A stretch of 64,000 nucleotides of DNA from a bacterium (lineage in GTDB: Bacteria > UBA8248): positions 2,368,001-2,432,000 of the forward strand of contig OY843592.1 of the NCBI GenBank assembly GCA_963692865.2, given 5' to 3'. A program made the position numbers and the translations under genes. Positions 1 to 64,000 of this stretch are shown piece after piece. The notes beneath the pieces are model-generated. The model was not told where the DNA came from, made no database searches, and saw nothing but the letters and a program-made list of their open reading frames with translations. Position 1 is the stretch's first letter; each line of letters begins with the position of its first letter.

Positions 1-2
1 TT

Positions 3-3000
3 GGGTATTCCGCCGTCATTTACGCCGGGCTGACGATTCTTCTGCTGGGGGCGGCGCTCATCCGGTGCTGGTGGCTGGCGACCCGCCGTCCGAGGCGCGA
101 GAGGATTGCCCTCGACATCGAAGAGGCCCACCCGGACCTGGGCAGCAACCTCATCAGTTCGCTGCAGCTTTTCCCGCGCAAGGGAGAGCTGGGCGACGAC
201 GACCCCACCTCGCCCGCGCTCATCGACGCTCTGGTGAACGACACCCGCCGGGAGGTGGAGCCGCTCGACCCGGAGGCTTACGTCTCACACGCCGGTTTTC
301 AAAGACTCGGGCGGCTTGCAGGCGTTCTGGCGGTCGCCGTGATGCTCGTGGCGTTTATCTGGCCCGGGCTCTATCCGCGCGCGGGATATCTTCTGGCGAA
401 CGCGGCGGACCTCATGCCATCGCGCATCACGCACCTGGATATCTGGGCGGAGCGCACGACGGTTCTCCCCGGAATGCCTCTGACGTTCGAGGTGAGGACC
501 ACGGGTCGTGAGGCGGATTCCGTCGAGTTGGAAGTGCGGCAAGGCGTTCAGTCCGTATCGACCGTGGGCATGGAGAAAACGGCTCCGCACCGTTTCCGCG
601 CCCGCTGGCCGGCGGCCGGAGCCGATGCGCGCGTCACGGCGCGTACCGGCAGGTTCCGTTCCCGCACGATCGAGGTTCGCGTGGTCGCTCCGCCGAGGGT
701 GGAATCCATCGAAGTGGTTCAGTATCCGCCCGAGTACACGAAGCTGAAACCCGGGGCCGGGAAAGACGGCGGCCATATCCGCGCCTATATGGGTTCCGAG
801 GTCCACCTGGCCGTGAAGACGAACAAGCCGGTTCAGGAGGCGCTCATCGCTTTGGCCGACGGCTGGCGGTTGCCGCTCAACCCTTCGGAGAACGGCGATT
901 CACTGAACGGCAAGATGATCCTGGGCGGCGCGGGCTCCTACCAGGTGCGTCTGAAGGATGCGCACGGGTTCTCGAATCTCGCGCCCCGGCGTTACCAGAT
1001 CGACATCATCCCCGACGCCTATCCCGACGTGATGGTGACGCATCCGGGCAAGGACCTCACGGTGGAGGCCGACGAGCGCGTGACCGTGAAATACCGGGCG
1101 TCCGATGATTTCGGGCTCAAGAACGTGTATCTCGAAGTCAGGCTCGGGAGCGGCCGCCCGAGGAGAATCAAGGTGTGGGGCGGCGAGGCTCCCAAGAAGG
1201 ACGTGCTCGGCCGCTACGAGTTCGACCTGAGATCCATGGGAATCCGCCCGGGGGGAGTCCTCTCCTATCGCTTCATCGCGCCCGACGTGGATACGGTGAG
1301 CGGTCCCAAGACCGGGACGAGCAAGACCTACCGGATCAGTATCCGCGACAGGGAAGCCGTGATGGCCGGTCTGGAGAGGAATCTGGGCGAGATTTCGAAC
1401 GAACTTCTCGACCTGCTGGGCGATTACCTGGAAAAGGATCTGCCGCCGGAAGAAAAGGCGAAGGGGACGAAGGAAACCGGCAGGCCCGCCCGGAAGAGCG
1501 GCGCCATCGAGGCGAAGGCCGCCGGAATCCTGGAGCGCATCAAGCGGACGAGAGCGATGCTCAGGCCCAAGAATCCGCGCGAGACGCTCTCCGACATGGA
1601 TTTGTCCACCCTGGAGCGGCAACTGCGGGATGCGATTTCGCAATACCTCAAACCCCTCTCGCGGTTGTCGAAACTGGGCGAGAACGCGAAAGGTGAGAGG
1701 GAAAAGCTGAACCGCGAGATAGCCGCCCGCCAGGAGGAGGCGACGGAGACGCTCGAGCGCCTCGCCACGATGGGTGAGGAAATCCAGCGCAACGTCCGGG
1801 TGGACAGGGCGGGCCGCACGACGGAATCGATGATCCAGAAACAAAGGGCCATTGAACAGGCGCTGGAGAAAATGCGCAATATGGGCGCGGACGAAGAAGC
1901 GCTCCGGCGGGTGGAGAAGGAACTGGGAAAACTCAGGGAGCAGTTGGGCGAGCTGATGCGGCAGATGGCTTCGCTGGCCCAGCGCATGCCCGCGGAGTTC
2001 ATGAACCAGCGCAGCATGCGCGAGATGCCCATGCAGAACATGATGCGCGCCTTCGAGCGGATTCGCGAGATGATGCGCCGCAACAATTTCCAGGGCGCGC
2101 TGGAGGAACTCAGGCGCCTGATGAGCCAGTTGCAGAGGATGCGCATGGCGCTGCGCGGCATGCAGCGCCGACAGATGATGAGCCAGCGCGGGGGCAGGCC
2201 CATCAGGCGTCAGCAAAGCGAACTGGCCAAAATCGTGGAGGATCAGCAGGCCATACTCGGCGAGACGGTGGGCGTGCTGGAGAACGTGGTGGACCGCCTC
2301 GATAAGAAATGGCCCGAGGACGTCGCCGCCGTATCGCGGAGCGCTCGGGCGTATTGGACGGCTGGAAGCGATTCGGCCGCAAAGCCGCTCCCGCCCGGTT
2401 GTTTCGCGGAGGCCGAACCTGTGAAGAAGGCCGAGCCGGCGGAGCCGGAGATTTCGATGCTGGGCCGGCCCGAAGCGGAGAAGAAACTCTCCCCGAAGGA
2501 GCGCGCCGAGAAAATCCAGCGCGAGAAGATGCGGGCGCTCTCCGAATTCGACGCTATGCTCAAGAAAGGGGAGTGGGGAATCGTCTTCCAGAGGCTGCCG
2601 GAGTGGGCGGCCACGCTCGCGGAATCGCCCTGCGCCGCTCCCGCGCAAACGGCGAAAAAGGATGAGGACGCCGGGGCGGCGAACAGCAAGGTGGGCGCGC
2701 AGGAAGCGGCGAAGGGTTTGAAAGACTCCGTCGCCGCGGCCTTGGAGGGGGGAGCGCCGAAGACCGCGGAAGGCGGCGAAACCGCGCCCTGGAAAAAGTT
2801 GGTCGAGAATCTCGAGGGGCTTCTGGAGAAATCCGAAAAAGAGGCAGGCGGCACGGAAATCGCGAAGCTGGACGGCCTGGGCCAAAGGCAGGCAGACCTG
2901 CGCAAGCGCCTGGGGGTCTTCGAGCGGCACTTGCGCCGGATGATGCAGGTGTATCCGTTCATCAACCCGAGCATCCTGCGCAGAATCACCGAGGCGGGAG

Positions 3001-3434
3001 AGGCGATGGAACAGGCCGCCGCCGCCTTGGCGAAGCGCAGCTCCTCCCGCGCGGTGCCCCCCGAGGAGGAGGCGATACGCAAGCTCGCCGAGGGGCAGAA
3101 CTCCATGCAGCAGGCCATGCAGCAGATGGCCCAGCGGGGCAGCGTGGGAATGGGAACGCCCCGGGGGTTCGGCGCCTTGGGGCCGGGCATGGGCGGGAAC
3201 AGGCCCTGGTGGTCGAGGAACCCGAATTTTCCCCAGCCGCGCGGCTCGAACCAGCGGGGACGGGAGGAGGACGGGAATCTCGGCACCCAGTTCAGCGAGG
3301 TTCTCATACCCGACCGGGAGCAGTACAAGGTGCCCGCCAAGTATCGCGAGGAGATCATGGAGGCCATGAAGGACGGCCTGCCGGGCGGGATGCGCGGCGA
3401 AATCGAGGACTATTTCGACAGGCTGACCAAATGA
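3..3434 (+). CDS. DUF4175-family large membrane-anchored protein, 5'-truncated by the window edge
   Basis: The frame of ORF 234..3434 stays open back to position 3 (GYSAVIYAGLTILLL...HPDLGSNLISSLQL). It has TM helices, PPEYT and D.YP.V/ASDDFGL Ig-like segments, Q/M-rich coiled coils and a VPAKYREEI..YF.RL C-terminus. Confidence 0.75.
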   Translation, partial: GYSAVIYAGLTILLLGAALIRCWWLATRRPRRERIALDIEEAHPDLGSNLISSLQLFPRKGELGDDDPTSPALIDALVNDTRREVEPLDPEAYVSHAGFQRLGRLAGVLAVAVMLVAFIWPGLYPRAGYLLANAADLMPSRITHLDIWAERTTVLPGMPLTFEVRTTGREADSVELEVRQGVQSVSTVGMEKTAPHRFRARWPAAGADARVTARTGRFRSRTIEVRVVAPPRVESIEVVQYPPEYTKLKPGAGKDGGHIRAYMGSEVHLAVKTNKPVQEALIALADGWRLPLNPSENGDSLNGKMILGGAGSYQVRLKDAHGFSNLAPRRYQIDIIPDAYPDVMVTHPGKDLTVEADERVTVKYRASDDFGLKNVYLEVRLGSGRPRRIKVWGGEAPKKDVLGRYEFDLRSMGIRPGGVLSYRFIAPDVDTVSGPKTGTSKTYRISIRDREAVMAGLERNLGEISNELLDLLGDYLEKDLPPEEKAKGTKETGRPARKSGAIEAKAAGILERIKRTRAMLRPKNPRETLSDMDLSTLERQLRDAISQYLKPLSRLSKLGENAKGEREKLNREIAARQEEATETLERLATMGEEIQRNVRVDRAGRTTESMIQKQRAIEQALEKMRNMGADEEALRRVEKELGKLREQLGELMRQMASLAQRMPAEFMNQRSMREMPMQNMMRAFERIREMMRRNNFQGALEELRRLMSQLQRMRMALRGMQRRQMMSQRGGRPIRRQQSELAKIVEDQQAILGETVGVLENVVDRLDKKWPEDVAAVSRSARAYWTAGSDSAAKPLPPGCFAEAEPVKKAEPAEPEISMLGRPEAEKKLSPKERAEKIQREKMRALSEFDAMLKKGEWGIVFQRLPEWAATLAESPCAAPAQTAKKDEDAGAANSKVGAQEAAKGLKDSVAAALEGGAPKTAEGGETAPWKKLVENLEGLLEKSEKEAGGTEIAKLDGLGQRQADLRKRLGVFERHLRRMMQVYPFINPSILRRITEAGEAMEQAAAALAKRSSSRAVPPEEEAIRKLAEGQNSMQQAMQQMAQRGSVGMGTPRGFGALGPGMGGNRPWWSRNPNFPQPRGSNQRGREEDGNLGTQFSEVLIPDREQYKVPAKYREEIMEAMKDGLPGGMRGEIEDYFDRLTK

Positions 3435-5152
3435 TGGCGAAAAAATTTCTCGCAGGCTTCATTTGCGCTTTTCTGAGCGCGGCGCTCGCTCCGCCCGCAG
3501 GGGCGCATACCGTCAATCGCGCGGCGCCTCTCTCGCGAGCCGTTGAGCGGCCCGACGGCTACCGCGCGGTGGTGGATGAGCTTCGGGCCTGGAATCTGGC
3601 GGGGGCCAGAAAGAAAATCGAAGCGTATGAGGCCGGAACCCCCGGCCTGGCCGAATGGCGGGCGCTCTCGGGGGCAGCGGATTACCTGGAGGGCAGATAC
3701 GCCGAGTCGCTCGCCAATCTCAACGCGGCGCTCAAGAGAAAACCCGGGGACAGCGAATGGCTCGAACTGAGGCTCCACGTGCGCCAGACGCAAACGGCGC
3801 TCAAGGGGTTCAAGGCGCACAAGACGGCGCATTTCGACATCTGGTACGAACCGGGCGAAGACGCCGTCCTGCTGCCCTATCTGGGCGAGGCGCTGGAGAA
3901 GGCCTATGCGCGCTACGGCGAAGAATTGGGCGTGCGCCCCGCGCAGCGAATTCGCGTGGAGCTTTTCTCGGATACGGCCCGCTTCCATCGCTCGTCCACG
4001 CTGTCGAGGCGCGACATCGAGGAGAAGGGCGCGGTCGGGGTCTGCAAGTTCAACAAGGTGATGTTTCTCTCCCCCGGCGCGCTCCTTCGGGGCTATCGCT
4101 GGCTCGACACCGCGGCGCACGAATACGTCCACTACCTCGTCGTGCTGGCCACGAAGAACCGCGCCCCCATCTGGCTTCACGAGGGAATCGCCAAGTACCT
4201 GGAGAAAAAATGGCGAGGCGGGGAAACCGGCTTCCTCCACCCGGGCGAGGAAGCCTTGCTGTACAGGGCGAGAGAGACGAACAACTACGTCCCCTTCAAG
4301 AAGATGGAGCCGAGCCTCATCTATCTCGATACGCCGCAGGAGATACACCTCGCCTATGCGGAGGCGGCTTCGGCCGTGGATTTCATCCGCCGCGAAATGG
4401 GCGAAAACGGACTGACCCGCCTGCTGGCCGGCATCCGGGACGCCTCGCCCGCGCCGGTAACGCAGGGGCCGCCCGCGCCCGGAGAGGAGAACCCCGGGAT
4501 GCGCCGTCAAAGGCGGGCGAGCCTCGTCGAACTCGAATCCACCGGTCCGCCGCAAAGCGCGGAGGCCGGGCTTCGGCTTCTCGCCGGAGTAGACCTGGGC
4601 GGGTTCGAGAAGCTCTGGATAGAAGACCTCAAAACGCTCCCCCTTCGCGCGCGCGGGGGGGCACAGGTCACCATGCCGAAGCTCAAGCCCAAAGGGCCGC
4701 TGAGCGAGCGTTCTATCGACCTGGCCGCGCTCAAGAGCGCCGTGGCCAGAAGGCGCATGCGGCTGGGCGACAGGCTCTCGTTCCGGGGAAGAATGCGGGC
4801 GGCGCTGATCGAATACCGCCGCGCCCTGCGCGATGAGCCGCACTCCCAGCCCCTCCTCAACCGCGCGGCCCAGATCGAGATACGTCTGGGGATGATCCCC
4901 CAGGCCGAGCAACACATTCAAAAAGCGCTGGCGGTGGACCCGGACTACGCGATGACGCACGTTCACCGTGCGCTGGCGAGCGAGATGGCCGGGAAGGCGC
5001 AGCGCGCCCTCGGGGCGTGGGAGGAGGTGTTGCAGATCAATCCCTTCATTCGATTGGTTCACGAGCGCCTGCTGGCGCATTACGAAAGAACGGGCGAGAC
5101 GGAAAAGGCGAAGCGCGAGCGCGAAGCCCTTCGCCTCATGTCTGCCCGTTGA
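3431..5152 (+). CDS. Secreted TPR-containing peptidase MA (gluzincin)-like protein
   Basis: Signal-peptide-like N-terminus, HEYVH zinc motif, downstream WLHEGIA, and TPR-like helices at both ends. The ATG overlaps the upstream stop codon. Confidence 0.75.
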   Translation: MMAKKFLAGFICAFLSAALAPPAGAHTVNRAAPLSRAVERPDGYRAVVDELRAWNLAGARKKIEAYEAGTPGLAEWRALSGAADYLEGRYAESLANLNAALKRKPGDSEWLELRLHVRQTQTALKGFKAHKTAHFDIWYEPGEDAVLLPYLGEALEKAYARYGEELGVRPAQRIRVELFSDTARFHRSSTLSRRDIEEKGAVGVCKFNKVMFLSPGALLRGYRWLDTAAHEYVHYLVVLATKNRAPIWLHEGIAKYLEKKWRGGETGFLHPGEEALLYRARETNNYVPFKKMEPSLIYLDTPQEIHLAYAEAASAVDFIRREMGENGLTRLLAGIRDASPAPVTQGPPAPGEENPGMRRQRRASLVELESTGPPQSAEAGLRLLAGVDLGGFEKLWIEDLKTLPLRARGGAQVTMPKLKPKGPLSERSIDLAALKSAVARRRMRLGDRLSFRGRMRAALIEYRRALRDEPHSQPLLNRAAQIEIRLGMIPQAEQHIQKALAVDPDYAMTHVHRALASEMAGKAQRALGAWEEVLQINPFIRLVHERLLAHYERTGETEKAKREREALRLMSAR

Positions 5153-5167
5153 CTCCCTCGAAAGGCG

Positions 5168-6226
5168 ATGCGAATGGACGACGTAACGAGCAGCGTGGGA
5201 AACGAAGAATCGGGCATGAACGAGGTGGACGTGGAGGTGGCGCGCGAGATAGGCGTGAAGCGCGACGCCATTCTTGAGCAGGTGCACAAGATCATCGTCG
5301 GGCAGGCGGAGGTCATCGATCTCGTCCTGATAGCCCTGCTGTCGAAAGGCCACTGTCTTCTGGTCGGCGTGCCGGGTCTGGCGAAAACCCTGCTCATACG
5401 CACCCTGGCGCGCGTGCTGCAACTCGACTTCAACCGAATCCAGTTCACGCCCGATCTGATGCCGTCCGACATCACGGGCACGGACATACTGGACGACACC
5501 ACGGAAGGGAGGCGCTCGTTCCGCTTCATTCGAGGGCCCATATTCACCCAGATACTGCTGGCGGACGAGATCAACCGCACGTCTCCCAAGACGCAGGCGG
5601 CTCTGCTCCAGGCCATGCAGGAATTGCACGTGACGGCCGGCGGGCAGGCGCACTACCTGAACCCGCCGTTTTTCGTCCTCGCGACCCAGAATCCCGTAGA
5701 GCAGGAGGGCACGTATCCGCTGCCCGAAGCGCAACTGGACAGGTTCATGTTCGAGATCGGCGTGTCGTATCCCAGCCTCGCCGAGGAGAAGGAGATCGTC
5801 GCGCAGACGACCTCGAACTACGACCCCAAGCTCGAAGAGATCATGGACAACGAGCAGATTCTGGCGTTTCAGGAACTGGTCCGCCGCGTGCCTGCGGCTC
5901 CCTACGTGGTGGAGTACGCGGTCTCGCTCGCGCGCGCATCCCGTCCCGACGATGAAAGCGCTCCGGAATTCGTCCGCAATTACGTGGAATGGGGCGCGGG
6001 GCCGAGGGCGAGCCAATACCTGATTCTGGGAGCGCGGGCGCGGGCGCTTCTCCGGGGACGCTACGCCGCCACCATCGAGGACGTTCGGGCGCTGGCCGAA
6101 CCCGTGCTGCGCCACCGGATTCTGGTGAACTTCCGGGGCCAGGCGGAAGGCCACGACTCCGTCTCGCTGATACGGCAACTGCTCGAAACCATCGCGCCCC
6201 CGGCGGAGGCCACCGAAGCCGCGTAG
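5168..6226 (+). CDS. moxR: MoxR-family AAA+ ATPase
   Basis: GVPGLAKT Walker [20 protein letters not shown] Walker [23 protein letters not shown]. Confidence 0.95.
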
Positions 6227-6249
6227 ACGCCTGCTCAAAGGGGACCGCC

Positions 6250-7143
6250 TTGAACTCGGATCGGTATTTCGACCCCCTCGTCATCTCAAGACTCTCCAAC
6301 CTCCAGTTGCGCGCCCGTCACGTGGTCGAGGGCCTGATGAGCGGCGTGCACAGGAGCCGTTCGCGGGGCTTCAGCGTCGATTTCGAAGAACACAGGGCGT
6401 ACAGCCCGGGCGACGAACTCCGGCACATCGACTGGAAGGCCTACGGAAAATTCGACCGCTACCTCGTGAAGCAATACGAGGACGAGACGAACCTCTACGC
6501 GCATCTCGTCGTCGACGCGAGCGCCTCGATGGATTTCGGCGAAGGCTCCCTGAGCAAGTGGGCGTATGCGGCCACGCTTTCTTCGGCGATGGCGCATCTG
6601 CTGCTGGGCCAGTCCGACTCGGTGGGCCTGGTGGTTTCCCATGAGGCCGAGGACGCGCAGGTTCCGCCCAAATCCATCAGAAAGCACCTGTTGACGCTGT
6701 TGGCGGGCCTCCAGGCGGCCACGCCCGGCGGGGGAACCGGAATCGCCCGTACGATGCTCGCGCTGGCGGAACGCCTGAAGCGAAGGGGGCTCGTCGTCGT
6801 CGTTTCCGATTTGCTCGATGACCCCGAAGCCGTGGAAAAAGCGCTCAAATTGCTGTGCCTCAAGGGAAACGACGTCATTGTCTTCCAGGTTCTCGACGGC
6901 GTGGAACTCGATTTTCCCTTCGAGGGTCTCGCCAGGATGGACGACGTCGAGACGGACAGGAACATCACCGTGGAGTGCGAGGTGGTGAAGAAACCCTACC
7001 TCGGGCTTTTGGAGGAATTTCTCGCTCAAACGCGCGAGCGGTGCGCGGACTTAGGGGTGGACTATCATCTCGTCTCGACGGCCGAGCCGCTGGACAGGAG
7101 CCTCATCCGCTTTCTGGCGTGGCGCAGCCGCTCGAAGGTGTAA
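6250..7143 (+). CDS. DUF58 domain protein (vWA-like MoxR partner)
   Basis: G.HRS..RG.SVDFEEHRAYSPGDELRHIDWK and DASASM motifs. The TTG start at 6250 is inferred. Confidence 0.9.
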   Translation: MNSDRYFDPLVISRLSNLQLRARHVVEGLMSGVHRSRSRGFSVDFEEHRAYSPGDELRHIDWKAYGKFDRYLVKQYEDETNLYAHLVVDASASMDFGEGSLSKWAYAATLSSAMAHLLLGQSDSVGLVVSHEAEDAQVPPKSIRKHLLTLLAGLQAATPGGGTGIARTMLALAERLKRRGLVVVVSDLLDDPEAVEKALKLLCLKGNDVIVFQVLDGVELDFPFEGLARMDDVETDRNITVECEVVKKPYLGLLEEFLAQTRERCADLGVDYHLVSTAEPLDRSLIRFLAWRSRSKV

Positions 7144-7167
7144 CGAGGTTTTCGGGGAGAAGGGGAC

Positions 7168-9300
7168 TTGGGTTTCCAGTTTTTGCACGGCGCGCTTCTT
7201 TGGGGGATGGGACTCGTTTTTCTTCCCATCCTGATTCACCTGCTGCGCAGGCGCCTCGTCCGCAGGTATCGGCTCCCCACTTTCGAGTTCCTGCTCAGAA
7301 CGCAGCGCCGCATCACGAATCGCAGCAGGCTGAGAAACTGGATACTCCTGTTTCTGCGCGTATGCGCCGTGGGGATCATCATCTTCCTGGCGTCGCGCCC
7401 CCTTCTCGAAACCGAAGGCGGCGTGTCGGGCGTCGGGTGGTTTCCCGTCCATACCGTCGCCGTGATCGACAATTCGGCGAGCATGGCGTTTGAGACCGAA
7501 AAGGGCAGTCGTTTCGACGTGGCCAAACGCGCCGTGGGGCGCATGATCGAGGACATGTCCGATTCGGACCGCATGAGCATCGCGGCGACCGTCGGAGAAC
7601 CGGCCGCCGCGCCGCTCAAGGAATTGAAGCGCAAGGAGGCCCTCGCGGCTCTGGAGCGGGTCCGCCAGACCGACGCCAAGGGTGCGCCCGCCCGTGTCGT
7701 TCGCCACGCGCTCGAGAACGCATCGCCCAAGGCGGGGCGGAGGAACATCGTCGTTTTCAGCGATTTCGCCCGGGGCGATTGGGCGTCGTTTCAGATTCGC
7801 AATCTCAAGCAATGGAGCCCGCACGCGCATCTGCAATTCGTGCGGGTGGCTCCTGAGGCGGGGGTGGAGGATCTGGGTTTTCAGGACGTGAAGATGAAGC
7901 CCTGGCCGCCCAAGGCGGGTTTCGCCTTCACCATCGGCGCGCGCGTCTTCAACCGGGGAGAGGAGAAGAAATCCAAAGTGCCCGTGCAGTTGTACGTGGG
8001 CGAAGAACTGCAGGAAACGATAGAGGTAGACGTGGAGCCGAACGGGGCGAGCCCGGTGAGTTTTCGGGTGAACGCGCCTGAAAAGGGCGTGCTCTACGGA
8101 CGCCTCGAGTTGCCGAAGGACAACCTCTCGGCGACGAACCGCTTCTACTTCGCTGCGGGCATCGGAAAGCGCCTGCGCGCGCTCGTCATCGACGGGGACC
8201 CGAAGCGCGGGCTGCAGGACAGCGAGACCTTTTTCGTCGTCAACGCCCTGAGCGCGGCTCCGCTGGGCGGAGAATCCCCGGTGCTGACGCGCGTCGTGGC
8301 GTCTTATGAACTGAACGGCGTGGAATGGGATGATTATGACTACGTCATCGCCTGCAACGTGGGCCGCTGGCCCGAGCCGGGGAGACAGAGGCTTAGAAGT
8401 TTCGTCGAAAAAGGCGGCGGCTTTCTCTGGGCGGGAGGCGAGTTGTCGAATGAGAAGACACCCGCGCTCGACTGGCTTCCTGCCACGCGGGGAGGCCCCG
8501 TGACGCTGCGCCCTTCCCGAAGCCTCAAGATCGCGCCGGGAGAAGAAGCGCATCCGGTCTTCTCTTTGCTGGGGGCGAACGGCGGACGGTTTTTCTCCGC
8601 CTTGCGTCTCGCCCGCATCACGCCGCTCGATCCTGCGAGAGGAGGACGCGCCTTGCTGGAGCTTCCCGATGGAACGCCCGTGCTCGTAACCGGTTCGGTG
8701 GGTTCGGGGCGTGTGATGGTCTGGGGCTCCACCTGTGATCGGGACTGGACCGACCTCGCCGTGCGGCCCGTTTTCGTCCCCTTCATGAGGGGAGTCTCGG
8801 ACTTTTTGGGCGGCACCCGAAAGGGCGTATCCTCATCCGCCGATGCGGGAGATTCATTCGAGATTCGAGCGCCTCTGCAGCGGGCGGGGGAGGCGGTGCG
8901 AATACGCGGGCCGGCCGGAGCGGAGCGCGTGATTCAATTCAGGGAAAGAACACCGGACCTCGAAGCCGCGCCCGCCGATGGCCTGAGGCTGGGCAAGGCG
9001 GGCGGCGGCGCCGCCGTCGCCTATTTCCGGGATGCCCGGCGCGCGGGTTTTTATCGCGTGCTCACGCCCGATGAAAAACATTTCGTTGCCGTGAACGCGC
9101 CCGCATCCGAGGCGAAAATCACCCCCGTGGAGATGAGCACGCTCAAGGAGAAGTTCGAGAAACTCGACGTGCGCGATCTGCCTGCGGACGACTCGGACCC
9201 GCTGCGTTCCATCTTGAGGCTCATCGACCTGGGCGCGCTTCTTTTTCTCGCGCTGGGGGGGATATTCGTCGCCGAGGCGTTTTTGGCGGACAGGACTTGA
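7168..9300 (+). CDS. BatA N-terminal double-TM and vWA domain protein
   Basis: LPILIHLL...P.FEFL BatA motif, DNSASM MIDAS motif, FSDF, a GATase-like region and a C-terminal TM helix. Confidence 0.85.
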   Translation: MGFQFLHGALLWGMGLVFLPILIHLLRRRLVRRYRLPTFEFLLRTQRRITNRSRLRNWILLFLRVCAVGIIIFLASRPLLETEGGVSGVGWFPVHTVAVIDNSASMAFETEKGSRFDVAKRAVGRMIEDMSDSDRMSIAATVGEPAAAPLKELKRKEALAALERVRQTDAKGAPARVVRHALENASPKAGRRNIVVFSDFARGDWASFQIRNLKQWSPHAHLQFVRVAPEAGVEDLGFQDVKMKPWPPKAGFAFTIGARVFNRGEEKKSKVPVQLYVGEELQETIEVDVEPNGASPVSFRVNAPEKGVLYGRLELPKDNLSATNRFYFAAGIGKRLRALVIDGDPKRGLQDSETFFVVNALSAAPLGGESPVLTRVVASYELNGVEWDDYDYVIACNVGRWPEPGRQRLRSFVEKGGGFLWAGGELSNEKTPALDWLPATRGGPVTLRPSRSLKIAPGEEAHPVFSLLGANGGRFFSALRLARITPLDPARGGRALLELPDGTPVLVTGSVGSGRVMVWGSTCDRDWTDLAVRPVFVPFMRGVSDFLGGTRKGVSSSADAGDSFEIRAPLQRAGEAVRIRGPAGAERVIQFRERTPDLEAAPADGLRLGKAGGGAAVAYFRDARRAGFYRVLTPDEKHFVAVNAPASEAKITPVEMSTLKEKFEKLDVRDLPADDSDPLRSILRLIDLGALLFLALGGIFVAEAFLADRT

Positions 9301-9363
9301 GGAGGGGGAAATTCCCTGCGCTTTCCCTCACCCGGATCGAATCATAACGTTTCATGAATTTGC

Positions 9364-9421
9364 GTGGTCCCGTGCCGCTCCACCCCAATCGGGGCGGAGC
9401 GGCTCGGGCGGACGGGACCAC
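9364..9421. other. Long nested GC-rich stem-loop in intergenic DNA
   Basis: GTGGTCCCGT/ACGGGACCAC outer stem, GCCGCTCC/GGAGCGGC inner stem, CCCC-AATC-GGGG tip. Confidence 0.5.
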
Positions 9422-9632
9422 TGGAACTTATCCTTGGAACAATATGATTTTGAAGGCGATAGGTCGCCTGCCTTTTCCGCCCCTATTTTCACACAAAGAC
9501 GGTCATGGTATCAAGTAAAAAATGACTCAAGCGCGAGGTAGCCGCTTTTCCATAAGCGCTTATGTGGTAATATATTGAGTAACATCTCGAAAACAACAGT
9601 TAAACTATTGATATTTAGAGGATAATTTCGTT

Positions 9633-10469
9633 ATGAACATGTCCCGGGATGAAATCGTGGCCCGCCTGCGGAGCGAGAGGGACGCCGGACGCGCCGTCTA
9701 CGACGCGCTTTGCGGAAGCGGCATCACGGCGAAATTCGCCGCGCGCGGCGGAGCGGACCTCGTCACCACCTTCAATCTCGCCTACTACAGAATGCAGGGC
9801 TTGAGCTCGATGGCGGGCTATCTTCCCATCGGGGACGCGAACGCCATCACGCTCGAACTGGGCGAGCGCTCCATCCTGAACGTGGTGAGGGAATGCCCCG
9901 TCATCGCGGGCCTTCTGGGCGCGGACCCTACGAGAGACATGTTCAGGTTCGTGGACAAAATCCAGGCCGCCGGTTTCCACGGGGTGATGAACTGCCCCAC
10001 GGTCGCCCTCATCGACGGGAATTTCAGGAAAGACCTGGAAGAAACCGGCATGGGCTTTTCGAAAGAAGTAGACCTTCTGGGCTACGCGAGCCGGAAGGGC
10101 ATGTTCACCAAAGCGTTCACGACCACGCCGGATGAGGCCCTCGCCATGGCGGAGACGGGCGTGGACAACATCATCATCCATTTCGGGAACAGTTCGGGCG
10201 GCTCCATCGGCTCCAGGACCGTCATGCCGCTCGATGAGGCCGCGGGGAGGGCGGCGGCCGTCTTCGACGCGCTTTTGCCGAAATACGAGGAGAGAATCTT
10301 CACCTGCCATGGGGGGGCGATAGAGACGCCCGCCGATTTCGAGAGGCTTCTCGACATGGAAAGCCACTTCGACGGCTACGTGGGCGGCTCCTCCGCCGAG
10401 CGCTTTCCGGTGGAGGAGGCCGTGCCCAGGGCGGCGCAGGGCTTCAAGTCGGTGAGGCTTCGGAAATAG
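9633..10469 (+). CDS. PEP-hydrolase-like TIM-barrel protein (homolog of the Tm-1 C-terminal domain)
   Basis: GSGITAKFAARGGADL, YYRMQGLSSMAGYLPIGDAN, N.PTVALIDG.FR..LEETGMG, CHGG.I, GGSSAERFPVE. Confidence 0.85.
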   Translation: MNMSRDEIVARLRSERDAGRAVYDALCGSGITAKFAARGGADLVTTFNLAYYRMQGLSSMAGYLPIGDANAITLELGERSILNVVRECPVIAGLLGADPTRDMFRFVDKIQAAGFHGVMNCPTVALIDGNFRKDLEETGMGFSKEVDLLGYASRKGMFTKAFTTTPDEALAMAETGVDNIIIHFGNSSGGSIGSRTVMPLDEAAGRAAAVFDALLPKYEERIFTCHGGAIETPADFERLLDMESHFDGYVGGSSAERFPVEEAVPRAAQGFKSVRLRK

Positions 10470-10526
10470 GCGCGGGCGTGTCGGGGCGTGATCTTTCAGA
10501 AAGTCGATTTTCTGGGGTAAGGGAAT

Positions 10527-11774
10527 ATGTCGAATCCGGGCGTAGCCGTATTGGTGACGATGGACAGCAAGGGGCCTGAGGCGCGCTTTCTGGCGGATGC
10601 GCTGGAAGAGTGCGGCGTCCGGCCTCTTCTGGTCGACTTGTCCTGCAGGCCGCATGAGGCGGGCGGGGCGGACGTCGGTGGTGAGCAAGTGGCCGCCGCG
10701 GCGGGGCGGGACTGGGACGACCTGGGCCGGATGGAGAGAAACGCCGCCTCCGAAGTCATGATGGAAGGCGGCAGGCGGGTCGTGTCCGAAAAATTCCAAA
10801 ACGGCGAGATACACGGCGCGGTCGGTCTCGGCGGGGCGAACGGGACCTCGATGGCCTGCGCCATCATGCGCGCGCTGCCGCCCCTCGCGCCCAAGGTGAT
10901 GGTGAGCGTCGTCGCCGCCACGGCGGCCGTGCAGTGGTACGTGGCCGAGAGCGACATCATCATGTTCCCCTCCATCGGCGACATATCCCTGAACCGCATC
11001 ACGCGCGGCGTGCTGACGAACGCGGCTCTCGCTCTCGCGGGCATGGTGAAGCGAGAGAACACGGCGGAAATGAGCGATAGCTCCGCGCCGCCCCTCATCG
11101 GGGTGTCTTCTTTCGGCGGCACGGCGGCCTGCGTCGAGCGTGTGGAGAAGCGGCTCACCGAAGCTGGCTATGAGGTCATGTTCTTTCACGCATCGGGACC
11201 GGGTGGACGCGCGCTCGAGTCTTTGGCCGGGCTGGGCGAACTGGCAGGGGTGGTGGACGTCACCACCCACGAACTCACCGACCTGCTCGTGGACGGCGTG
11301 TACAGCGCGGGCGCGGGCAGGCTCGAGGCGGCGGGGGCCGCGGGCATTCCCCAGGTCGTCGTTCCGGGCGCGCTCGACCACGCGAATTTCTGGACGGGGC
11401 AGGCGCCCGAGAAATATCGGGGGAGAGCGTTTTTCCAGTACAACGCCCAGAACCTCCTCATGCGCACCAACAAGGAGGAGTTCGAAGCCCTGGGCGTCCT
11501 GATGGCGGAAAAACTCAACCGCGCCAAGGGGCCCCTCTCCGTTTTGATACCCGCGAGGGGCTACAGCGAACACACCAAACGCAAGGCGCACGATCTGGAA
11601 GGGCGCGAGGTAGGGGATTGGCGTCAGCCCGAGGTGGACGCCGCTTTTGAGGTCTCGCTCAGGGAGCACCTGACGGCGGGTGAGATCATCACGCTCGATA
11701 TGCACATCAACGACCCGGCCTTCGCCGATGCGTGCGCGGAGAAGATGATCGAGATGCTCGCGCGGGACGGATAG
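10527..11774 (+). CDS. Tm-1-like ATP-binding domain protein (UPF0261)
   Basis: TMDSKG.E, GLGGANGT, LP...PKVMVS, FHASG.GGRALE, DVTTHEL.D, PGALD..NF, HINDPAFA. Confidence 0.9.
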   Translation: MSNPGVAVLVTMDSKGPEARFLADALEECGVRPLLVDLSCRPHEAGGADVGGEQVAAAAGRDWDDLGRMERNAASEVMMEGGRRVVSEKFQNGEIHGAVGLGGANGTSMACAIMRALPPLAPKVMVSVVAATAAVQWYVAESDIIMFPSIGDISLNRITRGVLTNAALALAGMVKRENTAEMSDSSAPPLIGVSSFGGTAACVERVEKRLTEAGYEVMFFHASGPGGRALESLAGLGELAGVVDVTTHELTDLLVDGVYSAGAGRLEAAGAAGIPQVVVPGALDHANFWTGQAPEKYRGRAFFQYNAQNLLMRTNKEEFEALGVLMAEKLNRAKGPLSVLIPARGYSEHTKRKAHDLEGREVGDWRQPEVDAAFEVSLREHLTAGEIITLDMHINDPAFADACAEKMIEMLARDG

Positions 11775-11794
11775 AATCGGCTCGCCTCCATCGC

Positions 11795-12239
11795 GGGTTT
11801 GTTGAAAAAGTCTTCCTGGCAAGGGGGGGGCACGGCAAGGAGGGCAATCCCTCACGGCGTGCGTGGGCGCGATGGTTTTGTAGGGACAACCCTCCGTGGT
11901 TGTTCTTCGTCAGGACGGGCACGGAGGCCTGTCCCTACGGTGAACAATTCGATGCTCGGGATTCCTTCCCCTTTGAGGGGGTTGTTGAAAAACCTCGATG
12001 TGGGAGGGTATGCCGTCATTCCGGCGAAAGCCGGAATCCATTTTTACGCCTTTTGCCTTTCGTCCGGGTTCCCGCGCATCGGCGGGGAATGAAACGCCGC
12101 CGTGTATTCACCCGCACCCGCAAATGGATTCCGGCTTTCGCCGGAATGACGAACAAAAGCGAGGAGCAAAACCACATTCCCGCATTGGGCGACACTCTTT
12201 GCAACATTACTTTCCCCGGGAGGATTTTTCAACAGCTCC
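11795..12239. repeat. Composite intergenic repeat cassette A
   Basis: GTTGAAAAA motifs near 11795 and 11978, inverse TTTTTCAACA at 12225. GTAGGGAC...GTCCCTAC at 11880-11938. Inverted pair CGTCATTCCGGCGAAAGCCGGAATCCATTT at 12014-12043 and 12122-12151. Confidence 0.85.
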
Positions 12240-12329
12240 AAAGCAGGGGGTGTTTTGCCCTCAAATGTTTTAAGATGCGCCCGGATGTCTTCATTCTCTT
12301 CAAATCATCGACTTGGAAGGACGATTCAG

Positions 12330-14054
12330 ATGGCGGGAAACACCGCGGAGGAACGCCACGAGACCGACGTGTTGATCGTGGGCGGGGGCGCGGCCGGCAC
12401 GATGGCCGCCTTCGAATGCGCGCAGGCGGGCGTGCGCGTCATCCAGGCCACCAAGGGCAGGGCAACCAGCGGTACGACGACCGTGGCGCGGGGCGGGTTC
12501 GCCGCGGCGGTGGCGCCGGGCGACGGCCCCGAGCTTCATCTGCGGGAAATCCTGAAATACGGCGGCGAACTCATCGACCCCGAACTGGCGAGAACCTGGG
12601 TGTACGACATCATCGACGTCGTGCGCGACCTGCGCGAGTGGGGGGCGGAGTTCATCACGGACGAGGGCGGCGGCCTCGACCTCAAGATGTTCCCGAGCCA
12701 CACTTATCCGCGCGCCCTGCACCACCACGACACCACCGGCAACATGGTCACCAAGGTGCTCTCGAAGCGTCTTCGGGGCGACGCCCGCATCGGCCAGCAC
12801 CCCCATACGGCCATCGTGGACCTCATTACCGAAGAAGGCCGCGTCATCGGCGCGTGGGGGGTGGACTACTCGCGAGGGTGTCTGATGGTGTACGCCGCGC
12901 GCGAGGTGATTCTGGCCACGGGAGGCGGGAGCGGCCTTTTCTACGTGAACGACAACCCGCCGCAGGTGACGGGCGACGGCTACGTGCTGGGTTTCCGGGC
13001 GGGCGCCTCTCTCCTCGGGGTCGAGATGATCGACTTTCAGGCCATGTGCTGCGCGCCCGAGGAGCTTTTCGGCTTCGCTCCCCATCCGACGGGATTCATC
13101 AACGCGGGCGCCATATTCCTGAACCAGGAGGGGGAAGCGTTCCTGAAGCGTTATTTTCCCGACACGGCGGAAAAGAGCACGCGCAGCGAGGTCATCCTCG
13201 CCATGGCGAAGGAGATTCACGCAGGGCGGGCGGGCCTCACGGGCGGCATCTACATGGACGCGACGAAAGTTCCCATGGAGACGATCCAGAAACAGATTCC
13301 CCACGTGTACAAAACCTGCCTCTCGCGCGGCATCGACATCACCAAGACGCCGCTCGAGGTGGCGCCGGGCAGCCATACCTGGCTCGGCGGTCTCGAGATC
13401 GACACAGACGGCAGGACGCGCGTGCCGGGACTATGGGCCGCGGGCGAGACGGGGGGCGGCATCCACGGCGGAAACCGCATCGGCGGTTCCGCGCTTTCGG
13501 CCTCATTGGTCTACGGGAGGCGGGCCGGGAAGGCGGTTTCCGCGCAGGTGAAAGCGAGTGGGCGGGACGCGCCTGCGGTTTTTGGCGGCATTCCAGAGGC
13601 GGAGCGCGTCTGGCTGGAAGCGCTCATCGATCGTGCGGAGGGGCCGCTGCAGAAGGACGTGCGCATGCGCTGCCGGATGCTCGCGCACGAGAAACTCGGC
13701 CCCATACGCGACGCCGGGGGCTGCCGGTACGCGCTGGAAGAGTATGCGCGCATCGAGAACGAGGACATCCCCCGCATGCGGCTCGATGACGGCGCGCGCG
13801 CGTCGGCGAAAACGAAAGGCCAGGAACTCGAAAGCGCGCTCTCGGTCCGCAATCTGGCGCTTCTGGGGAAACTCCTCGCCACCGCCGCCCTGAACAGGAA
13901 TGAGAGCCGGGGGGCGCATTTCCGGCTGGATTATCCCGAGACGGACGAGGCGGACTGCAGTTTCGTGACGCGCCTTACGCGCGGAGAGGCAGGCGAAATT
14001 TTATTCGATAAGGACCCGCTCAAGACGTATACGCCCGCAGCGGCCCGGGAATAG
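12330..14054 (+). CDS. FAD-dependent oxidoreductase, SdhA/FrdA/NadB flavoprotein family
   Basis: GGGAAG, ILATGG, TGDG, HTWLGG, GLWAAGE, HGGNRIGG, ESRGAHFRLDYP. There is no covalent-FAD His and no adjacent sdhB. Confidence 0.85.
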   Translation: MAGNTAEERHETDVLIVGGGAAGTMAAFECAQAGVRVIQATKGRATSGTTTVARGGFAAAVAPGDGPELHLREILKYGGELIDPELARTWVYDIIDVVRDLREWGAEFITDEGGGLDLKMFPSHTYPRALHHHDTTGNMVTKVLSKRLRGDARIGQHPHTAIVDLITEEGRVIGAWGVDYSRGCLMVYAAREVILATGGGSGLFYVNDNPPQVTGDGYVLGFRAGASLLGVEMIDFQAMCCAPEELFGFAPHPTGFINAGAIFLNQEGEAFLKRYFPDTAEKSTRSEVILAMAKEIHAGRAGLTGGIYMDATKVPMETIQKQIPHVYKTCLSRGIDITKTPLEVAPGSHTWLGGLEIDTDGRTRVPGLWAAGETGGGIHGGNRIGGSALSASLVYGRRAGKAVSAQVKASGRDAPAVFGGIPEAERVWLEALIDRAEGPLQKDVRMRCRMLAHEKLGPIRDAGGCRYALEEYARIENEDIPRMRLDDGARASAKTKGQELESALSVRNLALLGKLLATAALNRNESRGAHFRLDYPETDEADCSFVTRLTRGEAGEILFDKDPLKTYTPAAARE

Positions 14055-14090
14055 AAAGCGGGTAGCAAACGGAAGGAAAGGAACCAGGAT

Positions 14091-14981
14091 ATGGCGCAGG
14101 CGAAAGTAGGCGTGGTCGGTTTGGGGAACATGGGGCGCGGCGTCGCCGGCAATCTGCACAAGGCGAAAATCCCCTTGATGGTCTGGGACGTGGCGCCCGA
14201 GGCGAGAGAGTCCTGGGAGAGAAAGCGGGGCGTGGAGGTGCTCGAACCGGGCGAAATGGCGGGGCAGGCGGGCATCATTTTCTTCGTGGTTCCGGGTTCG
14301 CCGGAAATCGAGGAGGCGCTCAAGGGGAGGAATGGGGTTCTGGCGAACGCGAGAAAGAATCTCGTGATCTACGACTTCACGAGTTCGGATCCCGCGGTGA
14401 GCCGAAAGATCGCCCGCCGCGCGAAGGCGAAGGGGGTGGCCTATCTCGACGCCGGCATGAGCGGAGGCGCTACGGGCGCCGCCGCGGGCACGCTGACGCT
14501 CATGATAGGCGGGGACGAGAAGGCCTTCCGCCGCACGAAGCGCTTCCTGGATCCCATCGCCGATGACCTCTTCCATCTCGGCGAGAGCGGCGCCGGCCAT
14601 GCGATGAAACTGATCCACAACATGGTCTGCCACTCCATCTTCATGGCGACGTGTGAGGGAGGAAAGCTCGCGGAGAAGGTGGGCCTCAAGGTCGAGGACA
14701 TGATCAACGTGTTCAACGTCTCGAACGCGCGGAGCTATGCGAGCCAGTTCCGTTTCCCCAAGCATATATTGTCGGAAAAATGGGACGGCAAATCGCGCGT
14801 ATACAACATGATCAAGGACGTCGGCATGGCCGTAGAGATGGGCAAGAAGCACAGGGCGCAGACGGCGCACGGGGAAGCCACGCTCGAGTTTCTGGAAAAG
14901 GCCGTCAAGCGCGGGATGATCGAAAAAGATTTCACGTTGTTGTATCGTGATTATGAGAAGATCGTGAAGACGCGCTTGTAG
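14091..14981 (+). CDS. NAD(P)-dependent oxidoreductase, 3-hydroxyisobutyrate dehydrogenase family
   Basis: GLGNMG, LDAGMSGG, GAGHAMKLIHN. Confidence 0.85.
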   Translation: MAQAKVGVVGLGNMGRGVAGNLHKAKIPLMVWDVAPEARESWERKRGVEVLEPGEMAGQAGIIFFVVPGSPEIEEALKGRNGVLANARKNLVIYDFTSSDPAVSRKIARRAKAKGVAYLDAGMSGGATGAAAGTLTLMIGGDEKAFRRTKRFLDPIADDLFHLGESGAGHAMKLIHNMVCHSIFMATCEGGKLAEKVGLKVEDMINVFNVSNARSYASQFRFPKHILSEKWDGKSRVYNMIKDVGMAVEMGKKHRAQTAHGEATLEFLEKAVKRGMIEKDFTLLYRDYEKIVKTRL

Positions 14982-15006
14982 ATTCGATTTCAACTGGAGT
15001 TCTCCG

Positions 15007-15621
15007 ATGAAACTGGTGGTGGGCGTAACGGGCGCTTCCGGTTCGATATACGGCGTGCGCTTGATGGAAGTGTTGCACGACGCGTATCCCGAAGTGGAGA
15101 CCCACTTGGTCGTCTCCAGGGCGGGCATCCGCGTCCTGACCTATGAGACGGAAGCGGACCTCGCAAAGCTCTCTTCGTGGGCGAGCGTCGTTCATCCCGA
15201 GAGCGATATCGGGGCGCGGCCCGCGAGCGGGAGCGCGGCCTTCGACGCGATGGTAATCGCGCCTTGCTCGCTCAAGACGCTCGGCCTGATAGCCACCGGC
15301 ACGGGAGACAACCTCATCTGCCGCGCGGCGGACGTGATGCTCAAGGAGCAGAAAAAACTCGTTCTCCTGCCGCGCGAGATGCCGCTTTCGGCGATTCACC
15401 TGGAAAACATGCACAAACTCGCCCTGATGGGCGTTTTCATCCTGCCTGCGTCGCCGGGGTTTTATTTCAAGCCGCAGACGATGGAGGATCTGATCGATCA
15501 TGTGGTGGGCAAGACGCTCACGTGCCTGGGGCTGGAGCAAAACCTTTTCGAGCGCTGGCGGGGCCAGCACCCGGAGCGCAGGAGCCTCGCGGCGCGAAAT
15601 GACGGGGAGACGAGCGAATGA
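15007..15621 (+). CDS. ubiX: Flavin prenyltransferase UbiX
   Basis: VVGVTGASG, ASGS, APCS.KTL, RAADV.LKE, PREMPL, PASPGFY..P. Confidence 0.93.
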   Translation: MKLVVGVTGASGSIYGVRLMEVLHDAYPEVETHLVVSRAGIRVLTYETEADLAKLSSWASVVHPESDIGARPASGSAAFDAMVIAPCSLKTLGLIATGTGDNLICRAADVMLKEQKKLVLLPREMPLSAIHLENMHKLALMGVFILPASPGFYFKPQTMEDLIDHVVGKTLTCLGLEQNLFERWRGQHPERRSLAARNDGETSE

Positions 15622-15812
15622 ACGAACGAGCAGAGATCGCCGCGCAACTGGTGCGGATGGGGCGGGAAGTCTTCGGTTTGGAAGACGAGGAGCGGGTTGC
15701 CGGGTTTGCCGATGAGGTGGCGGAGATGATGGAGACGCTGTCGTCCGCCTCGATCGAGAAAACCCAGGAGCCTTTCCCCCCTCTCTTCGATGCTTCCCGA
15801 GAAGAAAAATAA
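15618..15812 (+). CDS. Small acidic protein, possible GatC/AtzG-like amidase partner
   Basis: 64 aa, translationally coupled to ubiX (ATGA overlap), helical, with an EP motif near the C-terminus. It lies in the same operon as an amidase. Confidence 0.55.
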   Translation: MNERAEIAAQLVRMGREVFGLEDEERVAGFADEVAEMMETLSSASIEKTQEPFPPLFDASREEK

Positions 15813-15813
15813 A

Positions 15814-17313
15814 TTGCCGCTCGCAAGACTCGTACTGCCTTCGTTCTATCAGGACTCCGTGAAACTGATGCGCCTCGCGCGCGAGATCGGCAAGAAGAAG
15901 GGCGTCTCCGAGACGGCGGCGCTCATGGGCACGCCCGCGAACCGGGAGATCCTGCTTCAGGCGGGATTGGCCGAAGAAAACGAGGTCGAGGCCGGGCCGA
16001 ACGATCTGGTGCTGGCCGTGGAGGCGGATTCAGAGCAAACCGCGTGCGAAGCGATCGAGGAGGCGAAGGCCTTTCTCACGCAAGCGAGGGTCGCCGGCGG
16101 CGGGGCGAGTGATTTTTCGCCATCGAGCCTTGCGGGAGCGCTCGCCGCAGCGCCCGATACCAACCTCGCGATGATCTCCGTCCCCGGCGCCTACGCGGCG
16201 AAAGAGGCCATGGACGCCCTGCGGGACGGGCTTCACGTATTCCTGTTCAGCGATAACGTGGCCGTAGACGACGAGGCGGCGCTCAAGCGAGAGGCCATAG
16301 AGCGCGATTTGCTCCTGATGGGCCCCGACTGCGGAACGGCGTACATCGCGGGCGCCGGGCTCGGGTTCACCAACCTGGTGAAGCCGGGGAGGGTGGGCTG
16401 CATCGCCGCTTCGGGCACGGGTCTCCAGGCGGTGGCCGCACAACTTGATGCTCTGGGCGAGGGGATTTCGCATGGTATCGGCGTGGGCGGGCGCGATTTG
16501 TCCGCAGAAGTGGGCGGGCTGATGACGCTCCACGCGCTCGATTTCCTGTCTAATGATCCGGAAACGGAAATCGTGGTTCTCATATCCAAGCCGCCCGACG
16601 CTGAGGTGCTGCCTGGAATCGAAGAGGCGCTCGGAAACTTCTGTAAGCCGCACGTCGTGTGTTTTCTCGGCGCGGAAAATCCGGGATGGGCCGAGACGCT
16701 GGAAGATGCGGGCCACGCCGCGGCGGCGAGGCTAAAAGGCGAAACCTATCGCCCTGAAAATTTCTTCGCCCAGGCGGGACCGAGAGAGAAAATAGCCTCC
16801 CTGGAACTGAGCGGCGCGCTCGACGGCGCATGCGTTCTCGGGCTTTTCTCCGGCGGCACGCTCGCCCATGAGAGCCGCCTGATTCTCGAAAAATTGCTCG
16901 GCGAAGTTTCCTGGAACGAGGAGGCCGGCCGCCACCGGATTCTCGACCTCGGCGATGATCGTTACACGGTCGGCAAGCCTCATCCCATGATCGACCCCGA
17001 GTCCCGCGCGGAGATGCTCTCGCAGGCCGCGATGGATGGGAACTTGGGCGTCGTTTTGTTCGACGTGATATTAGGCAGGGGAAGTTCCCCGGACCCGGCG
17101 GGTCCTCTCGTGCGGGCCATAACAGAGGCGAAAGAGAAGGGGAGGAGTCCACACTTCATTGCCTCGGTCGTGGGTGCGGCGGACGATCCCCAGGGGCTGG
17201 AAGAGCAGGTGCGGATTCTGGAGGATGCCGGTGTGGTTGTTTGGCCCTCAAACGCGCAGGCGGCGCGCTTCGCTGCGGCGCTGGTGAAGCCGGAACTGCT
17301 TGAGGACGTGTGA
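15814..17313 (+). CDS. fdrA: Acyl-CoA synthetase FdrA-like protein
   Basis: YQDSVKLM, MGTPAN, ISVPGAYA, FSDNV, MGPDCGT, ASGTGLQ, GVGGRDLS, GLFSGGTL, DLGDDRYTVGKPHPMIDP. The start is TTG 15814 or ATG 15790. Confidence 0.9.
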   Translation: MPLARLVLPSFYQDSVKLMRLAREIGKKKGVSETAALMGTPANREILLQAGLAEENEVEAGPNDLVLAVEADSEQTACEAIEEAKAFLTQARVAGGGASDFSPSSLAGALAAAPDTNLAMISVPGAYAAKEAMDALRDGLHVFLFSDNVAVDDEAALKREAIERDLLLMGPDCGTAYIAGAGLGFTNLVKPGRVGCIAASGTGLQAVAAQLDALGEGISHGIGVGGRDLSAEVGGLMTLHALDFLSNDPETEIVVLISKPPDAEVLPGIEEALGNFCKPHVVCFLGAENPGWAETLEDAGHAAAARLKGETYRPENFFAQAGPREKIASLELSGALDGACVLGLFSGGTLAHESRLILEKLLGEVSWNEEAGRHRILDLGDDRYTVGKPHPMIDPESRAEMLSQAAMDGNLGVVLFDVILGRGSSPDPAGPLVRAITEAKEKGRSPHFIASVVGAADDPQGLEEQVRILEDAGVVVWPSNAQAARFAAALVKPELLEDV

Positions 17314-17316
17314 GCC

Positions 17317-17490
17317 ATGAAAGACTTGCGCCGGAAACCGCTTCGGGTCGTGAACCTGGGACTCGAGATATTCGCGGATGAGTTGAAAACCCAGAACGTG
17401 CCCGTGACGCACGTGCAATGGCGGCCGCCGGCGGGGGGAAAGCTTCATCTCCTCGAAATACTGGAGAAACTCGAAGAGCTCGATAGATGA
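17317..17490 (+). CDS. Stand-alone FdrA C-terminal domain protein (57 aa, absent from the ORF track)
   Basis: Translates as MKDLRRKPLRVVNLGLEIFADELKTQNVPVTHVQWRPPAGG... The VVN.GL..FA..L......V..V.W.PPAGG motif is the FdrA C-terminus. Confidence 0.85.
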   Translation: MKDLRRKPLRVVNLGLEIFADELKTQNVPVTHVQWRPPAGGKLHLLEILEKLEELDR

Positions 17491-17526
17491 ATCATGGCGA
17501 GCAATACATAAGCATGGGAGTGAAAA

Positions 17527-18891
17527 ATGAGTGAACCCTGGCGTTTGAGCCTTTCGGATGGATTGAGAAAAATCGATGAGGGCGGCTTGTCCGCGACTGA
17601 ATGGACGCGCTCCTTGCTGGAGCGGATAGACGCGCTGGAGGAAATACTTTTTGCGTGGGCGCACGTGGACGGGGAGGGCGCGCTCGCAAGCGCCAGAGCG
17701 GTCGATGAGCGCCTCGCTGAAGGAAATGAAAGTGGTTCACTCGGGGGCGTCTCCATCGGCTATAAGGACATCGTGGACGTCGCCGGTCTGCCGCGCGAGG
17801 CGAACTCTCCCCTGCTGAAAGGCGAGATGCCGGATGCGGACGCCACCGTCACGACGCGCCTCAAAAACGCGGGCGCGATTTGCCTCGGCAAGACGGTCAC
17901 CACGCAGTTCGCCACCTCCGATCCCTCGCAGACGCGAAATCCGTGGAACCTCAAACGAAGCCCCGGCGGTTCGAGCAGCGGCTCCGCGGCGGCCGTGGCC
18001 GTGGGTATGGTTCCGGCGGCGCTCGGAAGCCAGACGGGCGGCTCGACCCTGCGGCCTGCCGCGTTTTGCGGCGTGGTGGGCCTGAAACCCACCTATGGCC
18101 GGGTACCGAGAAGCGGGCTGATCTCGGTGTCGTGGAACCTGGACCATGTAGGCGTCATCACCAGGAATACCGAGGATGCGGCGCGCGTGCTCACGGCCGT
18201 CTCGGGTGCGGATGGAATCGACGCCCAGGCGCCCGACGTCGCCGTGCCCGATTACGCCGAGGCCTCAGCACCGTTGAGGCCGGAGCGGGCGTTCTTCTGG
18301 AAAGAGGATCTCCTCCCGCACGCGAGCGAAGAGGTGGCCGGGCGCATCGAGGGGTGCGTGGAGAGCCTGAGGGCCAAGGGCGTGGACGTTCAGGAAGCGA
18401 GGCTGCCCGTGGACGTGGACGAGATGCACGCGGCGCACCGCATCATCATGCGCGTGGAGGCGGCCGCCTACCACGAGGAGATGTTCCTGGAGAATCAGGA
18501 CGCCTATGCTCCCCATATCCGGAAAAACATCTCCACGGGCCTCATGACGCCGGCGGTTCACTACGTGAACGCCCTGCGATTCCGCGCGCGCTTCATTCAG
18601 CGGATGGAGGATTACTTCCGGGGCATCGACCTCGTCATCCTGCCCTCCCACGTGGAGCGTCCCCCCGTCGCCGAGGAATCCACCGGAAACGCCCTGTTCA
18701 ACGAACCCTTCACGCAAATCGGATTCCCAGCCATCTCTCTTCCGGTAGGCCGGGGGGATGAGAATCTGCCCATCGGGATTCAACTGGGCGGACGCCGCTT
18801 CGGGGAGGCCGCGCTTCTCTGCGCCGCCCGCTGGTGCGAGGCGGAACTGGGCTGGGTCGCGGAGTTTCCCGACGTCGTCAGGGGTTGCTGA
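17527..18891 (+). CDS. Amidase signature family protein
   Basis: Ser-cisSer-Lys triad in GYKD, PGGSSSGS and GSQTGGSTLRPAAFCG. Confidence 0.92.
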   Translation: MSEPWRLSLSDGLRKIDEGGLSATEWTRSLLERIDALEEILFAWAHVDGEGALASARAVDERLAEGNESGSLGGVSIGYKDIVDVAGLPREANSPLLKGEMPDADATVTTRLKNAGAICLGKTVTTQFATSDPSQTRNPWNLKRSPGGSSSGSAAAVAVGMVPAALGSQTGGSTLRPAAFCGVVGLKPTYGRVPRSGLISVSWNLDHVGVITRNTEDAARVLTAVSGADGIDAQAPDVAVPDYAEASAPLRPERAFFWKEDLLPHASEEVAGRIEGCVESLRAKGVDVQEARLPVDVDEMHAAHRIIMRVEAAAYHEEMFLENQDAYAPHIRKNISTGLMTPAVHYVNALRFRARFIQRMEDYFRGIDLVILPSHVERPPVAEESTGNALFNEPFTQIGFPAISLPVGRGDENLPIGIQLGGRRFGEAALLCAARWCEAELGWVAEFPDVVRGC

Positions 18892-19232
18892 AAAAGCCTC
18901 GCTTCGCTTGGGATTGACCTCCGCCTTTGCTCGTTATTCCGGCGAAAGCCGGAATCCATTTTGACTTTGCCTTTGGCCCTTCGCCCGGACGTCCTCGCTC
19001 CCGGTCGGAGAAGATACGGACGCCGCCATATAATCGACCTCATCCGTTTCGGACTCGGGAGTGGCGCGCCCTCCCGCGAGTCGGAATCAAACGCGAAAAC
19101 GAAAGCAAAAATCATAAAATGGATTCCGGCTTTCGCCGGAATGACGGTGGTTTTCCCGCATCGAGGGGGTTTTTCAACAACCTTGGGGAGGGAGCGTTCA
19201 CTACCCTTGACGGGACTTTTTCAACAACCCCT
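18880..19232. repeat. Composite intergenic repeat cassette B
   Basis: GGGGTTGCTGAAAAAG at 18881. Inverted ATTCCGGCGAAAGCCGGAATCC pair at about 18932-18961 and 19117-19146. TTTTTCAACAACC near 19170 and 19217. Confidence 0.85.
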
Positions 19233-19445
19233 CGTAAGGAGGGATTGGCGCCGTTCAAGGCATACGATCGCTTGGGTTTGATTTCTGAGCCGAGGCTGTG
19301 AGGTTTCTTGCTTTTTCCCCTGCGGTATGGTTTAAGATTTCGTCTTACGGGTATTTTAATTCAAGGGGTGATTGCGGGGACGAGAAGGCGGGACTATTCC
19401 ATTTATTATCCCTCCAACGCCTCTGCCGATGGTGAACCGGGTTTT

Positions 19446-19934
19446 ATGTTCAAAACGACGAAAATCGGGCACGTTGGATTCTGGACCAAAGACCTGGGCC
19501 GGATGGAGGATTTCTACACCCGCGTACTGGGCTTCAAGGTGACGAGCAGGAGCGGTCCGGGCGCGAAGGTGCCGGGTGGAGCTTCCGTCTTTTTGAGATG
19601 CGACGTCACCCATCATGAGGTCGTCTTCTTTCAGTCTCCGGAAGCTGCCTCGGGGCTGTATCCCGAATCAGGCAATTCCATGGCGGAGGCCAAGCCGGGG
19701 TTTCAGCACGTGGCTTTCGAGCTTCCGAACCGGGGAGAGTGGCTCAAGGCGCTTCGGCACGTGAAAGAGTGCGGCGTCAGGATCGAATACGGGCCCCTGG
19801 TTCACGGCCCGGAGGGAGACGGTTTCGAGGGGGGCAGCGGCAACCGCGCCTTTTATTTCTGCGACCCGGACGGCAACTACATCGAGCTTTATTGCGACAT
19901 CGACACGTTTCGTGAAGATGAGGAGAGTTCCTGA
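19446..19934 (+). CDS. VOC-family protein (extradiol dioxygenase C-domain-like)
   Basis: IGHVG, FY..VLGF, HHEV, QHVAFE, YFCDPDGNYIELY. Confidence 0.85.
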   Translation: MFKTTKIGHVGFWTKDLGRMEDFYTRVLGFKVTSRSGPGAKVPGGASVFLRCDVTHHEVVFFQSPEAASGLYPESGNSMAEAKPGFQHVAFELPNRGEWLKALRHVKECGVRIEYGPLVHGPEGDGFEGGSGNRAFYFCDPDGNYIELYCDIDTFREDEESS

Positions 19935-20010
19935 TTCTCGTGTTTCAGCAAGCGCTTCGGGAATCGTTTTATTTCGTGGCATCACACCATTCACCAAGGA
20001 GGAGAAACAG

Positions 20011-20991
20011 ATGAAGTACCTGAAAAACGCTGCGGTTGCAGCAGTCGCGTTCACGCTGGCGGTCGGCCTGTCGTTCTCGAGCGCCGAAGCCGCCCGCATC
20101 AAGACCTCGGTCGCCGGCGCTGCGCCGGGCGCCGCCGCCTACGTGATCTGGGGCGGTCTCGCGGCTTTGGTGTCCAAGGAATCGAAGACCGTCGAGATGA
20201 GCAACCTCACCACGCGCGGCGCGGTGGAAGACATCCGGCTGGTCGAAAACGGCAAAGCCGAGTTCGCCCTGGGCGTGGCCACGCTCGTGCAGTTGGCGAT
20301 CAAGGGCAAGAAGATGTTCAAAAAGCCCTACAAGAACCAGTGCGGCCTGGGACCCGGCACGGTCTCGCAGTTCCACATCGCCGTGCGGAAGGACTCGGGC
20401 ATGAAGAAAGTCGCCGACCTGAACGGCAAGCGCGTCAGTTTCGCTCGCCGGGGCAGCAGCACGCACTTCATGACGCGCACCATCGTCGGGCTCGCCGGCA
20501 TCAAGGTGCGCGAGGAGAACCTGAACTGGAACGTGGCGGCGGACGCCATCAAGGACGGTCGTCTCGACGCCTTCACCATCCCGAACCCCGTGCCCTCGCC
20601 AGCGGTTCTCAAGCTGGCGACCTCGCTGCCCATCACCCTCCTTCCGGTGGACGGGAAAGTGGGCGACGGCCTCCTCAAGTCGAACGCGGCCTATTTCAAG
20701 ACCGATATCATCAAGGGCGCTTACAACGGCGTCGACAAGCCGGTGCCCACCATCGGCTACGCCGCGTGGACCATCGTGGGATGCAACGTGCCCAACGACG
20801 TGGTGTATGAAGTGGCGCGCATCAACTTCTCGAAGAAGGGCCGCGAGTTCCTGCTGAAAGTGCACAAGGGCTGGGCTTCGGGCTTCGCCATGGCTCCGGG
20901 TCTGGACCAGATGGCCGCCATCGGCATGAAGGTGCATCCGGGCGCGGCGCGGTACTGGAAAGAAGTCGGCTACAAATTGCCGATGAAATAG
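20011..20991 (+). CDS. TAXI-family TRAP solute-binding protein
   Basis: Strong RBS, signal peptide, TRGAVEDI, DLNGKRVS, DG.LDAF, HPGAARYWKE. Confidence 0.9.
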   Translation: MKYLKNAAVAAVAFTLAVGLSFSSAEAARIKTSVAGAAPGAAAYVIWGGLAALVSKESKTVEMSNLTTRGAVEDIRLVENGKAEFALGVATLVQLAIKGKKMFKKPYKNQCGLGPGTVSQFHIAVRKDSGMKKVADLNGKRVSFARRGSSTHFMTRTIVGLAGIKVREENLNWNVAADAIKDGRLDAFTIPNPVPSPAVLKLATSLPITLLPVDGKVGDGLLKSNAAYFKTDIIKGAYNGVDKPVPTIGYAAWTIVGCNVPNDVVYEVARINFSKKGREFLLKVHKGWASGFAMAPGLDQMAAIGMKVHPGAARYWKEVGYKLPMK

Positions 20992-21008
20992 AAGTCTCAC
21001 GCATTCTT

Positions 21009-21039
21009 GCCGGCCGGGGGAGGCGCTCCCCCGGCCGGT
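21009..21039 (+). other. Intra-operon stem-loop after the solute-binding gene
   Basis: GCCGGCCGGGGGAG-GCG-CTCCCCCGGCCGGT, with no U-tract. Confidence 0.55.
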
Positions 21040-21087
21040 ATGTTCAAGCGAAGTATCCGTTCTTGTTGAGGATGCTTCGTCGGAAAT

Positions 21088-23238
21088 GTGGTACTTCCCT
21101 CGGGGGAACATATATTGAGTTTTCGCAGCGTCTTGGAAAAAATCGGCAGCTTCCTCGGGGCGGGGCTCGCCACGACGAGGACGCTGAGGGGCCATTCCCT
21201 CTGGGCGGTGCGCGTGGTGGGTTTCATATTCGCGGCATATTTTCTCTTCGGCGCGGTGAACGGGAGTTTTACGGTCTTCGGTCCCAGAAGCCTGAAGCTG
21301 GTGCAACTCGAGTTCCCCTACATCCCGTATTACGGGGAACAGTTCTCCCTGCCCATTTTCATCTGCTTTACGTCCGTTCTCACTTTTCTGCTCTACCCCT
21401 GCAGAGAGAATTCGCCTCAAGACAGGCCCTCTGGTTTCGACTTGCTCTGGTGCGTCTTGAGCTTCGTCGTGATGTGCGAGTTCATGTATTTTTACGATGA
21501 CCGCGGCGCCCGGGCGGGCATCGTGGAATGGAACGACGTGGTGTTCGGCTTCGCCGCCGCATGCCTCGTCTGGGAGACATGCCGCCGCGTGCTCGGCCTG
21601 GTTTTGCCGATAGTCGCCATCGTATTCCTGTTCTACGACTGGGCGGGACCGATCTTCCCCGGTCTGCTCTCGCACAAGGGCGCGGAATTCGGCTACGTGA
21701 TGGGCTATCTCTACAGCCAGTCGGGTATCTACGGGGTCATCACCCGCGTCTACGCGCAGGTGGTGTTCATCTTCCTGATCTTCGGCGCGCTGCTCCAAGC
21801 CACGAGGGTGGGGGACGTGTTCGTCGACCTCGCCTTCGCGCTCGTGGGCCGCTTCAAGGGCGGTGCGGCGAAGGCGTCCGTGGTGTCGAGCGGCCTCGTC
21901 GGATCCATCGTGGGCAGCGGGGCGGCGAACATCGTCATCACCGGAACCTTCACCATCCCCCTCATGAAGCGCGCGGGTTTCCGGGCGACCTACGCCGCGG
22001 CGACCGAGGCGGTGGCCAGCATCGGCGGCCACCTGATGCCGCCCATCATGGCGTCGGCCGCCTTCATCCTCGCGGCGATGACCGAGACGCCCTACTACAA
22101 GGTCGCGCTCGTGAGCCTCGTGCCGGCGCTTCTGTATTATCTTTCCGTCTTCATGTCGGTTCATTACTATGCGAGCAAGAACAACCTGCAAGGCCTCTCG
22201 AAAGAAGAGTTGCCCGATTTCTGGGGCGTGCTGAAAAAAGACGGGATACTCCTCATCCCCATCGTACTGCTCATCATGCTCCTCATCCTGCAGTTCTCGC
22301 CGTTTTTCGCGGGTTTCTGGGCCATCGTCGCCGCCATCGTGGTGAGCACGATAAAGCAGAAGTGCTGGTATCTGTTGGGATTGCAGGCGGCCGTTTTCGT
22401 CGCCAGCATCCTCTACGGCGGCGACGCGGTGTACCTCTACGTGCTGCTCGGTTGCTTCCTAGCATGGCGGCATCAGGAGGCGCGGCGCATCATGTCCGAG
22501 ATCGGCGATGCGTTCGTTACGGGTTCCGTCAATTCACTGGTCATCGGCGCGACGGCGGGCGTCATGGGCCTTGTGCTCACCGGCGTCACGCATCCCGATC
22601 TGGCCCAAAAGATGACGGCCATCATCCTTTCGTACTCGCACAACATACTCTGGCTGGCGGTGGCCCTGGTGGCGCTCGCGAGCTATATCCTCGGCATGGG
22701 GATGACGATCACGGCGAGCTACATCCTCATCGCCATCCTGGCCGGGCCCGCGCTCATGGACTTCGGCCTCTCGATGTTCACCGCGCACATGATCATCCTC
22801 TGGCTGAGTCAGGACGCGGCCCTCACGCCGCCCTTCGCCCTGGGCGCGTTCGTGGCGGCCGGCGTCGCGCAGTGCGACCCCATGCGGACGGGCTTCATAT
22901 CGCTCAAGCTGGCGAAGCCGCTCTACGTCGTGCCGCTCCTGATGGCCTACACGCCGATACTGATCAACGGACCCTGGGATCAGGTCATCCTGGTCTGGGT
23001 GAGTGCGGCCCTGGGCTTCATCTGCACCTCGGCGGCCCTGGAAGGCTATTTCCTGCGCATCCTGACGACGTTCGACCGCTGCCTGATGGGCGCGGCGGGA
23101 GTGGCCCTGTTCTGGAACGGCATGTGGTACAAGACGACGGGGCTTTCGTTGATGATCGTATCGATTGTCATGCAACTGATGCGGCCGAAGGATTTCGCAA
23201 CCCCGGCGCCCGTGGAGGCGGAATCTACCGAGGGCTAG
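21088..23238 (+). CDS. TRAP transporter fused permease (4TM/12TM)
   Basis: GGAAKASVVSS, GSGAAN...TGTFTIPLMK, GGHLMPPIMAS, GMGM...ASY, TPP, and many TM helices. Confidence 0.92.
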   Translation: MVLPSGEHILSFRSVLEKIGSFLGAGLATTRTLRGHSLWAVRVVGFIFAAYFLFGAVNGSFTVFGPRSLKLVQLEFPYIPYYGEQFSLPIFICFTSVLTFLLYPCRENSPQDRPSGFDLLWCVLSFVVMCEFMYFYDDRGARAGIVEWNDVVFGFAAACLVWETCRRVLGLVLPIVAIVFLFYDWAGPIFPGLLSHKGAEFGYVMGYLYSQSGIYGVITRVYAQVVFIFLIFGALLQATRVGDVFVDLAFALVGRFKGGAAKASVVSSGLVGSIVGSGAANIVITGTFTIPLMKRAGFRATYAAATEAVASIGGHLMPPIMASAAFILAAMTETPYYKVALVSLVPALLYYLSVFMSVHYYASKNNLQGLSKEELPDFWGVLKKDGILLIPIVLLIMLLILQFSPFFAGFWAIVAAIVVSTIKQKCWYLLGLQAAVFVASILYGGDAVYLYVLLGCFLAWRHQEARRIMSEIGDAFVTGSVNSLVIGATAGVMGLVLTGVTHPDLAQKMTAIILSYSHNILWLAVALVALASYILGMGMTITASYILIAILAGPALMDFGLSMFTAHMIILWLSQDAALTPPFALGAFVAAGVAQCDPMRTGFISLKLAKPLYVVPLLMAYTPILINGPWDQVILVWVSAALGFICTSAALEGYFLRILTTFDRCLMGAAGVALFWNGMWYKTTGLSLMIVSIVMQLMRPKDFATPAPVEAESTEG

Positions 23239-23243
23239 GGCTT

Positions 23244-23685
23244 GGGTTGTTGGAAAAATCTTCCTGAAGAGAGGGGTGGTTTCTAAAGACAATGGTTTTG
23301 TAGGTGACAACCCCTCCTCGGGGTTGTCCCACGCATAGTATGCGGCCCGCATGCCACGAACCGGGAGGGTCGCATGTATGCGACCCCAACACGCAAACAA
23401 ATTTTCCCTTTCCTCGAGCAACGAGCCGCTTCACCCTGAGTAAAGACGAAACTCGCGCCTGTGGGGTCAAACGCGAGCGAGGAGCGGTTGTTGAAAACTC
23501 TTCTTTGGCCGGGATTGCGATTGTAGGGACAACCCTCCGTGGTTGTCCTTTTGCAGGACGGCGACAATGAGGACAGGCACGGAGGCCTGTCCCTACAAAA
23601 CCATCGCGCCCTCGCGCGCCACCTCTTCACCGTCGCGTGATTCCCATACCATCCGCGTTCGAAACGAGATTTTCCAACACCCCCC
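23244..23685. repeat. Composite intergenic repeat cassette C
   Basis: GGGTTGTTGGAAAA at 23244 with inverse TTTTCCAACACCC near 23670. GACAACCCCTCCTCGGGGTTGTC, GGGTCGCATGTATGCGACCC, internal GTTGTTGAAAA near 23487, and GTAGGGAC...GTCCCTAC at 23523-23596. Confidence 0.85.
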
Positions 23686-23715
23686 CCTCATGTCGCCCGA
23701 GAAAATCTTTACCGG

Positions 23716-24465
23716 CTAAGCCAGGAAGAACCCCCCGTTCACGTCGATGGTCACGCCGGTGACGTGGCGCGCGTCCTCGGATGCGAGGAAGGCGACGACG
23801 CCCGCGATGTCCTCGGGACTGCCGATGCGCCCCAGGGGCGTGGCGGTTTCGGTTCTCTGCCTTTGCGCGTCGCTCATTTGTTCGAGGATGCGATCGGTGC
23901 CGATGACGCCCGGCGCGATCGCGTTCACGTTGATGTTGTGGGGGCCGAACTCGCGTGCCAGGTGACGCGTCAGGCCGATGACGGCGGCCTTTGCGCTCGA
24001 ATAGTGCGGTCCCTGGAGCACGCTTGCAGAGCGGCCCGCGACGGAGGAGAAATTGACGATCTTGCCGCTCCCTCGCTCCTGCATGTGGGGCAGCACCGAC
24101 CAGCAGGCGCGATACGTCGTTTTCACGTTCATGTCGAACATCTTGTCGAAGGCCTCCTCGTCGATTTCCAGCGCCGATCGGGGAAGGCCCGCGCCGACGC
24201 AGTTGACGAGACCGTCGATGGGTCCGTGCGTTGAAATGCTCTCCTGAAAGACTTTCTTCACGTCTTCTGAATCCAGTGCGTCGTAGGCCACTGCGCTTGC
24301 GCGGCCGACGCCGCTTTCCTTGACAAGACTAGCGGTATCTTCGCGTGATTCGGCGATGTCCATGCAGACGACGTGCGCGCCCTCGCGCGCGAGCCTGAGC
24401 GCGCTCGCCCGTCCGATGCCTCCGCCCGCGCCCGTGATGATGATGGTCTTGCTCTCGAAACGCAT
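23716..24465 (-). CDS. SDR-family oxidoreductase
   Basis: TGAGGGIG, YSSAK, NAIAPG, DVNGG. Confidence 0.9.
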   Translation of the reverse strand: MRFESKTIIITGAGGGIGRASALRLAREGAHVVCMDIAESREDTASLVKESGVGRASAVAYDALDSEDVKKVFQESISTHGPIDGLVNCVGAGLPRSALEIDEEAFDKMFDMNVKTTYRACWSVLPHMQERGSGKIVNFSSVAGRSASVLQGPHYSSAKAAVIGLTRHLAREFGPHNINVNAIAPGVIGTDRILEQMSDAQRQRTETATPLGRIGSPEDIAGVVAFLASEDARHVTGVTIDVNGGFFLA

Positions 24466-24644
24466 GTGCTTCCTCCCTTGGATGATGGCGCATCCTAGCC
24501 CAGGTCGGAAAAAATGTCGCCCAGGACTGGAGCGCTTCTCAGGGCGAGTATAAGGTGGTAGTTTGAAGGTTCAGCGCAAACATAAGTAACCACCAGAAAG
24601 AGAGGTGAGCAATGGGGTATCAAGAAGACGAAGGATAAGGTGAA

Positions 24645-25682
24645 ATGAAATTCTCGATTTTTTACGTGATTTGCCCCGAGGGGGATGAATCGGAAGCCGA
24701 CGCCTACCGGAAGGTGATGGAACAATGTCAGGCGGCGGATGAACTCGGCTACCACTGCGCCTGGTTCGCGGAGCACCATTTCTCCAAAGTGGGCATGTGC
24801 CCGGACCCCTTGCTCTGGTGCGCGGCGCTGGCGCAGAAGACGAAGAACATCCGCCTGGGGACGGCGATCTCCATCATGCCCTTCCATAACCCGGTGCGTC
24901 TGGCCGAGCAGGCGGCGGTGGTCGATCTGTTGAGCGGCGGGCGGCTCGAACTCGGCGTGGGGCGGGGTTCCCAGCCCAAGGAGTTCAAGACGTTCGGCGC
25001 GAAACCCTCCGAGAGCAGAAAGCGGCTCGTCGAGGGAATGGAGATCGTATCCAGGCTACTGGAAGGCGAGCAGGTGACCTTCGAGGGCGAGTATTATCAG
25101 TGCCAGGACGTGGAAATCTTCCCCAAGCCCCTCCAGAAGCCGAGGCCGCCCATCTGGCTGGCGGGCACGAGCCCCGAGACCTACACCTATGCGGGTGAGA
25201 ACGGCTTCAAGATCATGGCCTCGGCCGGCTTCAAGGGCCCCAAGGTCTACCGCGAGAAGATGAAGCTCTATGAAGAGGCCGTGGCGGCGAGGGGTGGAGA
25301 CCTCTCCGATATCGACTACACCATGACGCACCGCTTCTACGTCTGCGAAGACAACGAACAGGCCGATTATCTGAAAAATTTTGAAAGAGGGCTTTCCTCC
25401 TATCTCGAATACCGCGCCAGGGTGAACGAGGTGGAGTTCACCGACGAGGAGGGCAGGCACCTCCAGCGCAACTGGAGCTACAAGCTCGACGTGCGCGAGT
25501 TCCTGAACGGCGGCGGCGTCATCGGCTCCGTGGAGGAGAACATTCAGGAGCTTTACCGCCTGAGGGATGATTTCGGGCTGAACCACGTGATTCTCGGCGT
25601 GTACGGCGACGGCATGAAGCACGAGGATTCTCTCAGACTTCTGGAAAGATTCGCCAACGAGGTCGCGCCCGCGATGGCCTGA
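24645..25682 (+). CDS. LLM-class flavin-dependent oxidoreductase
   Basis: AEHHF, IRLGTA...P.HNPVRLAEQ...DLLSGGRLELGVGRG, PKPLQKPRPPIW. Confidence 0.9.
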   Translation: MKFSIFYVICPEGDESEADAYRKVMEQCQAADELGYHCAWFAEHHFSKVGMCPDPLLWCAALAQKTKNIRLGTAISIMPFHNPVRLAEQAAVVDLLSGGRLELGVGRGSQPKEFKTFGAKPSESRKRLVEGMEIVSRLLEGEQVTFEGEYYQCQDVEIFPKPLQKPRPPIWLAGTSPETYTYAGENGFKIMASAGFKGPKVYREKMKLYEEAVAARGGDLSDIDYTMTHRFYVCEDNEQADYLKNFERGLSSYLEYRARVNEVEFTDEEGRHLQRNWSYKLDVREFLNGGGVIGSVEENIQELYRLRDDFGLNHVILGVYGDGMKHEDSLRLLERFANEVAPAMA

Positions 25683-25741
25683 CGCGCCGCTCACCCGGCG
25701 CGCCCCACCCCACGCGAGCGCAGGCCGGGGAGGGTATCCGC

Positions 25742-26167
25742 ATGACATACGTGTTCGATTGGGACGACGGCGAAAAGATTGAGATGGTGGACATCGAACT
25801 GCCCCGGGGCTGGCGCATCCTCATCGACCCCCGGAACACGAACTCCCGAATGCTCAGCATGGGGAACCAGGACATTCCCGTCGGCGGCGGAATCCCCGTC
25901 CATCTTCATGAAAAAGAAGAGGAAATCCTCTTCTTCCACGAGGGTGAAGCCGAGGTGGAGGTGGACGGCGAGGTCTACCAGGTCAAGGCGGGCATGACCG
26001 CCTTTCTGCCCGTGGGCGTGGAGCACGGCTTGAGAAACACCGGCGACGTTCCCCTGAAACTCCTTTGGTTCTTCTCACCGCCGGGATACGAGGAAATCTT
26101 CCGCCACATGGCGGACATCGACACCGACCACGGCAAGTACGAAGAACTGCACCCGAGGGAGGTGTAG
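25742..26167 (+). CDS. Cupin domain protein
   Basis: HLHEKEEE...G and P.GVEHGLRN cupin motifs. Confidence 0.88.
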   Translation: MTYVFDWDDGEKIEMVDIELPRGWRILIDPRNTNSRMLSMGNQDIPVGGGIPVHLHEKEEEILFFHEGEAEVEVDGEVYQVKAGMTAFLPVGVEHGLRNTGDVPLKLLWFFSPPGYEEIFRHMADIDTDHGKYEELHPREV

Positions 26168-26315
26168 GTTTGCATGGTGGTCAAAGTAGGGACTGCTCCA
26201 CTGATTTGAGTCAGTGTTCACGCGCAGAGAGGATGCAGTTGAGGATAGAATAAACTACCTTTAAGAGACGACAACTTAGTTCACATTAAGCAGCAGACAT
26301 TCGATATAAAGGCGC

Positions 26316-27182
26316 ATGGAAGAAATTCAAAATATAATTGCCAAGTACGATGAAGCTTATGTTCGCGATTGTATCGAGTCGGTTGATGACATCAATCGCT
26401 ATGCCTTGGCTTTCTATAAGGACGTAGCAGAGATTTACGATGCAGTAACACGCGTAAGAAATGTTCAGCGAAATCCAACGGGTTTCTCTCTCCAAGACGC
26501 ACCGATTCTTGGTCTTCTTGTAAAACATTGGAAGCTCTTTAAGCTCATGCTCAGGTTCTACGAGGAAACTAACGCCGAGTTCATTTCCATTGTAGAGAGA
26601 CCTTTAATCGAAGCTTCCGTCATAGCCACATATCTGCTGCAGCACGAAGATTCTGTAGTGGAGGATTATCGTCTTTGTTCATATAAGGGCAGACTCCGAA
26701 TATTACGAGATATTGAAAACGGTTCTCCTTTTTTCGAGACCAAGGCGGGACAGAGACTTCTTAAGTCTGTCAGAGATAAACTCGCTATTGAAGGATTAGA
26801 CGCAAATAGTTTCTCAGTTCAGAAAAAGAATAAATGGCGATTACAAGGAAAACGCTTCTATGACATCTTTGATGAGGTCGTAGGCAAAGAATTATATGCT
26901 TGCGTATATGGCATGATGTCAGAGTCAGTACACGGGTCTTGGAATGAATCAATGGACTGGGATTTAATACGAAACGAAGATGGAACTTTTTCAACTTATC
27001 CTTTTTTTCATCCCCCAGACATACGATTTGTTTCACCCACAATTCAATTCTCAACGCCCCCTTATCGTCTATGGCTCACGAGAATCGCCGTTGACGACGA
27101 ATATCTCGTTGAAGTCCTTACTTGGGTGGAGAAATTCAATGAATTTCTTTTTCGCAAGTTTGACGATCTTTTCGATGGCTAA
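26316..27182 (+). CDS. DUF5677-like hypothetical protein, low GC
   Basis: R.LIE and Y..MSESVHGSW motifs. Visibly more AT-rich than its neighbours. Confidence 0.65.
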   Translation: MEEIQNIIAKYDEAYVRDCIESVDDINRYALAFYKDVAEIYDAVTRVRNVQRNPTGFSLQDAPILGLLVKHWKLFKLMLRFYEETNAEFISIVERPLIEASVIATYLLQHEDSVVEDYRLCSYKGRLRILRDIENGSPFFETKAGQRLLKSVRDKLAIEGLDANSFSVQKKNKWRLQGKRFYDIFDEVVGKELYACVYGMMSESVHGSWNESMDWDLIRNEDGTFSTYPFFHPPDIRFVSPTIQFSTPPYRLWLTRIAVDDEYLVEVLTWVEKFNEFLFRKFDDLFDG

Positions 27183-27366
27183 GTGATTGATTATGCTAGA
27201 AGATTTGCGAATCGTTCGTTTTATTTGGGAATGAAGCACGTGCTACTTCCCCGTCACTTCTTCAAATCAATCTTCTCTATCCAGTAGTACTGCGAGAGCG
27301 CCCTCAGGCCGGAGGGCTTGACGGAGACGAGTTCGGCCGTGGAGCCGTTCACGCCGCGCATGGGCC

Positions 27367-28203
27367 CTACTGCGCCTGCGCGATGGGCGTATCCTCGCGG
27401 TTGCCCCATTCCTTCCAGGAACTCATGTAGTTTTTCACCTTCGGGTAATCCAGGAGCCTTAAAGCGAAGTAACCGTGCGCCGCACGGTAGCCCGTCTGTC
27501 AGTAGGCGGTCACTTCTTTCTCGGGCGTGACGCCGATGGCCTCGAACTGCGCGCGAAGCTCGGCAGCAGGCTTCATCTCGCCCTCCGGCGTCAGGTGCTG
27601 CAGCCACTCCTGCCAGACCGCGCCGGGGATGATGCCGCCGCGCCTGGCGCGCACGCTCGTCGCCTCCCACTCCCCTATCGAACGGGTGTCGAGCAGCACG
27701 TGGTTGTCGTCCTCGATGGCCGCCAGCACGTCCTCGCGCGTAGCGAGTCGGTGCGGCTCGAACGCCATCTGGAAAGATGCGGCTTTGGGCGCCTCGGCGT
27801 CGCGCGTCGTCTCGAAGCCCGCCCGTTCCCATGCGCCATAGCCGCCGTCGAGCACGTGGACGTCCTTGTGGCCGAAAAGCTCCAGCATCCAGAAGCCGCG
27901 CACGCTCGTGTTGCCGACGAAATCGTCGTAGAAGACGATGGTGTTCTCGAACGAAACCCCCCGGTTCCCGAGCAGGAACGCCCACATGGAGAAGAAATTC
28001 CTCAAGGGCGCCTCGTCCGAGTCGTCGCTGTTCACGCCGTAGACGTCGAAATGCCGCGCGCCGGGGATGTGGCCCATCGTGTAGCGCTCGCCGGGGCGCG
28101 CGTCGATGATTCTCAAGTTCGGGTCGTCCATGCGCTCTTTTAATTGTTCGGCCGACCAGAGCAGGCCGGGGTTCGCATACCCTTTCGGGTTGTCGCTCGT
28201 CAT
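27367..28203 (-). CDS. Two-domain rhodanese/sulfurtransferase, probable selenoprotein (in-frame TGA at 27499-27501)
   Basis: DAR...Y..GHIPGA, VLDGG..AW, LDTRS..E, G.IPGA, then [39 protein letters not shown] to TAG at 27367. Confidence 0.88.
27472..27488 (-). promoter_or_regulatory. Putative bacterial SECIS hairpin
   Basis: The minus strand reads TGA-CAGACGGGCT-ACCGTGC-GGC-GCACGGT: a 7-bp stem with a G-starting loop 17 nt after the UGA. Confidence 0.65.
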
Positions 28204-28217
28204 GGTGTTCTCCTCCG

Positions 28218-28964
28218 CTAGTCCGTCCAGAAGCCGCCGTTCACGTCCACCGCCTCTCCGTTGATGTGCGCGGCCTCCTCGCTCGTGAGGAACAGGACGG
28301 TGTGCCACACGTCCTCGGGCGTCGTGAGCCTGCCCATGGGGTGCGCCTTCTCGGCGTTCACGAGCATCTCGGGCGGGGACTGGAAGTGAAGGCCCGTATC
28401 GGCCGGGCCGGGCTGGATGGTGTTGATCGTAACCCCCGTCCTGGCGAGTTCGCGCGCCAGGTTGAACGTCATGGCGAGCAGGCCCGCCTTGGCGGCGGAG
28501 TAGGTGAGGTTGGGGCCGATGCCCCCCATCTTGCCCGCGATGGACGCGAAGCTGAGGATGCGCCCCGTGCCCGAGGCCTTGAGCGCCTCGATGGTCTCCT
28601 GGATGCAGAAATACGGCGCCAGGAGGTTCACGTTCAGCACGACGTTCCAGTCTTCCTCTTCGAGTTCCATCGGCGGGCGAATCGGCATGTAGCCGGCCAC
28701 GTTCGCCAGCACGTCGCAGCCGCCCAGCCATTCGAGCGCCGCGCGCATGGTGGCGCGGATGGCGTCCACGTCGGCCAGGTCGCAGGGGAGCTTGAAGAGT
28801 TGATCGGATGGGCCTTCTATCGCGTCGAAGGCAGGGCCTTCCCTGTCGGTGGCGAAAACCCTGGCGCCGGCTTCGATATAGCCTTGCAGGATGCGCTTTC
28901 CCATCGCCCCCGCCGCGCCCGTGAGGATGACCTTCCGGCCCTGGAAATCAAAACGAATGGGCAT
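28218..28964 (-). CDS. SDR-family oxidoreductase
   Basis: TGAAGAMG, NVAG, YSAAK, DVNGG. Co-oriented and 15 bp upstream of the sulfurtransferase. Confidence 0.9.
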   Translation of the reverse strand: MPIRFDFQGRKVILTGAAGAMGKRILQGYIEAGARVFATDREGPAFDAIEGPSDQLFKLPCDLADVDAIRATMRAALEWLGGCDVLANVAGYMPIRPPMELEEEDWNVVLNVNLLAPYFCIQETIEALKASGTGRILSFASIAGKMGGIGPNLTYSAAKAGLLAMTFNLARELARTGVTINTIQPGPADTGLHFQSPPEMLVNAEKAHPMGRLTTPEDVWHTVLFLTSEEAAHINGEAVDVNGGFWTD

Positions 28965-29307
28965 TGCGTCACTCCAGTTCTTATGGTTCGGCATGAATGG
29001 AATCTATAATTCGGTTTCCGATGCGCCGGATGATACACCACATACCGAAGGTGAGAAAGCGGGCGGGGGAAGTTCTTCTGCATGGCGAAAGGCCCCATGT
29101 GCGCCGTTTTTCGGGGTTTTGTTTTGCCTGTCCAGTTGTTATAATTCGCGCATCGAAGCCAAGCGAAACGCCATCGCGTTCCGTCGAGCCCAGGTGGGAT
29201 GGCGGTGGGAGGTAATGGACGTATCTGCATATCAATCAGACAAAGGACAAGACCATAAAAGCGCCCTGCGGCATGTGGTTTGGCGCCACAAACGAGTGGA
29301 GGTTGTG

Positions 29308-31593
29308 ATGGCTGAACTCTCATACATCGGGAAAAGCGTTCCTCGCGTCGATGGGCCGGAGAAGGTGACGGGCCGGGCCATGTTCACCCTGGACCTTCAA
29401 TTGCCCAAAATGCTCCACGGGAGGCTGCTGGGAAGCCCCCTGCCGCACGCGCGGATCAAGAATATCGACACCAGCCGCGCCGAGAGGCTCCCCGGCGTCA
29501 AGCTCATCATGACGCACAAGGACATTCCCGAGGGAGTGGAGTGGGGCGTCGTGCCCGTCTGCTACGATCAGCGTCCTCTCGCCTCGGACAAGGTGCGCCA
29601 CGTGGGCGACTCGGTGGCTGCCGTCGTGGCGATTTCAGAAGACATCGCGATAGAAGCGCTCGATCTGATCGACGTGGACTACGAGGAGCTTCCCGCCGTC
29701 TTCGATCCGAGAGAAGCGATGCAGGAGGGCGCCCCCGTCATTCATGACAGGTACCCGGACAACATCGCCTTCACCAAGCACATGGAATTCGGCGAGGTGG
29801 ACCGCATGTTCGACGAGGCTCACCACGTGAGCGAGCTGGCCACATCCTCCTCGCGCCAGATGCACGGCTCTTTGGAGGCGCACGTCTCCATCGCCGAGTG
29901 GTCGCAGAAGGGCGACGTGACGGTCTACAACTCCTCGCAATGCCCGAGTCTATCGAGCCAGTATTTCTCCAAACTCCTGAAGATTCCAGAGGCCCAGATT
30001 CGCGTGATCACGAACTACGTGGGCGGAGGGTTCGGCGGAAAGGCGACGAGCAAGTTCAACATCGATTTCCTCTCCATCATCGCGGCGAAAAAGCTGGACC
30101 TTCCCGTGAAATTCTATTACACGCGCGAAGAGGAGTTCCTGCTCGGCACCCACCGGACGAAGCAGTTCCACGTCTGGCGTCTCGCCACCGACAAGGACGG
30201 CATGCTGCTCGCGCGCGACACCCGGATGGTGGTGGAAAACGGCGGCTATTCCGATTACAGCCCGGCGGTCGGCGGCATCACGGCGCACATGGGCGGTAGC
30301 ATCTACAACTACAAGGCCTATCGCCACCACGCGGACGTCGTCTGCACGAACGTCCCGCCCGGCGGCGCGATGCGCGGAATCGGCAACGCGGGCTATGCGT
30401 TCGGGTCGGAGCTCGCCATGGAGAAACACGCCGAGGAAATCGGCATGGACCCGGCGGAGTTCCGCATCAAGAACTTCGTGAGAAGGGGCGACACCACCAT
30501 CATCGGGGCCAAGATTACGAGTTGCGGCGTATCCGAGTGCGTACAGGAAGCGGTCAAGCGCGTGCCCTGGCGCGAGAAACAGCCGAGCAGCAACGGTAAA
30601 AAGCGCGGTTTCGGGCTTGCCGCGGCGGTGCACTTCACCGGAGCGCGCGCGATGGGGCCGGAAACGGCGGGCGCGTTCATCAAGATGAACAAGGACGGCA
30701 CCGTGCAGTTGCTCTCCGGCACCATCGAGATGGGCAACGGCTCGGACACCACGCTCGCGCAGATTTGCGCCGAAGCGATTGGCGTTCGGATGGAGGACGT
30801 GCGGATCATCAACGGCGATACCGCGGTGAACCCCTACGGATGGGGCGTGCGCGGAAGCCGCACGACGACCATCGACGGCGAGGCCACGCGCCTGGCGTCC
30901 GTGCAGGCGAAGAACATGCTCTTCAAGGGCGCGGCCGAGTTGCTCGAATGCGACCCGAATGACCTCGACGCGCGAGACGGCAAGATTTTCGTCACAAGCT
31001 CTCCCGAGCGGCAGGTGACCCACAGCGAAGCCTACATGAAGATATATGAAAAAGAGGGCAGCGAGGCCGTCTACACGGCGTCTTCGTACGACTCGCCGAG
31101 CGAGACGCCGGACCCCGTTACGGGCTACGGAAACTGGTCCGCCGCCTACGCCTACGGCGCCAAGGTGGCGGAAGTGGAAGTGGACACCGAAACCGGGGCG
31201 TACGAGGTCTTGCGCGTCATCAGCACGAACGACTGCGGAACCATCGTGAACCCCGCCGGCGCGCAGGGCCAGTTGGACGGCGGCGCGCTCATGGGCGTGG
31301 GCTACGCCATGATGGAGGATTTCGAGTGCGAGGACGGCATGCCGGTGAACGCGAACTGGCTCGACTACAAACTGCCCACGACCCAGGATTTGCCCGAACT
31401 CGAAGCGGTGCTCATCGAGACGGAAAATCCCTCGGGGCCTTACGGGGCAAAAGGGTTGGGCGAGATGGCGCAACTCGGGACGTCTGCGGCGATAGGCAAC
31501 GCGATCTATGACGCCGTGGGCGTGCGGATCACCTCGCTGCCGATTACGCCGGAGAAGGTGCTGGCCGCGTTGAACGAGAAGAACGGCGAATAA
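29308..31593 (+). CDS. Xanthine dehydrogenase family molybdopterin-binding (large) subunit
   Basis: IGKSVPRVDGPEKVTG, VGGGFGGK, GAMRGIG, EMGNGSDT, GQLDGG, GPYGAKGLGE. Confidence 0.93.
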   Translation: MAELSYIGKSVPRVDGPEKVTGRAMFTLDLQLPKMLHGRLLGSPLPHARIKNIDTSRAERLPGVKLIMTHKDIPEGVEWGVVPVCYDQRPLASDKVRHVGDSVAAVVAISEDIAIEALDLIDVDYEELPAVFDPREAMQEGAPVIHDRYPDNIAFTKHMEFGEVDRMFDEAHHVSELATSSSRQMHGSLEAHVSIAEWSQKGDVTVYNSSQCPSLSSQYFSKLLKIPEAQIRVITNYVGGGFGGKATSKFNIDFLSIIAAKKLDLPVKFYYTREEEFLLGTHRTKQFHVWRLATDKDGMLLARDTRMVVENGGYSDYSPAVGGITAHMGGSIYNYKAYRHHADVVCTNVPPGGAMRGIGNAGYAFGSELAMEKHAEEIGMDPAEFRIKNFVRRGDTTIIGAKITSCGVSECVQEAVKRVPWREKQPSSNGKKRGFGLAAAVHFTGARAMGPETAGAFIKMNKDGTVQLLSGTIEMGNGSDTTLAQICAEAIGVRMEDVRIINGDTAVNPYGWGVRGSRTTTIDGEATRLASVQAKNMLFKGAAELLECDPNDLDARDGKIFVTSSPERQVTHSEAYMKIYEKEGSEAVYTASSYDSPSETPDPVTGYGNWSAAYAYGAKVAEVEVDTETGAYEVLRVISTNDCGTIVNPAGAQGQLDGGALMGVGYAMMEDFECEDGMPVNANWLDYKLPTTQDLPELEAVLIETENPSGPYGAKGLGEMAQLGTSAAIGNAIYDAVGVRITSLPITPEKVLAALNEKNGE

Positions 31594-31612
31594 CGAGAGA
31601 GGGGAGAGAAAA

Positions 31613-32479
31613 ATGGCTTTTCGGCATCTACCCGCGAACAGCGCGGAGGAAACGCTCGCCGCCCTGAAGGAGCATGGCGACGACGGAAAAGTTTACGCAG
31701 GCGGCGTGGCCCTCTCGATTCTCATGAAATCGGGGGTGTACGAACCCGAGGTGTTGATAGACATCGCCGGCGCGGGCGATCTGGATTTCATCGAAGGGAC
31801 CGATAACGGCGGTATCCGGGTCGGGGCGAAGACGGTGCACCGCAAGCTCGAACTCTCCCCGCTCGTCCAGGAGCGCTTCCCGCTCCTCGCGGAAATCTTT
31901 CATAACGTGGCGACGATTCGCATCCGAAGCCAGGGAACGGTTGGCGGCAACCTGTGCTTTGCGGAACCGGCGTCTGATCCTCCCGGCGCATTTCTTGCCC
32001 TGGAAGCCCGCATGAACACGAGGAAGGCGGACGGAACGGAACGCGTGATTCCGGCGGCGGAGTTCTGGACGGGATATTACGAGTGCGCCCTGGATGAGGA
32101 TGAGTTGCTCTGCTCGATAGAGGTCGACCCGCTGCCCGACGGCTTCCGTACGGCGTGCACGCGCTTCACGACGCGCTCGAAAGAGGACAAGCCCTGCGTG
32201 TCCGTCTCCACGGCGGTGCTCACCGAAGAGGACGGCAAGACGGCCAGGGAGGTGAGAATCGGCCTGGGCGGCGTGGAGGCCGTTTTCAGGCGTCTTACGG
32301 CGGCGGAAGAGGGCCTTCAAGGTATGGAACTCAACCAGGAGAACATCGACGCCGTGCTCGCGGATAAGCTCGACGACCTGGAGCCGCTGACCGATATACG
32401 CGCGAGCGGCGACTACAGGCGGCAGGTGACGCCCGTCCTGGTTCGGCGAACTATCCTGAAGGCGCTGGGCGCATCCTGA
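31613..32479 (+). CDS. Xanthine dehydrogenase family FAD-binding (medium) subunit
   Basis: YAGG, IR.QGTVGGNLC.A.PASD, DIRASGDYR. Confidence 0.92.
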   Translation: MAFRHLPANSAEETLAALKEHGDDGKVYAGGVALSILMKSGVYEPEVLIDIAGAGDLDFIEGTDNGGIRVGAKTVHRKLELSPLVQERFPLLAEIFHNVATIRIRSQGTVGGNLCFAEPASDPPGAFLALEARMNTRKADGTERVIPAAEFWTGYYECALDEDELLCSIEVDPLPDGFRTACTRFTTRSKEDKPCVSVSTAVLTEEDGKTAREVRIGLGGVEAVFRRLTAAEEGLQGMELNQENIDAVLADKLDDLEPLTDIRASGDYRRQVTPVLVRRTILKALGAS

Positions 32480-32690
32480 ATCATCCGCCGGGTTCTTTTT
32501 CCTGGATCCGGGAGAGGAAAAAATTTCTGGCCCGTGTGTTGTTCTCCATGTTAGTCTTTCATCAGGAGCGGTGAAATATCCATCCTCCCGTTCCGTTCGG
32601 CTTGGGAAGAGAAGACCTAACCAGAGGCGGTGGAGTGTCGCGAACGCCTCTTTTGACTTTGCCCGGAAGACTTTCACGAGGAGGTGGACG

Positions 32691-33974
32691 ATGAAAAGAA
32701 ATCGGAAAAATCGCGTCGGCGTCGCGCTTTTGGGTTTCGTCATGGCCCTCGTCTTGTTCGCCGCGCCGGCCGCCGGGGGCGAAATCGACGAACTGAAGGC
32801 GCAGATCAAGGCGCTCATGAAGCGGCTCGAAGCCCTGGAGGCCCGCGAGAAGAAGATGGAGGCCGAGGTGAAGGCCGTCCAGAAAAAAGCCGTGTCGACC
32901 GGCGACTTTCCAGGTTCATGGAAGGTCCCGGGGAGCAACACGTCGGTTTCGTTCAGCGGCTTCGTGAAGCTGGATGCGATCTACGATTTCGACAAGGATT
33001 TCGGGGATTCCTTTTACGTTTACGCTAACCCAAGCGCCATTCCTCTTGATGGTGAAAAAAGCCAGCCCAACCTCTCCTTGCACGCAAAGCAGACGCGCTT
33101 GCGTTTCGACAGTCTGACGTCGACAAGCGCAGGCCAGCTCAAAACCCGGATTGAAACCGATTTCTACGGCGACGGTAATACTCTTCGGTTGCGCCACGCC
33201 TACGCCTCGCTGGGTCCGGTGCTTGCCGGCCAGACCTGGACGACGTTGATGGATGAAAACACCTACGCCGATACGGTGGACTTCGACGGACCGGTGGGCG
33301 TTGTTACGGGTCGCATGCCACAGGTGCGCTACTCTCATGCCATGGGCAAGAACCTCACCGCCCAGGTCGCGCTCGAGGACCCTGGTAGCCCAGCAATTCT
33401 GGGAACTGCATCCTCCTCCCAGGATCGGCTGCCGAATCTTCTGGCGGCTCTGCGCCTGAAAACGAGTTGGGGCGCCGTCAACGTGTCGGGTTTGATGGGG
33501 CAGGTTCTTTATGAAGAGGGCGCGGTGGAAGAAAGCCTCACGATCTCCGCCCTCCATTTGGGCGCGAACATCGGTTTAGGCAAGGACACCCGCCTGTGGG
33601 GGACTTTTAACGCAGGTCAGGGCGGCTTGGCGAACTTCATGGTCGGAGCGCCCGCCGCCGCCATCCTGGGCGCGAATGGCGAACTGGAGGCGATCGATTC
33701 CATGGGCGGTTTCGTCGGTCTCACCCACAATTGGAGCAGCGCCGTGAGTTCAGGCTTCTATTACGGCTGGGTGAAGAATGACTTCGAGGATGCCGCCAAG
33801 GCGACGTACCCGGATCTCAGCGAGTCGCTCCAGTCGATCCACGCCAACGTCTGGTGGTCTCCTGCGCCCAAGGTGAGGGTAGGCGCCGAGATCATGAAAG
33901 GCTGGCGTGAGACCAACGGTGGCGGTGAGGGCGATGCTACGCGCTTCCAGTTGGGGCTTGTGTATAGTTTCTAG
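32691..33974 (+). CDS. DcaP-like trimeric outer-membrane porin
   Basis: Signal peptide, coiled coil, GFVKLDAIYD, LRLRHAY..LG..LAGQTWT, R.PQVRY, and a C-terminal YSF. Confidence 0.85.
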   Translation: MKRNRKNRVGVALLGFVMALVLFAAPAAGGEIDELKAQIKALMKRLEALEAREKKMEAEVKAVQKKAVSTGDFPGSWKVPGSNTSVSFSGFVKLDAIYDFDKDFGDSFYVYANPSAIPLDGEKSQPNLSLHAKQTRLRFDSLTSTSAGQLKTRIETDFYGDGNTLRLRHAYASLGPVLAGQTWTTLMDENTYADTVDFDGPVGVVTGRMPQVRYSHAMGKNLTAQVALEDPGSPAILGTASSSQDRLPNLLAALRLKTSWGAVNVSGLMGQVLYEEGAVEESLTISALHLGANIGLGKDTRLWGTFNAGQGGLANFMVGAPAAAILGANGELEAIDSMGGFVGLTHNWSSAVSSGFYYGWVKNDFEDAAKATYPDLSESLQSIHANVWWSPAPKVRVGAEIMKGWRETNGGGEGDATRFQLGLVYSF

Positions 33975-34066
33975 GTCATTCGTTCAGGGCTTGCGGTTCT
34001 CTGCTTGAATTGTGAGGCGTTTGGGGCGAGAGGGTTTCGTAATCCTTGATAACCTTCACAAATGAT

Positions 34067-34098
34067 GCCCCGTCACCCGGTGTGGGTGGCGGGGCTTT
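34067..34098 (+). terminator. Putative intrinsic terminator
   Basis: GCCCCGTCACCC-GGTGT-GGGTGGCGGGGC-TTT between convergent genes. Confidence 0.55.
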
Positions 34099-34169
34099 CC
34101 TCTGGCGGCGCTCGGCTTAATGCGCCCGTTCAGCGGAATGACGACGAAATGCTCCCCAGGCGCCATACT

Positions 34170-34844
34170 TCAATTCCCCGTTTCTTGTTTTCTCTTCCTG
34201 GCGGAAAGAAACTCCGTCTCTAGTTTCAATATTCCATCGGCGATGTTTTGAGCGAATTCCCGCCGGTATGCCCGGCCGTTTCTCTCTTGCGCCGGCGGGA
34301 TGAGTTCTCCCACGCGAATGACGAGCCAGGGGTCCAGGATTCCCCGCGGGCTGATGAGCGAATTCGACCCTGCGATATAGACCGGGAGAACGGGCGCGCG
34401 GCTGATAGTGGCGAGGGTGGCGACGCCTTCCTTCACTTCCACTTCGGCCGTCGAATCCACGATGCCGCCCTCGGGAAAAATCACCACCACGCCGCCCAGG
34501 CCCAGGAGTGTACGCGCCATCCTGAAGGTGCTGGCGCGCGCTGTCCCCTCCCTGTCCACCGGGAAGGCGCCGAAGCAGGTGATGAGCCTGGCGAACAGGG
34601 GGTTGCGGAACAACTCGCGCTTCGCCATGTGGTACACCCGCCTCGGCAGGAAGGAGGCGAGGATCATGGGGTCGAGATAGCTTCTGTGGTTCGAGGCCAC
34701 GATCAGCGGGCCGTCGGGCGGCACGTTGCGCATGCCCTGGACGTCGACTCCGCCGAAGGCGAGCCGGAGACCCGCCTGGAAAACCTTTTTAAGCCAGGTC
34801 GGCTGGCCGTTCGAGGGCAGGGTGGTTGGTTGTTGCGCGCTCAT
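34170..34844 (-). CDS. plsC: 1-acyl-sn-glycerol-3-phosphate acyltransferase
   Basis: NHRSYLD, MAKRELF, FPVDR, IFPEG. Confidence 0.88.
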   Translation of the reverse strand: MSAQQPTTLPSNGQPTWLKKVFQAGLRLAFGGVDVQGMRNVPPDGPLIVASNHRSYLDPMILASFLPRRVYHMAKRELFRNPLFARLITCFGAFPVDREGTARASTFRMARTLLGLGGVVVIFPEGGIVDSTAEVEVKEGVATLATISRAPVLPVYIAGSNSLISPRGILDPWLVIRVGELIPPAQERNGRAYRREFAQNIADGILKLETEFLSARKRKQETGN

Positions 34845-34982
34845 GTTCGTGGTTTCAGCATTCCGCTGCCGGGTTCCCCCTTGTCCGAAATGCGGTCCTC
34901 CCAAACGTGAAACTCGGAATTCATCTTCGGTTCATCATATTAGAATCTCTCCATTCGCCGCAAAGCGTTCGGGAAACGGCGT

Positions 34983-36746
34983 TCAGTCGAAGTCGTGCTG
35001 GTGGTGCTGCTGGTCGTGCCACACCTTGCCGAAGGCGCGGATGACGTCCTCGGCGGTGATGATTCCCAGAAGTTCGGTCGGGTCCTCGCGGCTCACCACG
35101 GGCAGGCGCGAGATGCGCCTGTCGCCGAGTTTGGCCATCACCGAGTCGAGCGATTGGTCCGGATGCGCGTGCATGATGTATTTCTTCTTCGCTATCTCGC
35201 CCAGGGGCTTTTGCAGGATGCCGGCGGCCTGCGCCTGGCTGAAGTCATAGTTGCTCGCCATGCCGGAGAGTTTCCCGTCCGTGTTCAGGACGGGATATCC
35301 GGTGATGGCGCTTCCCCTCGTTCTCTCGATCGCCTCTTGGATCGTGATGTCCTCGGGCAGGGTGACGACGTCGCCGATCATGGCGTCGGACACGTGAATC
35401 TCGTGCAGGAGGTGTTCGGTCTCATGGTCGGGCAGCGCGACGCCGTCCTGTGCGGAGAGCGCGCTGTATATCGGCTCGGGGTGCCAGAATCGCGCGAGTG
35501 CGAGGGATATGGCGTTGGCCACCATGAGCGCGAGAATGATGTGGTAGTCCTGCGTGAGCTCGAAGATGATGAGAACCGACGTCATGGGCGCGCGAATGAC
35601 GGCCGCGAATGCCGCGCCCATGCCCACGAGCGCGTATCCGCCCTGATGGGCCACGAAGCCGGGGAAGGCGAACTCGGCGAGAGACGCCACGGCCCCGCCC
35701 GCCATCGCGCCCATGAACAGCGTCGGCGCGAAGATGCCGCCCAGGGAGCCGGTTCCGTAGGAAACCGCGGTGGCGATGAGCTTCAGGACGAGCAGGCACA
35801 GGAGGAAGGGCAGCGTGTAGCCGTGCGTGAGCGCCTTGCTCACGGCGGGATAGCCCACGGCGAAGACCTCGGGGAACCAGATGCCGATCACGCCCACGAA
35901 CAGGCCGCCGAGACCCGTGGCGACGACCCCCCGGAATCCCCAAAGGCGCTTCCAGCCCGAGCGCACGAACAGCAAACCCTTGATGAACGCGACGCCCACG
36001 AACGCGCAGACGACGCCTACGAAGGCGTAGAGGAGGAGTTCCAGCGGACTGTCCAGAGAGTAGGGCGGCACGGAGAACACGGGTTCGTTGCCCAGCATGG
36101 CGCGCGAGACGACCGATGCGGCGACCGCCGCGAACACGATGGAGCCGAGCACGCGCGCGTTCAGGTCGCCCACCAGCTCTTCGAGCGTGAATGTGACGGC
36201 GGCGATGGGCGTGTTGAACGCGGCGGCCAGGGCGGCGGCGCAGCCCACCGGGACGAGCGCCTGCACGCGGCGTCTTTTGAGAGAAAAAGTCTCGCCGATC
36301 CAGCTCGCCAGACCTGAGCAAATCTGGACGGTGGGGCCTTCGCGGCCCAGGCTGGAGCCCGAGCCGATGTTGAGCACCCCGATGAGGAACTTGCCTATCC
36401 ATACGCGCTTGTCGATGTGGCCGTTGTGGGCGACGTAGGCGATTTTCGTCTGGGGGATGCCGCTGCCCCGGGCCTCGGGCGCGAAATACTGGAGAAAGAG
36501 CGCGGATAGAAAAGCGCCCCCCGCAGGGATGAGCGCCACCCAGTACCAGGCGCGTTCGATGAGGGAAAGATCGTGGGAGCCGAAGAGAACGTGATGCGCC
36601 CAGCCAAGCGCGACGTGGAAGCACACGGCGACGAAGCCGGCCAACGCTCCCACGATGATGGTCGTAAGGTAGAAAATGCCGTCGTCGGAGAACTCGAAGT
36701 GGAGCAGCCAGCCGAGAAGCCGTATTCGAAAGTTTTTCCAGCTCAC
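34983..36746 (-). CDS. ClC-family chloride/proton antiporter with CBS domains
   Basis: GSGIP, GREGP, FTLEEL, GIFAP, a C-terminal CBS pair and a His-rich tail. Confidence 0.92.
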   Translation of the reverse strand: MSWKNFRIRLLGWLLHFEFSDDGIFYLTTIIVGALAGFVAVCFHVALGWAHHVLFGSHDLSLIERAWYWVALIPAGGAFLSALFLQYFAPEARGSGIPQTKIAYVAHNGHIDKRVWIGKFLIGVLNIGSGSSLGREGPTVQICSGLASWIGETFSLKRRRVQALVPVGCAAALAAAFNTPIAAVTFTLEELVGDLNARVLGSIVFAAVAASVVSRAMLGNEPVFSVPPYSLDSPLELLLYAFVGVVCAFVGVAFIKGLLFVRSGWKRLWGFRGVVATGLGGLFVGVIGIWFPEVFAVGYPAVSKALTHGYTLPFLLCLLVLKLIATAVSYGTGSLGGIFAPTLFMGAMAGGAVASLAEFAFPGFVAHQGGYALVGMGAAFAAVIRAPMTSVLIIFELTQDYHIILALMVANAISLALARFWHPEPIYSALSAQDGVALPDHETEHLLHEIHVSDAMIGDVVTLPEDITIQEAIERTRGSAITGYPVLNTDGKLSGMASNYDFSQAQAAGILQKPLGEIAKKKYIMHAHPDQSLDSVMAKLGDRRISRLPVVSREDPTELLGIITAEDVIRAFGKVWHDQQHHQHDFD

Positions 36747-36783
36747 AACCTTTACCTATCGAAAAGGTCTTTCGTGCGGCGGT

Positions 36784-37386
36784 TCAGCGCGTGATGGCCC
36801 CTGTCGGATGCGGGCCGACGGGCGGGTGCGGTGCGGGGTCGATTCCATCCCGGCGGAGCCTGTCCTCATACCATTTCTTCTCGATGCCGTTCGCCTCGTC
36901 CATCGGGGCCAGGTCGCAGAAGATTTCGATGCGGTGGCCGTCCGGATCGCAGAAATACATGGCCCTGTTCTCGCCCCACGAGCCGTCGCCCTCGGGATGG
37001 GTGGGGCTGTGCACCAGGGGTCCGCGCACGATTTCGACCCCGCATTCCTCGAGCCAGTCCCCCCAGGCGAAGAACTCCGAGCGGTCTTTTACCCGAAATG
37101 CGAAATGATGCAACCCCAGATCCTTTACGGGGCCTTGGTCGCCGGTTCTCATTTCCTTGAGATCGGGTTGCTCGCCGGTGTGGTATACTAGGTTCAAATC
37201 GTGATGCAACGCGCTGCAGCGAAGGAAGCAAAGGCCCACGCCCAAGCCCGGAAGTTCACCGGGGTCGTGGCGCTCCGAGAGGCTGAACCCGAGAATTTCG
37301 GTGTAGAATCTGAGGGATTCCTCGATGTCGGACACCTTGACGGCGACGTGCTGGAGTTCTGCCAAAGAGGTTTCGGGTCGGGGCAT
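36784..37386 (-). CDS. VOC-family protein
   Basis: LQHVA, FY.EILGF, LHHDL, HHFAF, YFCDPDGHRIEIF. Confidence 0.85.
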   Translation of the reverse strand: MPRPETSLAELQHVAVKVSDIEESLRFYTEILGFSLSERHDPGELPGLGVGLCFLRCSALHHDLNLVYHTGEQPDLKEMRTGDQGPVKDLGLHHFAFRVKDRSEFFAWGDWLEECGVEIVRGPLVHSPTHPEGDGSWGENRAMYFCDPDGHRIEIFCDLAPMDEANGIEKKWYEDRLRRDGIDPAPHPPVGPHPTGAITR

Positions 37387-37477
37387 CGTGCATTCTCCTT
37401 GATTTTTCTTGATCCTGGGGCGCGCTGCGCCCGCCGGGGATGAATATAGCGCAACTTTTCCGTGGGAGAAACGCGGC

Positions 37478-38236
37478 TTGGGTCGTTTGGATGGAAAGAG
37501 GGCGATCGTTACGGGCGCATCGCGCGGAATCGGCGAATGCATGGCGCATCGCTTCGCGGAAGAGGATGCGCGACTCTACCTGGCCGCGGACGGAACGCCG
37601 GAGGAACTCGAAAGCGTCGCGCGCAAATGCGAGGCGGCCGGCGGCACGGCCGTATACGGAACCTTCGATCTGGCGGAAGAGGGAGCGGCCGAGCGCATGG
37701 TGGAAGCCGCCGCCGGCGCTCTGGGCGGCGTGGATGTTCTCGTGAACAACGCAGGGATTCGCGCGAGCCGGCCGTTCGGGACTTTCTCTTATCAAGATTT
37801 TGGCCGCGTCGTCGCCGTGAACCTGCGCGCTCCTTTTTTCGCGAGCCAGGCCGCCTTGCCGCTCATGCGCGAGGCGGGCGGCGGGAGAATCATTCACGTC
37901 GCGAGCCAGTTGGGCTCGGTGGCGGCGCACGAGACCGCGCTCTACAGCGCGACCAAGGCGGCGCTGATTCAACTCACGCGCTCGATGGCGCTCGAACTCG
38001 CGGGCGAGAACATTCTGGTGAACGCCGTCAGCCCCGGCCCCACGGCGACGGAATATCTCAAGAAACACGCCTACAAGACGCCCGAGGAGCGCGCCCAGCG
38101 TCTGGCCACCGTGCCGATGGGGCGTTTCGGCGAACCGGACGAGATAGCGAGCGCCGTGTTGTTTCTCGCTTCCGGGGACGCTTCTTTCGTGCACGGGCAC
38201 AACCTCGTGGTGGACGGCGGCTATATTATTCATTGA
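37478..38236 (+). CDS. SDR-family oxidoreductase
   Basis: TGASRGIG, NNAG, YSATK, VDGG. The TTG start is inferred. Confidence 0.9.
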   Translation: MGRLDGKRAIVTGASRGIGECMAHRFAEEDARLYLAADGTPEELESVARKCEAAGGTAVYGTFDLAEEGAAERMVEAAAGALGGVDVLVNNAGIRASRPFGTFSYQDFGRVVAVNLRAPFFASQAALPLMREAGGGRIIHVASQLGSVAAHETALYSATKAALIQLTRSMALELAGENILVNAVSPGPTATEYLKKHAYKTPEERAQRLATVPMGRFGEPDEIASAVLFLASGDASFVHGHNLVVDGGYIIH

Positions 38237-38298
38237 TGATGCGGGCCGGGGATTTTTTCGGGGAGGTTGTGCCCGGAAATACCCGGGACGTCATGAAT

Positions 38299-38330
38299 CA
38301 GTAGGGGCGGTTCGCGAACCGCCCCTACTG
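38299..38330. repeat. Isolated GTAG-type REP-like perfect palindrome
   Basis: CAGTAGGGGCGGTTCGCGAACCGCCCCTACTG. A related half copy, GTAGGGGCAGTTCGCGAACTG, lies near 47810. Confidence 0.8.
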
Positions 38331-38398
38331 GTTTTTCGTATTTCAACCGGCGGGTGAGGGCTGCTCCCTTGCCGCCGCATTCAGAAGGAGCTTGAGCC

Positions 38399-39283
38399 GT
38401 GAGCATGAAAGTGGGAGTCGTGGGTTTGGGCGTCATGGGCGGCGCGTTTTCGGGCCACATGCTGGACGCCGGCATGGAAGTGGCGGGCTATGACCCGCTG
38501 GATGCGATGTACGAGAAATTCGAGGGCAAGAACCTGCGCCGCGCCTCCTCGCCCGCGGACGCCGCCGGCGGGGCCGACCTGGTGATGACCTCGCTCCCGA
38601 ACTACAGGGTCGTGGGAGAGGCGGTAACCGGCGAGGGAGGGGTTCTGGAAGGGATATCTTCCGGCGGCATCATCGCGGATATGAGCACGGTTCCGCCGAA
38701 ATTTTCAAAAGAGATGGCCGAAAAAGCGGGTGAGAAGGGCGTGAGTTGGCTCGATTGCCCTGTGAGCGGCGTGGGCAAGCAGGCGGCCGTCAAGGACCTG
38801 GTGGTGATGGCCGCAGGCCCCGGAGCCGCGTTCGATAAGGCGAAGCCCGCCTTCGACGCCATCGGCAAGAAGACGATTTTCGTGAGCGAGCAAAACGGGC
38901 TGGCCGCCCAGTTGAAACTCGTGGTGAATCTGGTGCTCTTCATCAACATGGCGGGAGCTTGCGAGGGCCTCACCCTCGGCCTCAAGGCGGGAATTCCCGC
39001 AGACGTCATGCTGGAGACGCTGTGCTCGGGCGCCGCCGGATCGAACGTGCTCGACGTGCGCGGCAAGGACATGCTGGCCGGGAATTTCCCCGAATCAGGC
39101 CCGATTTGGATAGTGCTGAAGGACCTCGAATGCGCCATCGACTCCGCCAAGGACCTCGACGTGCCCGTGCCGCTCGGCGGCCTGCTGGAGCACCTCTATA
39201 TGGCCCAGCGAAGCAAGGGCAGGCAGCATGAGGACGGGAGTTCGATCTTCCGCATCTACCAGGAACTGGCGAACATCGCTTGA
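38399..39283 (+). CDS. NAD(P)-dependent oxidoreductase (3-hydroxyisobutyrate / tartronate semialdehyde reductase family)
   Basis: GLGVMG, DMSTV, LDCPVSG, KLVVN. Confidence 0.88.
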   Translation: MSMKVGVVGLGVMGGAFSGHMLDAGMEVAGYDPLDAMYEKFEGKNLRRASSPADAAGGADLVMTSLPNYRVVGEAVTGEGGVLEGISSGGIIADMSTVPPKFSKEMAEKAGEKGVSWLDCPVSGVGKQAAVKDLVVMAAGPGAAFDKAKPAFDAIGKKTIFVSEQNGLAAQLKLVVNLVLFINMAGACEGLTLGLKAGIPADVMLETLCSGAAGSNVLDVRGKDMLAGNFPESGPIWIVLKDLECAIDSAKDLDVPVPLGGLLEHLYMAQRSKGRQHEDGSSIFRIYQELANIA

Positions 39284-39500
39284 TGGTCGAGAACAAGGCG
39301 GCGTCTTTGGGGAGTCTTCACCGCCGCGTGTCCGCTTTCCGTGGAGACCCGGCGGTTTCCTCTTCTCGGGCATGTGCGCGGGGCCAGGAAGTGGAGCGAT
39401 ATGTCGCTTTAATAATTCCTTCTAACTGTTTGAAATGAAAATTATTGGTTTAATTTGAAGACGGCGGGATCGGCATCCCTCCTTCCGTGGTCGAGGATTT

Positions 39501-39746
39501 TTAGCCGATGACGGACGAGCGGATGATCTGGCGCAACTCCTCGTCGTTCAGCGTGTCGATTTGCTCGAAGGTGATGAGGGCCGTGGTGTCCGGGTCGCCC
39601 CGCTCTCCCCACCAGAGCCGGAAGCTCTTCTCCTGGTAGCTGTAGCGGATGTCCGCGTCGACGCCTTCGATTTCTCCCGCAAGAATGCGGCTCATTCGCT
39701 CCGCCATGGTGCGGCTGTGTTTTCTTTGCGCTTCGATGTTTTCCAC
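39501..39746 (-). CDS. Small hypothetical protein (about 81 aa)
   Basis: Codon usage matches the host. The GTG start follows GGGGAG. No recognisable motif. Confidence 0.55.
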   Translation of the reverse strand: MENIEAQRKHSRTMAERMSRILAGEIEGVDADIRYSYQEKSFRLWWGERGDPDTTALITFEQIDTLNDEELRQIIRSSVIG

Positions 39747-40065
39747 GAAAGCGTCTCCCCATTCTACTCGGTGATTATCCCCAAGGCGGGGCGGGGGATG
39801 GCGCTTTCTCATCCGCCGGGCCGCCGTTTTTCTCATCCTTCAAACGCTCTTCTGCGATCCGCAGAAGATGAGATGCCATGAATGGCTACAGAATATACGT
39901 CTTTCCCTCTTCGAGCACCTCAAATGACGTCCGGGCGCTTTGCCTCCCGGGCGACCCGCCAGATGGAATTGGATGGCCACTCCTTCTGAAGCCTCGTGAA
40001 GGTAAAATTTCCTGCGCGCCGCTCGATTATAGGCACAGCCGAATCGCCTTGGGAAGATATGCCGC

Positions 40066-40791
40066 CTAAACCGCTTCCCACCTCCCGCTTTTGGAGCGCC
40101 TGCGTTTTCCGAAATCGTCCATCTGGGCGACGGTGGAGGCGGGGAATATGGGGCCGTCCGTACAAACGCGCCAGCCCGAGCAAGTGCACTGGCCGCACAG
40201 GCCGACGGCGCACTTCATATACCTCTCGATCGCGAAATACGTCCGCTCGGCGGGCAGTTTCGGCAGGCACGCGGCCATCATCCGCTCGGGACCGCAGACG
40301 GCGTAGCTTTCCGCCTCGACGGGCAGGAGTTCGGTCACCAGGCCCTTGTGTCCCAAAGCGCCGTCTTCTGTGGCGACGTGGACGGGGCCGAGTTCCCTGA
40401 ATTCCTCATAAAAGAGAATCTCGTCCGCCGTGCGCCCGCCGAGGACGAAACAAGGCGCTTCTGAAGCGAGGGCGAGGAGCCTCAATTCCGCAATCCCCAC
40501 GCCGCCGCCGATGAGAGCGGGCCGCTTGAGCGGCGGGTAGCCCTGCCCGAGCGGGCCGCGCAGCCCGATTTCGTCTCCCGGCTTAAGGGCGGCCAGTTTT
40601 TCGGTGAACGCGCCCGCTTTTTTCACGGTAACGGCGTTGGGGTAGGAGAGCGTGAAGGGTTTTTCTCCCAGGCGCGGCAGCCAGACCATCATGAACTGCC
40701 CGGGCGTGGATTCGATTTCCCGATCGAAGAAAACCGTGTGCGTCCACTCGCTTTCCCGGCGGTTCTCCACGACCTTGAAAACGCTACGCAT
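40066..40791 (-). CDS. pyrK: Dihydroorotate dehydrogenase electron transfer subunit
   Basis: PGQFMM, RGPLG, GGGVGIA, CGPERMM, ERYMKCAVGLCGQC...VCTDGP. Confidence 0.92.
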   Translation of the reverse strand: MRSVFKVVENRRESEWTHTVFFDREIESTPGQFMMVWLPRLGEKPFTLSYPNAVTVKKAGAFTEKLAALKPGDEIGLRGPLGQGYPPLKRPALIGGGVGIAELRLLALASEAPCFVLGGRTADEILFYEEFRELGPVHVATEDGALGHKGLVTELLPVEAESYAVCGPERMMAACLPKLPAERTYFAIERYMKCAVGLCGQCTCSGWRVCTDGPIFPASTVAQMDDFGKRRRSKSGRWEAV

Positions 40792-41719
40792 GGGAGCCGC
40801 CCCCATTCACCGCACGATGCGCGGCGCCGATGAGGGCGGACATCGGCTCGCCATCCAGATATTCCTGAATTCCCTCCCAGATTTCTTGGGTGAGGGCCGC
40901 GGCCTCGTGCGTGCTCTTCCGCATGAAGGCGGTGCCGATTCCCAGCACGCCGGCCCCCGCGAGGATATATTCCACCGCGTCCTCCCAGGTTTCGATTCCC
41001 CCGTATGCGACGATGGGGCAGCCGAATCGCGTATACGCCTCATACGTCATGCGCAGGTTGACGGGCTTGAGCGCGGGACCGCTGATGCCGCCCGTCACGC
41101 CCGCGAGGATCGCCGCCCGGCTCTGGATGTCCACGGCCAGCCCCGGCCCAAGTGTATTACCGCAGCCCAGGGCGTCCGCGCCCGCGCTCAGGCAGGAATC
41201 CGCCACGGCGAGGTAGTCGCTGTTGGGCGATAGCTTGGCGATGACGGGCTTGTCCGTCTCCCCGCGCACGCGCTCGATGACCTCGGCGGAGAGGACGGGG
41301 TTCTGGCCGATGCTCTCCATGATGGTCTGCTCGCCCGGCTCCTTGTTCGGGCAGCCCAGGTTCACCTCGATGGCGTCGCCGAACCTCGACATCCGGTTCG
41401 TAACCTCGGCGAACTCACGTGCGTCTCCGCCATACACCGACACAATGAGCTTCGCGTTCTTGAGCTTAATTTCCTCCAGGTCTTGTTCCCAGTCCTCCGC
41501 GCTTTGGGTCGGGAGGGCGAGGGAGTTGAGCACGGCGCCTTCGGGGGGGTATACGACCACGGGGTTGTCGTTGCCGGGCTTCTCGCGGGGGCCGACCGAT
41601 TTCGTAACGTAGCCGCCCAGGCAAGCGCCCGCGCGCTCGAAAGCGGTGAAGACTTCCGGGTAGCTCAGGATGCCGCTGGCGTTGATCAGGGGCGGGTCGA
41701 TCCTTGGGAGCGGTATCAC
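40784..41719 (-). CDS. pyrD: Dihydroorotate dehydrogenase (class 1B)
   Basis: NASG, VTKS, EVNLGCPN, AKLSPN, GGISGPALKP, GGI. Confidence 0.9.
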   Translation of the reverse strand: MIPLPRIDPPLINASGILSYPEVFTAFERAGACLGGYVTKSVGPREKPGNDNPVVVYPPEGAVLNSLALPTQSAEDWEQDLEEIKLKNAKLIVSVYGGDAREFAEVTNRMSRFGDAIEVNLGCPNKEPGEQTIMESIGQNPVLSAEVIERVRGETDKPVIAKLSPNSDYLAVADSCLSAGADALGCGNTLGPGLAVDIQSRAAILAGVTGGISGPALKPVNLRMTYEAYTRFGCPIVAYGGIETWEDAVEYILAGAGVLGIGTAFMRKSTHEAAALTQEIWEGIQEYLDGEPMSALIGAAHRAVNGGGSHA

Positions 41720-41972
41720 GGTCTGCTGCCTCTTCCGAGAGGAAGTGTGCGGGCGGACGGGCTCGATGGATGGAGTATAGTGGGAATGGGCGTTTCAAGC
41801 CAACTTGCAATGAGAAAAATCCGGGTGGCGGAGCTTTGTGGTCTACCGGATTATTGCAAAATGCCCGAAATGGTGGTCTAAATGGCCCTGTTCGCCCTTT
41901 TCGTTGGGCAAAGAAGGAAAGGGCCGCTCAAACACGCGCAAGCCGAGGCCTTGCGCCGAGAGGAAAAATCCC

Positions 41973-42752
41973 GTGGTCGCCATCTTGATCGGCTGCTATC
42001 TCGTAGCGACGCTCACGCACCTCTACCTGCTCTTCACGGGCAGGCCGTCGGGCGTCGTCTACGGCGTCGGAGCGCTGCTCGTGGGGTTCGCGCTTCACAC
42101 CCTCATGCTGGGGGTGAGCTTCGCCTCCGCCACGCCCGAGGGTTGGGGGCCGTGGCTGAGCGGGATGGCGTGGATCATCATCCTGATGTATCTGATCGTC
42201 TACGCGCGCTACCGCGACGTCGCCCTGGGCGGATTCGCCGTGCCGGCGGCGTTCATTCTCGAGGGATACGCAGCCGCTTTTCCCGGCGTGTGGGGCGCGG
42301 GCTCGATCGCCGTGCAGGGCTATCTCCTCAAGGGCCACGCGGTGCTGGCGCTTCTGAGTTGGGCCGCGTTCTTTCTGCTCTTCGCCTCGGCGCTCATGTA
42401 TCTGGTGCAATCCCAGCAGCTCAAATCCCGAAGGCCCAGCGCCTGGCTGCACCGCCTGCCATCGCTCGACATTCTCGACGATCTGAACCACAAGATTCTC
42501 TATTTCGGCTTCGCGTTCCTGACGGCGAGCCTGCTGCTCGGATCGATGTGGGCGAAATCGCGCCACGGCGCCTACTGGAGCCTCGACCCGGTGCGCACCT
42601 GGCCGCTGATACTCATCTGGGGCGCGTACGGACTCCTGCTCGTCTGCCGGCTCACCAGAAGCTGGAAGGGAAAGCGCTCCGCCGTTTTCTCGATGGTGGC
42701 CTTCTTCGCCGCGCTCCTCGCGCTGGTGGTTCATTTCCAGGGAGCGGGTTAG
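41973..42752 (+). CDS. ccsA: Cytochrome c assembly protein CcsA-like (HemX/YpjD type)
   Basis: Multiple TM helices, LPSLDILD, LLGSMWA...YWSLDP. Directly upstream of hemA. Confidence 0.8.
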   Translation: MVAILIGCYLVATLTHLYLLFTGRPSGVVYGVGALLVGFALHTLMLGVSFASATPEGWGPWLSGMAWIIILMYLIVYARYRDVALGGFAVPAAFILEGYAAAFPGVWGAGSIAVQGYLLKGHAVLALLSWAAFFLLFASALMYLVQSQQLKSRRPSAWLHRLPSLDILDDLNHKILYFGFAFLTASLLLGSMWAKSRHGAYWSLDPVRTWPLILIWGAYGLLLVCRLTRSWKGKRSAVFSMVAFFAALLALVVHFQGAG

Positions 42753-42755
42753 AAG

Positions 42756-44066
42756 ATGTCCATCATTCTCGCGGGCGTGAGCCATCACAACACGCCGCTC
42801 AGCATTCGCGAGCGCCTCTACTTCCCCGAAGACCACATGGGGGAGTGGCTCGACCGGCTGGCGGGCTACAGCGGGCTGGAGGAGCGCCTCATCCTCTCTA
42901 CCTGCAACCGGGTGGAAGTCTACAGCGCGGCGGAAGATTTCGAGGTGGGGCTCGACGCGATCCACCGCTTCTTCCTGGAATCGCGCGACGTCGGCCCGGA
43001 TGAGCTGAACGCCCACCTCTACGTTCACCGGGAGGACGAGGCCACGCGCCACCTGTTCACCGTGGCGTCGAGCCTCGATTCCATGGTAGTCGGCGAACCG
43101 CAGATTCTGGGGCAGGTGAAAGAAGCCTACCGGGTCGCTCACGCCTCGGGCCACGCCGGCAAGGCGCTCACGAACCTCTTCTCCCGCGCGTTTCGCGTGG
43201 CGAAGAAGATTCGCGAGCAGACGCCGATTGGCGAGTCGCCCGTATCGGTGAGTTCCGTGGCCGTGGACTTGGCGAAAAGGATATTCGGCTCTCTCGGGGG
43301 CAAGAACGTGCTCCTGCTCGGCGCGGGCGAGATGGGCGAGGCGGCGGCGCGGCACTTAAAGGCGAGCGGGGCCGACACCCTTCGCGTGGCGAACAGGACG
43401 CTCGCGCGCGCTCAGGAGCTGGCTTCCAGGCTCAAGGGCCGCGCCGTGAGTTTCGACAATCTCGAAGGAGCGCTCATCGACGCCGACGTCGTCATCGCTT
43501 CGACTTCCTCGCAGGGCTTCGTTCTCGACAAGCCGACCGTGGCGGCCGCTCTGGAGCAGCGCCGCGGCGCGCCGGTCTTTCTCATCGACATCGCCGTGCC
43601 GAGGAACGTGGCCCCCGACGTGAACGACCTGGAAGACGCCTATCTCTACGACGTGGACGATCTCCAGTCCGTCGCGGCGGACAACCTGCGGGGGCGCGAG
43701 GAGGTCGCCCGCGACGCGCGCGCGATACTGGAAACAGAAGTGGAGACCTATCTCGCCCGCCAGAAGGCGGAGGAGCTCAGGCATACCTTCGCGGCCATAC
43801 GCTTCTTCGCGGAGTCGATGCGCGAGGCGGAAGTCGAAAAAACTTTTCAAAGACTGCCCGAACTGGGCGAGGGCGGCCGCGATGCGCTCGACGCCATGAC
43901 GAAGGCGCTGGTCAACAAGCTCCTCCACCATCCCTTCGCCGTCCTGCGCCAAATGGCGGATGAGGACGTGGAAGGGATTTCGGTCGAATCCGTCCAGAAG
44001 CTCTTCGGCGTGGAGTCCGAGAGCGATGAAGATCCTCCCGAAGCGTCAGCAGAAGAATCGGACTGA
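42756..44066 (+). CDS. hemA: Glutamyl-tRNA reductase
   Basis: LSTCNRVE, SLDSMVVGEPQILGQVK, GAGEMG, DIAVPRNV. Confidence 0.97.
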   Translation: MSIILAGVSHHNTPLSIRERLYFPEDHMGEWLDRLAGYSGLEERLILSTCNRVEVYSAAEDFEVGLDAIHRFFLESRDVGPDELNAHLYVHREDEATRHLFTVASSLDSMVVGEPQILGQVKEAYRVAHASGHAGKALTNLFSRAFRVAKKIREQTPIGESPVSVSSVAVDLAKRIFGSLGGKNVLLLGAGEMGEAAARHLKASGADTLRVANRTLARAQELASRLKGRAVSFDNLEGALIDADVVIASTSSQGFVLDKPTVAAALEQRRGAPVFLIDIAVPRNVAPDVNDLEDAYLYDVDDLQSVAADNLRGREEVARDARAILETEVETYLARQKAEELRHTFAAIRFFAESMREAEVEKTFQRLPELGEGGRDALDAMTKALVNKLLHHPFAVLRQMADEDVEGISVESVQKLFGVESESDEDPPEASAEESD

Positions 44067-44069
44067 ACC

Positions 44070-44990
44070 ATGAGCGAAACGCTGCGCTTAGGCTCCCGGG
44101 GTAGCGCGCTGGCGCGCGCGCAGACGGCTCTGGTGGCCTCGCAAGTGGAGGAGTTGAACCCGGGCCTCGTCGTGGAGGAAGTCATCGTCCGCACGCGGGG
44201 AGACGCCTTGCTCGGCTCCCCGATCCACGAACTCGGCGGCAAGGGGCTTTTCGTCAAGGAGATCGAAGACGCCCTGCTGCGAGGCGAAATCGACGCCGCC
44301 GTCCATAGCCTGAAGGACCTGCCGAGCGAACTGCCCGAAGGCCTCATCCTGGCCTCGATACCCGAACGGGAAGAACCCTGGGACGCCCTGGTTTCGCGGG
44401 GCGGGGAATCGATCCGCGGCCTGGCGCCGGGCGGCAGAATCGGCACGAGCAGCCTGAGGCGCATCGCGCAGATAAGGCGCTACCGGAGCGATCTGGAGAT
44501 TGTGGAACTGCGCGGAAACGTGGACACGCGCCTCGAGAAAGTGGCGGCGGGCGAGGTCGAGGCCGCGGTTCTCGCCTTGGCGGGTCTCAAGCGGCTGGGG
44601 CTGGAGGAGCGGGCGACCGAATCGCTTGCGCCCGAACTCATGCTGCCCGCCGCGGGGCAGGGCGCGCTCGCGGTCGAGACGCGGGAGGATGATGCGGCGG
44701 CGCGACGCCTCGTTGGATATCTCGATCATCCGGAGACGAGACGCGCCGTGATGGCCGAGCGGGCCGTGATGGCGCGCCTGGAGGGAGGATGCCAGTTGCC
44801 TCTCGCCGTCTTCGCGGAGAATCGGAAAAACGGGTTTCTCATCAAAGCCCGCCTCGCGAGCGTGGACGGCGAGCGGATGGTGGAGAAAGAACGAACGGGC
44901 CGGCCTGATGACGCCATGCGTTTGGCCGAAGACCTTGCAGAGGACGTTCTCGCAAGCGGCGGCGCGGAGATATTGAGGGACGCGCGATGA
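44070..44990 (+). CDS. hemC: Hydroxymethylbilane synthase
   Basis: GSRGSALA, GGKGLFVKE, VHSLKDLP, GTSSLRR, LEGGCQLP. Confidence 0.97.
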   Translation: MSETLRLGSRGSALARAQTALVASQVEELNPGLVVEEVIVRTRGDALLGSPIHELGGKGLFVKEIEDALLRGEIDAAVHSLKDLPSELPEGLILASIPEREEPWDALVSRGGESIRGLAPGGRIGTSSLRRIAQIRRYRSDLEIVELRGNVDTRLEKVAAGEVEAAVLALAGLKRLGLEERATESLAPELMLPAAGQGALAVETREDDAAARRLVGYLDHPETRRAVMAERAVMARLEGGCQLPLAVFAENRKNGFLIKARLASVDGERMVEKERTGRPDDAMRLAEDLAEDVLASGGAEILRDAR

Positions 44991-45826
44991 GTGACTCCCG
45001 AAGCCGGGGAGCAGACGCGCGTCCTCTCGCAGGCAAGACAATCCTCGTCACGCGCCCCGAGCAGGGGGCCTCGCGCATGGGCGAGACGCTTTCGGACCTG
45101 GGCGCCTGCGTGCGTCTCGCGCCCATGATACGAATTACGGAGCCTGAAGATTGGGCACCGGTGGATGCGGCGATTCGCGCGCTGGATGAATATCAGCGGA
45201 TAATCTTCACGAGCGCGAACGGACCGAAATATCTGGCGAAAAGGCTCGGCGATCTCGGCGCTGCGCCAGAGGCGATCCCCACGGAAACGTCGATCCTGGC
45301 CGTCGGGCCCGCCACGGCCGCCGCTGTGGAGAAATATCTGGGTAGGACGCCCGATATGGTGGCCGGAACATACGCGGCGGAGGGCGTCGTCGCGCTCTTT
45401 CAGGATCAGGATATGGCCGGGGAGCGCGTCCTGCTGGCGCGGGCGAAAGAGGGGAGAGACGCCATCCCGAAAGCGCTCACGGAAATGGAGGCCTTCGTTG
45501 ATGACGTGGCCGTCTACCGGACGACGCCGCTGGGGCGCGAGGCGCTGCGCGAGGTGCGGGGAGAGCTTGAAGCCGGAAAAATTGATATGCTTACCTTCAC
45601 GAGTTCCTCCGCGCTCGACGGCTTCATGCGGGCGGCGGGCGAGGGGGGGGCGAAAAAATGGATGCAGCGCGCGCGCGTGGCCTCCATCGGCCCTGCGACA
45701 ACCGCCGCGGCGCGCGAGTGGGGCGTCGAGCCGGACGTGGAGGCCGCCGAATCGACGATTCCCGGCCTGACGAGGGCAATCGTCTCATTTTACGAAGAAC
45801 CGGAGCGGGGCGAGCGCGCCTCATGA
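44987..45826 (+). CDS. hemD: Uroporphyrinogen-III synthase
   Basis: LVTRP, FTSANG, AVGPAT, VYRT, FTSSS, SIGPAT. Confidence 0.93.
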
Positions 45827-45842
45827 AAGGGAGTATGACCCG

Positions 45843-46880
45843 ATGACGAGCAACGACGCCTTCACCCTCCCGGCGACCGGGAGCGACGTGAAGAACCGCA
45901 CCAGGCGCACGCGGGAGACGGCCGCCATGCGCCGCATGGTGCGCGAGACGCATCTTTCGGTGGACAACCTCATCTACCCGATGTTCGTGGTCGAGGGCGA
46001 GAACGTCAAGAGCGAAATTTCCTCCATGCCCGGACAATACCAGCTCTCCGTCGACAGGCTGGTGGCCGATTGCGCGGAAATCGTTGCCCTCGACATACCC
46101 GGCGTCATCCTGTTCGGGATTCCCGATCACAAGGACGGCATCGCGAGCGGGGCATACGCGGAAGACGGCGTGGTGCAGAACGCGGTGCGCGCGCTCAAGG
46201 AGGCCTGGCCCGAGCTTTGCGTCATCACGGACGTCTGTCTTTGCGAATACATGGACCACGGCCACTGCGGCATCATCGAGGGCGAGAAGGTATTGAACGA
46301 CCCCACGCTCGAGCTTCTCGACCGGACGGCGGTGAGCCACGCGGAGGCGGGGGCCGACATCATCGCCCCGTCGGACATGATGGACGGCCGGGTCGGCACG
46401 ATCCGCGCGGCCCTGGATGCAGGCGGGTTCGCGCAGACGCCCATCATGGCTTATTCGTCAAAGTTCGCGAGCGCCTTCTACGGGCCGTTCCGAGAGGCGG
46501 CGGAGAGCGCGCCCGCCTTCGGGGACAGGAGTTCCTACCAGATGGACCCGGCCAACGCGCGCGAGGCGGTGCGCGAGATAAGGCTCGACGTTGAGGAGGG
46601 GGCGGACATCGTGATGGTGAAGCCCGCGCTCGTCTATCTCGACGTCATCGCCAGGGCGCGCGAGATCACGGACCTTCCCGTCGCCGCCTACAACGTATCG
46701 GGCGAATTCGCCATGCTGGCGGCGGCCTGCCGCAACGGTTGGATCGACCCCGAGCGCGCTTTCATGGAAACGCTCACCTCCATCCGCCGCGCGGGCGCGG
46801 ACATCATTCTCACCTACTTCGCCAAGGACGCCGCGAGAAGACTCCGGGGGGACGAGGCGACGCCGCTTTCGTGGATGTAG
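45843..46880 (+). CDS. hemB: Porphobilinogen synthase (Zn-type)
   Basis: [42 protein letters not shown]. Confidence 0.97.
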
Positions 46881-47029
46881 GGAGAGTTCTGACAAGTTAG
46901 AAAATCGACCTGTCTCGCGATGGAGTATATCGTCGGTTTATGAGTTGAACTGTCGAACCCCACGAGTCGATATCGGACCCATGCCAACCGCCTCGGCGTA
47001 TTCGCCTCACAGAAAGAAATGGTGGCGCA

Positions 47030-47227
47030 ATGGGCAAGAAAAAGACGGAACAAAAAGTGATTGTCGTGCAACCAGGGATTCTGAACCACGCCGACGCGGA
47101 CAGGTTCGAGAAGGCGTGTGAGAGATACCTCAAGAAAGTCACGAAATCGAAAAAAACCGCGAGGGAGGCTCTTGTCAGGTTGGGGACCCACACGCCCGAC
47201 GGACAACTAACCGAACGATTCAGGTAG
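47030..47227 (+). CDS. Small basic hypothetical protein, possible antitoxin-like partner
   Basis: 65 aa ending SKKTAREALVRLGTHTPDGQLTERFR, followed 3 nt later by a truncated YHGC ORF. Confidence 0.55.
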   Translation: MGKKKTEQKVIVVQPGILNHADADRFEKACERYLKKVTKSKKTAREALVRLGTHTPDGQLTERFR

Positions 47228-47230
47228 AAA

Positions 47231-47290
47231 TTGCACCGCCTGACGACGACTTTCGTGCTCGGGTATCACGGGTGCGGAATTGGTCTTTGA
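47231..47290 (+). pseudogene. 5' stub of a YHG[CT]-motif (ADP-ribosyltransferase-like) gene
   Basis: TTG-started LHRLTTTFVLGYHGCGIGL*, ending just before repeat cassette D. Confidence 0.4.
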
Positions 47291-47323
47291 ACAGCACTAC
47301 CAACCGACGAGAGAGAAGAGAAC

Positions 47324-47960
47324 CACTCCCCCCTTGAGGGAGTTGTTGAAAAACCTATTCCTCTCGCATCAACCACGTTTTACCCGTAGGTCGGACATAT
47401 ATGTCCGACATATTATGCGACCCGGCCTTTTCGCTCTTCCGATGGCGGGCCGCATAATATGCGCCCCCTACGAAACCAACCCCCTTACCCCCCTTTGTCG
47501 GGGGTCAATTTCGAGCGATGAGCGAGAAATTGCGTACCGATGTGTTTCTCATCAATGGTTTATGCAAACGCTCGTTCCTCGGGGCTGTTGAAAAAGTCCA
47601 GAGAAGGAGCGCACTAACTTTCACTCCCCCCTTAAGGGGATTTGTTGAAAAAACCCGATATGGGAGAATTTGCCGTCATTCCGGCGTCATCATCGTTTTG
47701 TTGTAGGTCGGACATATATGTCCGACATAGTATGCGACCCGGATTTTCACGCCTCCTGCGAACGGGCCGCATACTATGCGGCCCCTACACATCCCCCCGC
47801 ATGGCGACCGTAGGGGCAGTTCGCGAACTGTGGGACAACCCCGAGGAGGGGTTGTCACTACAAAACCATCGTCCCCCCACCGGTTCAGCCTTCGCGCAAT
47901 TCGCTCGGCTTCACCGTTGGGCTTTCCCCTCGGGAAGCCCAACCCTCAAGGGGGGAGTGA
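47324..47960. repeat. Composite intergenic repeat cassette D
   Basis: CACTCCCCCCTT(G/A)AGGG at 47324 and about 47622, inverse CCCTCAAGGGGGGAGTG near 47943. GTTGAAAAA occurs three times. An about 86-bp unit GTAGGTCGGACATATATGTCCGAC...CCCCTAC occurs at 47386 and 47703. GGGACAACCCCGAGGAGGGGTTGTC is also present. Confidence 0.85.
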
Positions 47961-48315
47961 TGTCTCCTCTCTCACCGGTTGGTTCTATAGGATGAATTGC
48001 AATTCAGGGGGTTTTATATCACGACCCCTGCGGTCGTCGGGGCGATCGGCAACTTAAAACCCTGTCTTGATTCGTCTCGCCATTACTCCTCCTTGCGGTT
48101 CCGTCTAAAGCATAAAATACTTGTAATCGCACAGCATGATTTCTTTGCAGGAGCACGAATGAACGTGGAGGCTCCATCTTGATATTCCACGCTCATCTCA
48201 CCACCCCATCCGCCCCCCTTGCGCATCGCTTCGCCTTGGCGTTATGGTGAGGGCGCAAACAAACTGGACAAACGGAATTTTTCTTTCCTTACACTGCAGC
48301 AGGAGGAATCGGGGA

Positions 48316-49506
48316 ATGTCGGATAAAGACGTCGTTTTTCTGGGCGGAGCGCGGACGCCGTTCGGCGGTTTTCTGGGCACCTTGAAGGAGATGTCGGCGA
48401 CGGAACTGGGCGCGCTGGCGGCGAAAGAGGCGATGTCGCGCTCGGGCGTCACGCCCGAGGACATCGACCACACCGTGGTGGGCAACGTCATCCAGTCGAA
48501 CTCCGACGGCGTCTACATCGGCAGGCACGTCGCGCTTGCGGCGGGCGTCCCGCTGGAGCGGCCCGGCTACTGCGTGAACCGCATGTGCGCCTCGGGCTTC
48601 CAGGCGGTGGTGAGCGGGGCGAAGGAGATCATGACCGAAGACGCCGACGTGGTGCTCGCCGTGGGGGCGGAGAACATGAGCCTCACGCCGCACGTCATCA
48701 GGAATTCGCGGACCGGGATGAAGCTCTTCCAGGCCCCGATGGAGGACGGCCTCTACACGGCGCTCACCGACACCATGGCGAACGTGCCGATGGGCATCAC
48801 GGCGGAGAACCTGGCGGAAAAATACGACCTGCACCGGGAAGGGGTGGACGAGTTCGCCGCACTATCGCAGGCGCGCGCGCACGACGCGTGGGAGAGCGGG
48901 CGGCTGGCTGAGGAGTGCTTCGCGGTCGAGGTTAAGGAGCGCAGGAAGACGATCACCCTCGAGCGCGACGAGCACCCCCGCGCGGACTCGAACGAGGAAT
49001 CGCTCGCGCGGCTCCGGCCCGCCTTCAAGGAGGACGGCGTGGTGACGGCGGGCAACGCGAGCGGCATCAACGACGGAGCGGCGGCGCTTGTCATATCTTC
49101 GAGAGCGGCGGCCGAACGCCTGGACCGGAAACCCGTCGGGCGGCTCGTCTCCTGGGGCGTTTCGGGGTGCGACCCCAAGATCATGGGCATCGGGCCTGCT
49201 GAGAGCAGCCGCATCGCGCTCAAAAAGGCGGGGCTCCAACTCGACGACATGGACCTGATCGAGATAAACGAGGCGTTCTCGGCCCAGTATCTCGCGGTGG
49301 AGAAGGAACTCGGCCTCGACCGCGAGAAGACGAACGTGAACGGCGGCGCCATCGCCATCGGCCACCCCGTGGGCGCGAGCGGGGCGAGGCTGACCCTCAC
49401 CATCCTGCACGAGCTCAGGCGCCGGGGCGGGAAGTACGGCCTCGCCGGCGCGTGCATCGGCGGCGGCATGGGGCTTTCGGTGATCGTCGAGGCGTATGGG
49501 GCGTAA
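48316..49506 (+). CDS. Acetyl-CoA C-acyltransferase (thiolase)
   Basis: NRMCASG, TAGNASGINDGA, NEAF, GHPVGASG, CIGGG. Confidence 0.95.
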   Translation: MSDKDVVFLGGARTPFGGFLGTLKEMSATELGALAAKEAMSRSGVTPEDIDHTVVGNVIQSNSDGVYIGRHVALAAGVPLERPGYCVNRMCASGFQAVVSGAKEIMTEDADVVLAVGAENMSLTPHVIRNSRTGMKLFQAPMEDGLYTALTDTMANVPMGITAENLAEKYDLHREGVDEFAALSQARAHDAWESGRLAEECFAVEVKERRKTITLERDEHPRADSNEESLARLRPAFKEDGVVTAGNASGINDGAAALVISSRAAAERLDRKPVGRLVSWGVSGCDPKIMGIGPAESSRIALKKAGLQLDDMDLIEINEAFSAQYLAVEKELGLDREKTNVNGGAIAIGHPVGASGARLTLTILHELRRRGGKYGLAGACIGGGMGLSVIVEAYGA

Positions 49507-49570
49507 TACCGGCAGACGGGTCATGTAAGCGCATGGGACCCGGCCTTTTGCACCAAAATCCGCCCGGCGG
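49363..49570 (+). repeat. Direct repeat copy 1 (thiolase 3' end plus downstream DNA)
   Basis: Matches 50907-51114 at an offset of 1544 with a few substitutions. Confidence 0.92.
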
Positions 49571-49674
49571 TGGGAGGAGACCCATAACGCCGCCGGCGGT
49601 TGGAACCGGCTGCATGTGGCGCCGACCCGAAAACGGCGCGCATGCGATTTGCTTCATGCACACGAGGATGAAGC

Positions 49675-49870
49675 ATGGCGCGGCGCAACGCGAGGGCGCG
49701 GCGGCAGGTGGGAAATTGCGCGCACGAGGGCAAGGAGCGCGTAAACAACCCGCACGTCAACCAGATTACCCCAGACGCGGACCGGGATGCGGGCGCGAAG
49801 ACCCGGGCGCACGACCCGCACATCGCCCCCATCTCTCATGGGCGGGCAAGGTTGAGCACACGTCGTCCGG
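49675..49870 (+). pseudogene. Frameshifted N-terminal remnant of a type III Mod-like DNA methyltransferase
   Basis: HEGKERVNNP..NQITPDADRDAGAKTRAHDPHIAP, then a frameshift into LSWAGKVEHTS. It resembles the R.NNP...YDPH.DP.L.WAGK.EHTS N-terminus that I recall for these methyltransferases. Confidence 0.55.
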
Positions 49871-50054
49871 CGCCGGGCGCAAAGACCTGGCGGCGACCCA
49901 GGATTCCGTCCAAACCCATAACCCCCACCCCACCAACTGGTACACCGACGCGGACTTTATTCGACTTCCGCCTCGTGGTGTAATGCGCCCAAGTGGACGC
50001 ATTTTGCGACTCCAGAGAGAAGAGCCGCCAAGCCGGAGAGGGGGGAGTGAAACC

Positions 50055-50366
50055 GTGAACGCGAACGTTTCGATCCCGCAGGAGGAAATCGCGGCGTTTT
50101 GCGAACGCTGGGGCGTCATAGAGTTCGCGCTGTTCGGCTCGGTGCTCAGAGACGATTTCACCGACGAGAGCGACGTCGACGTGTTGATTGAATTCACAGA
50201 CGGGCCGACTCCCGGTCTATTCGGGTTCGTCAGGATGGCCGATGAACTGGAGGAGTTGTTCGGCCGCAAGGTGGACCTGGTGACCCGGGGCGCCGTGGAG
50301 AACAGCCGGAACCCCAACCGCCGAAAGTCGGTGCTCGAATCCGCGCAGGTGGTCTATGCGGCGTGA
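50055..50366 (+). CDS. MNT (MntA-like) nucleotidyltransferase antitoxin
   Basis: LFGSVLRDDF.DESDVDVLIEF (GSx10DxD) and FGRKVDLV. The GTG start is inferred. Confidence 0.9.
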   Translation: MNANVSIPQEEIAAFCERWGVIEFALFGSVLRDDFTDESDVDVLIEFTDGPTPGLFGFVRMADELEELFGRKVDLVTRGAVENSRNPNRRKSVLESAQVVYAA

Positions 50367-50697
50367 CGACGATTATCTGCGTGACGTTCCTGTGGCGGCG
50401 CGTGAAGCGCTGGAATTGACACGGGGGCTGTCATACGCCGATTTCGCGCGGGACCGCCGAACTCAGCACGCCGTTCTCAGGTTGTTGGGAATCATCGGAG
50501 AAGCGGCCTCCCGCCTGAGCGTCGAAACGAGAGAGAAGCATCCTGATATCCCGTGGGGTGAGATTACGGGAATGCGCAACCGCCTCGTTCACGCCTATTT
50601 CGATGTCGATCTGCGCCTCGTATGGGATACGCTGCGTGATGACCTTCCGCCGCTGATCAATCAACTGGGGCGCCTCGCGCCGCCGGAGCAGGAATAG
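50356..50697 (+). CDS. HEPN (DUF86/HepT-like) ribonuclease toxin
   Basis: IIGEAA, IPW..I.GMRNRLVHAYF.VD (Rx4HxY). Overlaps the MNT gene. Confidence 0.9.
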   Translation: MRRDDDYLRDVPVAAREALELTRGLSYADFARDRRTQHAVLRLLGIIGEAASRLSVETREKHPDIPWGEITGMRNRLVHAYFDVDLRLVWDTLRDDLPPLINQLGRLAPPEQE

Positions 50698-50860
50698 TGG
50701 CCCGCGCGACCATCGACCGGCTGATCATCAATTCCCCGTGCGATGAGCCCGCGCGCCATTGGCGTTATGGCAGGGTGTCGTGCGCGTTTGACCTCGCCGA
50801 AGGCCGCAGGCCTGCCGATGTCTGAAAAATTCTCGCTCGCCACGCTCGCGGCGATGGTTG
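50697..50860 (+). pseudogene. Internally deleted remnant of a type III Res-like restriction subunit
   Basis: GTG overlaps the HEPN stop and reads ARATIDRLIINSPCDEPARHWRY...FDLAEGRRPA, then DV*KILARHA. IINSP..EP.RHW is a Res N-terminal signature as I recall it. Confidence 0.55.
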
Positions 50861-50906
50861 AGGAAGACGGCGGTCTTGATTCGCCGCCCATGCTGTGCCA
50901 CTCTGA

Positions 50907-51114
50907 CACCCCGTGGGCGCGAGCGGGGCGAGGCTCACCCTCACCATCCTGCACGAGCTCAGGCGCCGGGGCGGGAAGTACGGCCTGGCGGGCGCGCGCA
51001 TCGGCGGCGGCATGGGGCTTTCGGTGATCGTCGATGCGTACGGGGCGTAATACCGGCAGACGGGTCATGTAGACGCATGGGACCCGGCCTTTCGCACCAA
51101 AATCCGCCCGGCGG
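50907..51114 (+). repeat. Direct repeat copy 2 (orphan thiolase 3' fragment)
   Basis: Encodes HPVGASGARL...GARIGGGMGLSVIVDAYGA*. The catalytic Cys codon TGC is changed to CGC. Confidence 0.92.
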
Positions 51115-51307
51115 AGGTGGAGCGGGGATATCCGGAGGATGAAAAACCCGCTTCGCCGGCCTCGTGGATCATGCGAAAATGCCGTTTTTTCAGGGCGGAT
51201 CAAACCTGAAAAACAAGATGAATTCAGATAAATTTGGATAAATTCACGGGGTTTTTCGATAAATTTATTTTGCTGCAACCAGACCTCAGGGATAAGGCGC
51301 CAAACCA

Positions 51308-52090
51308 TTGAATTACAACAACTTGATATACGAAATCGACGCTCCCGTCGCCACATGCGCGTTCAACCGTCCCAAGGCCTTAAACGCACTGAATACAGAG
51401 ACGATGGACGAACTTGCTCACCTGATATCTAATTTCAAGGATGATAATAGACTGAAAGTATTGATATTAACGGGTTCGGGCAATCGGGCGTTCATCGCCG
51501 GGGCGGACATCAAGGGCATGGTGGGGCGCTCCCCCCTTGATGCGCGGTGGCTCTCGGAGCATGGAACGAAAATCCTGAGATCGCTGGAAACCATTGGAAA
51601 ACCTACGATTGCGGCTGTGAACGGGTTCGCCCTGGGCGGCGGATGCGAGGTGGCGATGGCGTGCTCGATACGGATCGCATCGACGAACGCGCTCTTCGGC
51701 CAGCCGGAGATCAACCTGGGCATCATTCCCGGCTACGGCGGCACGCAGCGCCTCCCCCGCCTCGTCGGAGCGGGGCGCGCGCTGGAAATCCTCATGACGG
51801 GCGATCCGGTGAGCGCCGAGGAGGCCCACCGCATCGGGCTGGTGAATAAAGTATGCGAGTCGGATGCCCTGATGGATGAGGCGAAGACGCTCGCGCAAAA
51901 GCTGGCGTTCAAGAGCAAGCCCGCCATCGAGTTGATTTTGCAGGCCGTACACGGCGGCCTGGAGGGAGGCCTCGAAGCGGGTCTGGCGCTCGAAACGGAG
52001 AAATTCGCCCTCGTGAACAGCACGGAAGATTCACAGGAAGGCCTCGGCGCGTTCATCGAGAAGCGCCGCGCCGATTTCCGGGATCGTTGA
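51308..52090 (+). CDS. Enoyl-CoA hydratase/isomerase (crotonase)
   Basis: NRPKALNALN, AGADI, AVNGFALGGGCE, PEINLGIIPGYGGTQRL. Confidence 0.93.
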   Translation: MNYNNLIYEIDAPVATCAFNRPKALNALNTETMDELAHLISNFKDDNRLKVLILTGSGNRAFIAGADIKGMVGRSPLDARWLSEHGTKILRSLETIGKPTIAAVNGFALGGGCEVAMACSIRIASTNALFGQPEINLGIIPGYGGTQRLPRLVGAGRALEILMTGDPVSAEEAHRIGLVNKVCESDALMDEAKTLAQKLAFKSKPAIELILQAVHGGLEGGLEAGLALETEKFALVNSTEDSQEGLGAFIEKRRADFRDR

Positions 52091-52094
52091 TTTC

Positions 52095-52574
52095 ATGCCT
52101 CCGCAGGCTGGTTCCATGAAGCGGATGAGGCCCCAAAAGGGGAAGAAGGACGACCGCATCTGGAAGGCGGCTGCGCCAAAGCCCGATAACCAGGGCGGCA
52201 CGCATGTCATCCCCATGTACAAGACGAAAAGAGACCGCCGCCTCGAAGAAATCCAGAGATGGATGGACGGGAATCTGCCTCCTTCGGGGACGCCCGAGTG
52301 GGAGGCGCTGTGTACCGGCTGCGGGAAGTGCTGCTACGACAAGGTATGGGAGGGCGACAGGCTGTTGCTGCTGACGAGCGCCTGTTCGCACCTCGAAGTC
52401 GAGACGAACCGATGCCGCGTTTATGCTGATCGTTTCGATATGGAACCGATGTGCCTGCCGATCGGGCCTGAAATCATTGAAATGGGGGGGCTTCCCGATG
52501 ATTGTCCCTACGTCGAGAATTTTCCGGGATATCGGGGCCCCAAAGTCGTCAACAAGAGCCTGGACGAGGTATAG
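52095..52574 (+). CDS. YcgN-like cysteine-cluster (CxxCxxCC) protein
   Basis: WEALCTGCGKCC, C..L....NRC.VY..R....P.C, LPDDCPY. The start is uncertain. Confidence 0.8.
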   Translation: MPPQAGSMKRMRPQKGKKDDRIWKAAAPKPDNQGGTHVIPMYKTKRDRRLEEIQRWMDGNLPPSGTPEWEALCTGCGKCCYDKVWEGDRLLLLTSACSHLEVETNRCRVYADRFDMEPMCLPIGPEIIEMGGLPDDCPYVENFPGYRGPKVVNKSLDEV

Positions 52575-52898
52575 CGCAATCCCCTGAAGGCTCGATTTAT
52601 CGCAAGATCGCGCGGGTTAGACGACGGATCCCAAAATCCTGTCTATTGCCAAGCCAATCCCCATCCGGTTTCGCGCATTTCAAAGCGTCTGAAGCTATCC
52701 GATAAGACGCTTTCCGTGCCATAATCGCCCCTTCAATATTCTGCCTGTTGGGAAATTCCTTGAACCGATCCATCATCCACAATTTGGACCTCCAGGCCGG
52801 TTTTATCGCATTTTCCGGTGAGTAACCGGCGGTGCGCGCGCATCCCGGGTCTGATGGTGTTCAGACGGGAGACAAGTTGCTCATAAAAGGTCGAAGTT

Positions 52899-53786
52899 TT
52901 GCTTGATGCCGTTCACCCCAACATTCTAGCGCTCTGCTCGGCGGCCCTCATCGCATTCGCCCGCGTTTCGCAGCGCTATGCGATTCCGCGCATGAAAATG
53001 CACACGGCCAACCTGATCATGGCATGTGCGACGACCACTCTCGGATGGTTATTTTTCAGGATAGAGGGGTCACTCGACCAGATGCCCTATCAGGGCGTTT
53101 TCTGGTTCATGGCGATGGGATTTTTCGGAAGTTTTCTGGGCAGGTACATCAATTTCGTCGCCATCCGCTATACGGGGCTGGCGCGCGCGGCGGTGATGAG
53201 CCAGACCGTTCTCGTGTGGGCGTCGCTTCTGGCCGTTTTCGTATTGGGAGAAAGCATGTCGCTCCAGAAAGCGGGCGGAATTTTGGGCGTCATGTGCGGC
53301 GCGAGCCTGCTCGTCTACAACCCCAAAGGAGATATCGGCCGCAGGATACCGCTTCAATACTATGTGATTCCCATGGTGTCCGCTCTGATGTACGCATTTG
53401 CGCATCTGGTGGGAAAATTCGCGTTCGAGTGGATTTCCTCCTCCGCTTTCGGGATGGCGGTCGCCAATACGACCTCGCTCACGCTTTTGCTGGGAATGTT
53501 GCCCTTTACGCGAAGAGAACGAGCCCCAGCCGTCGGCGACGATAAAAAAGGGTTTTTCGTACTTTTGCTGGGAGGCGCATTGCAGGGGTGTGGAATTTTC
53601 TTCTTCTGGTCTTCGGTGAAGCTCGGCGAGATCACCCGCGTCATCCCCTTGACCCGCCTGTCCGTCTTGTTGATCATCTTTCTCTCATGGCTGTTGTTCA
53701 GAAAGCAGGAAAACGTGACGTGGCGCGTCGTCCTGGGCGCATTGATTGCGCTAATAGGCGCTTTCGCCATCGTGACGGGAAGATAG
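52899..53786 (+). CDS. DMT/EamA-family transporter
   Basis: About 10 TM helices, LGESM, V.PL.RLSVLLII..SWL.FRKQE.V. Confidence 0.85.
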   Translation: MLDAVHPNILALCSAALIAFARVSQRYAIPRMKMHTANLIMACATTTLGWLFFRIEGSLDQMPYQGVFWFMAMGFFGSFLGRYINFVAIRYTGLARAAVMSQTVLVWASLLAVFVLGESMSLQKAGGILGVMCGASLLVYNPKGDIGRRIPLQYYVIPMVSALMYAFAHLVGKFAFEWISSSAFGMAVANTTSLTLLLGMLPFTRRERAPAVGDDKKGFFVLLLGGALQGCGIFFFWSSVKLGEITRVIPLTRLSVLLIIFLSWLLFRKQENVTWRVVLGALIALIGAFAIVTGR

Positions 53787-53789
53787 GCG

Positions 53790-54671
53790 TTGCTCGATTT
53801 TATCCATCCCAACATCCTGGCTTTAATCGCCGCTTGTTTCATCGCGTCCGCGCGCACCCTGTACCGCGCCGGCGTGGCGCGCTTGAGCCCGGTCGTGATG
53901 AACGTCCTCATGTCCATCGTGCAGATGTCTTTCGGGTCTGCATTTTATCTTCTGGAAGGTGGTGTGGAGGCTTGGCCGATCGAGGGAGTCGTTTGGTTCG
54001 CCGCCATGGGTGTTTCCGGCTCGTTCATCGGTCGTTATCTGAGTCTGATCGGAATGAAGCTCGTCGGCCTGGCGCGCTCTTCCATCGTGACCCAAACCAG
54101 CCTCGTATGGGCGTCGCTGTTTGCAGTGGTTTTCGCAGGCGAGCGGATGACTGGACTCATTGCAGCCGGGACTCTGGCCATTATGGCGGGGTCGATTCTG
54201 CTGGTCTATGAAAAAGGCGAGGTTCAAAGGCGAATTCCCCTGTATTTCTATCTTTTCCCTTTGGGCACCGCCGTTTTGTTTGCGATGACGCACCTGTTCG
54301 GAAAATTCGGACTGTTGGTGATCAAATCGGCCTCCTTCGGCATGTCCGTCGGCAGTACGACCGCGTTTTGTCTCATGATGTTCGTTCTGCCTTTCTCCGT
54401 AGAGGGGAGGGCGCCAAAATCCTGGGACAAAAAAGGACTTCTGGCCGTTTTGTGCGGCGCGTGCCTGAACGCCATGGCCGCCTTTTGTTTCTGGTCGTCC
54501 ATAAAAACGGGAGAGATCGTCCAGATCATTCCCCTGAATCGTCTCTCGGTACTACTTATTATATTTTTCTCCTGGCTGTTTTTCAGAAAACAGGAGGCGG
54601 TAAGCCTGCGCGTCGTCATCGGCGGTTTCCTGTCCGTACTCGGCGCCGCCGGCGTCGTTCTGGGCAAATAG
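53790..54671 (+). CDS. DMT/EamA-family transporter (tandem paralog)
   Basis: Colinear with the preceding gene (MLD..HPNILAL, GRY, QT.LVWASL, PL.RLSVLLII). Confidence 0.85.
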   Translation: MLDFIHPNILALIAACFIASARTLYRAGVARLSPVVMNVLMSIVQMSFGSAFYLLEGGVEAWPIEGVVWFAAMGVSGSFIGRYLSLIGMKLVGLARSSIVTQTSLVWASLFAVVFAGERMTGLIAAGTLAIMAGSILLVYEKGEVQRRIPLYFYLFPLGTAVLFAMTHLFGKFGLLVIKSASFGMSVGSTTAFCLMMFVLPFSVEGRAPKSWDKKGLLAVLCGACLNAMAAFCFWSSIKTGEIVQIIPLNRLSVLLIIFFSWLFFRKQEAVSLRVVIGGFLSVLGAAGVVLGK

Positions 54672-54793
54672 GCATCCTGGGCGCGAAACGACCAAAGCCG
54701 AGCTATGCGCTCCCTCTCGTTTCTCGTTCATAATGCTGATAAGGTGAGAGCAAGGAAAGGTTTCCACATATTCACGTGAATGAAAGGCACATC

Positions 54794-55783
54794 ATGGTGG
54801 AAGTCGGCATCATCGTGGCCTTGACGCTCAAGGGCACATATATCGGCGACTACGAGAAGCTGAGGGAAATCGCCCGGGAGGCGGAGAGGCTCGGAATCAA
54901 CTCACTCTGGCATTGTGATCATTTCGTGACGCTCGACCCCGCCTCCTACGGGAGCCAGACGGGTTTCGGCGCTCAGGACGAGAACGAACAATCCGCCGAT
55001 ACCGCGATTCTGGAGCCCTGGACGACCCTTGCCGCTCTTGCGCGAGACACCGAAACCCTGCGCCTGGGCACGCTGGTGACGTGCGTGGGTTACCGCCCGC
55101 CGGCCATGCTGGCGAAGACGGCGGCCACGGTCGACGTCATCAGCAAGGGCCGGGTGGATTTCGGGATTGGCGCGGGCTGGATTGAGAATGAATACCATTC
55201 TTTCGGGTATCCCTATCCCAGTGCCGCCGTGCGGATTGAGCAGTTAGACGAGGCCATTCAATTGATTCGCGCAATGTGGACCGAATCCGCGCCCCATCAC
55301 GAGGGTGGGTATTTTCAGATTAAAAACGGCGTTTGCGATCCGACTCCGATTCAAAAACCGCATCCGCCTATCTGGACGGGAGGCGAAGGCCCAAAACTCC
55401 TCGGCGTTTCGGCCCGTCAGGCGGACGGCTACAATTGCCGATGGTGGACGCCGGAGCAGTTTCTGGAAAAAAGACCGGAGATCGAGGCCGAATGCAAAAA
55501 AGCGGGAAGAGACCCAGATGCGATAAGGGCGTCTCTCATGGTGATGGTGATTCCAGAAAAAGACAGGGCGGTGGCCAGGGCGGCTCGCGAGAAGTTGAGC
55601 GTTATCCCGGAATCGGGGAGCGTTTATGGAACGCCCGATGATTGCGTTGCGCGTCTCAAGGAATACCCGAAGGTTGGCGTTGACCACATTCTGGTCACCA
55701 TCCCGGATCTGGATACCAACCCGCACAGGTTGACCCTTCTGGGCGAAGAAATCCTGCCGGCGCTCCAGACGAATGGAGAATAA
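54794..55783 (+). CDS. LLM-class oxidoreductase, F420-dependent-like subgroup
   Basis: WHCDHF, EPWTTLAALA, RLGTLVT...YRPPA.LAK.AATVD.IS.GR...GIGAGW...E, PIQKPHPPIW.GG.G. Confidence 0.87.
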   Translation: MVEVGIIVALTLKGTYIGDYEKLREIAREAERLGINSLWHCDHFVTLDPASYGSQTGFGAQDENEQSADTAILEPWTTLAALARDTETLRLGTLVTCVGYRPPAMLAKTAATVDVISKGRVDFGIGAGWIENEYHSFGYPYPSAAVRIEQLDEAIQLIRAMWTESAPHHEGGYFQIKNGVCDPTPIQKPHPPIWTGGEGPKLLGVSARQADGYNCRWWTPEQFLEKRPEIEAECKKAGRDPDAIRASLMVMVIPEKDRAVARAAREKLSVIPESGSVYGTPDDCVARLKEYPKVGVDHILVTIPDLDTNPHRLTLLGEEILPALQTNGE

Positions 55784-55788
55784 TCAGT

Positions 55789-56934
55789 TTGTCAATCGCC
55801 ACGCACACGGAATTAGCGAAAAGAGAAGCGTCACTCCAGGCTGAAGCGCGTGAATTCGCCCAGAATCGACTCGCCCCTAGCGCCATCGAGCGCGACAAGG
55901 AGGGTTTGTTTTCCTTCGAATTATACAAGGAGGCGGCGGAGGCGGGGTTCATCGGCGTCAAGATACCCGAAACCCTGGGCGGCCGCGGCCTGGGATTGTT
56001 TGACGAATGCCTCGTATTGGAGGAACTGGCCGGCGGCGACCCGAGTTTCGCGCTCACGATCAGCGTCTCTGCGGGCCTGTGCGGGGGCCATTTGCTGCAT
56101 TATGGGTCGGATGAACTGAGAAATCGCTGCATACCCCCCCTTACGAAAGCAGCCATAGGCGCTTGGGCGATTACGGAACGAGTTGCCGGCAGTCATGCTT
56201 CTGCTCTCAAATGCGAGGCGCGGCGAGAGGGAGACGCTTACATCATCAGCGGCGCGAAAATGTTCGTCACGCAAGGGATGGATTTTGAAAATCTCGTTAT
56301 CTTTGCGCGCACGGCGGAGGGAAGAGACGGAATCAGCGCATTTTTGATACAGAAGGACGATGAGGGGCGCAGAAGCGTCCCGCTGGCACAGACGCTTGGA
56401 ATGCGCTCAGCAGGTTCGGCGGAAATTTATTTCGATAATTGCGAGGTTCCGGCAGAGCGCCTCATCGGGGAGGAGGGGGCCGGTCTGCGGCAGGCAATGC
56501 AGGTTTTGAACGATGGAAGGGTCGTGCTCGGCGCGATGTGCGTCGGCATAGCACAGGCGTCGCTCGAAGCGGCGGCTACACATGCGAGAAAGCGCGAGGC
56601 GTTCGGCAAGCCCGTTGCCGATTTCGCCGGTTTGCGGGGTTTGATGGCCGAAAGCGCCATAGATATCGCCACGGCGCGTGAGATGGTCACGAATGCGGCG
56701 AAAATCCGCGACGCCGGGGGAGACAACAAGGAAGAAGTGGCGATGGCGAAACTTTTCGCTTCCGAGGCCTCTCTTCGCGTGTGTGACAGAGGCATCCAAA
56801 TTCATGGCGGGTATGGCTACATCGCGGAAACGCCGGCGGGGATGTTCTGGCGCGACGCCCGGGTGTTCACCCTTGGCGAAGGCACGAGCGAGTTGCATCG
56901 CAATCTCATCAACCGCTATCTGTGCGATTCTTGA
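55789..56934 (+). CDS. Acyl-CoA dehydrogenase
   Basis: AWAITE..AGS, GAKMFVT, LGMR, R.AFG.P, MAKL, QIHGGYGY, GEGTSE. Confidence 0.93.
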   Translation: MSIATHTELAKREASLQAEAREFAQNRLAPSAIERDKEGLFSFELYKEAAEAGFIGVKIPETLGGRGLGLFDECLVLEELAGGDPSFALTISVSAGLCGGHLLHYGSDELRNRCIPPLTKAAIGAWAITERVAGSHASALKCEARREGDAYIISGAKMFVTQGMDFENLVIFARTAEGRDGISAFLIQKDDEGRRSVPLAQTLGMRSAGSAEIYFDNCEVPAERLIGEEGAGLRQAMQVLNDGRVVLGAMCVGIAQASLEAAATHARKREAFGKPVADFAGLRGLMAESAIDIATAREMVTNAAKIRDAGGDNKEEVAMAKLFASEASLRVCDRGIQIHGGYGYIAETPAGMFWRDARVFTLGEGTSELHRNLINRYLCDS

Positions 56935-56997
56935 GACTGGAAAATCACCTAGAAATAACTTAAGAATAACATCATAACATACTGATAAATAAATAGA

Positions 56998-57954
56998 ATG
57001 AAAAATAATAACAAAATCCAAATCTCTCAGATTCTGGAAGGAATGGTTCGCCCAGCAGCCAGGCTCATCACGCTTGTGGAAGACAACGACCCTCGTGCGA
57101 AACCCATTCTGCAGGAACTGTATCTCAAAGGTGGAAAAAGCCTTATCATCGGCATCACGGGTCCTCCCGGCGCAGGCAAGAGCACGCTTTCCGATCAACT
57201 GGTCGCTCACTATCGCGCCCGGGAGAAAAGGGTGTGCGTCATCGCCGTAGACCCGACGAGTCCGTTCACGGGAGGCGCCATTTTGGGCGACCGCATCCGC
57301 ATGGGCAGGCACAACACGGACCCGAAAGTCTTCATTCGCAGCATGGCCACGCGCGGCCATCTGGGCGGACTCGCCCGCGCGACGGGAGACGCGCTCTGCG
57401 TTATGGACGCCATGGGCTGGGACGTGGTGATCATCGAGACCGTGGGCGTAGGGCAGGGTGAGGTGAACATCATGCAATGCGCGGACGTGGTCGTGCTGCT
57501 GCAGACGCCCGGCGGGGGGGATCACATTCAGGCGGCGAAGGCGGGAATCCTGGAGATCGGCGATATTTTCGTGGTGAACAAGGCGAAGAGAGACGGCGCG
57601 GACCGAACGGTGAAGGAAATTGAGGAAATGCTGGATTTCAAGTTTCATCCCGGCGAGGTGAACGCCTGGAGACCCCCCGTTCTCAAAACGGAAGCGCTCA
57701 CGGGCGAGGGCACGGAGGAACTGGCCGCGCGGATCGAGGCGCGCATGACTTTTTTACAAAAACATCCCGATGAGGCCGGACGCCTGGGACGAGAGCGCGC
57801 CCGAATCACGCTTGCGGAGGTAATGAAAGAACTCGCCGTGGAACGCCTGGGAGACGGCGTGAAAGGCGGGCGGGAGTTGGATGAACTCCTGGACGCCATC
57901 GCCGCGCGAAGAGTGGATCCCTACAGCGCGGCCGAGAAGATACTGGGCGCATGA
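56998..57954 (+). CDS. meaB: Methylmalonyl-CoA mutase-associated GTPase MeaB
   Basis: GITGPPGAGKST, AVDPTSPFTGGAILGDRIRM, ETVGVGQ, VNK. Confidence 0.93.
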   Translation: MKNNNKIQISQILEGMVRPAARLITLVEDNDPRAKPILQELYLKGGKSLIIGITGPPGAGKSTLSDQLVAHYRAREKRVCVIAVDPTSPFTGGAILGDRIRMGRHNTDPKVFIRSMATRGHLGGLARATGDALCVMDAMGWDVVIIETVGVGQGEVNIMQCADVVVLLQTPGGGDHIQAAKAGILEIGDIFVVNKAKRDGADRTVKEIEEMLDFKFHPGEVNAWRPPVLKTEALTGEGTEELAARIEARMTFLQKHPDEAGRLGRERARITLAEVMKELAVERLGDGVKGGRELDELLDAIAARRVDPYSAAEKILGA

Positions 57955-57964
57955 GGAGAGAGCC

Positions 57965-58294
57965 ATGAAGGATGGGCGAGCGTTCCGGATCGTGTTAAGC
58001 ACGGCGGGTTCCGAGGAAGAGGGAGCGCGGCTTGCGAAATTATTGGTCGAGCGGAAGCTGTGCGCCTGCGTCAATCTGGTGCCGGGTATCCGTAGCTTCT
58101 ATCGCTGGGATGGGGCGGTTCAGGATGATGCGGAAGTCCTGCTCATCATCAAGACCACGAAGGAGAAGCTGCAGGCCCTCTCCGAGCACTTGGCCGAGAA
58201 TCACAGCTACGACGTGCCGGAGGTGCTGGCCCTGGATGTAGACAGGGGCAGCGCGTCCTACCTCGACTGGCTGGCCGGGAGTTGCGCCGATTAG
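57965..58294 (+). CDS. cutA: Divalent-cation tolerance protein CutA
   Basis: LVERKLCACVN, S.YRWDG, E.LLIIKT, HSYDVPE, YLDW. Confidence 0.93.
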   Translation: MKDGRAFRIVLSTAGSEEEGARLAKLLVERKLCACVNLVPGIRSFYRWDGAVQDDAEVLLIIKTTKEKLQALSEHLAENHSYDVPEVLALDVDRGSASYLDWLAGSCAD

Positions 58295-58340
58295 CAGGTT
58301 CTTTCCTTCGCTGCATCTTTCCTGAGAGGGAAGACTTTAT

Positions 58341-59690
58341 TCAAAGGATGGAGAGATATTTGTTGAGTTCGAAATCCGAGACATGGGCGCGGTAGGGCGC
58401 CCATTCGAGTTTTTTGTTCTCGATGAATTTATCAAACAACTGGTTTCCGAATACGCCCCTCAGGAATTCGCTCTGCTCGGCCAGCATCGTGGCTTCATGA
58501 AGGTTGCCCGGCAGGCTTCTGATGCCTTGCTTTTTACGTTTCTCTTCATTCATCTCGAAGACGTTTTCCTCGACGGCCGAGACGGGAGGCAGGCCCTCTT
58601 CGATACCCGCCATGCCCGCCGCCAGCATGCAGGCGAAAGCCAGATAGGGGTTGCATGCCGAGTCCGGCGAGCGCAGCTCGATTCGCGTGTCCGATTCCAT
58701 GCCCTTGCGTGTGCTTGGGATGCGTATCAAATCGCTGCGGCTCTTGTGCGCCCATGTGACGTAAGCGGGCGCCTCGAAACCGGGGACGAGGCGCTTGTAG
58801 CTGTTCACCCATTGGTTGAAGACGAGCGTCATCTCGGGGGCGTATTTGATGAGGCCTGCGATGAACGCCTGGCAGGTATCCGAGAGACCGCCGGGTTTCT
58901 CGGGGTCGTGAAACGCGTTGACCGAACCCTGGAACAGGGAGAGATGGGTGTGCATTCCGTTTCCGTTTTCTTCGGAGAGCGGTTTGGGCATGAAGGTGGC
59001 GTAGACGCCGTGCCGCATGGCGACTTCCTTGACGACGAGACGGTAGGTCATCGCGTTGTCCGCCATGGTGAGCGCATCGCCGTAGCGCAAGTCGATTTCG
59101 TGCTGGCTGGGTCCGACTTCGTGGTGGCTGTATTCGACGCCGATCCCCATCTTCTCCAGGTTCAAAACCGTCTCGCGCCTCAGATCACTTGCGATATCCA
59201 GGGGCGTGAGGTCGAAGTATCCGCCCCGATCCAGCGTTTCGATCGGCAGTTCGGGGGACTTGAAGTAGTAGTGCTCATATTCGACGCCCGCGTAAAACGT
59301 GAATCCCTTCTGCGCGGCGCTCTCGAGGGTGCGCCTGAGCACGTAGCGCGGGTCGCTCTCATAGGGATTGCCGTCGGGATCCTTGATGTCGCAGAACATT
59401 CTCGCGACGGCCCCACCATCTTGTGGACGCCAGGGCAGTACGCAGAAGGTGGTGGGGTCGGGATGGGCGAACATGTCGCTCTCCTCGATACGGGCGAAGC
59501 CCTCTATGGCGGCTCCATCGAAAAGGTGGCCCTCGTAAAGCGCGTTTTCGAGTTCCTCGATGGTGATGGCGAAACTTTTGAGGAAGCCCAGGATGTCGGT
59601 GAACCACATGCGAATGAAACGCACGCCGAGTTCGCGGGCTTGGTTTATTACGAATTCTCGATCCTTGTCATCAAATGCGTCAGGCATCAT
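58341..59690 (-). CDS. glnA: Glutamine synthetase type I (GSI-alpha-like)
   Basis: FTDILG.LK, FDG..IEGF.RI.ESDM, HHEV.PSQHEI, TFMPKP, GNGMH.H, NSYKRLVPGFEAP, RIELRSPD..CNPYL. Confidence 0.95.
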   Translation of the reverse strand: MMPDAFDDKDREFVINQARELGVRFIRMWFTDILGFLKSFAITIEELENALYEGHLFDGAAIEGFARIEESDMFAHPDPTTFCVLPWRPQDGGAVARMFCDIKDPDGNPYESDPRYVLRRTLESAAQKGFTFYAGVEYEHYYFKSPELPIETLDRGGYFDLTPLDIASDLRRETVLNLEKMGIGVEYSHHEVGPSQHEIDLRYGDALTMADNAMTYRLVVKEVAMRHGVYATFMPKPLSEENGNGMHTHLSLFQGSVNAFHDPEKPGGLSDTCQAFIAGLIKYAPEMTLVFNQWVNSYKRLVPGFEAPAYVTWAHKSRSDLIRIPSTRKGMESDTRIELRSPDSACNPYLAFACMLAAGMAGIEEGLPPVSAVEENVFEMNEEKRKKQGIRSLPGNLHEATMLAEQSEFLRGVFGNQLFDKFIENKKLEWAPYRAHVSDFELNKYLSIL

Positions 59691-59745
59691 GAACTCCAGA
59701 TGAGCCGATGTTTTCAGGCATTGCTATTCAGCCTATATGGTGAAT

Positions 59746-59761
59746 GTTTCGTTTCGGTTTC
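59746..59761 (-). promoter_or_regulatory. GAAAC-n6-GAAAC direct repeat upstream of glnA (GlnR-box-like)
   Basis: The minus strand reads GAAAC CGAAAC GAAAC, about 55 nt upstream of the glnA start. Confidence 0.35.
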
Positions 59762-59809
59762 GCATCGCCGGTATCTTCCATCCCACCGAAAAACGCTGGG
59801 TCACATGCG

Positions 59810-60472
59810 TCACGACGATTCTCCGATGAACTTGTACCCGACCCCCCGCACCGTGGATATGAACGAATACCCTTTGACCTCGATTTTCGCGCGGATGCGG
59901 CGAACGTGAACGTCGACCGTCCGCGGACCTCCGAGATAGTCAATCCCCCAGACGAGGTTCAAAAGCTGTTCCCTGTCAAAGACGCGCTCGGGGTTGTTGA
60001 TGAGATGCTTCAAAAGCTCGAATTCGCGGTACGTCAGATCGATCAACTCGCCGTCAAGCCTGATCTCGTAGCGGTTCTCATCCAGCGTCAGACCCTTGCT
60101 CTTGAGGGTGCGCCCCCCCTCGGAATCCTGTTCCGAGCGATTGCACAGATTGCGGACGCGATACAAAAGCTCTTCCTCCCGGACGGGTTTTACGAGAACG
60201 TCATCGGCTTCGGTGGGCGCGCGAACGACGGCGAGGCGGTCCGGCTCTAAAAGCAGGAGAATCGGAAGCGTGGTCCAGTTTCTCATTTCTTCCACTCTTG
60301 GGAGTGCCGGGGCGTCATCGAGCAATATAAGGGCCAGACCCCTGGCGCGCACTTCCTGTAATGCCGTGGTCTCGTCCTGCACCATCTTGCAGAAATGGCC
60401 CTCGCGTCTCAGGGCGCGCCCGAGTGCGTCCGCGAATCCGTTGTCCGCCGTGTAAATCAATAAATTCGCCAA
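59810..60472 (-). CDS. OmpR/PhoB-family regulator with atypical receiver (GlnR-like)
   Basis: wHTH motifs LTYREFELL, RVFDREQLL..VWG.DY.GG.RTVDVHVRRIR.K and TVRGVGY. The receiver is degenerate and there is no adjacent kinase. Confidence 0.85.
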   Translation of the reverse strand: MANLLIYTADNGFADALGRALRREGHFCKMVQDETTALQEVRARGLALILLDDAPALPRVEEMRNWTTLPILLLLEPDRLAVVRAPTEADDVLVKPVREEELLYRVRNLCNRSEQDSEGGRTLKSKGLTLDENRYEIRLDGELIDLTYREFELLKHLINNPERVFDREQLLNLVWGIDYLGGPRTVDVHVRRIRAKIEVKGYSFISTVRGVGYKFIGESS

Positions 60473-60552
60473 TTCCGTTCCCCGTCCGCAAAACAGAACA
60501 ATAAAGGTGCAATTTATACAATCAGGGGGCGTACGAAGGAAAGAGGGGTAGT

Positions 60553-61818
60553 TTATATGCGCGTGATCTTGTTCGTCATGTCGATCAGGCTGTCGAGATT
60601 GTGAGCGGCCAGGAATTCGTCGCAATAGGGCAGGGCCGTTCTCATTCCTCTATCGATGGGGCGGTAGCCGGGGCTGCCCAGCAAGGGATTGAGCCAGAAG
60701 AGTTTGTAGCAGATTTTCTTGAGACGGTTCATTTCCTCCGCCAGCGTGTCCGTGTCGCCCCGGTCCCAGCCGTCCGATATGATGATGACGATGGTGCGGC
60801 TGTTCAGGATGGTTCTTCCGTACTCATAGTTAAAAGTCTTGAGGCAATTGCCGATCTGCGTGCCGCCGCTCCAGTCGTGCACTTCCATGGAGAGGCGCTT
60901 GAGGGCGGTGTTCACGTCCTTATGCCGCAGATACGGCGTGGCGTCTGAAAGACGCGTACTGAAGACGAACGTGCGCAGGGATTTGATCTCGTTCTGCAGG
61001 CTGTAGAGAAACTGAATCAGGAACTGGCTGTAACTGTCCATCGACCCTGATACGTCGCAGATGAGCACGATCTGGGTTTTTTGTATCTTTCTCCTCCGGC
61101 GGAAGAGTTTCAGCACCTCGCCGCCCGAGCGGACGCTTTTCTTGACGCTTCGCCTCATGTCGATTTCAGGGGAGCGCATGTCGGGCCGTTTGCGGCGGCT
61201 GATCTTGGTGGCGAGTTTGGGGACGAGCTTCGCGATGAGACGCCTGAGTTCGGCGACCTGGTCCATGTTCAGCGAAGAAAAATCCTTGTCCGATATGACT
61301 TCGGCGGGGCTGTAGGAGGGCACGCCTTCGTCGTCGTCTCCCTGCTCGCCGGGTTCTGCGGCGCTTTCCACGTCGTCTTCCGACGGGAGCCCCGGGTTTT
61401 CCTGTCCTTCGCCCTCGGCGTCGGATTCACCTTCTTCCGAAGAGCCGCCCCCTTCGCTGGCCTGCCCTTCGCCTTCTTCTTCGAACTGTGTATCGACCTG
61501 CACCGACTCGTCGCCCGTGTAGGGATTCCCCTCCTCGTCGAACCAGTATTGCCGGAACACGGCGTCGAAGACCATGCTCTCGTCCTGGCTCGATATGAGG
61601 TTCGACTTGCTGGCGATGTAGATGTTGTCGAGATTCGTGGCTTCGAGCGAATCGAAGCAGCGGAATACGTCTATGATGCGTCCCGAAGTGATTTTGAGGC
61701 CCGCGCGCCTGAGGATGCGGCAAAAGCCGATCATCTCGCCTTTGAGGCCCCGTCCCTTAATGCGGATCCTGCGTTTGGGAAGCGTGCCCTGGACGATGGG
61801 ACGAATGGAGGTCGCCAT
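60553..61818 (-). CDS. coxE: CoxE-like vWA domain protein
   Basis: CDVSGSM..YS, FVFSTRL, WSGGTQIG, ISDGWDRG, WLNPL. Confidence 0.9.
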   Translation of the reverse strand: MATSIRPIVQGTLPKRRIRIKGRGLKGEMIGFCRILRRAGLKITSGRIIDVFRCFDSLEATNLDNIYIASKSNLISSQDESMVFDAVFRQYWFDEEGNPYTGDESVQVDTQFEEEGEGQASEGGGSSEEGESDAEGEGQENPGLPSEDDVESAAEPGEQGDDDEGVPSYSPAEVISDKDFSSLNMDQVAELRRLIAKLVPKLATKISRRKRPDMRSPEIDMRRSVKKSVRSGGEVLKLFRRRRKIQKTQIVLICDVSGSMDSYSQFLIQFLYSLQNEIKSLRTFVFSTRLSDATPYLRHKDVNTALKRLSMEVHDWSGGTQIGNCLKTFNYEYGRTILNSRTIVIIISDGWDRGDTDTLAEEMNRLKKICYKLFWLNPLLGSPGYRPIDRGMRTALPYCDEFLAAHNLDSLIDMTNKITRI

Positions 61819-61830
61819 GAAATTCCCGGA

Positions 61831-62781
61831 TCAGGCGTCGGGCGAGAGTTGCGCCGTCGCTACCATGCCGTCGAGGCCGTCGTTCTCTACGCGTTTGATG
61901 TCGTCCTGGTATTTCAGTATGCAGCCTATGGTCTCTCGCACGGCGTCGGCGTCGAGCTCGTTGCGGTGCAACGCGAGAAGGGCCTGCGCCCAGTCGAGCG
62001 ATTCGGCCACGCCGGGGCGCTTGTAGAAATCCATCTGCCTCGCCTGGGTCATGAAGCGCGAGATTTGCTCCGCCAGCCTCTCGCTGACCCCGGGCACCTT
62101 CGTCGTGATGATTTCCACCTCTTTCTCGAAGGAAGGGTAGTCGACCCACAGATAGAGACAACGACGCTTGAGAGCGTCGTGAATTTCGCGCGTCCGGTTG
62201 CTGGTGAGCACCACGAGAGGCTTGCTGGCCGCCTGGACGGTTCCCATCTCGGGAATCGTTATCTGGTAGTCGGAGAGGATTTCGAGCAGGAACGCCTCGA
62301 ACTCCTCATCCGAGCGGTCGATTTCGTCGATGAGCAGGACCACCGGCTTCTCCTTCGAGCGCAAAAGCGCGCGGAGCAGGGGCCGTTCTATGAGGTATTC
62401 CTCACTGAAGATATCCCGCTCGATTTCCTTCGCGTCCGAATCCCGGCCTTCTTCCATCTTGATGTGGAGGAGTTGTTTCGCGTAGTTCCACTCGTAGAGC
62501 GCCGAGTTCGCGTCGAGACCCTCGTAGCATTGCAGTCGGATGAGTTCCGTACCTATCGCGCTGGCGAGCACCTTGGCGAGTTCCGTCTTGCCGACGCCCG
62601 CTTCACCTTCGAGGAAAAGAGGTTTCTCCAGTTTCGTGGCCAGGAAGAGGGTGGTCGCCAGGGTTCTGTCGGAGATGTAGTCGAGCTTTCGGAACGACTC
62701 CTGAACGTCTTCGACGTTCGTGAATCCCTGCTCGGAGCCTTTTTTCTTCTTGGTGGAATTCGATGAGGCGGTCACGGTCAT
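61831..62781 (-). CDS. coxD: CoxD-like MoxR AAA+ ATPase
   Basis: EGEAGVGKT, RLQCYEGLD, YEWNY.KQ, LIDEIDRSDEEFEAFLLE, HDALKRRC. Confidence 0.9.
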   Translation of the reverse strand: MTVTASSNSTKKKKGSEQGFTNVEDVQESFRKLDYISDRTLATTLFLATKLEKPLFLEGEAGVGKTELAKVLASAIGTELIRLQCYEGLDANSALYEWNYAKQLLHIKMEEGRDSDAKEIERDIFSEEYLIERPLLRALLRSKEKPVVLLIDEIDRSDEEFEAFLLEILSDYQITIPEMGTVQAASKPLVVLTSNRTREIHDALKRRCLYLWVDYPSFEKEVEIITTKVPGVSERLAEQISRFMTQARQMDFYKRPGVAESLDWAQALLALHRNELDADAVRETIGCILKYQDDIKRVENDGLDGMVATAQLSPDA

Positions 62782-63332
62782 TTACCTTTTCCTTTCTTCG
62801 AGGAAAGTTCTCCAGCCGCGGCCTCGATAGCGTCGATAATCTTCACGTAGCCGGTGCAACGGCAAAGATTGCCCGCGATGCCAGCCTTGATTTCGTGTCG
62901 GCTGGGGTTCGGGTTGTTGTCGAGCAATTCTTTCGCGGCGACGATCATACCGGGGGTGCAGAAACCGCACTGAATGGCGCCGTGCTCGATGAATTTCACT
63001 TGTATCGGATGGAGGTTGTCCACCGTTCCAATGCCCTTGACGGTGGTGATCTCACGCCCTTGCGCCTGAACGCCGAGCGCGCAGCATGCGTTCATCGCCA
63101 GACCATCCAGAAGAATCGTACATGCGCCGCAATCGCCCGCCTCGCAGCCGTTCTTCACTTCGGTGAAACCCAGGTCGCGCAGCAGATACAGCAGACTGGT
63201 GTGCGCGGGCGCTTCGGCGTTGACTTCCTGTCCGTTCACCGAGAAGGAAATGGGCAGCTTCTTGGGCGGCACGTATGCGGGTGCGCTCGATTTTCCGGTT
63301 CGTTTGGATTTGCTCGCTGTAGCCATCTTCAA
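62778..63332 (-). CDS. 2Fe-2S binding subunit, CoxS/CutS-like
   Basis: GCEAGDCGACT, QCGFCTPG, GNLCRCTGY. Confidence 0.93.
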   Translation of the reverse strand: MKMATASKSKRTGKSSAPAYVPPKKLPISFSVNGQEVNAEAPAHTSLLYLLRDLGFTEVKNGCEAGDCGACTILLDGLAMNACCALGVQAQGREITTVKGIGTVDNLHPIQVKFIEHGAIQCGFCTPGMIVAAKELLDNNPNPSRHEIKAGIAGNLCRCTGYVKIIDAIEAAAGELSSKKGKGK

Positions 63333-63371
63333 GTGTTCTCCAATGAAATACTCAAGAGACGATGAAGTCTT

Positions 63372-64000
63372 TTATTCGTTGTCCTGTGAAATATCCAGCG
63401 CCTGGCAAATGAGGCGGCGCGGCAAGACCTCGCACATCAGTTTGCGGTACTCAGCCGATGCGCGGATGTCGTCAATCGGCGTCGCCACGGCGGCGCAGGC
63501 CTCAGCGGCCTTCTGGGCCAGTTCTATGTCCACTGCGTTGCCTTCTAGGATTTTCTCGGCTTCATAACAGCGGATTGGAGCCGCCGTAACGGAGCCCAGC
63601 GAAATTCCCGCTTCCTCCACCTTCTTGCGTCTCATCTTCAGCACGACCGCCACGCCCACCACGGTGATGGCCATGGCGTTTCGGCGGGCCAGCTTGTAAT
63701 AGCCCCATTTGTGGCTCCTGCCGGGGGAGGGGAAGGTCACGGCGGTTATCAACTCATTGGACCGGATGGCCGTCTGGCGATATCCGGTGAGGAATTTATC
63801 GAGGTCGACCGTCCGCCTGCCTTTTTCGCTCGCGAGCCTCACCTTGGCCTTCAAGGCGAGCAGGGGAGGAACGGCGTCCGCCGCAGGGCCGCCGTCGATG
63901 ATGTTGCCGGCCACCGTGGCGCGGTTGCGAATGATAGGCCCTGCGAATTTTTCCGACATCGCCGCCAGAATGGGCGCTTCTTTCAAGATGATCTTGTCGG
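63372..64000 (-). CDS. FAD-binding subunit, CoxM/CutM-like, 5'-truncated by the window edge
   Basis: IRNRATVAGNI, KLARRNAMA, PIDDIRASAEYR. Confidence 0.9.
   Translation of the reverse strand, partial: DKIILKEAPILAAMSEKFAGPIIRNRATVAGNIIDGGPAADAVPPLLALKAKVRLASEKGRRTVDLDKFLTGYRQTAIRSNELITAVTFPSPGRSHKWGYYKLARRNAMAITVVGVAVVLKMRRKKVEEAGISLGSVTAAPIRCYEAEKILEGNAVDIELAQKAAEACAAVATPIDDIRASAEYRKLMCEVLPRRLICQALDISQDNE

Follow-up and report, generated by a model that had tools for sequence, protein, structure and literature searches.

A tandem-domain rhodanese gene with an in-frame UGA at its catalytic codon and a SECIS-like hairpin, a probable bacterial selenoprotein

Is the TGA at which a bacterial rhodanese gene appears to end a stop codon, or is it read as selenocysteine (Sec) so that the catalytic domain can be completed? 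The gene lies on the minus strand of a 64-kb window, the whole stretch of DNA analysed here. We consider it very probable that it is a genuine selenoprotein gene, which would encode a 278-residue two-domain rhodanese-type sulfurtransferase with Sec, specified by UGA codon 235, as its single catalytic residue; SelB binding, selenium insertion, substrate and physiological role we infer.

The reading frame and its catalytic codon

The gene starts with an ATG at 28203..28201 (minus strand), 6 nt downstream of a Shine-Dalgarno-like GGAGGAG (28210..28216, minus strand) that directly follows the TAG of an upstream SDR gene. The frame remains open as far as a TGA at 27501..27499, after the residues EVTAY, and runs on past it for a further 43 codons to a TAG at 27369..27367. 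Translated with TGA as Sec (U), the complete coding sequence (27367..28203, minus strand) yields 278 residues followed by the TAG. The succession of VTAY, in-frame TGA, 43 more codons and TAG had been described in a previous sequence-only reading and is found as such on the minus strand. Two stretches of the product match Pfam PF00581 (Rhodanese, E=3.2e-34). The best of these, residues 17-127 (27823..28155, minus strand), corresponds to the N-terminal rhodanese domain, which has no catalytic Cys and whose counterpart in the alignment is the N-terminal domain of 1e0c; in tandem rhodaneses the N-terminal domain is the inactive one. The C-terminal catalytic domain, approximately residues 155-272 (27388..27741, minus strand), spans the UGA and contains U235. 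Its place among the two-domain enzymes follows from alignment with three structures of that architecture (1e0c, 1uar and 1urh): the alignments are full-length and extend through residues 274-277. The product is, judged by its sequence, a predicted tandem-domain sulfurtransferase (RhdA/SseA-like, COG2897-type).

Which residue would be expected at the UGA? Alignment to Cys homologs places the in-frame UGA (27499..27501, minus strand) at the catalytic position. The column of U235 holds the Cys of HCQTHHRS (1e0c), YCRIAERS (1uar) and SCGSGVTA (1urh), three solved rhodaneses, and Cys stands opposite U235 in each of the 11 full-length homologs that we aligned. This catalytic Cys starts the six-residue active-site loop of the C-terminal domain, and Sec would fill its position here. 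The earlier placement of the TGA at the active-site Cys of the second domain is thus borne out by structures and homologs alike, the Cys/TGA pairing falling at exactly the U235 column. Not a single Cys occurs in the whole translated product, and U235 is its sole thiol/selenol residue. Without readthrough, a 234-residue product would miss the final third of the catalytic rhodanese domain.

Elsewhere TGA behaves as an ordinary stop, as had been supposed: it ends 36 of 59 stop-to-stop frames of at least 300 codons in the 64-kb window and 1062 of 1983 frames of at least 400 codons in the whole genome. When the window was scanned for TGA codons followed by a hairpin of at least 6 bp, a requirement that other selenoprotein genes could escape, the rhodanese TGA was the only one with in-frame third-position GC highest on both sides.

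The SECIS-like hairpin and the selenocysteine machinery

Downstream of the UGA we found a SECIS-like hairpin (27472..27488, minus strand) within the codons for Y239-G244. A perfect 7-bp stem pairs ACCGTGC (27488..27482) with GCACGGT (27478..27472) around a GGC loop (27481..27479); the stem begins 10 nt past the UGA and the first loop G lies 17 nt past it, exactly as first read from the letters. The 10-nt spacer (27489..27498, minus strand) comprises the codons for Q236, T237 and G238 and the first base of Y239, and its only variable site among Sec forms is the third position of the Thr codon. The centroid structure contains no helix other than this hairpin (-10.2 kcal/mol). The bacterial SECIS model, as set out in PMC13188914 and its Fig. 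2 legend, has a loop of 3-9 nt, an upper stem of 4-16 bp, a G in the first two loop positions, a spacing of 16-37 nt and an MFE <= -7.5 kcal/mol. With a 3-nt loop, a 7-bp stem, GG at loop positions 1-2, a distance of 17 nt and -10.2 kcal/mol, the hairpin lies within each of these constraints of the published model, and the proposed fit to the bacterial SECIS consensus holds.

How unusual is such a hairpin? The model is permissive. Perfect hairpins of at least 7 bp that fit it follow 2320 and 2329 of 200000 random positions per strand of this genome (1.2%), and narrower criteria (spacing 16-19, loop 3-5) reduce this to 0.12%. The 65 nt past the UGA fold no better than their shuffles (z = 0.11), and we dropped folding energy as evidence for the hairpin. 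Because of this chance rate of 1.2% and this z value, the hairpin by itself is only mildly unusual; it is its conservation, not its energy, that exceeds chance. An Rfam scan of 26000-30000 (E<=1) gave no match, which weighs little, as a general bacterial SECIS model is perhaps absent from Rfam.

The conservation itself has several aspects. Of the 32 genomes with a Sec form, 27 have a perfect stem and five a single mismatch, caused by stem-weakening U-to-C changes: an internal C.A (two genomes) or an A.C at the base of the stem (three). No compensatory base-pair change occurs in the stem among these 32 genomes, and since all variation weakens the stem, its support comes from conservation and not from covariation. 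Across 23 sequences, the hairpin lies inside the most nucleotide-conserved 33-nt window of the gene: from the TGA to +32, 4 of 33 columns vary, compared with 402 of 816 overall. In part, this could stem from selection on the amino acids of the active-site loop. That such constraint is the whole explanation is made less likely by the synonymous sites, which are frozen as well; in eight pairs, dS is 0-0.34 for codons 236-245 versus 0.35-1.19 upstream. In all three Cys forms the stem is broken, with no run of more than 3 consecutive pairs left. Their residues are YR-S-AH-A-Y, where the Sec forms, which have the 7-bp stem, show YR-A-AH-G-Y; the presence of the stem in Sec forms and its absence from Cys forms is the only paired change observed. 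Ser241Ala and Ala244Gly, in and after the active-site loop, are the substitutions that completed the stem in the Sec lineage.

Does the genome hold the machinery to decode a Sec codon? A search for selA, selB, selC and selD, suggested together with the selenoprotein reading, returned the complete set, each gene scoring above its own family cut-off: selA at 505 bits, selB, which adjoins selA, at 392 bits, the tRNA-Sec (selC) at 76.7 bits with anticodon UCA, and selD, which itself contains one in-frame TGA, at a KAGG-U-GSK site. The element of selD (6-bp stem, GGA loop, 17 nt past the UGA) is in the same style as that of the rhodanese. Seven further TGA-interrupted ORFs of the genome match typical selenoprotein families, one of them the UGSC family NF041046 (157.9 bits, cut-off 125 bits), and six of the seven fold to stems with G-containing loops (GGC, GUG, GGUC, GGUUCCG, UGUAU) placed 16-21 nt past the UGA. 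These seven were chosen by eye from genome-wide TGA-plus-hairpin scans and then checked, and do not constitute a census; the scans are too noisy for counting, since at the high GC content of this genome a simple GC3 filter lets through out-of-frame and antisense frames too.

In the mechanism we propose, which follows the known bacterial route of Sec insertion, the hairpin would act as a SECIS and bind SelB with GTP and Sec-tRNA(Sec), upon which the ribosome would insert Sec rather than terminate, and then complete the catalytic domain. During sulfane-sulfur transfer, the predicted enzyme would probably alternate between a selenolate and an Se-S(-) form, with no internal thiol as a resolving partner, because the product lacks Cys.

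Could the UGA be read through with a residue other than Sec? When selenium is scarce, a mischarged tRNA-Sec might deliver Cys, or near-cognate suppression might place Trp or some other residue there; the hairpin would then be a readthrough stimulator only. Such an explanation would accommodate a hairpin without covariation and of ordinary stability, and Sec at codon 235 is a prediction from sequence. However, the codon falls in the column of the catalytic Cys, where a working rhodanese takes Cys or Sec only, the full Sec pathway is present in the genome, and the hairpin both fits the SECIS model and resembles the element of the genome's own selD. We therefore regard insertion of another residue as very improbable.

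Distribution, origin and selection

In a survey of 51 genomes of the phylum, an ortholog of at least 74% identity was found in 32 genomes (G000 included) from four genera, and the TGA is kept in all 32. TGC or TGT at this codon, which had been named as evidence against Sec, is thus absent from these independent assemblies. In one more genome (G021), the contig ends within the gene, at residue 198. The nearest orthologs lacking the stop, three at 66-70% identity, have TGC instead. In a tree built with the U/C column counted as a gap, all 32 Sec rows group in a single clade (SH-aLRT 100) that lies within the Cys forms, and one change is needed. By this comparison of sequences, the Sec form appears to have arisen once, from a Cys ancestor, inside one bacterial family. 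The 32 genomes represent few independent events, because they are kin from one family and the tree needs one.

The codons past the TGA are under purifying selection. In eight pairs, dN/dS of codons 236-272 is 0.018-0.226, compared with 0.11-0.19 upstream of the TGA. This bears on the question whether the TGA is a true stop, which would leave a 234-residue protein lacking its catalytic residue, or a nonsense pseudogene, and would make the downstream similarity residual or a matter of RNA only. Public gene calls do end at the TGA, and 25 of the best 120 database matches are exactly 234 residues long, but gene finders give such shortened calls for any selenoprotein. Moreover, the 37 downstream codons compared combine these dN/dS values with a dS that is high outside the hairpin, all 32 genomes, from four genera and with identities as low as 74%, retain both the frame and the TGA, and termination would cost the catalytic domain its final third. 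We consider a true stop very unlikely.

We found nothing to suggest that a TGC or TGT was misread or misassembled as TGA. Such an error is effectively refuted by the identical TGA in 31 other genome assemblies; contigs of the runs X2 (27395-28300) and X4 (27371-27631) also have 0 other letters relative to the window, though these two runs are not independent of it, since they and the best holder belong to one study. RNA-library contigs bridge the TGA as well (X20, 27373-27598, 21 other letters; X23, 27310-27783, 43 other letters and 21 gaps). The evidence from all four runs consists of contigs, and because X20 and X23 derive from relatives, with 54 difference rows left out, and DNA is possible in RNA libraries, they give at most a hint of the region in metatranscriptome assemblies.

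Neighbouring genes and relation to known rhodaneses

Does the gene neighbourhood point to a function of the Sec-containing rhodanese? The SDR gene (28218..28994, minus strand; Pfam adh_short_C2, 7.9e-46) lies 5' of the rhodanese gene and is probably co-transcribed with it, a 14-nt gap separating its stop from the rhodanese ATG. A promoter and terminator scan gave one promoter-like site 5' of the SDR gene and nothing exceeding shuffle expectation. The SDR-rhodanese pair is present in 22 of 22 related loci; G039's Cys-form ortholog, a locus covered for ~0.9 kb on either side, showed no SDR in the 860 nt that precede it. Genes for Mo-hydroxylase subunits of the xanthine-dehydrogenase family (28891-32479) are transcribed divergently from the rhodanese, an arrangement shared by 19 of 22 related loci, all close kin, and absent from the three more distant ones. 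Neither the SDR nor the Mo-hydroxylase subunits reached an NCBIfam equivalog cut-off, and since the synteny is also among close kin, no specific pathway can be inferred. We consider it very unlikely that the Sec-rhodanese is, rather than a general sulfurtransferase, a dedicated donor of the terminal sulfido/selenido ligand to the Mo cofactor of the divergently transcribed enzyme; if true, such a role would tie genetically encoded Sec to a labile-selenium cofactor pathway.

The best solved relative of the product is 1e0c (149 bits, E=1.6e-42, residues 14-274), which we take to be RhdA of Azotobacter vinelandii, a tandem-domain rhodanese. Its loop opens with C-Q-T like the U-Q-T here, but has Cys and reads CQTHHRS, whereas ours reads UQTGYRA. 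E. coli SseA (3-mercaptopyruvate sulfurtransferase, 1urh; NCBIfam PRK11493) has the same two-domain architecture, aligned over residues 17-275, and a different loop, CGSGVTA. The best NCBIfam match is likewise PRK11493 / NF008557, at 147.4 bits under an equivalog cut-off of 250 bits, which ruled out naming the product a 3-mercaptopyruvate sulfurtransferase. NF041203 (rhodanese_LYCAU, form 3, CxU) was rejected at 38.2 bits against a cut-off of 115 bits and with a product that has no Cys. NCBIfam holds no model covering a Sec tandem rhodanese.

Is a Sec-containing rhodanese of this type new? Sec rhodaneses are indeed already on record, as the sequence-only reading had stated: the 'rhodanese-related sulfurtransferase' of COG2897/SseA type is a predicted selenoprotein family (PMC1088965, Table 1 and Fig. 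3 legend; PMC9312934; PMC13188914), and UxxG rhodanese selenoproteins of COG2897 type (form 4) have been predictions since 2005 (PMC1088965; PMC13188914). Where PMC9312934 classifies rhodanese selenoproteins, it places them under predicted families only. As far as these papers describe that family, our gene shares with it the two domains, the catalytic Sec, the U-x-x-G motif (here U-Q-T-G) and a predicted SECIS just downstream, and both come solely from metagenomes and MAGs; for the published AACY01016424, MQG53192.1 and MCY3690685.1, family identity is by domain type and motif only. The single-domain rhodanese selenoproteins (forms 1-3) and the TsoB rhodanese/DsbD fusion, as presented there, have the rhodanese fold with Sec in common with our gene but differ in architecture and Sec motif. 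Novelty is low because Sec rhodaneses of COG2897 type were already predicted, and supplements of the selenoproteome papers and BSepDB may already list the very same gene. The single origin, the four-genus distribution and the stem-building changes Ser241Ala and Ala244Gly are results of the present analysis.

The gene thus adds no new kind of system. Since public protein calls end it at residue 234, the records of a whole clade lack both the catalytic residue and the final third of the catalytic domain. What the locus offers is a natural Cys/Sec pair within one bacterial family, in which the Sec form has a single origin, the SECIS stem was built by two amino-acid changes, and no other Cys is present. 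Such a pair is well suited to finding out what an enzyme that carries persulfides gains from Sec.

A UGA codon at the catalytic position of a tandem rhodanese

The rhodanese gene runs on the minus strand from an ATG at 28203..28201, with GGAGGAG 6 nt and the preceding gene's TAG stop 14 nt upstream, to a TAG at 27369..27367, and it contains an in-frame TGA at codon 235 (27501..27499, minus strand) that is followed by 43 codons in frame up to the TAG. In the read-through product of 278 residues, Pfam PF00581 recognises two rhodanese domains (two stretches, E=3.2e-34). Its top NCBIfam model, the 3-mercaptopyruvate sulfurtransferase PRK11493, reaches 147.4 bits against a cut-off of 250 bits, and we therefore assign the protein to the tandem SseA/RhdA type and not to the named equivalog.

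The best structure matches were all two-domain rhodaneses, aligned over nearly their full length: 1e0c (149 bits), 1uar (148 bits) and 1urh (127 bits), which place the loops H-C-QTHHRS, Y-C-RIAERS and S-C-GSGVTA, respectively, against U235, the selenocysteine (Sec) read at codon 235. The aligned cysteines are the catalytic ones of this family. The same column is Cys in all 11 full-length homologs (276-295 residues), followed by [QN]TGYRSAHAY. The sequence-only reading had located the TGA where the active-site cysteine belongs, and both the solved structures and the homologs place it there. By the structure alignments, a product of 234 residues would miss the final third of its catalytic domain. 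The translated rhodanese contains no Cys, and its sole thiol or selenol side chain would be the one encoded by codon 235. Residue 59 (window about 28029-28027) is Ser (...VNSDD...) in the genus-level relatives, whereas more distant Sec forms (orthologs with TGA at the catalytic codon) and Cys forms (TGC or Cys there) carry Cys (...NCDD...); the window's clade has thus lost the one other cysteine.

Distribution, origin and selection

Is the in-frame TGA shared among relatives? Exactly 234 residues were found in 25 of the best 120 protein-database hits (72-93% identity, 84% query cover), and these entries are gene calls ending at the TGA; the remainder are mostly Cys forms of 276-282 residues and 51-72% identity. 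The genome collection yielded 22 full-length loci (78-93% amino-acid identity), all from MAGs labelled Nitrospinota or 'bacterium'. Every one of them has TGA at the aligned codon, and the frame stays open through ten residues and [FL]ALRLL until it meets a stop some 43 codons on. A search of 51 genomes of the phylum, which include the species of these loci, found an ortholog of at least 74% identity in 32 (the window's own among them, four genera), each with exactly one TGA within the match. A second, partial copy in one genome likewise has TGA, and in another, G021, the gene is cut at residue 198 by the contig end. The presence of TGA in all 32 genomes speaks against a misread TGC or TGT. Contigs from another two runs, X2 (27395-28300) and X4 (27371-27631), belonging to the study in which the stretch is best represented, differ from the window in no letter; they may represent the source population and are thus not independent. 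RNA-library contigs from two runs of one sponge-metatranscriptome study also span the TGA; being derived from relatives, they are by themselves no proof of transcription.

The next orthologs (66-70% identity), which belong to three further genera within the family, have TGC and no stop, so that the expected Cys/TGA pairing emerges from the alignment as TGA in 32 orthologs and TGC in the next three. More distant paralogs (32-51% identity) have no stop either. One of them, a Cys-type rhodanese of 47% identity, lies in the window's own genome (G000, contigs C1-C8) at C1:729441-730316 (+), and such a paralog is found in most relatives too. We built a maximum-likelihood tree from 51 rows, treating the U/C column as a gap. 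It unites the 32 Sec rows in a single clade (SH-aLRT 100) that lies within the Cys forms, and one Cys-to-Sec change suffices. Since the 32 Sec genomes are kin, they represent one evolutionary event and not 32.

We calculated dN/dS for eight pairs of the window with loci at 78-92% identity and obtained 0.018-0.226 downstream of the TGA (codons 236-272) and 0.11-0.19 upstream (codons 1-234, dS 0.35-1.19), while dS in codons 246-272 was 0.78 or more. The low downstream values show purifying selection on the tail at the protein level.

The candidate SECIS hairpin

Ten nucleotides after the TGA, the minus strand holds ACCGTGC-GGC-GCACGGT (27488..27472), exactly in the sequence and place that had been claimed for a candidate Sec insertion (SECIS) hairpin. 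The proposed fit to the bacterial SECIS consensus holds for the model in the legend of Fig. 2 of PMC13188914: a GGC loop (model: 3-9 nt, G at loop positions 1-2), a stem of 7 bp (4-16 bp), a spacing of 17 nt (16-37 nt) and -10.2 kcal/mol (MFE <= -7.5 kcal/mol). Starting at the UGA, a stretch of 65 nt folds no better than its shuffled versions (z = 0.11), and its centroid structure consists solely of the 7-bp hairpin (-10.2 kcal/mol). A perfect model-fitting hairpin of at least 7 bp follows a random position in G000 with a chance of 1.2%, which drops to 0.12% at a spacing of 16-19 and a loop of 3-5. The stability of the hairpin is weak evidence.

Strong evidence comes from its conservation. Across 23 sequences, no other 33-nt window of the gene is as conserved as the stretch from the TGA to +32, with 4 of 33 variable columns compared to 402 of 816 overall, and third codon positions vary in 4 of the 11 codons 235-245 compared to 220 of 272 overall; in the eight pairs, dS of codons 236-245 was 0-0.34. 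The hairpin travels with Sec: the 32 Sec-form genomes all encode YR-A-AH-G-Y and carry the stem (27 perfect, five with one mismatch), while three Cys forms of the same family encode YR-S-AH-A-Y and have at most three consecutive pairs at the stem positions. The changes that complete the stem are Ser241Ala (one base) and Ala244Gly. No compensatory change in the stem was found among the 32 Sec-form genomes; the five variants are U-to-C transitions, giving A.C at the stem base (three genomes) or an internal C.A (two genomes).

Selenocysteine decoding, gene neighbourhood and known Sec rhodaneses

The genome (4.15 Mb, 8 contigs, 97.4% complete, 6.7% contamination) holds all of selA, selB, selC and selD, the genes to be looked for according to the sequence-only reading: selA (505 bits) adjoined by selB (392 bits, above its cut-off), two identical tRNA-Sec copies on C1 and C4 (76.7 bits, anticodon UCA), and selD (335 bits; C1:65915-66877 (-)). 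The latter has one in-frame TGA at a KAGG-U-GSK site, which makes selD itself a selenoprotein gene. C2-C8 appear to duplicate parts of C1 with few changes, and peptides flanking TGAs on C2 and C5 match those on C1; together with the identical tRNA-Sec copies and the contamination value, this suggests that the bin includes contigs of strain variants. TGA is the commonest ordinary stop, ending 1062 of 1983 open frames of at least 400 codons in the genome and 36 of 59 frames of at least 300 codons in the window, where its use as a normal stop had been noted; the recoding is local, and the code itself is unchanged.

Other Sec genes of G000 share this hairpin style: the selD hairpin combines a stem of 6 bp and a GGA loop, likewise 17 nt after the UGA. 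Seven further TGA-interrupted ORFs, picked visually out of the results of a noisy scan and not a census, match selenoprotein-typical families (L085-L091; C1 near 711856, 527707, 328975, 522295, 165454, 101912 and 488544, all minus). One UGSC-family ORF passed its cut-off (157.9 against 125 bits); the other six, all below theirs, are UGSC-like, thioredoxin-like (U-x-x-C), AhpD-like (three, C-x-x-U) and peroxiredoxin-like (U-x-x-C). On folding, six of the seven form stems with G-containing loops (GGC, GUG, GGUC, GGUUCCG, UGUAU), at 16-21 nt after the UGA according to the scan.

A short-chain dehydrogenase/reductase gene (SDR; 28994..28218, minus) without specific assignment precedes the rhodanese; all 22 of 22 related loci retain the pair, whereas the Cys-form ortholog of another genome (G039) showed no SDR within 860 nt upstream. 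Genes for the Mo-binding and FAD-binding subunits of an enzyme of the xanthine dehydrogenase family (28891-32479, +), for which every NCBIfam equivalog stays below cut-off (best 4-hydroxybenzoyl-CoA reductase alpha, 615 against 995 bits), are transcribed divergently from the pair, as is a porin gene; these are kept in 19 of the 22 loci, all close kin, and absent in three more distant ones. The downstream DUF5677 gene (26316-27182, +; Pfam 5.6e-21) occurs in none of the 22 loci, has a GC content of 0.40-0.43 against about 0.6 around it, and looks like a strain-specific insertion; it sits between the rhodanese and the gene for a luciferase-like monooxygenase, in an interval whose length ranges in relatives from about 0.7 to 5.6 kb. 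This neighbourhood fixes no pathway for the rhodanese.

Sec rhodaneses had indeed been reported before. They appear in the Sargasso Sea selenoproteome ('Rhodanese-related sulfurtransferase', COG2897, three sequences with predicted SECIS; PMC1088965, Table 1, Fig. 3 legend), in GOS (eight Sec sequences of the cd01449 rhodanese-related sulfurtransferase and one 'Sulfurtransferase COG2897'; PMC2398784), in Olavius symbionts (three 'Sulfurtransferase COG2897' selenoproteins; PMC1976440) and, as the COG2897 form, among the predicted families of a review (PMC9312934), and another review lists a 'Form 4 (rhodanese-related sulfurtransferase)' with the motif UxxG (PMC13188914). MAGs labelled Nitrospinota are among the richest bacterial selenoproteomes in BSepDB, with 48-54 genes (PMC13326102). 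The window gene shares UxxG (U-Q-T-G) and the COG2897-type architecture, and by these features it most likely belongs to this catalogued, purely predicted family. In the literature consulted, Sec rhodaneses figure only as predictions; biochemical studies of them may exist.

In summary, the observation of a hidden selenoprotein was confirmed and its interpretation supported, and the rhodanese is very probably a real selenoprotein gene, for which we infer selenium insertion and SelB binding as well as substrate and role. Added here are a rhodanese without any Cys that public gene calls systematically truncate, a single Cys-to-Sec origin within one family, and two amino-acid changes that built a SECIS inside the region coding for the active-site loop.
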